In this document: positions 1 through 6,465 of the stretch, in pieces | Numbering within the stretch: position 1 is the stretch's first letter | How the letters are laid out: each line of letters opens with the position of its first letter | IMG/VR virus record: IMGVR_UViG_2547132415_000015 | Strand: one strand, 5' to 3' | From: a virus | Taxonomy: Duplodnaviria > Heunggongvirae > Uroviricota > Caudoviricetes | Length of the DNA stretch: 6,465 bases | Notes under the pieces: generated by a model | Seen by the model: the letters and a program-made list of their open reading frames with translations, nothing else | Told to the model about the DNA's origin: nothing | Databases searched by the model: none | Program-made: the position numbers and the translations under genes

Positions 1-1612
1 TTTCTGATGATTTCGCTGCCTCTTTTGAGGCCGCCGCATCCCGGGCTGAGGTGGCAGCTTCTGACGCCTTTGTGGTCGCTGCGGATGCAGAAGTGGCTGC
101 AGATTTTTGTGACGCTGCCGCATTCGTTTCTGACGTTTTCGCCGCACCGGCACTGGTAGCTGCCGCGCTTTTTGAGGACTCTGCAGCGGCAGCACTTTTT
201 GATGCTTCAGTGGCCTTTGTTGATGCCGTTCCTGCGCTGGAAGACGCTGACTGAGCCGACGTCGCGGCCTGCCCGGCTGATGTGCTGGCTGCGCGTGCTG
301 AGCCTGCAGCATCAGTCGCATGGGTTACTTCGCTCGTTTTTACTATCGCTGTCGTCACTTGCTCCAGCGAACTGCTCGCTACCTTTCCCGAACGCACAAG
401 CTGGTTTAATACTGCCGCCGCAGCGCCAGTTGTCGAATCAGCCGCATTCCCGGCACGTTGAGCTATATCGGCCAATTGCCCGCTGGTTGTCCCCAACTGA
501 TTTCCGGTAAGAATAAGAGATTTATTAAATTCGTCCTGCTCCTGAGAGCCTTTATAGTAAGCCAGTCCTAAGACCCCAACGGCTGCTGCGGCCAGGGTAA
601 AAGGATTAATTAATCCCAGCACATAAGAACCTACACCTTTGATCGCCGGGCCAATCCCACCGAACATATCTTTTAGCTGGCCGCCCTGCTGCATTAACAC
701 CATAAATGGCGACTGACCAGTGGACAACCCAACAACAATATCCGTCATTTGTGCAGGCAACATGCGCATAGCAAAAGCCGTTTGTTTTGCCGACATTCCG
801 GTTTTGCTTAATTGTGATTGAGTAACCTCAAGCTCACTCCGCATAGCACGAAGTTTTCCAGAAAGCTCCTCATACATTTCAGGAGAAAGCATCCCCTTAG
901 CTTTTGCTTCATTGAGCTGTTTCTGTTGTTCTACCAGACGATTAAAAGCAGTTCCGACAGGATCAAGTTGAGCAATCAGACGTTGCAAAGCAACAACCTG
1001 TTCATCATGCGCTTTTGCTGCTTCTCGCTCTGCCTGAGCCTCTCCGGTAAGCTCTCGCCGTGTTTCCTGTATTTTTCGGCTATAATTCTCAAACTGAGAA
1101 CCATTTATTTTCCCGGATGCAAACGCAGCATTAAGTTCATCATGCTGTTGTTCAAGATTTCTTAGCGCCGCAGCCAGAGGGTCGATCTTGTCCAGCATTC
1201 TTTGAAAGGCCTGAGCCTGCGCTTCCTGCTGGGCGGCAGCAAGTTTTCCGGCCTTCTCGGCTTCTCTCTGCGCTTGCGCAACCCCGCTCAATTCCTCTGT
1301 GGTTTCATTAAGTTTACGGACAAGAAATTCATATTCTTCTTTATCAATAAGCCCTTTATCGAAAAATTTCTTTAATTCAGAATAGCGTCGACCGACAGTA
1401 TCAATTGCGGCACCAACTGGATCAATAGCTGCTTTTAATTTTGCGAGCGCGTTCTTCTCATCTTCTGTTGCCTTAGTCACTTTCCCTGCGCTATTTGCAG
1501 CAGTTTCCCCAGCCTGCGTCATTTTGACTAATGAGGAGGTCAGATTGTCAGCATTATTTTTCGCTCCAGTGCTATCAATAATTATTGCGAGACGCGAGGT
1601 TTGCTCTGCCAT
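1..1612 (-). CDS. Phage tail tape-measure protein, N-terminal 537 codons (5' partial; gene continues beyond window start)
   Basis: ATG at 1612..1610 with an AGGAG Shine-Dalgarno 9 nt upstream (forward 'ctcct' at 1622-1626). My own translation of the minus strand stays open to position 1; this ORF is absent from the supplied track because it has no stop in the window. Residues ~281-320 read '[39 protein letters not shown]', which closely matches the conserved N-proximal block of lambda gpH as I remember it, and is followed by a hydrophobic segment '[14 protein letters not shown]'. It contains three ~75-aa coiled-coil-like repeats and an Ala/Ser-rich C-proximal tract. Confidence 0.8.
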
Positions 1613-1777
1613 TTATTAAAACTCCTGACAACAAAAAAACCACCGCGAAGTGAGTTTCAGGCGACATAATAGTAGATATAGCGATTACGAGGCCACGCAA
1701 TGCTTTTCTCCAGGAGCATCATCGATTTAATTAAAGACACCATCACATCTCTGTAACAGAGTGTACGTAATTAACAA

Positions 1778-2095
1778 CTACACACACTGCTCCTGAAAAT
1801 ACTGGTCATCCAGTGCAAAGATCACTGCTTCAAATTCATCGCGCTCAATCAATACCGGATGAGTGGCTAAATATTCATTTATCTCTGTCAGAGATAAAGG
1901 CAAAGGCACCCCAGCCATTCCAGCATAACGTCGGGCACGGGATATTACCGAATAGGCGTACAACAACTCCTTAAGCACCGGGTCTATTTCTGGTTCCGGT
2001 AACCCGTCTACAGGTTTTAAGTCCTTCATTGGCGTAAACCAGCGTTCTCCACCAATGATAATTTTCTGATTAAGAATAAACATCCATAACCTCAT
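1778..2095 (-). CDS. Hypothetical phage protein, 105 aa, acidic; sits immediately upstream of the tape-measure gene
   Basis: Complete ORF in the supplied track. ATG at 2095..2093 is preceded by 'GGGGGA' about 8 nt upstream. No motif I can assign. The position before the tape-measure gene is where tail assembly chaperones normally sit, but no frameshift partner frame exists. Confidence 0.5.
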   Translation of the reverse strand: MRLWMFILNQKIIIGGERWFTPMKDLKPVDGLPEPEIDPVLKELLYAYSVISRARRYAGMAGVPLPLSLTEINEYLATHPVLIERDEFEAVIFALDDQYFQEQCV

Positions 2096-2143
2096 TCAAT
2101 GCGTCCCCCTGTAGGGCAGTACCACAGGAGAAATAACGGAAAA

Positions 2144-2509
2144 TCAACTAATCGCCTCAGCACTGGCTTTTGCGATCACGGCAGCCGGGGAATTTTTTTT
2201 TCTGGTTATCGTAGGTGCTTCATCTGCTGCGGTAATGCTCAATTGAACCTGGATAATGTCGCTATTACCCCCATCAGGCCATTCACCTGACACCTGAACC
2301 TTCGGGAAACTGAAAGTGTATGCCCCCTCTCCATTCGAAAGCGTGAAGCTGAACGGAACTGTTTCTCCAGTCAGTGTTTTACTCCAGATTTCCCACGCGG
2401 CTTCCCGATTTTCTTTCAGTCGGTTCAGATCAACATCCAGAACGTCAGCGATTTGTTGTGCAGTCATCCGGCACGCTGCCAGAGACTCGACTTTCGAATA
2501 CGGAATCAT
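2144..2509 (-). CDS. Hypothetical phage protein, 121 aa, with an N-terminal helix-turn-helix-like segment
   Basis: Complete ORF in the supplied track. ATG at 2509..2507 is preceded by 'GGGGGTGA' 4-5 nt upstream. Residues 15-35 'MTAQQIADVLDVDLNRLKENR' resemble an HTH DNA-binding motif; the C-terminal half is beta-rich ('FSFTLSNGEGAYTFSFPKVQVSGEW'). The 5' end overlaps the 3' end of the upstream gene by 65 nt. An A9 homopolymer lies 17 codons before the stop. Confidence 0.5.
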   Translation of the reverse strand: MIPYSKVESLAACRMTAQQIADVLDVDLNRLKENREAAWEIWSKTLTGETVPFSFTLSNGEGAYTFSFPKVQVSGEWPDGGNSDIIQVQLSITAADEAPTITRKKNSPAAVIAKASAEAIS

Positions 2510-3377
2510 TTGTCACCCCCATTGATATGCAGGGTGTCTTCTTCCTGTATTTTTCGTGAAGGATTTTTACTGCAGCGTTGTTCCAGGTGACCTGATGGTG
2601 AATGCGTTTATGGCTGGCACCCATCAGTGAGATTTTTACGCACGACGGCGCATACATGACGGAGTAAAAACTTTTAACGTAGGTTCCGGAATCCAGATAC
2701 AGCTCGGTCATTCCGCCGCTGTTTTTCTGCGTCTGTTTCTGCCCTAACTGGACAGCACCGATCGTCATAAACAATTCACCACAGCGACCGAGATTCGTGT
2801 ACGTATTCACATCCTCGTTAATGCGCCCCATGAATGAGAACGGTCGATCAACCGAACAGATAAAGCTGTTCATTGCCTTGCGTTTCACCCACGAAGCATG
2901 GCCGCCATTGTCACCAAGAAAATCCCCTCCCTGCGACATAGCGATGGAAAGAGCAGGTATTGATTCGTAGTACGCCAGCATTTCAGAAAGGATCGCATCC
3001 AGTTTCCTTATCGGAAAATAGGCCTGGTCATAGTTGCGATCCACCCGAAACTGGAACTCGTGATAATCATCATCGAGCTGAATGAAGTATTTACACCCGA
3101 CCAGTTTTGCCTGGTCGAAACAGGCATTACGGGCGTAAAAAATTGAGCGGCGGTCACAGAAATTATCGGCTTCGTCAAAACGACTGGCGATATCGGCTTT
3201 GGAAAACACCAGCACCTGTTCACCAAATTCAGCCATGTACTGATGCCGTGTCTTATCTTCATCATCAACAACGATAAAAATTTTCCCGGTATAGCCAGCA
3301 CGACGCAACGTCCGGTAAGTCAGAACTTTGTCCGGTCGCCCGTGAGTCAGAATAAAGGCGCAAAAATCATCACGCAT
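2445..3377 (-). CDS. Predicted nucleotide-sugar glycosyltransferase-like protein (GT-A fold, GT2-like motifs), ~310 aa, no predicted membrane anchor
   Basis: The track ORF is 2445..3398, but the first seven codons (MVVRRRN) are just the purine-rich ribosome-binding site 'GAGGAGGAGGAA' read in another frame. The more likely start is the ATG at 3377..3375, which overlaps the upstream stop as ATGCGTGA. Numbering from the track ORF start at 3398: 'AFILTHGRPD' (res 14-23), 'KIFIVVDDED' (res 38-48), 'ARNACFDQAKLVGCKYFIQLDDDY' (res 88-112, a DxD motif; the DDD codons are at 3074-3066) and a later 'RINEDVN', together resembling the GT-A/GT2 signature layout. No PP-loop (SGGKDS) and no methyltransferase motifs (DPPY, FxGxG) were seen. 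Confidence 0.6.
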   Translation of the reverse strand: MRDDFCAFILTHGRPDKVLTYRTLRRAGYTGKIFIVVDDEDKTRHQYMAEFGEQVLVFSKADIASRFDEADNFCDRRSIFYARNACFDQAKLVGCKYFIQLDDDYHEFQFRVDRNYDQAYFPIRKLDAILSEMLAYYESIPALSIAMSQGGDFLGDNGGHASWVKRKAMNSFICSVDRPFSFMGRINEDVNTYTNLGRCGELFMTIGAVQLGQKQTQKNSGGMTELYLDSGTYVKSFYSVMYAPSCVKISLMGASHKRIHHQVTWNNAAVKILHEKYRKKTPCISMGVTNDSVFESRVSGSVPDDCTTNR

Positions 3378-4161
3378 ATTCCTCCTCCTCACCACCATGC
3401 ATGATCTCCACCATGCGCTGCGTCATCCGGACAAATCCATTTTCAATAGCCTGCTGATAATCAATGATCACCAGCGCCGACTCCTCGAAAAAACACTGAA
3501 TTTCAGCGGGGGCGTGAGCGTAATAGTCCGCAATTCTGCTGAAATTAAACACCGTGTGACGTTCTGCCGCACACAGGAGGAATTTCTCAATATCAGGCTC
3601 AAGGGACGCCGAACGTATCCGGCTGATCAGCTCCTGAGTTTTCGTATCGTCGTACAGTTCACTGATATCCGGTTTACCGCCCGACGGCTCATAAACAGGC
3701 GTATCAATTTTCGTCGTATACGGCTCCTCCTCATTTCCTGTACCGGGCAAAACATCCGTCAACAGTTCATCAATTTCTGTCGGGATGAAGCCTGTCAGGG
3801 AGACATCAAAATCAGCATTGATTAGGTCCGACAGCTCCATCCGCAACAGATCTTCATCCCAGCCAGCATTCATCGGCAGGCGATTATCTGCCAGGCGGTA
3901 CGCCTTTTTCTGCTCATCCGTCAGGCCAGACAGAACAATGACCGGAACAGAATCCATTTTGAGCATTTCAGCCGCCATAACACGACCGTGACCCGCAATA
4001 ATTTCGCCCTTTTCGTCAATCAGCACCGGATTAGTCCAGCCGAATTGCTTAATACTTTCTTCCAGTTGTGCCACCTGCTCAGTACTGTGCGTCCTGGCGT
4101 TGTGCGCATACGGTGACAATTCTTGTAATGGGCGATAGACTATCTTTAATTTCTCGCTCAT
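3370..4161 (-). CDS. ParB-like N-terminal domain (ParB/Srx superfamily) protein, 263 aa
   Basis: Complete ORF. The N-terminal ~95 aa have the ParB N-domain pattern: 'VYRPLQELSPYAHNAR', 'IKQFGWTNPVLIDEKGEIIAGHGR' (a GxxR arginine motif at res 57-60) and 'VPVIVLSGLTDEQKKAYRLADN'. The C-terminal ~160 aa are acidic and end in 'GGEEEEYA'. A weak 'AAGG' precedes the ATG. From memory this corresponds to the ynaK position of E. coli K-12 Rac, but I cannot verify that here. Confidence 0.8.
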   Translation of the reverse strand: MSEKLKIVYRPLQELSPYAHNARTHSTEQVAQLEESIKQFGWTNPVLIDEKGEIIAGHGRVMAAEMLKMDSVPVIVLSGLTDEQKKAYRLADNRLPMNAGWDEDLLRMELSDLINADFDVSLTGFIPTEIDELLTDVLPGTGNEEEPYTTKIDTPVYEPSGGKPDISELYDDTKTQELISRIRSASLEPDIEKFLLCAAERHTVFNFSRIADYYAHAPAEIQCFFEESALVIIDYQQAIENGFVRMTQRMVEIMHGGEEEEYA

Positions 4162-4178
4162 ACAGCCTTGCTTTATGA

Positions 4179-4212
4179 ATAAAACGCACCCCAGCAGCCA
4201 GTGCTACTGGGG
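4179..4212 (-). terminator. Putative rho-independent terminator downstream of trkG (minus strand)
   Basis: On the minus strand, 'CCCCAGTAGC-actg-GCTGCTGGGG' forms a 10-bp stem with one mismatch and a 4-nt loop (forward 4189-4212), followed immediately by the U-rich 'GCGTTTTATT' (forward 4188-4179). It lies 87 nt after the trkG stop and 18 nt before the ParB-like ATG. Confidence 0.5.
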
Positions 4213-4298
4213 ACGGAGGTGTTGCTGGTAAAGTTAGGTATTGGATCAATGAGTGAGTCAACATAATATTAAACTCACAATTATAAATCAGCCATATA

Positions 4299-5756
4299 TT
4301 AGGAGCGCCAAAAAAAACCTGAAAACAATATAATAACAGGATAAATTTCAAGGCGACCAAGAATCATAGCTATGCACATTAAACATTTTGCAATGTCATT
4401 AAGCACTCCGAATGACGATGCAGTAGCCCCAAAACCTAATCCCATATTATTAATACATGCAGCCACTGTTGCAAATGATGTAAGAAAATCATATCCCATA
4501 CCATTTAACACCAGTATAAAAAACACCGTGAAGAGAGTATAAAGAAAAAAGAAACTCCATACAGACCTCATTACACGATCTGTAACTATCTTCCCTCCTA
4601 CATTTACACTCAACAACGCTCTGGGATGAGAAAGCTGATTTATCTCGTGTTTGCTTTGTTTGAAAAGTATAAGAAATCGAAGTGACTTAATTCCACCACA
4701 AGTTGAACCTATACATCCCCCAAAGAAACTTGACAACAGCAAAAACACTATCGTGTGCGTGGGCCAACTTGCATAATCCTGCGTAGCTAAACCATTATCA
4801 GTGAGCATGGAGCTGGCAAGAAAAAACGAATGAATAAAACTTCCATGCAAGTCATACATACCTATATGCCAGACCTGGAAAGAGGTAACAATGATCACCC
4901 CTAAGGCTATTAACAGAAAGAAACGAAGTTCAATATCTCTGATTAAAGGTTTTATCGTTTTCCTGCTAATAACAATATACCAAAGAGTGAAGTTGAAAGC
5001 CGATAGCAGGGAAAAAGAACCAGCCACCAGCTCAACCAAATAGTTATTAAAATATCCGATACTCTCGCTATGAGTTGAGAAACCACCAAGCGAAACTGTG
5101 GAAATCCCGTGACAAATAGCATCAAACAAAGGCATTCCTGCAAGTCTATAACAGACAATACAAGCAATACCTAATAAAGAATAAGTTATCCACAGTGTCC
5201 GTGACGTATCGGCCAGGCGGGGAGTGAGTTTGTCATCCTTAAATGGCCCCGGCATTTCTGACTGATAAAGCTTTGCACCACCAATACCCAATAATGGCAA
5301 TACAGCAACCGCCAGAACAATAACTCCTAAACCACCTATAAAATTTAACTGTGACCGATAGTACAAATATGCCCGAGGTAATGAACTAACATCATCAATT
5401 ACAGTTGCTCCTGTTGTTGTTATTCCAGAAACCCCTTCAAACAGAGCATCAATGAACGTTAAATTAAGTTCTGAGTCAATCCATAAAGGGAATGCACTAA
5501 TAACAGAAAACAAAATCCAAAACATTACAATTATAATAAACCCATCACGGGTACGTAATTGAATGCCAGATTTCTTAGTTGTATACCACGCTCCGCCACC
5601 AATGCAAAAAAATATAACGAAAGTTATTAAGAAAACGAACAGGCTTTTTTCTTTATAAAACAATGCTACAACCATTGGTGGCAACATTGAAAGACTATAG
5701 AGCCAAACCAGGAACCCACACATATGAGTAACAACTCTTACATGAGATGTATTCAT
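4299..5756 (-). CDS. trkG: TrkH/TrkG-family potassium uptake membrane protein (prophage moron), 485 aa
   Basis: Polytopic membrane protein with repeated selectivity-filter-like glycine motifs ('TTTGATV', 'GGLGV', 'SLGGFS', 'GSTCGG', 'NMGLGFG') typical of TrkH/KtrB. I recognise the translation from 'MNTSHVRVVTHMCGF...' as E. coli Rac prophage TrkG from memory. The track ORF begins at a TTG at 5774; the ATG at 5756 gives the 485-aa product. The gene is visibly AT-rich compared with its neighbours. Confidence 0.9.
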   Translation of the reverse strand: MNTSHVRVVTHMCGFLVWLYSLSMLPPMVVALFYKEKSLFVFLITFVIFFCIGGGAWYTTKKSGIQLRTRDGFIIIVMFWILFSVISAFPLWIDSELNLTFIDALFEGVSGITTTGATVIDDVSSLPRAYLYYRSQLNFIGGLGVIVLAVAVLPLLGIGGAKLYQSEMPGPFKDDKLTPRLADTSRTLWITYSLLGIACIVCYRLAGMPLFDAICHGISTVSLGGFSTHSESIGYFNNYLVELVAGSFSLLSAFNFTLWYIVISRKTIKPLIRDIELRFFLLIALGVIIVTSFQVWHIGMYDLHGSFIHSFFLASSMLTDNGLATQDYASWPTHTIVFLLLSSFFGGCIGSTCGGIKSLRFLILFKQSKHEINQLSHPRALLSVNVGGKIVTDRVMRSVWSFFFLYTLFTVFFILVLNGMGYDFLTSFATVAACINNMGLGFGATASSFGVLNDIAKCLMCIAMILGRLEIYPVIILFSGFFWRS

Positions 5757-5830
5757 ATCTAAATATTCTTTCAATTATAACCACCTTGCTGCAATATTAT
5801 GATTATACTGTATAAAATTTAACTCCTCTT
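5757..5830 (-). promoter_or_regulatory. AT-rich putative promoter region for trkG
   Basis: Two minus-strand TATAAT hexamers (forward 5779-5774 and 5807-5802) lie upstream of the trkG ATG, but neither has a well-spaced -35 element (the TTGCAG at 5794-5789 is only 9 nt from the proximal -10). Call rests on AT-richness and the -10 matches only. Confidence 0.2.
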
Positions 5831-5893
5831 AGATCTTACTTCACTGTTCCTTATGAAACAATCATCAAAATGAATCATATTGTAGTTAAGATT

Positions 5894-6358
5894 TTACTTT
5901 AAACACTGCTCGGTTATGTATTGCTGAGCACCTTCAAGTTGGGCCTGCATCATTACCAGTCGTTCCCGGAGGGTGAAATAATCCCGTTCAGCGGTGTCTG
6001 CCAGTCGGGGGGAGGCTGCATTATCCACGCCGGAGGCCGTGGTGGCTTCACGCACTGACTGACAGACTGCTTTGATGTGCAACCGACGACGACCAGCGGC
6101 AACATCATCACGCAGAGCATCATTTTCAGCTTTCGCATCAGCTAACTCCTTCGTGTATTTTGCATCGAGCGCAGCAACATCACGCTGACGCATCTGCATG
6201 TCAGTAATTGCCGCGTTCGCTAGCTTCAGTTCTCTGGCATTTTTGTCGCGCTGGGCTTTGTAGGCGATTGCGTTATCACGGTAATGATTGACCGCCCATG
6301 ACAGGCTGACGATGATGCAGATAATCAGAGCGGATATAATCGCGGTTACTCTGCTCAC
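5894..6358 (-). CDS. Rz: Rz-family i-spanin (inner-membrane spanin subunit)
   Basis: The translation '[28 protein letters not shown]...[27 protein letters not shown]...' is near-identical to lambda Rz / E. coli RzpD as I remember them: N-terminal transmembrane segment followed by a coiled-coil periplasmic domain. Favoured start is the GTG at 6358..6356, preceded by 'GGGGG' 6 nt upstream and overlapping the lysozyme stop as GTGA; the track uses an upstream in-frame GTG at 6370. Confidence 0.85.
5953..6138 (-). CDS. Rz1: Rz1-family o-spanin (outer-membrane lipoprotein), embedded in a different frame within Rz
   Basis: '[20 protein letters not shown]|TSKQ...' has a lipoprotein signal with lipobox 'VVGC' and a proline-rich mature part ('[18 protein letters not shown]'), matching lambda Rz1 from memory. 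ATG at 6138 is preceded by 'AAGGAG' 7 nt upstream. The ORF lies entirely inside the Rz coding region. Confidence 0.85.
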
Positions 6359-6465
6359 TGTTGCCCCCACAAACAGACTTCACGCTCAATCTCACGACGA
6401 GTCATCAGGCCTTTCCATTGCTTACCGCCAGCGTATGCCCAGCGACGTAGCTGGTCACATGCGCC
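6355..6465 (-). CDS. Phage lysozyme / endolysin (T4-type, GH24-like), C-terminal 36 codons (3' partial; gene starts beyond window end)
   Basis: Minus-strand translation from the window edge reads '[36 protein letters not shown]' with TGA at 6357..6355. This matches the C-terminus of the lambdoid-prophage lysozymes of E. coli (RrrD-type) as I remember it. It sits immediately upstream of Rz/Rz1, the canonical lysis-cassette order. Confidence 0.75.

Follow-up and report, generated by a model that had tools for sequence, protein, structure and literature searches.

How a lysis cassette came to lie next to tail genes was the question raised by the 6,465-bp stretch of DNA analyzed here (the window), which is an entire draft contig with all genes on the minus strand and both ends inside prophage-repeated genes. 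The preliminary description regarded it as a deletion-type defective prophage in which only about 4.2 kb, without any packaging or head module, separates the Rz stop codon from the start of the tape-measure gene. The two positions (5894 and the ATG at 1612-1610) were indeed 4,281 bp apart (1613-5893), and the interval contained, as described, a transporter gene (trkG) and two small ORFs, together with genes for a ParB-like protein and a TAGT/GREB1-type glycosyltransferase, both intact. Genes for terminase, portal and capsid were not found in any frame of the window, nor did an Rfam scan of it match any RNA family. The window is very probably the late region of an E. coli Rac-type lambdoid prophage that lost much of its content in at least three deletions caused by illegitimate recombination, with selection for trkG the most likely reason for what survives.

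The lysis side of the window begins with the 3' end of an rrrD-type endolysin R gene (6355-6465), recognized by its match to rrrD in the compared sequences L002, L003 and L009; the contig ends inside this gene, which is annotated in the source contig as a 36-aa Phage_lysozyme fragment. The Rz i-spanin (5894-6358, or to 6370) was of full length with 154 aa (PF03245, E = 7.6e-53) and identical to Rz of L009 at 148 of 155 aligned positions, the stop being counted. Its start codon was GTG in the window versus ATG in the relatives, a change that is synonymous in the R frame. The Rz1 o-spanin lipoprotein of 61 aa (5953-6138; PF06085, E = 2.6e-19) was embedded in Rz and is the equivalent of K-12 rzoR.

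The next gene, trkG (4299-5756), encoded an intact Trk-type K+ transporter of 485 aa (PF02386, E = 1e-144) with one residue different from that of L009. TrkG is a Na+-dependent K+ transporter that is reported to be expressed in K-12. The GC content of trkG (0.33-0.41 against 0.48-0.54 in the flanks) was deviant, as for a moron, and in the structurally complete prophages L007 and L009 the gene was located inside the late operon, between Rz and ParB/terS. We consider trkG to be a phage moron, presumably dispensable for the phage; among 5,426 complete E. coli genomes, 1,551 carried it. It has been described as a functional foreign gene moderated by H-NS, with a GC content of 38% versus 53% for trkH (PMC9898762). 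A promoter-like site upstream of trkG (5874-5903, minus strand; TTTAAA-18-TATGAT) agreed with the consensus at 9 of 12 positions and is weak evidence, as the total count of such sites in the window was not above that in shuffled sequences. Just 3' of the trkG stop codon, a strong terminator-like hairpin on the same strand (4189-4212) had a 10-bp stem with seven GC pairs followed by a T-run, likewise only a consensus match.

The two genes that follow were intact as well, encoding a ParB/Srx-like protein of 263 aa (3370-4161; PF02195; phrog_620, E = 1.9e-90) and a TAGT/GREB1-related glycosyltransferase of 310 aa (2445-3377; PF20691, E = 1.4e-34; phrog_842, E = 6e-104), with three and two substitutions, respectively, when compared with L009. 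All the complete Rac-like prophages examined had this pair between trkG and terS. A search of the available literature for a prophage ParB-TAGT-GREB1 module found nothing.

Structurally complete Rac-like prophages were identified in E. coli WP5-S18-ESBL-07 (AP022159.1, corresponding to L009), strain 042 and GenBank ON470595.1. Their segment of lysis genes, trkG, ParB, glycosyltransferase and a 69-aa ORF was collinear with the window at 99.2% identity, and so were the 3' end of the tail tube gene, the chaperone T frame and the 5' end of the tape-measure gene at 97-98.6%. In addition, the complete relatives had ydaY, a packaging and head block of 9.6 kb, the M-L-K-I-J-lom tail tip and a tape-measure gene of full length (in L009 with an internal stop), and approximately 19 kb of their content was missing from the window. 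The interval from the Rz stop to the tape-measure start was 14,369 bp in L009, and the difference of 10,088 bp from the window was equal to the summed lengths of two of the mapped deletions (9,638 and 450 bp). The missing head block is 9.6 kb in size and not the 15-20 kb given as typical in the preliminary description. The order of lysis genes, trkG, ParB and glycosyltransferase did turn out to be shared with intact relatives, since in complete Rac-like phages the trkG-ParB-glycosyltransferase block natively separates the lysis genes from the terminase genes, and in the window only the part downstream of this block has been deleted.

The deletion endpoints were mapped to the base pair against four or more references (for junction C by blastn against L007, L009, L002 and L003), following the alignment to K-12 Rac and intact Rac-like prophages that had been proposed. 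Three junctions, A, B and C, were located inside six coding frames with microhomologies of 2-4 bp (GTT, TA and GCTT, respectively), and residue mapping indicated that all three were in frame. At junction C (2400-2403, GCTT), the deletion of 9,638 bp starts at codon 23 of a 69-aa terS-like ORF and reaches codon 236 in the tube gene. The relatives with the full module carry, exactly at this position, terS, terL, the genes for the portal, minor head protein, scaffold and P22-type capsid, four connector ORFs, the tail terminator gene and the tube gene, the last of which was lost up to residue 235. The small ORF spanning this junction (2144-2467; 107 aa, or 121 aa from the ATG at 2509) was composed of residues 1-23 of the 69-aa terS-like protein followed by the tail tube protein (PF18906) from residue 236 to residue 320, and its profile matches were to both phrog_309 (terminase small subunit) and phrog_290 (tail protein).

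Junction B (2000-2001, TA) lacked 450 bp corresponding to 150 codons, namely ydaY nearly as a whole, with its slippery site (A AAA AAG), and the first part of the T frame. The second small ORF (1778-2083; 101 aa, or 105 aa if translation starts at the ATG at 2095) joined residues 1-28 of the gpG-like chaperone YdaY to the chaperone T-like frame. It matched phrog_1189 and phrog_313 (tail assembly chaperone), the latter spanning both parts of the gpG/gpGT-type chaperone of the relatives, and it matched PF23812 weakly, below the cut-off of that family. In the relatives this chaperone system has two frames between the tube and tape-measure genes that overlap by 37 nt in a -1 relation, with A AAA AAG at position 47640 of L007. 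As the deletion at junction B took away the slippery site and almost the entire G part, the -1 frameshift feature was absent and the chaperone frameshift system was destroyed in the window.

Junction A (324-326, GTT) was preceded by the N-terminal part of the tape-measure gene (327-1612; PF06791, E = 2.3e-64), which covered residues 1-430 of 1,077 and was 99.9% identical to the tape-measure gene of L001. Residue 430 was fused to residue 143 of StfR, and the remaining Ala/Ser/Thr-rich interior of stfR (1-323), 93-97% identical to stfR of L002, L004 and L006, continued the reading frame of the tape-measure fragment up to the contig end inside stfR. The deleted part, about 9.0 kb as estimated from the layout of L009, comprised the tape-measure gene from residue 431 to its end, M, L, K, I, J, lom and residues 1-142 of StfR. 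In L012 the tape-measure-StfR fusion was 875 aa long. The genes referred to in the preliminary description as tail genes are hence tail-derived, but only as fragments, and the two small ORFs exist but are both in-frame fusion remnants. Like the "tape measure", both are chimeric, and all three should be annotated as pseudogene fragments rather than as hypothetical proteins.

Rac is a textbook cryptic prophage, and in K-12 (NC_000913.3) its order is rzpR-rzoR-trkG-ynaK-ydaY-ynaA-lomR::IS5-stfR-tfaR-pinR, between ttcA and ynaE/uspF, which is also the locus of the near-identical relatives of the window. The window was 99.3% identical to K-12 Rac over 2,431 bp from rzpR through trkG to ynaK, and 99.8% identical over 1,324 bp from downstream of ydaY to ynaA. 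The juxtaposition of lysis genes, trkG and tail remnants, which had been pointed out for K-12 Rac in the preliminary description, was thereby confirmed, and the late-region synteny and near-identity indicate that the window represents the same element. The breakpoints of the two are nevertheless independent. In K-12, ynaK is joined at about codon 85 to the ydaY region, so that the C-terminal part of ParB, the tube remnant and the glycosyltransferase are lost; no counterpart of window positions 2002-3907, the glycosyltransferase gene included, is present, while ydaY, deleted in the window, is kept. The tape-measure gene of K-12 is cut earlier (at window position 678), leaving 342 aa of YnaA versus 430 residues in the window, and is joined to lomR with IS5, whereas that of the window is joined to stfR. 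The supposition that ORFs intact in the window are truncated in K-12 also proved right: Rz of 154 aa corresponds to a 5'-truncated rzpR pseudogene of 99 aa, the 263-aa ParB-like protein is the full-length form of YnaK, which is cut at 87 aa, and the glycosyltransferase is absent from K-12.

As a short draft contig ending in repeated genes, the window could be suspected of being chimeric, with the junctions produced by an assembly collapsed across repeats. In support of this, 60-bp queries for junctions A and B had no match in the 5,426 complete E. coli genomes, and exact-pattern scans of two large collections (genome contigs and metagenome contigs) gave none either. However, an exact-protein look-up of a fusion ORF, in which the protein spanning junction B was found on 16 other contigs, led to replicate contigs. 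Two independent NCBI contigs, L012 and L013 (164.7 and 60.8 kb), contained all three junctions with 99.97-99.98% identity over 6,079 bp. Junction A was present in L012-L016 and junction B in L011-L017; both recurred in several Logan assemblies from other runs, and junction B was also detected in one ENA metagenome scaffold. Junction C was found in L012-L015 and L017 and, by the 60-bp query of the complete genomes, in one of them only, AR_0061. The junction partners are moreover not repeats of one another. The artefact reading was rejected, its probability being negligible after such independent replication.

The Rac remnant of AR_0061 (CP020058.1) shared junction C exactly (60 of 60 bases) and was 100% identical to the window over trkG, ParB and the glycosyltransferase, with a GH24 lysozyme upstream of Rz instead of rrrD. 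It keeps ydaY without junction B, and has its own deletion from 2 nt beyond the junction-B breakpoint of the window to the 3' end of stfR, because of which the tape-measure fragment is missing. Other strains likewise had deletions and IS insertions of their own at this locus, different from those of the window. The head block (at least 80% present) was found in 708 of the 5,426 complete genomes, which together with the count for trkG indicates that full and decayed forms are both common.

The compact order might instead be native, as in a satellite borrowing the capsid of a helper, or the head module might lie elsewhere in the same prophage, as the flanks are outside this single-contig window. 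Both are very unlikely. The terS-like, tube, chaperone, tape-measure and stfR fragments are each cut inside the gene, and relatives 97-99% identical in the flanks carry the head block exactly at the junction; the satellite reading was rejected, as the window holds cut fragments of its own morphogenesis genes. The suggestion in the preliminary description that structural genes lie elsewhere did not hold for the near-identical L012 and L013, in which the whole remnant lies between ttcA and ynaE/uspF and contains no head or packaging genes. The early region (recE/recT, racR, kilR and sieB), present in L001, L004 and L009, was deleted in both. The judgment of a deletion-type defective prophage was upheld: the block from terS to the tube gene, ydaY, and everything between the tape-measure C-terminus and the 5' part of stfR are absent at the positions where L007 and L009 have them, and breakpoints inside genes have left truncated and fused fragments, as in deletion-type cryptic prophages. 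Lacking terminase, portal, capsid, tube, chaperone, full tape measure and tail tip, the element would be unable to build or fill a virion alone, and from its gene content is probably non-inducible.

In the deletion scenario, the ancestral order, as observed in the complete relatives, is S-R-Rz/Rz1, trkG, ParB, glycosyltransferase, the 69-aa terS-like ORF, terS and terL, then portal, head genes, connectors, terminator, tube, YdaY (G/GT chaperone) and tape measure, followed by M-L-K-I-J, lom, stfR and tfaR. Illegitimate recombination at the 2-4 bp microhomologies would then have produced deletions A, B and C. Rz/Rz1 and trkG, the cargo gene, are left intact, as is the pair of ParB and glycosyltransferase genes next to trkG. 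Selection for trkG is the most likely cause of this survival, with its immediate neighbors hitch-hiking. The size and content of Rac are reported to differ among strains, trkG and recE being the most conserved genes (PMC5700373).

Selection might also have acted beyond trkG, if the host benefited from the ParB-glycosyltransferase pair, and perhaps also from the in-frame fusion proteins, for example in DNA modification or phage defence. The pair was intact and almost unchanged, it was present (at least 80%) in 889 complete genomes versus 708 for the head block, and the three junctions were all in frame. This explanation is nonetheless unlikely, since the pair has been lost from K-12 and many K-12 relatives, the glycosyltransferase is truncated in some other strains (L003), and the location within 140 bp of trkG makes hitch-hiking sufficient. 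The codon differences from the complete relative (1-13 per gene) were too few for dN/dS or any other test of selection or constraint. In-frame bias as a general trait of Rac deletions was rejected, because only about a quarter of the junctions in other strains were in frame, consistent with chance. A search for breakpoint hot spots over tube-ydaY-tape measure gave no informative sample, as nearly all of its hits were either K-12 clones or intact copies. That the pair is a functional DNA-modification or anti-phage module retained by the host, with breakpoint clustering at ydaY and the three in-frame fusions arising from selection or a recombination hot spot, is slightly less probable still. The decay, which left trkG and two neighboring genes intact, is of an ordinary, documented kind, and the loss of head genes, decay and strain variability of Rac have already been published. 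The significance beyond annotation is accordingly small, and the useful products include the base-pair map of the three deletions.

All coding potential of the window was found on the minus strand. It comprised the final 36 codons of an endolysin gene of rrrD type (6465-6355), Rz of 154 aa (6358-5894; PF03245, E = 7.6e-53) with Rz1 embedded in it (6138-5953; PF06085), trkG encoding 485 aa (5756-4299; PF02386, E = 1e-144), genes for a ParB/Srx-like protein of 263 aa (4161-3370) and a TAGT/GREB1-type glycosyltransferase of 310 aa (3377-2445; PF20691, E = 1.4e-34), two small ORFs (2467-2144 and 2083-1778), and an ORF starting with a tape-measure domain and open to the window end (1612-1; PF06791, E = 2.3e-64). 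The distance from the Rz stop to the tape-measure ATG was 4,281 bp, and the about 4.2 kb given in the preliminary description was accurate. In E. coli, the sequence corresponds to the region of the Rac prophage, with identities to K-12 MG1655 of 99.3% across rzpR'-rzoR-trkG-ynaK' and 99.8% across the stretch from downstream of ydaY to ynaA. The window is one whole contig (AQEI01000004.1 of GCA_000354915.1, reversed), which leaves no flanking sequence of its own to read.

The undeleted gene order was taken from two structurally complete Rac-like prophages, L009 of E. coli WP5-S18-ESBL-07 (AP022159.1) and L007/L008 of GenBank ON470595.1, the latter a prophage record delimited computationally. 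The late order in these relatives began with holin, endolysin and Rz/Rz1, followed by trkG, ParB and glycosyltransferase genes. Next came a 69-aa terS-like ORF (phrog_309), terS, terL, portal (DUF4055), minor head protein, DUF6651, a P22-type major capsid protein, five small ORFs, tail terminator and tail tube (PF18906), and the order ended with YdaY, tape measure, M, L, K, I, J, lom and stfR. In L009, the block from terS to capsid spans 20146-27134. As the complete relatives carry trkG, ParB and glycosyltransferase after the lysis genes, this insert before the terminase genes is native and was not produced by deletion.

Pairwise blastn against the complete references and four other strains resolved three deletion junctions in the window. 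Junction C (2400-2403, microhomology GCTT) linked codon 23 of the terS-like ORF with tube-gene codon 236, with the loss of 9,638 bp containing terS, terL, portal, all head genes, connectors, terminator and the larger part of the tube. Junction B (2000-2001, microhomology TA) joined codon 28 of long-form YdaY to the downstream T-like frame, and the 450 bp lost were exactly 150 codons. Junction A (324-326, microhomology GTT) joined tape-measure residue 430 to StfR residue 143; the loss, estimated from the gene layout of L009, was about 9.0 kb and took in the C-terminal 60% of the tape measure, the tail tip genes M-L-K-I-J, lom and the 5' end of stfR. The missing morphogenesis genes amounted to about 19 kb in total. 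From the Rz stop to the tape-measure start, L009 had 14,369 bp versus 4,281 bp in the window, and the difference of 10,088 bp equaled the sum of deletions C and B. The preliminary description had interpreted the run of lysis genes into tail genes as a deletion-type defective prophage, and the alignment to K-12 Rac and to complete relatives, which mapped the endpoints of all three deletions, bore this out.

Because junctions B and C lie inside genes, the two small ORFs are fusion remnants. Fusion C consisted of residues 1-23 of the terS-like protein and 236-320 of the tube, and fusion B of residues 1-28 of the YdaY chaperone and a chaperone T part; both partners of each were matched in PHROG. 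The "tape measure" ORF is likewise a chimera of tape measure 1-430 and StfR from residue 143. The native reading frames were preserved across all three junctions, for which the chance is about 1 in 27. This is probably a coincidence, since only about one quarter of the junctions in other strains were in frame.

Of 5,426 complete E. coli genomes, only AR_0061 (CP020058.1) had junction C, and none had junction A or B. Exact junction scans of species-representative genomes and JGI metagenomes gave no match. The exact 101-aa fusion-B protein was encoded by 16 other contigs. Two long NCBI contigs, L012 (164.7 kb) and L013 (60.8 kb), matched window 1-6079 uninterrupted at 99.97-99.98% identity and hence carry junctions A, B and C, which were also present in several Logan assemblies. 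An assembly artefact was ruled out by this recurrence; the junctions are real and common to one lineage. Junction C was found without B in AR_0061, and B without C or A in the metagenome scaffold L011, while the window has both only 400 bp apart (2000-2403). Their occurrence alone or together at such a short distance implies either that Rac variants have recombined or that the deletions arose repeatedly.

The whole remnant was readable in L012 and L013 between ttcA and ynaE/uspF. Its upstream end was formed by part of an integrase gene joined to internal Rz sequence, after which came trkG, ParB, glycosyltransferase, fusion C, fusion B, an 875-aa tape measure::StfR chimera, tfaR, pinR and ynaE. 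No packaging or head genes were present in this interval, and the possibility that the structural genes lie elsewhere in the prophage thus found no support in these full remnants of near-identical relatives. The strain of the window differs from them upstream, as the window still has a complete Rz and the R 3' end. The integrase-Rz fusion in L012 and L013 means that the entire early region was lost. In complete Rac-like prophages this region carried an annotated anti-phage pair, iteA/iteS (ATPase and S8 peptidase; L009 8816-12209, L007 26064-29457), both absent from K-12 Rac. The stfR part in both contigs (L012 12083-13400) had an extra internal deletion of about 1.4 kb and a frameshift, ending the chimera at 875 aa.

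The breakpoints of K-12 Rac were independent of those in the window. There, ynaK codon ~85 was joined to the ydaY region, so that window 2002-3907 (the ParB C-terminus, glycosyltransferase and tube remnant) was absent while ydaY was kept; the tape-measure gene was truncated at window 678, with an IS5-bearing lomR behind it, and rzpR was 5'-truncated to 99 aa. The statement in the preliminary description that the window keeps ORFs truncated in K-12 was therefore correct for Rz and ParB, but not for ydaY, which was kept in K-12 and lost in the window. Further strains differed again at this locus, with deletions and IS insertions of their own. As for K-12 'YdaY', its N-terminus (MSRS...) stems from the ynaK::ydaY deletion junction and not from the native gene. 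The ynaK of AR_0061 (L005 15371-16162) was annotated in RefSeq as a truncated pseudogene, although its DNA was 100% identical to the intact 263-aa ParB ORF of the window and translated uninterrupted; this call is probably an artefact of annotating against the short K-12 YnaK.

YdaY is the tail assembly chaperone, of gpG type, in Rac-like phages. The phrog_313 match covered both YdaY and the downstream frame (L007 47203-47960), and the -1 frame overlapped the ydaY 3' end by 37 nt, with the slippery heptamer A AAA AAG inside. This frameshift region was deleted at junction B. Independent breakpoints were located on both sides of ydaY, at L009 30028-30055 (L001, another E. coli strain, 30028; window 30038; K-12 30053) and 30489-30491 (window 30489; AR_0061 30491), both corresponding to window 2000-2001, with opposite sides kept in the latter cluster. 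A hot spot or, alternatively, an effect of sampling may account for this clustering.

Among the 5,426 complete genomes, trkG was present in 1,551, at least 80% of ParB-glycosyltransferase in 889, at least 80% of the 9.6-kb head block in 708, and at least 80% of the segment from the tube through ydaY to the tape-measure start in 711. The trkG gene was intact, with one substitution relative to L009. Its GC content (~0.37 versus ~0.50 in the flanks), a promoter-like site upstream (5874-5903) and a strong, GC-rich 10-bp terminator-like hairpin immediately 3' (4189-4212) suggest the anatomy of a moron. TrkG is a functional Na+-dependent K+ transporter whose H-NS repression is only partial in K-12 (PMC9898762), and between strains trkG ranks among the best conserved genes of Rac (PMC5700373). 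These properties, together with its intactness, low GC and own terminator-like hairpin, suggest that trkG likely accounts for the persistence of the segment. ParB and glycosyltransferase may merely hitch-hike beside it; their substitutions were too few for a constraint test. The two genes (2445-4161) were both intact with an 8-nt overlap, and the complete Rac-like prophages examined all had the pair in this place, after trkG and before terS. A search of the available literature found no paper on ParB-TAGT pairing.

As the element lacks terminase, portal, capsid, whole tube, G/GT chaperone, whole tape measure and tail tip, its gene content suggests that it would be unable to make or fill virions alone. 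The variable content of Rac between strains (PMC5700373), its trkG cargo (PMC9898762) and its defectiveness are established knowledge, also from the K-12 annotation. The window is one more deletion allele of Rac, in several public assemblies, and is of an already known kind.

The R/Rz overlap (~6357-6358) was a mosaic boundary, upstream of which the window was of the rrrD/essD type versus a GH24 lysozyme and lambda-type holin in L001 and AR_0061. The start codon of Rz was GTG in the window (6355-6370) versus ATG in relatives; in R, the last Gln codon overlaps this site and is changed only silently, from CAA to CAG. The GTG start may reduce Rz translation; a second GTG was found in the Rz frame four codons upstream.

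Follow-up and report, generated by a model that had tools for sequence, protein, structure and literature searches.

A ParB-like protein and a TAGT-family glycosyltransferase encoded as a translationally coupled pair at the head of phage packaging operons: a candidate modification module without the usual acceptor-making enzyme

The TET/JBP-associated glycosyltransferases (TAGT, PF20691) occur in phage 5mC/T hypermodification clusters (Iyer et al. 2013, cited in PMC7968844; PMC8256090; bioRxiv 10.1101/2023.12.21.572611). In these clusters, the substrate of the transferase is 5hmC or 5hmU made by a neighbouring TET/JBP dioxygenase (5mYOX), usually together with a C5-methyltransferase, and ParB-like and terminase genes are often nearby. 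Both the GT-A enzymes of phages that act on DNA and JGT, the base-J glucosyltransferase of trypanosomes, have the motif R...DDD...ED (bioRxiv 10.1101/2023.12.21.572611). In the case of the phage and kinetoplastid relatives that were characterised, the substrate is DNA (PMC13390438; PMC7968844). The human family member GREB1 glycosylates a protein with O-GlcNAc (PMC7968844). About 65% of the glycosyltransferase contigs, those without 5mYOX/ThyS, were set aside as 'less likely' to act on DNA and left unexplained (bioRxiv 10.1101/2023.12.21.572611).

ParB-like genes are documented neighbours of phage TET/JBP-glycosyltransferase clusters, and a ParB-like protein activates a phage thymine dioxygenase (PMC13229309, PMC8256090, bioRxiv 10.1101/2023.12.21.572611). 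The action of the dioxygenase on dsDNA requires this phage protein, which consists of an N-terminal nucleotide-binding domain and a C-terminal domain and has no DNA-binding domain; the 5mYOX-associated ParB stays active after mutation of the NTP-binding residues (PMC13229309).

The window analysed here is a 6,465-nt stretch of viral DNA. Two ORFs pointed out in an earlier note on this DNA are present on its minus strand. The ORF at 3370..4161 is the ParB-like partner gene, the intact form of E. coli ynaK, and encodes 263 residues: a ParB/Srx N-domain, a linker that is predicted to be disordered and carries a conserved motif, and a helical C-terminal domain. The ORF at 2445..3377 encodes a TAGT-family GT-A glycosyltransferase ('GREB1-related protein') of 310 residues, counted from the ATG chosen in the earlier note; the mechanical ORF reaches 3398. 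In the PGAP annotation, the TAGT gene is named "GREB1-related" and the partner gene is named too. Labels that annotators have given to the partner are 'chromosome (plasmid) partitioning protein' and 'ParB-like nuclease'. The combination of the two genes, regarded in the earlier note as an unrecognised arrangement, is not without precedent: ParB-like neighbours of TET/JBP-glycosyltransferase clusters are documented, and PGAP names both genes.

The translational-coupling junction is located at 3370..3391 (minus strand). The TAGT ATG (3375-3377) is embedded in the 3' end of the partner gene, whose last codons are GGT, GAG, GAG, GAG, GAA, TAT, GCG and the stop TGA (3370-3372), and the two genes overlap by 8 nt (ATGCGTGA, 3370-3377). 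The Shine-Dalgarno sequence GAGGAGGAGGAA of TAGT sits inside the EEEE codons of the partner, with AGGAGG 6 nt 5' of the ATG; the Shine-Dalgarno run GAGGAGGAGGA occupies 3381-3391. The stop/ATG overlap and the ribosome-binding site are as the earlier note had read them. The gene boundaries are annotated identically in intact phages, and purifying selection acts on both genes (dN/dS 0.05-0.15). Membrane-spanning segments are absent from the two proteins, whose highest Kyte-Doolittle means over 19 residues are 1.08 and 1.25. One message yields both proteins via translational coupling.

The 310-residue protein matches TAGT PF20691 in Pfam over profile positions 4-205 of 205 (E 1.2e-34, 120.4 bits against a cut-off of 27.5), and all 120 homologues among the matches listed carry PF20691. 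The GT-A-like motifs quoted in the earlier note are all present: IVVDDED at residues 33-39, YARN at 81-84, LDDDY at 101-105 and INED at 186-189. The catalytic set R...DDD...NED is intact on the minus strand, with R83 at 3129-3131, D102-D103-D104 at 3066-3074 and N187-E188-D189 at 2811-2819. In the alignments A1 and A2 (homologues of 60-82% identity), R83, D102-D104, N187 and D189 are invariant and E188 is nearly so. These residues agree with the R...DDD...ED motif of the phage DNA GT-A enzymes and JGT. The fold is that of a GT-A nucleotide-diphospho-sugar transferase, and Foldseek matched a homologue from a Klebsiella T4-like phage (E 9.8e-6); profile searches and fold both support the assignment in the earlier note. 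The two ORFs with their motifs and profile matches are far beyond chance. No sequence relative of the TAGT profile was found in the PDB. The downstream gene thus encodes an intact and soluble TAGT-family enzyme, a GT-A glycosyltransferase of the DxD type. Biochemical data on any member of this subfamily were not found in the literature searched.

The same protein belongs to phrog_842 (E 5.6e-104), the namesake of which is the T2/T6 beta-glucosyl-HMC-alpha-glucosyltransferase, an enzyme of the same TAGT fold. The T-even enzyme puts a second glucose on glucosyl-hmC from a pre-replicative pathway. Among the matches listed, the T-even-type homologues have no annotated ParB-like neighbour, and the present enzyme shares only 22-24% identity with the Aeromonas T4-like homologues. 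Human GREB1 and trypanosomatid JGT contain a homologous glycosyltransferase domain. However, GREB1 is a eukaryotic protein of 1949 residues with the estrogen receptor ER-alpha as the target of its O-GlcNAcylation, the substrate that JGT glucosylates is 5hmU from JBP1/2, and neither has a ParB-like partner.

The partner begins with a ParB/Srx N-terminal domain of the NTP-binding type (3757..4161, minus strand; residues 1-135). The profile matches (ParB_N, E 1.5e-6 in Pfam; phrog_620, 1.9e-90) and the ParB/Srx N-terminal fold bear out the ParB N-domain with a GxxR motif described in the earlier note. Box II is G57-H58-G59-R60 (3982-3993) in place of GERR; R60 is invariant, and the Glu and the first Arg are replaced. 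Box III is A-D-N, in which D92 and N93 are invariant. In canonical ParB, the GERR arginine patch and the ENxxR motif serve to bind and hydrolyse CTP. Nucleotide binding by this domain is plausible from the residues present. Its closest kin are the ParB domains fused to phage DNA methyltransferases (phrog_498, 5.7e-51; PADLOC MTase_II, 1e-38; PMC12704722). The fusions share the niche of the pair (prophages, commonly 5' of terminase genes) and presumably its logic, a ParB domain attached to a DNA-modifying enzyme. In the phrog_498 type, the ParB domain is fused to the methyltransferase, whereas in the present pair an adaptor domain follows it in the same protein, and the glycosyltransferase is separate and translationally coupled.

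The linker, predicted to be disordered (pLDDT <50 across residues 137-161), contains the conserved linear motif Y148-T-T-K-I-D-T-P-V-Y157-E-P159 (3685..3720, minus strand). Y157 (3691-3693) is invariant across phyla; in the alignment of 54 partners (A5), the motif Tyr is invariant and the Pro nearly invariant. The helical C-terminal domain (3397..3666, minus strand; residues 166-255) shows the pattern FLxxAAxRHxVFNFxxIADYYAHA...SALVIID. It has no Pfam family, Phage_Gene47 giving sub-threshold matches only, and no relative in the PDB, where the domain profile returned spurious helical matches only. In 1.84 billion proteins, 1188 representatives of the domain were detected at E<=1e-3, always C-terminal to ParB_N or standalone. 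A Rosetta-stone fusion with TAGT was not found among them, the longer matches being ParB_N proteins with N-terminal extensions. The ParB domain is wholly missing from the partner in 44 of the 80 loci of one clade, and the linear motif persists in partners without it. The invariant companion of TAGT is the P-x-Y-x-P motif with the helical C-terminal domain, not the ParB domain. The overall interpretation in the earlier note, which stood in part, had overlooked this.

By description, the partner resembles ParB176 of the 5mYOX176/ParB176 system: an NTP-binding-type N-domain and a C-terminal domain, with no recognisable DNA-binding domain, beside a DNA-modifying enzyme (PMC13229309). In that system, the client is a post-replicative Fe/2OG dioxygenase for which ParB is specifically required, whereas the present client is a glycosyltransferase. 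Many relatives of the present partner lack the ParB domain and contain only the motif and the C-terminal domain. The partner is strongly acidic (net charge -26; family-wide median -22), and no HTH domain was detected by any profile or fold search. Thus, it is unlikely that the partner loads onto DNA unaided. No inverted, parS-like or other significant repeats were found around the pair.

Queried from either gene, the two genes are adjacent in about 95% of roughly 220 loci, which belong to Proteobacteria, Bacteroidota, Firmicutes, other phyla and an archaeal virus. In the search starting from TAGT, the partner lies directly upstream in essentially all 142 loci, and 125 of them, from many phyla, show an 8- or 11-nt overlap, as co-translation, proposed in the earlier note, would have it. 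In the reciprocal search from the partner C-terminal domain, TAGT is adjacent in 73 of 80 loci and one gene away in 5 more. The upstream protein is an obligate partner of the glycosyltransferase. In some phages, a SAM methyltransferase, a radical SAM enzyme, a histidine phosphatase-cytidylyltransferase fusion or a second TAGT is inserted between the two genes. Such tailoring or donor-synthesis genes within the pair are typical of hypermodification clusters.

TAGT forms more than 8000 clusters at 90% identity, and the partner domain about 1200 at 50% identity. The pair is found in the virulent L. delbrueckii phage c5, Lactobacillus dairy phages, a haloarchaeal virus and 191-kb Vibrio phages whose records show no lysogeny evidence. 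Of 5426 complete E. coli genomes, 889 (about one in six) carry the pair intact, often in defective prophages. In phage Rac-SA53, toxin genes occupy its position, and in phage Ld25A, TAGT is reduced to residues 235-279; the cassette is therefore dispensable and accessory. E. coli K-12 retains 254 nt from the start of the partner gene (ynaK), matching window positions 3908-4161 only, and has no transferase. K-12 ydaY was considered as a TAGT remnant and rejected, K-12 matching 3908-4161 alone. No study of this gene pair was found in the literature searched.

Neither a TET/JBP dioxygenase nor a dU/dC hydroxymethylase is present in the complete 38.7-kb Rac-type phage or in the complete 31.8-kb virulent phage c5. 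Neither was detected in 8 metagenomic places with precomputed Pfam lists, among the neighbour clusters in at least 5 loci (flanks +/-10 kb), or among the 25 commonest families, which were hit by at least 2 of the 148 neighbour-cluster representatives scanned. With these 25 families, the Pfam scan of 148 representatives rules out a common TET/JBP neighbour and not a rare one; another 194 cluster representatives lay outside the scan. The pair shares PF20691 (120 bits), the GT-A fold and R...DDD...ED with the phage hypermodification clusters, but the acceptor-making enzyme that marks TAGT-clade neighbourhoods was not found nearby. The conserved neighbour here is a specific adaptor protein, unlike the dioxygenase of the cluster TAGTs. 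As no such enzyme was seen, canonical DNA offers no known hydroxyl acceptor. Since the pair is encoded without one, the acceptor is not the usual 5-hydroxymethylpyrimidine made by TET/JBP or a hydroxymethylase. DNA glycosylation, one of the options in the earlier note, is unproven and has a real gap, as the pair comes without an enzyme that would provide a hydroxymethyl acceptor.

The locus corresponds to the ynaK region in an E. coli prophage of the Rac type that has lost its packaging and head genes. A deletion scar is located directly 3' of the pair (2144..2467, minus strand), where the start of a 69-aa pre-terminase ORF continues into the C-terminal part of the tail tube protein; the breakpoint is at about 2400-2403. 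The scar ORF matches phrog_309 (TerS) on residues 3-37 and phrog_290 (tail) on residues 37-120. In comparison with the intact phage L002 (blastn), 9,634 bp are missing (TerS, TerL, portal, head and connectors). According to this fusion downstream of the pair, the prophage is defective. The pair itself is intact despite the loss of the packaging and head genes.

In the intact phage, Q, the lysis genes, trkG, the pair and terminase follow in this order on one strand. Elsewhere, the pair is usually just upstream of terminase genes, with TerS, TerL and portal of several unrelated terminase types, and in temperate and virulent phages that are unrelated to each other it comes first in the packaging operon. 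Between trkG and the pair, an intrinsic-terminator-like hairpin is present (4189..4212, minus strand) with a 10-bp stem, 7 GC pairs and a T-rich tail after it. The GC content is 0.34-0.41 over trkG vs 0.47-0.51 over the pair. The earlier note had called the junction of lysis and structural genes a moron/defence hotspot. The pair is not such an island: the moron at this place is the low-GC trkG with its own terminator, and the pair heads the packaging operon. The hairpin shields the pair from the trkG moron in the lysogen and is presumably read through under Q antitermination only.

The best explanation, with about even chances of being right, is that the two proteins form an accessory phage modification module, expressed late, in which the partner-activated TAGT glycosylates phage DNA before packaging. 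In its favour are the TAGT family and its motifs, the obligate pairing, the kinship of the N-domain with methyltransferase fusions, the tailoring genes inserted in some phages, the place next to terminase genes and, for late expression, the gene order with a terminator after trkG. Against it stand the missing acceptor-making enzyme, the protein substrate of GREB1, the acidic partner with no HTH, the partners without a ParB domain, the 5mYOX-associated ParB that tolerates mutation of NTP-binding residues, and the dispensability of the cassette. During productive infection, Q-antiterminated late transcription would give both proteins in a fixed proportion. The C-terminal domain and the P-x-Y-x-P peptide of the partner would bind the transferase and switch on its activity. 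Where present, the ParB/Srx N-domain might add control dependent on the nucleotide or DNA state, as ParB176 does for its thymine dioxygenase. Sugar from an NDP-sugar would be transferred to replicated phage DNA prior to packaging, and the mark may label the progeny genomes or shield them from restriction in the next host. A more specific form of this idea seems unlikely: that the subfamily glycosylates canonical DNA directly, at an exocyclic amine, the backbone or a DNA end, with no hydroxymethylated precursor and with the acidic adaptor as the switch. Alternatively, the sugar may be attached to the invariant tyrosine of the adaptor itself, which would then be a self-priming glycoprotein that functions in packaging or anti-defence.

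This last idea belongs to a wider explanation, that the pair is a protein glycosyltransferase system, whose acceptor would be the partner's own Tyr/Thr in the disordered Y-T-x-K-I-x-x-P-x-Y-x-P (glycogenin-like priming) or a packaging or virion protein of an adjacent gene. We regard it as rather unlikely, but it has a better claim than the other rivals. The O-GlcNAcylation of a protein by GREB1 (PMC7968844), the absence of an enzyme generating a DNA acceptor and the acidic partner, which is unlike DNA binders, are all in keeping with it. So are the cassette's position beside terminase, portal and capsid genes and the invariant Tyr of the obligate partner, which is kept in its predicted disordered, proline-flanked motif even where the ParB domain is gone. 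However, the conserved peptide equally fits a docking or activating element, DNA is the substrate of all characterised viral or bacterial-virus TAGT or JGT relatives, and the partner N-domain is of the type fused to DNA methyltransferases. The adjoining terminase and capsid types vary widely, which leaves no one structural protein as a conserved candidate for the substrate.

A function serving the lysogen is improbable. It would be defence, superinfection exclusion or lysogenic conversion, with incoming phage DNA, an immune-signalling nucleotide or a cell-envelope polymer as the acceptor. Prophage TarP, which acts on teichoic acid, is a model for glycosylation of an envelope polymer. The cassette is accessory, toxin morons can replace it at the same junction, and many E. 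coli genomes keep it intact, often in defective prophages. GmrSD enzymes, which sense glucosylated DNA, contain ParB_N-like domains (PMC12373910). In spite of this, phage c5 is virulent and the 191-kb Vibrio phages show no sign of lysogeny, and the pair is always in the late/packaging operon on the late strand, parted by the terminator from the only obvious moron. The hosts (Gram-negatives, Firmicutes and haloarchaea) share no common envelope acceptor, and signal peptide, membrane segment and Gtr-type partner are all absent. A Gtr-type seroconversion operon, which comprises a membrane GtrA flippase, the bactoprenol transferase GtrB and a serotype-specific glycosyltransferase that is an integral membrane protein, was rejected: both proteins are soluble, the Pfam matches include no Gtr families, and the pair is in a late operon. 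In PADLOC-DB 2.0, TAGT has no match, contrary to the defence module suggested in the earlier note, and the one match of the partner N-domain is to a type II methyltransferase model, at its ParB-like N-terminus. A PADLOC-type defence reading and a plasmid partition reading were both rejected. For the latter, a conventional partition or nuclease ParB would lie beside an unrelated glycosyltransferase, the overlap reflecting compact phage gene packing. The ParB_N match and the annotators' labels could suggest it, and stop/start overlaps are common in phages. However, canonical ParB (ParABS) has an HTH parS-binding domain, a ParA partner and a parS site, and the partner matches full-length ParB (TIGR00180) at 36 bits vs a cut-off of 58, over residues 11-94 alone. 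No ParA was found in the neighbourhoods examined, the prophage is integrated, and partners without the ParB domain still accompany TAGT. This explanation is effectively refuted by the reciprocal co-occurrence, about 95% in both directions and across phyla with the fixed 8/11-nt overlap.

So far, the only role in which TAGT-type enzymes are understood is that of the final step in hydroxymethyl-pyrimidine pathways. Among the orphan glycosyltransferases set aside by the largest survey (roughly 65% of contigs), the locus defines a subset that is coherent and very widespread. It offers a precise two-gene testable unit and a partner domain without a match in Pfam or among solved structures. As K-12 has only the 254-nt ynaK fragment and no transferase, studies of Rac in K-12 would have missed the module, and K-12 is a clean host for reconstituting the pair. 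If a protein is modified, the pair would be a counterpart of GREB1 in bacterial viruses. If DNA is modified, new acceptor chemistry or a hidden precursor route would follow, with a bearing on restriction evasion, sequencing artefacts in prophage-derived DNA and DNA-labelling tools. If canonical DNA is glycosylated directly, this would be a new DNA-modification chemistry, carried by roughly a sixth of E. coli genomes and by phages from many phyla and from haloarchaea.

The ParB-like gene (3370–4161) and the downstream glycosyltransferase gene (2445–3377) are both on the minus strand. The two ORFs described in the earlier note are present with the lengths given there, 263 and 310 residues, and all of the motifs it quoted (G-H-G-R, IVVDDED, YARN...LDDDY and INED) were found. 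As the note reported, the stop and start of the two genes overlap. The end of the ParB-like gene, ...GAG GAG GAG GAA TAT GCG TGA, contains the downstream ATG (ATGCGTGA), giving an overlap of 8 nt, and AGGAGG is located 6 nt upstream of this ATG. Both proteins are soluble, as had been proposed for the second. The observation is thus confirmed, and its interpretation is partly supported.

The profile search places the downstream protein, described from its layout as GT-A-like, clearly in the TET/JBP-associated glycosyltransferase (TAGT) family. It matches Pfam PF20691 with an E-value of 1.2e-34 and 120 bits (cut-off 27.5 bits) and phrog_842, "beta-glucosyl-HMC-alpha-glucosyltransferase", with 5.6e-104; the PGAP name of the protein is "GREB1-related". 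The AlphaFold model is confident for residues 1–180 and poor after that. Among homologues down to 60% identity, Arg83, Asp102–Asp104, Asn187 and Asp189 are invariant, and Glu188 is nearly invariant. They match the R...DDD...ED signature published for the active sites of phage DNA GT-A enzymes and the trypanosome base-J glucosyltransferase, JGT (bioRxiv 10.1101/2023.12.21.572611). The dN/dS values of the enterobacterial TAGT variants are 0.05–0.10. The transferases are mildly basic family-wide, with a median net charge of +6.

The upstream protein is tripartite, consisting of a ParB-type N-domain, a predicted disordered linker and a helical C-terminal domain. The N-domain most closely resembles the ParB domains found in fusion with phage DNA methyltransferases (phrog_498, 5.7e-51; PADLOC MTase_II, 1e-38). 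A canonical partition ParB was considered and rejected, as the TIGR00180 score is below threshold and the match covers the N-domain only. No HTH was found in the protein, and the neighbourhoods examined contained no ParA. With a net charge of −26 the protein is very acidic, and its homologues are acidic across the family (median −22). Partners of 130–160 residues lacking the ParB domain directly precede TAGT at six loci of the genome scan (L025, L028, L029, L040, L057 and L061) and at 44 of the 80 loci that the search from the C-terminal domain gave. These short partners consist of the linker motif Y-[ST]-x-K-I-x-x-P-x-Y-x-P...E-L and the C-terminal domain. In an alignment of 54 partners covering many phyla, the motif's second Tyr (Tyr157 here) and a handful of C-terminal-domain residues are invariant. 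Thus, the ParB-like assignment of the earlier note holds for the N-domain, but the invariant companion of TAGT is the linker motif with the C-terminal domain. This C-terminal domain belongs to no Pfam family, with only repeated sub-threshold matches to Phage_Gene47, and no relative was found among solved structures. A search of 1.84 billion proteins gave about 1200 representatives of the domain after clustering at 50% identity; these are either standalone or C-terminal to ParB_N, and none is fused to TAGT.

The pairing was analyzed in two scans. The first, with one genome per species, gave 62 loci with close TAGT relatives (38–100% identity) in Enterobacteriaceae, Bacteroidota, Clostridia, Veillonella, Acidobacteriota, Planctomycetota, Saccharibacteria and other groups. 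The second, using viral contigs, found at least 587 loci, and 80 of them were retained. Wherever DNA upstream of TAGT is available, the gene immediately preceding it on the same strand encodes a homologue of the upstream protein in practically all cases. Once the start codons had been refined, 125 of 142 loci showed a stop/start overlap of 8 or 11 nt. The co-occurrence of homologues, which the earlier note had set as a check, was also found reciprocally. When the partner C-terminal region of a Firmicutes sequence was the query, 73 of the 80 viral loci had TAGT as the adjacent gene, and 5 others had it downstream of a single inserted gene. These results indicate that the pairing is obligate and ancient. 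The pair is present in the Lactobacillus delbrueckii phages c5, LL-Ku, phiLdb, Ld17 and PMBT4, L. gasseri phi jlb1, Nocardia NTR1, Porphyromonas phages, the haloarchaeal virus HHTV-2 and 191-kb Vibrio phages. In the Vibrio phages, TAGT is located in the replication-gene region, not before the terminase genes. A 139-aa protein precedes TAGT in Vibrio phage pv27 (L146:7459–7878); it is probably a partner without the ParB domain, because it shows the same weak Phage_Gene47 match as the C-terminal domain.

A Rac-type lambdoid prophage of Escherichia coli is the source of the window, which matches thousands of E. coli genomes; the pair segment is 100% identical to that of strain AR_0061. In minus-strand order, Rz with embedded Rz1 (5894–6370), the potassium transporter gene trkG (4299–5774), the ParB-like gene and the TAGT gene are followed by a chimeric ORF, a tail-assembly chaperone gene and the start of the tape-measure gene. 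Rz1 is a 61-aa ORF in another frame inside Rz (5953–6138, minus strand) with a lipoprotein-like signal (…LVVVGC…), the classical embedded spanin arrangement. Induced phages such as vB_EcoS-666R9 are intact relatives, with the single-strand order Q, holin, endolysin, Rz, trkG, ParB-like, glycosyltransferase, 69-aa ORF, TerS, TerL, portal and head genes. Compared with vB_EcoS-666R9, 9634 bp comprising TerS, TerL, the portal, head and connector genes and most of the tail tube gene are missing from the window, and the prophage is therefore defective. The pair is nevertheless intact, the breakpoint (about 2400–2403) being only about 42 nt past the TAGT stop codon. The chimeric 121-aa ORF (2144–2509, minus strand) joins the start of the 69-aa pre-TerS ORF, for which the true start is probably 2467, to the end of the tail tube protein. 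A second, smaller gap, corresponding to 5558–6007 of the intact reference phage L002, is located at about 2000. The tape-measure gene (1–1611, minus strand; open segment of 537 aa) exits the window at its left end. Nucleotides 1–323 are GC-rich (0.585) and show no alignment to the reference phage; annotations of other strains place IS elements and stfR within the matching region or close to it.

Of 5426 complete E. coli genomes, 889 match the pair over at least 80% of its length, and remnants were seen in 1580. K-12 has kept the initial 254 nt of the partner gene only (ynaK; in MG1655, NZ_CP010440.1 2182497–2182750) and lacks the transferase. The neighbouring K-12 gene ydaY was rejected as a transferase remnant; in the intact phage, it is a tail-region gene that bears the name YdaY. 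Phage Rac-SA53, with a related TerS, has LT-IIa toxin genes at the same junction. In phage Ld25A (KJ564036.1/NC_025415.1, 366–500), only TAGT residues 235–279 are left beside a 'ParB nuclease' gene, a natural near-deletion. The cassette is dispensable.

Beyond the two genes, the recurrent neighbours are packaging and replication genes only. Upstream, the end of the replication module or lysis genes are found; downstream, TerS, TerL and portal genes of unrelated types (Sf6/P22-like, HK97-like Terminase_4/TerL_ATPase and lambda GpA) are found. As the terminases are unrelated, the position is attributed to function or regulation and not to the common descent of one terminase. In a few phages, further genes are inserted between those of the partner and TAGT. 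They encode a second TAGT or, at L157:4404–5240, L159 and L161 (about 4290–5309), L204:1905–2891 and L222:3488–4459, a SAM methyltransferase, a radical SAM enzyme or a fusion of histidine phosphatase and cytidylyltransferase. The fusion may make an unusual activated donor, and biosynthetic modification clusters behave in this way. Two TAGT paralogues surround or follow the partner at L028:2970–5117 (TAGT-like, partner, TAGT) and L064:8442–10882 (partner, TAGT-like, TAGT), which suggests sequential sugar additions. At L147:17837–20316, and likewise at L148, four consecutive GT2-family genes lie right after the capsid gene of a phage also carrying the pair; they may serve virion glycosylation, which would be a separate system.

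Enzymes generating a sugar acceptor were also searched for. No TET/JBP dioxygenase or hydroxymethylase was found in the complete Rac-type phage genome, in the complete 31.8-kb genome of the virulent phage c5 (the pair is ORF1 and ORF2, right after the cos site), in the full precomputed Pfam lists of eight metagenomic places or among the recurrent neighbour clusters. A common TET partner is excluded by this search, which for the neighbour clusters covered the 25 commonest Pfam families among 148 representative proteins. A C5-cytosine DNA methyltransferase is present in only 7 of 71 diverse loci, all Bacteroidales (L052:2491–4194 and six others), about 6.5 kb upstream of TAGT and without TET/JBP.

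The pair is an intact, selected, translationally coupled and obligate two-protein phage glycosyltransferase module at the head of the packaging operon, stranded here in a defective prophage. As for its function, we regard as evenly balanced the proposal that the sugar would be put on replicated phage DNA ahead of packaging, and that the partner would act as an adaptor activating TAGT. This proposal is based on the substrates of the characterized viral relatives, the relatedness of the ParB domain to ParB domains fused to methyltransferases, a ParB–dioxygenase precedent and the tailoring genes occasionally inserted in the cassette. It is weakened most by the lack of an acceptor-generating enzyme, and an acidic partner without a DNA-binding domain adds doubt. 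The strongest rival is glycosylation of a protein, which we consider rather improbable; the GREB1 precedent and the invariant tyrosine in the disordered motif of the partner speak for it. The earlier note also called the lysis-to-structural junction a known moron and defence hotspot and considered that the pair could be a defence module. The moron there is trkG, which has a low GC content (0.34–0.41) and is inserted between the lysis genes and the pair. A strong terminator-like hairpin (4189–4212, minus strand; 10-bp stem with seven GC pairs) follows trkG, and thus we infer, also from the gene order, that the pair is part of the Q-dependent late operon, not of the trkG moron. A role in defence, lysogenic conversion or partition is unlikely.

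The DNA-glycosylation proposal can be compared with published systems. As outlined in PMC7968844, the name TAGT was given to the glycosyltransferase found in phage TET/JBP clusters, and JGT and GREB1 are its relatives. A TAGT adds the second glucose on glucosyl-hmC in T6-type phages (PMC13390438). In phage clusters of glycosyltransferases and TET/JBP dioxygenases (5mYOX), ParB genes are frequent neighbours, with a suggested role in directing modification during packaging (PMC8256090). A ParB-like protein of a phage, which has a nucleotide-binding domain and a C-terminal domain but no DNA-binding domain, was reported in 2026 to be required by its cognate thymine dioxygenase on dsDNA (PMC13229309). 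A survey of ParB-CTPase folds lists prophage fusions to methyltransferases and does not mention glycosyltransferases. In a survey of phage glycosyltransferases, about 65% of the contigs have no nearby 5mYOX or ThyS, which was left unexplained (bioRxiv 10.1101/2023.12.21.572611). Our literature search found no study of the two-gene cassette. Since the TAGT family and its ParB association are already known, the module is not categorically new. It is an uncharacterized and very widespread variant, in which a TAGT without TET is combined with an adaptor domain without a Pfam family, and the ParB–TAGT cassette is worth experimental follow-up.

Follow-up and report, generated by a model that had tools for sequence, protein, structure and literature searches.

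A 121-codon open reading frame in a degraded Escherichia coli Rac prophage is very probably an in-frame deletion scar between a small gene upstream of terS and the tail tube gene

Results

The 121-codon open reading frame (ORF) described here lies in a stretch of prophage DNA of 6,465 nucleotides, called the window below. Sequence comparison identifies it, almost certainly, as the scar of a microhomology-mediated illegitimate deletion during the decay of an E. coli Rac prophage; the deletion fortuitously left the two broken genes in frame. The original prediction had considered either a deletion-junction chimera or a small DNA-binding partner of a ParB/glycosyltransferase module; the fusion was seen directly when the sequence was compared base by base with an intact Rac-type prophage. 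The ORF is most likely a non-functional, pseudogene-like remnant, judging from the truncation of its domains.

The ORF and its surroundings in the window

The ORF occupies positions 2144-2509 on the minus strand, stop codon included. Its ATG, at 2509, is preceded at a distance of 3 nt by the Shine-Dalgarno-like sequence GGGGGTGA (2513-2520, minus strand), and the minus-strand sequence immediately 5' of the ATG, GGGGGTGAcaaATG, contains a strong Shine-Dalgarno. The beginning of the ORF overlaps by 65 nt (2445-2509, minus strand) the upstream neighbouring gene, which encodes a TET-associated (TAGT-type) glycosyltransferase (GT; 2445-3398, minus strand; Pfam PF20691, 1.4e-34; phrog_842, 6e-104) and remains intact across the deletion. 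The ORF listing and a reading of the sequence thus confirmed the 121-aa ORF, its ATG with a good ribosome-binding site and the overlap with GT, all of which had been predicted. Promoter and terminator searches revealed nothing promoter-like that was specific to this ORF. With its intact start, its strong Shine-Dalgarno and its coupling to GT, the ORF could be translated whenever the ParB-GT genes are transcribed.

The window represents the cryptic E. coli prophage Rac in degraded form, and the genes listed in it are all on the minus strand: Rz/Rz1 (5894-6370), trkG (4299-5774), a ParB (ynaK-type) gene of 263 aa (3370-4161), and further on a remnant of the tail assembly chaperone gene and a fragment of the tape-measure gene. 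The ParB-like protein (263 aa, 3370-4161, minus strand) and the TAGT-family protein (310/317 aa, 2445-3398, minus strand) are full length, and the corresponding ParB in K-12 is a stub of 87 aa (ynaK). In addition, phage DNA methyltransferase profiles match the ParB-like protein with their N-terminal part (phrog_498; PADLOC MTase_II, 1e-38, residues 10-144).

The intact reference used for comparison was the Rac-type prophage of E. coli LHM10-1 (NZ_CP037903.1, locus L005). Its gene order is trkG, ParB, GT, a small hypothetical gene (69 aa in RefSeq, WP_000126788.1; 83 aa from an upstream ATG), terS (364 aa), terL, a DUF4055 portal gene, a minor head gene, a DUF6651 gene, a P22-type major capsid gene, four small genes, the tail terminator gene, a 320-aa tail tube gene, ydaY and the tape-measure gene. 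The same order is found in the phage record ON470595.1.

Two other rearrangements were observed in the window. Around positions 324-326 (parts 1-326 and 324-1514) the tape-measure fragment is joined to sequence from the stfR/lom region, with 93-96% identity to other Rac copies; this join is shared with contig L011. Positions 1778-2095 (minus strand) hold a second in-frame junction ORF, of 105 aa, with its join at 2000-2001. It corresponds to a 450-bp deletion (L005 687-1136) at a 2-bp microhomology, TA, by which most of ydaY (a gpG-like tail assembly chaperone gene) is gone; it consists of codons 1-32 of the long ydaY frame and of the last 72 codons of the downstream 'T-like' extension, which is in a different frame. 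L011 and strain AR_0061, two carriers of the junction present in the 121-codon ORF, still have ydaY.

Deletion junction A

Window positions 2000-2403 are identical to L005 1137-1540 (100% over 404 bp, blastn), and window positions 2400-6465 are collinear with L005 11175-15239 (99.4%, blastn). Compared with L005, 9,634 bp are absent from the window, at a single sharp breakpoint. The two blastn segments overlap by 4 bp at positions 2400-2403 (junction A), and in a three-way comparison the parental sequences shared GCTT alone at the break, with no further similarity on either side of it.

On the minus strand, the 5' segment of the ORF (2400-2509) corresponds, by collinearity with L005 and by its phrog_309 match, to codons 1-37 of the gene for the 83-aa protein, which is helical and plausibly helix-turn-helix (HTH)-like; the 3' segment (2144-2403) corresponds, by identity with L005, to codons 236-320 and the stop codon of the 320-aa tail tube gene (Phage_tube_2). 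The first 37 residues of the ORF and of the 83-aa protein are identical (MIPYSKVESLAACRMTAQQIADVLDVDLNRLKENREA/MTDFYAAIRKGRAKGEAELR), ORF residues 37-121 are tube residues 236-320 (...TLSWSKA/AWEIWSKTLTGETVPF), and the peptide across the junction is LKENREAAWEIWSK. The missing segment comprises codons 38-83 of the 83-aa gene, all genes from terS through the tail terminator, and tube codons 1-235. The RefSeq annotation of strain AR_0061 describes the 3' part as 'phage tail tube protein, incomplete, missing N-terminus'.

Profile searches gave the same division. PHROG searches with the 121-aa protein matched phrog_309, 'terminase small subunit', over residues 3-37 (7.8e-07) and phrog_290, tail protein, over residues 37-120 (1.1e-23). 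The two halves match different families, and the boundary between them coincides with the junction residue; both families match the respective intact parents over their full length. Pfam assigned no family to the 121-aa ORF (the gathering score of PF18906 was not reached), NCBIfam gave a single sub-threshold, meaningless match, and PADLOC gave none; no named family or defence role is supported for the ORF.

Three other accounts of the junction were considered and discarded. Neither the 65-nt overlap nor the upstream ATG arose through the deletion, as both are identical in intact prophages (in L005, the 83-aa ORF begins at 11284 and GT finishes at 11220, again overlapping by 65 nt) and residues 1-14 are conserved across genera; the ribosome-binding site is likewise native to the 83-aa gene, intact relatives having the same sequence ahead of the start. 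The N-terminus of the ORF is not a piece of the 364-aa terS product; it derives from the separate small gene located between GT and terS. Finally, an insertion of the 9.6-kb segment into an ancestral 121-aa gene is in practice excluded, since both parents have full-length homologues across genera.

We propose that illegitimate recombination at the 4-bp GCTT, a mechanism suggested by the microhomology, removed the 9,634 bp between codon 37 of the 83-aa gene and tube codon 236. The cargo lost with them was terS, terL and the genes for the portal, scaffold, capsid, head-tail connector and tail terminator. The broken genes were joined in frame by chance into a 121-codon ORF, with the start, the ribosome-binding site and the overlap with GT provided by the 5' parent and the stop codon by the tube gene. 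A deletion that joins two co-oriented genes produces an in-frame fusion about one third of the time, and the open frame across the ORF is therefore statistically unremarkable. A fusion by site-specific or homologous recombination, between repeats or through an IS element, might be considered since IS1, IS3 and IS5 are common in other Rac copies; it is very unlikely, however, as the junction contains neither IS sequence nor IS scar, and the 4 bp are all that the parents have in common, with no extended similarity.

The 5' parent is a small gene that precedes terS

The 83-aa gene (L005 11033-11284, minus strand) has its start region at window positions 2400-2509. Homologues of 83-90 aa were found in Escherichia, Citrobacter, Salmonella, Serratia, Klebsiella, Hafnia, Erwinia and Buttiauxella. 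In an alignment of 41 sequences, residues M1, K6, E8, L10, A11, A12, C13 and R14 were invariant or nearly so. This block precedes Met15, the start used by RefSeq for the 69-aa product (WP_000126788.1), and a Shine-Dalgarno precedes the upstream ATG. Because near-invariant residues lie upstream of Met15, we consider the ATG at window position 2509 to be the true start; the gene is probably mis-started in RefSeq, and its real product would be of 83 aa.

Across Enterobacterales, conservation of the 83-aa family extends from end to end, and the family's most conserved half is IRKGRAKGEAELR...GD..A..ELL. That half is missing from the chimera, in which residues 38-83 are lost, and the ORF is not a full-length member of the family. 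The 83-aa protein matched phrog_309 over residues 3-77 (8.3e-23). Its sole distant phage match, with 35% identity, was a 129-aa protein named 'terS' and encoded directly upstream of terL in Pasteurella phage Pmp13.

The N-terminal third of the ORF had been predicted to be HTH-like, and in the AF2 model of its parent, built from the family alignment (pLDDT 91.8), this part is helical: residues 4-12, 17-23 and 28-31 form helices, and after them come a long helix (35-65) and a terminal helix (69-82). The motif TAQQIADVLDVDLNRL corresponds to ORF residues 16-31. Foldseek searches of the PDB with this model gave no match below E = 1; the best ones, all with E of about 1 or above, were phage protein 2ao9, the Sf6 small terminase and HTH domains of the LuxR/GerE type. 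A PDB sequence search with the 83-aa protein returned spurious low-score repeat matches only, and Pfam detected no HTH family in it. As no PDB match was significant, the likeness to terS and HTH proteins rests on phrog_309 and on the Pasteurella protein rather than on structure, and the model makes an HTH-like nature of the 83-aa protein plausible. The 37 residues retained in the ORF hold the whole predicted tri-helix, which could in principle fold and bind DNA.

The genomic context of the 83-aa gene was compared in loci L019-L023 (gene at about position 5001), L005 and L014. The gene directly precedes a Terminase_2 terS in intact prophages of E. coli, Serratia and Salmonella and in another Enterobacterales locus examined. 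Upstream of this pair are ParB_N and TAGT genes in E. coli, Serratia and Salmonella; L023 has instead a DAM-like/GNAT-phage-like gene and a gene of 234 aa. These arrangements suggest that the pair formed by the 83-88 aa gene and terS lies downstream of a variable cassette of interchangeable DNA-modification modules heading the packaging operon. Because ParB/GT is replaced in L023, the constant partner of the 83-aa protein is terS and not ParB/GT. The earlier proposal of a small DNA-binding partner of the ParB/GT module would at most fit the intact 83-aa parent, and the constant neighbour of that parent is the Terminase_2 terS. The window has lost terS, and the chimera is not upstream of any terS.

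The 3' parent is the tail tube gene

The C-terminal two-thirds of the ORF had been described as beta-rich and reminiscent of tail proteins; this held, as this part is identical to residues 236-320 of a Phage_tube_2 tail tube protein. The tube gene (L005 1281-2243, minus strand) encodes 320 aa and matches Pfam Phage_tube_2 (PF18906) over residues 4-293 (7.3e-32). Its relatives are 306-320 aa long, or about 382-391 aa when a Big_2 domain is added at the C-terminus; the Big_2-bearing relatives are many, in Klebsiella, Raoultella and Citrobacter. By sequence, the tube protein matched PDB entry 8xan (2.1e-12, phmmer). The AF2 model of the tube protein had a pLDDT of 63, with 70-80 in the C-terminal third, and its Foldseek matches, with values ranging up to 1e-6, included 8xan (1.9e-15), the P74-26 tail tube (8ed0) and T5 pb6 (5ngj). 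For the Rac-type tube the prediction is thus a protein of two tube subdomains, as in T5 pb6, P74-26 and 8xan. The part kept in the ORF comprises the helix 235-245, four strands and a low-confidence tail, and according to the model would be an incomplete second subdomain; it lacks strands one to three of that subdomain, and nothing of the first subdomain is present.

Neither of the two fragments present in the ORF is a complete folding or assembly unit. A product, if made, would combine the three short helices of the 83-aa protein, deprived of the conserved long-helix half, with what is left of the second tube subdomain, its last helix and four strands.

Distribution and further decay of the fusion

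Full-length homologues, such as a protein conserved as a single unit in many phages would have, were searched for in 5.8 billion proteins; none was found beyond near-identical E. coli copies with the same junction. The other protein matches covered the first 37-48 residues or so, or the tube part, or the same junction further shortened, and the best non-identical match (72% query coverage) was a further truncation at the same junction. The exact 121-aa protein was present on seven E. coli contigs, all with the Rac neighbours trkG, ParB and TAGT, and with intR/ttcA where the contig reaches that far. Downstream deletions differ among the seven contigs, and the 121-aa form is 100% conserved in them, which fits a recent origin and is also compatible with retention.

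A 146-nt query spanning the junction had a full match in one of 5,426 complete E. coli genomes, that of AR_0061 (NZ_CP020058.1), and one or both halves of the query were matched separately in 904 complete E. coli genomes. Most of the region of the tube 3' end and the tail assembly chaperone was present in 688 complete E. coli genomes. The whole window had no full-length match in the complete-genome collection, as might be expected of a chimeric contig produced by assembly or sequencing. Such an artefact is nevertheless extremely improbable, given that an identical junction is present in the independent complete genome of AR_0061 and that at least six more independent assemblies contain it, including one Logan contig 100% identical to window positions 613-2657.

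The scar itself continues to decay. Variants with the same junction and without the C-terminus were found with lengths of 94 aa (P0001), 80 aa (P0033) and 96 aa (P0038), and together these shortened variants are on more contigs than the intact 121-aa form. In the four P0001 loci examined, the downstream sequence was deleted as far as pinR or host genes. Other deletions have affected the same module: in K-12 Rac, ParB codon ~87 is joined to the ydaY region, and P0011, a GT::tube fusion, results from another deletion of the head module. These junctions indicate that, in different E. coli lineages, the head module was deleted independently three times or more.

Several short E. coli ORFs (P0011, P0086 and P0096-P0099) are separate fusions or truncations of the 83-aa gene or of the tube 3' end; GT::tube is one of the fusions, and others bring in a transposase HTH or Lom fragments. 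Many independent breaks appear to have occurred in the Rac late region.

Could the ORF encode a genuine, selected DNA-binding protein that works with ParB and the glycosyltransferase, with an N-terminal HTH and a functional beta-rich C-terminus? Its native ribosome-binding site and translational coupling to GT, the HTH-like tri-helix that it has kept and the intact 121-aa form on seven contigs are compatible with this proposal. We nonetheless consider it very unlikely, as its two halves are pieces of two different genes, each conserved on its own, with 9.6 kb between them in intact relatives. In addition, divergent full-length homologues were absent from the 5.8-billion-protein search, the fusion was found in just one of the 5,426 complete genomes, and it has been shortened again in more contigs than keep the full form. 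The intact parent pairs with terS, ParB/GT being swapped for the DAM-like/GNAT module in L023, and the ORF has no PADLOC, NCBIfam or Pfam family. The junction event is recent and selection on it cannot be measured (dN/dS is not computable), because the 404-bp segment that includes the tube part is 100% identical to the intact gene.

Discussion

We describe an ORF that is an ordinary, already understood kind of feature, a product of prophage decay. Function of the 121-aa protein is unlikely because the 83-aa parent contributes nothing of its conserved half and the tube has lost three quarters of its length, and its lack of function is suggested by the truncation of both domains together with the decay that continues in other strains. 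Annotations should treat the ORF as a pseudogene-like scar and not as a new protein of the HTH or tail type. Junction A provides a clean case, resolved to the base, of the microhomology-mediated decay of a prophage structural module. A search of the literature on Rac, ynaK and ydaY yielded nothing bearing on this junction.

A use for the remnant can be imagined, in which the fusion protein, translated from its intact ribosome-binding site, would act as a dominant-negative decoy against superinfecting Rac-type phages. The orphan HTH tri-helix might sit on the packaging-recognition site or on the terS partner; alternatively, growing tail tubes might be capped by the tube fragment. The scar would then have been co-opted as a superinfection-exclusion factor. 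We regard this as highly improbable, given the rarity of the fusion, its additional shortening elsewhere and the PADLOC and NCBIfam scans, which supplied no family, and the interpretation of the ORF as a non-functional deletion scar is preferred.

A close known case is the ynaK-ydaY region of K-12 Rac. It is the same prophage, with the same late-region neighbours (rzpR/rzoR, trkG and a ynaK-type ParB; intR/ttcA in the contigs that carry the fusion), and there also a large deletion took out packaging and head genes, with truncated ORFs remaining at its scar. The K-12 deletion differs in that it runs from inside ParB (ynaK, 87 aa) to upstream of ydaY, so that GT, the 83-aa gene and the whole tube gene are gone, whereas in the window the deletion runs from the 83-aa gene to inside the tube gene, and ParB (263 aa) and GT are intact. 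The two deletions are independent events.

The chimera resembles each of its parental families in part. Its residues 1-37 are identical to those of the terS-associated 83-88 aa family (WP_000126788.1; phrog_309), with the same start, ribosome-binding site and overlap with GT, but it lacks residues 38-83, which include the long helix, the terminal helix and IRKGRAKGEAELR...GD, and no terS follows it. Similarly, ORF residues 37-121 are the C-terminal 85 residues of a Rac tube that matches the Phage_tube_2 tubes (8xan, the major tail protein of SH-Ab15497; P74-26, 8ed0; T5 pb6, 5ngj), but unlike these tubes the ORF holds only about a quarter of the protein.
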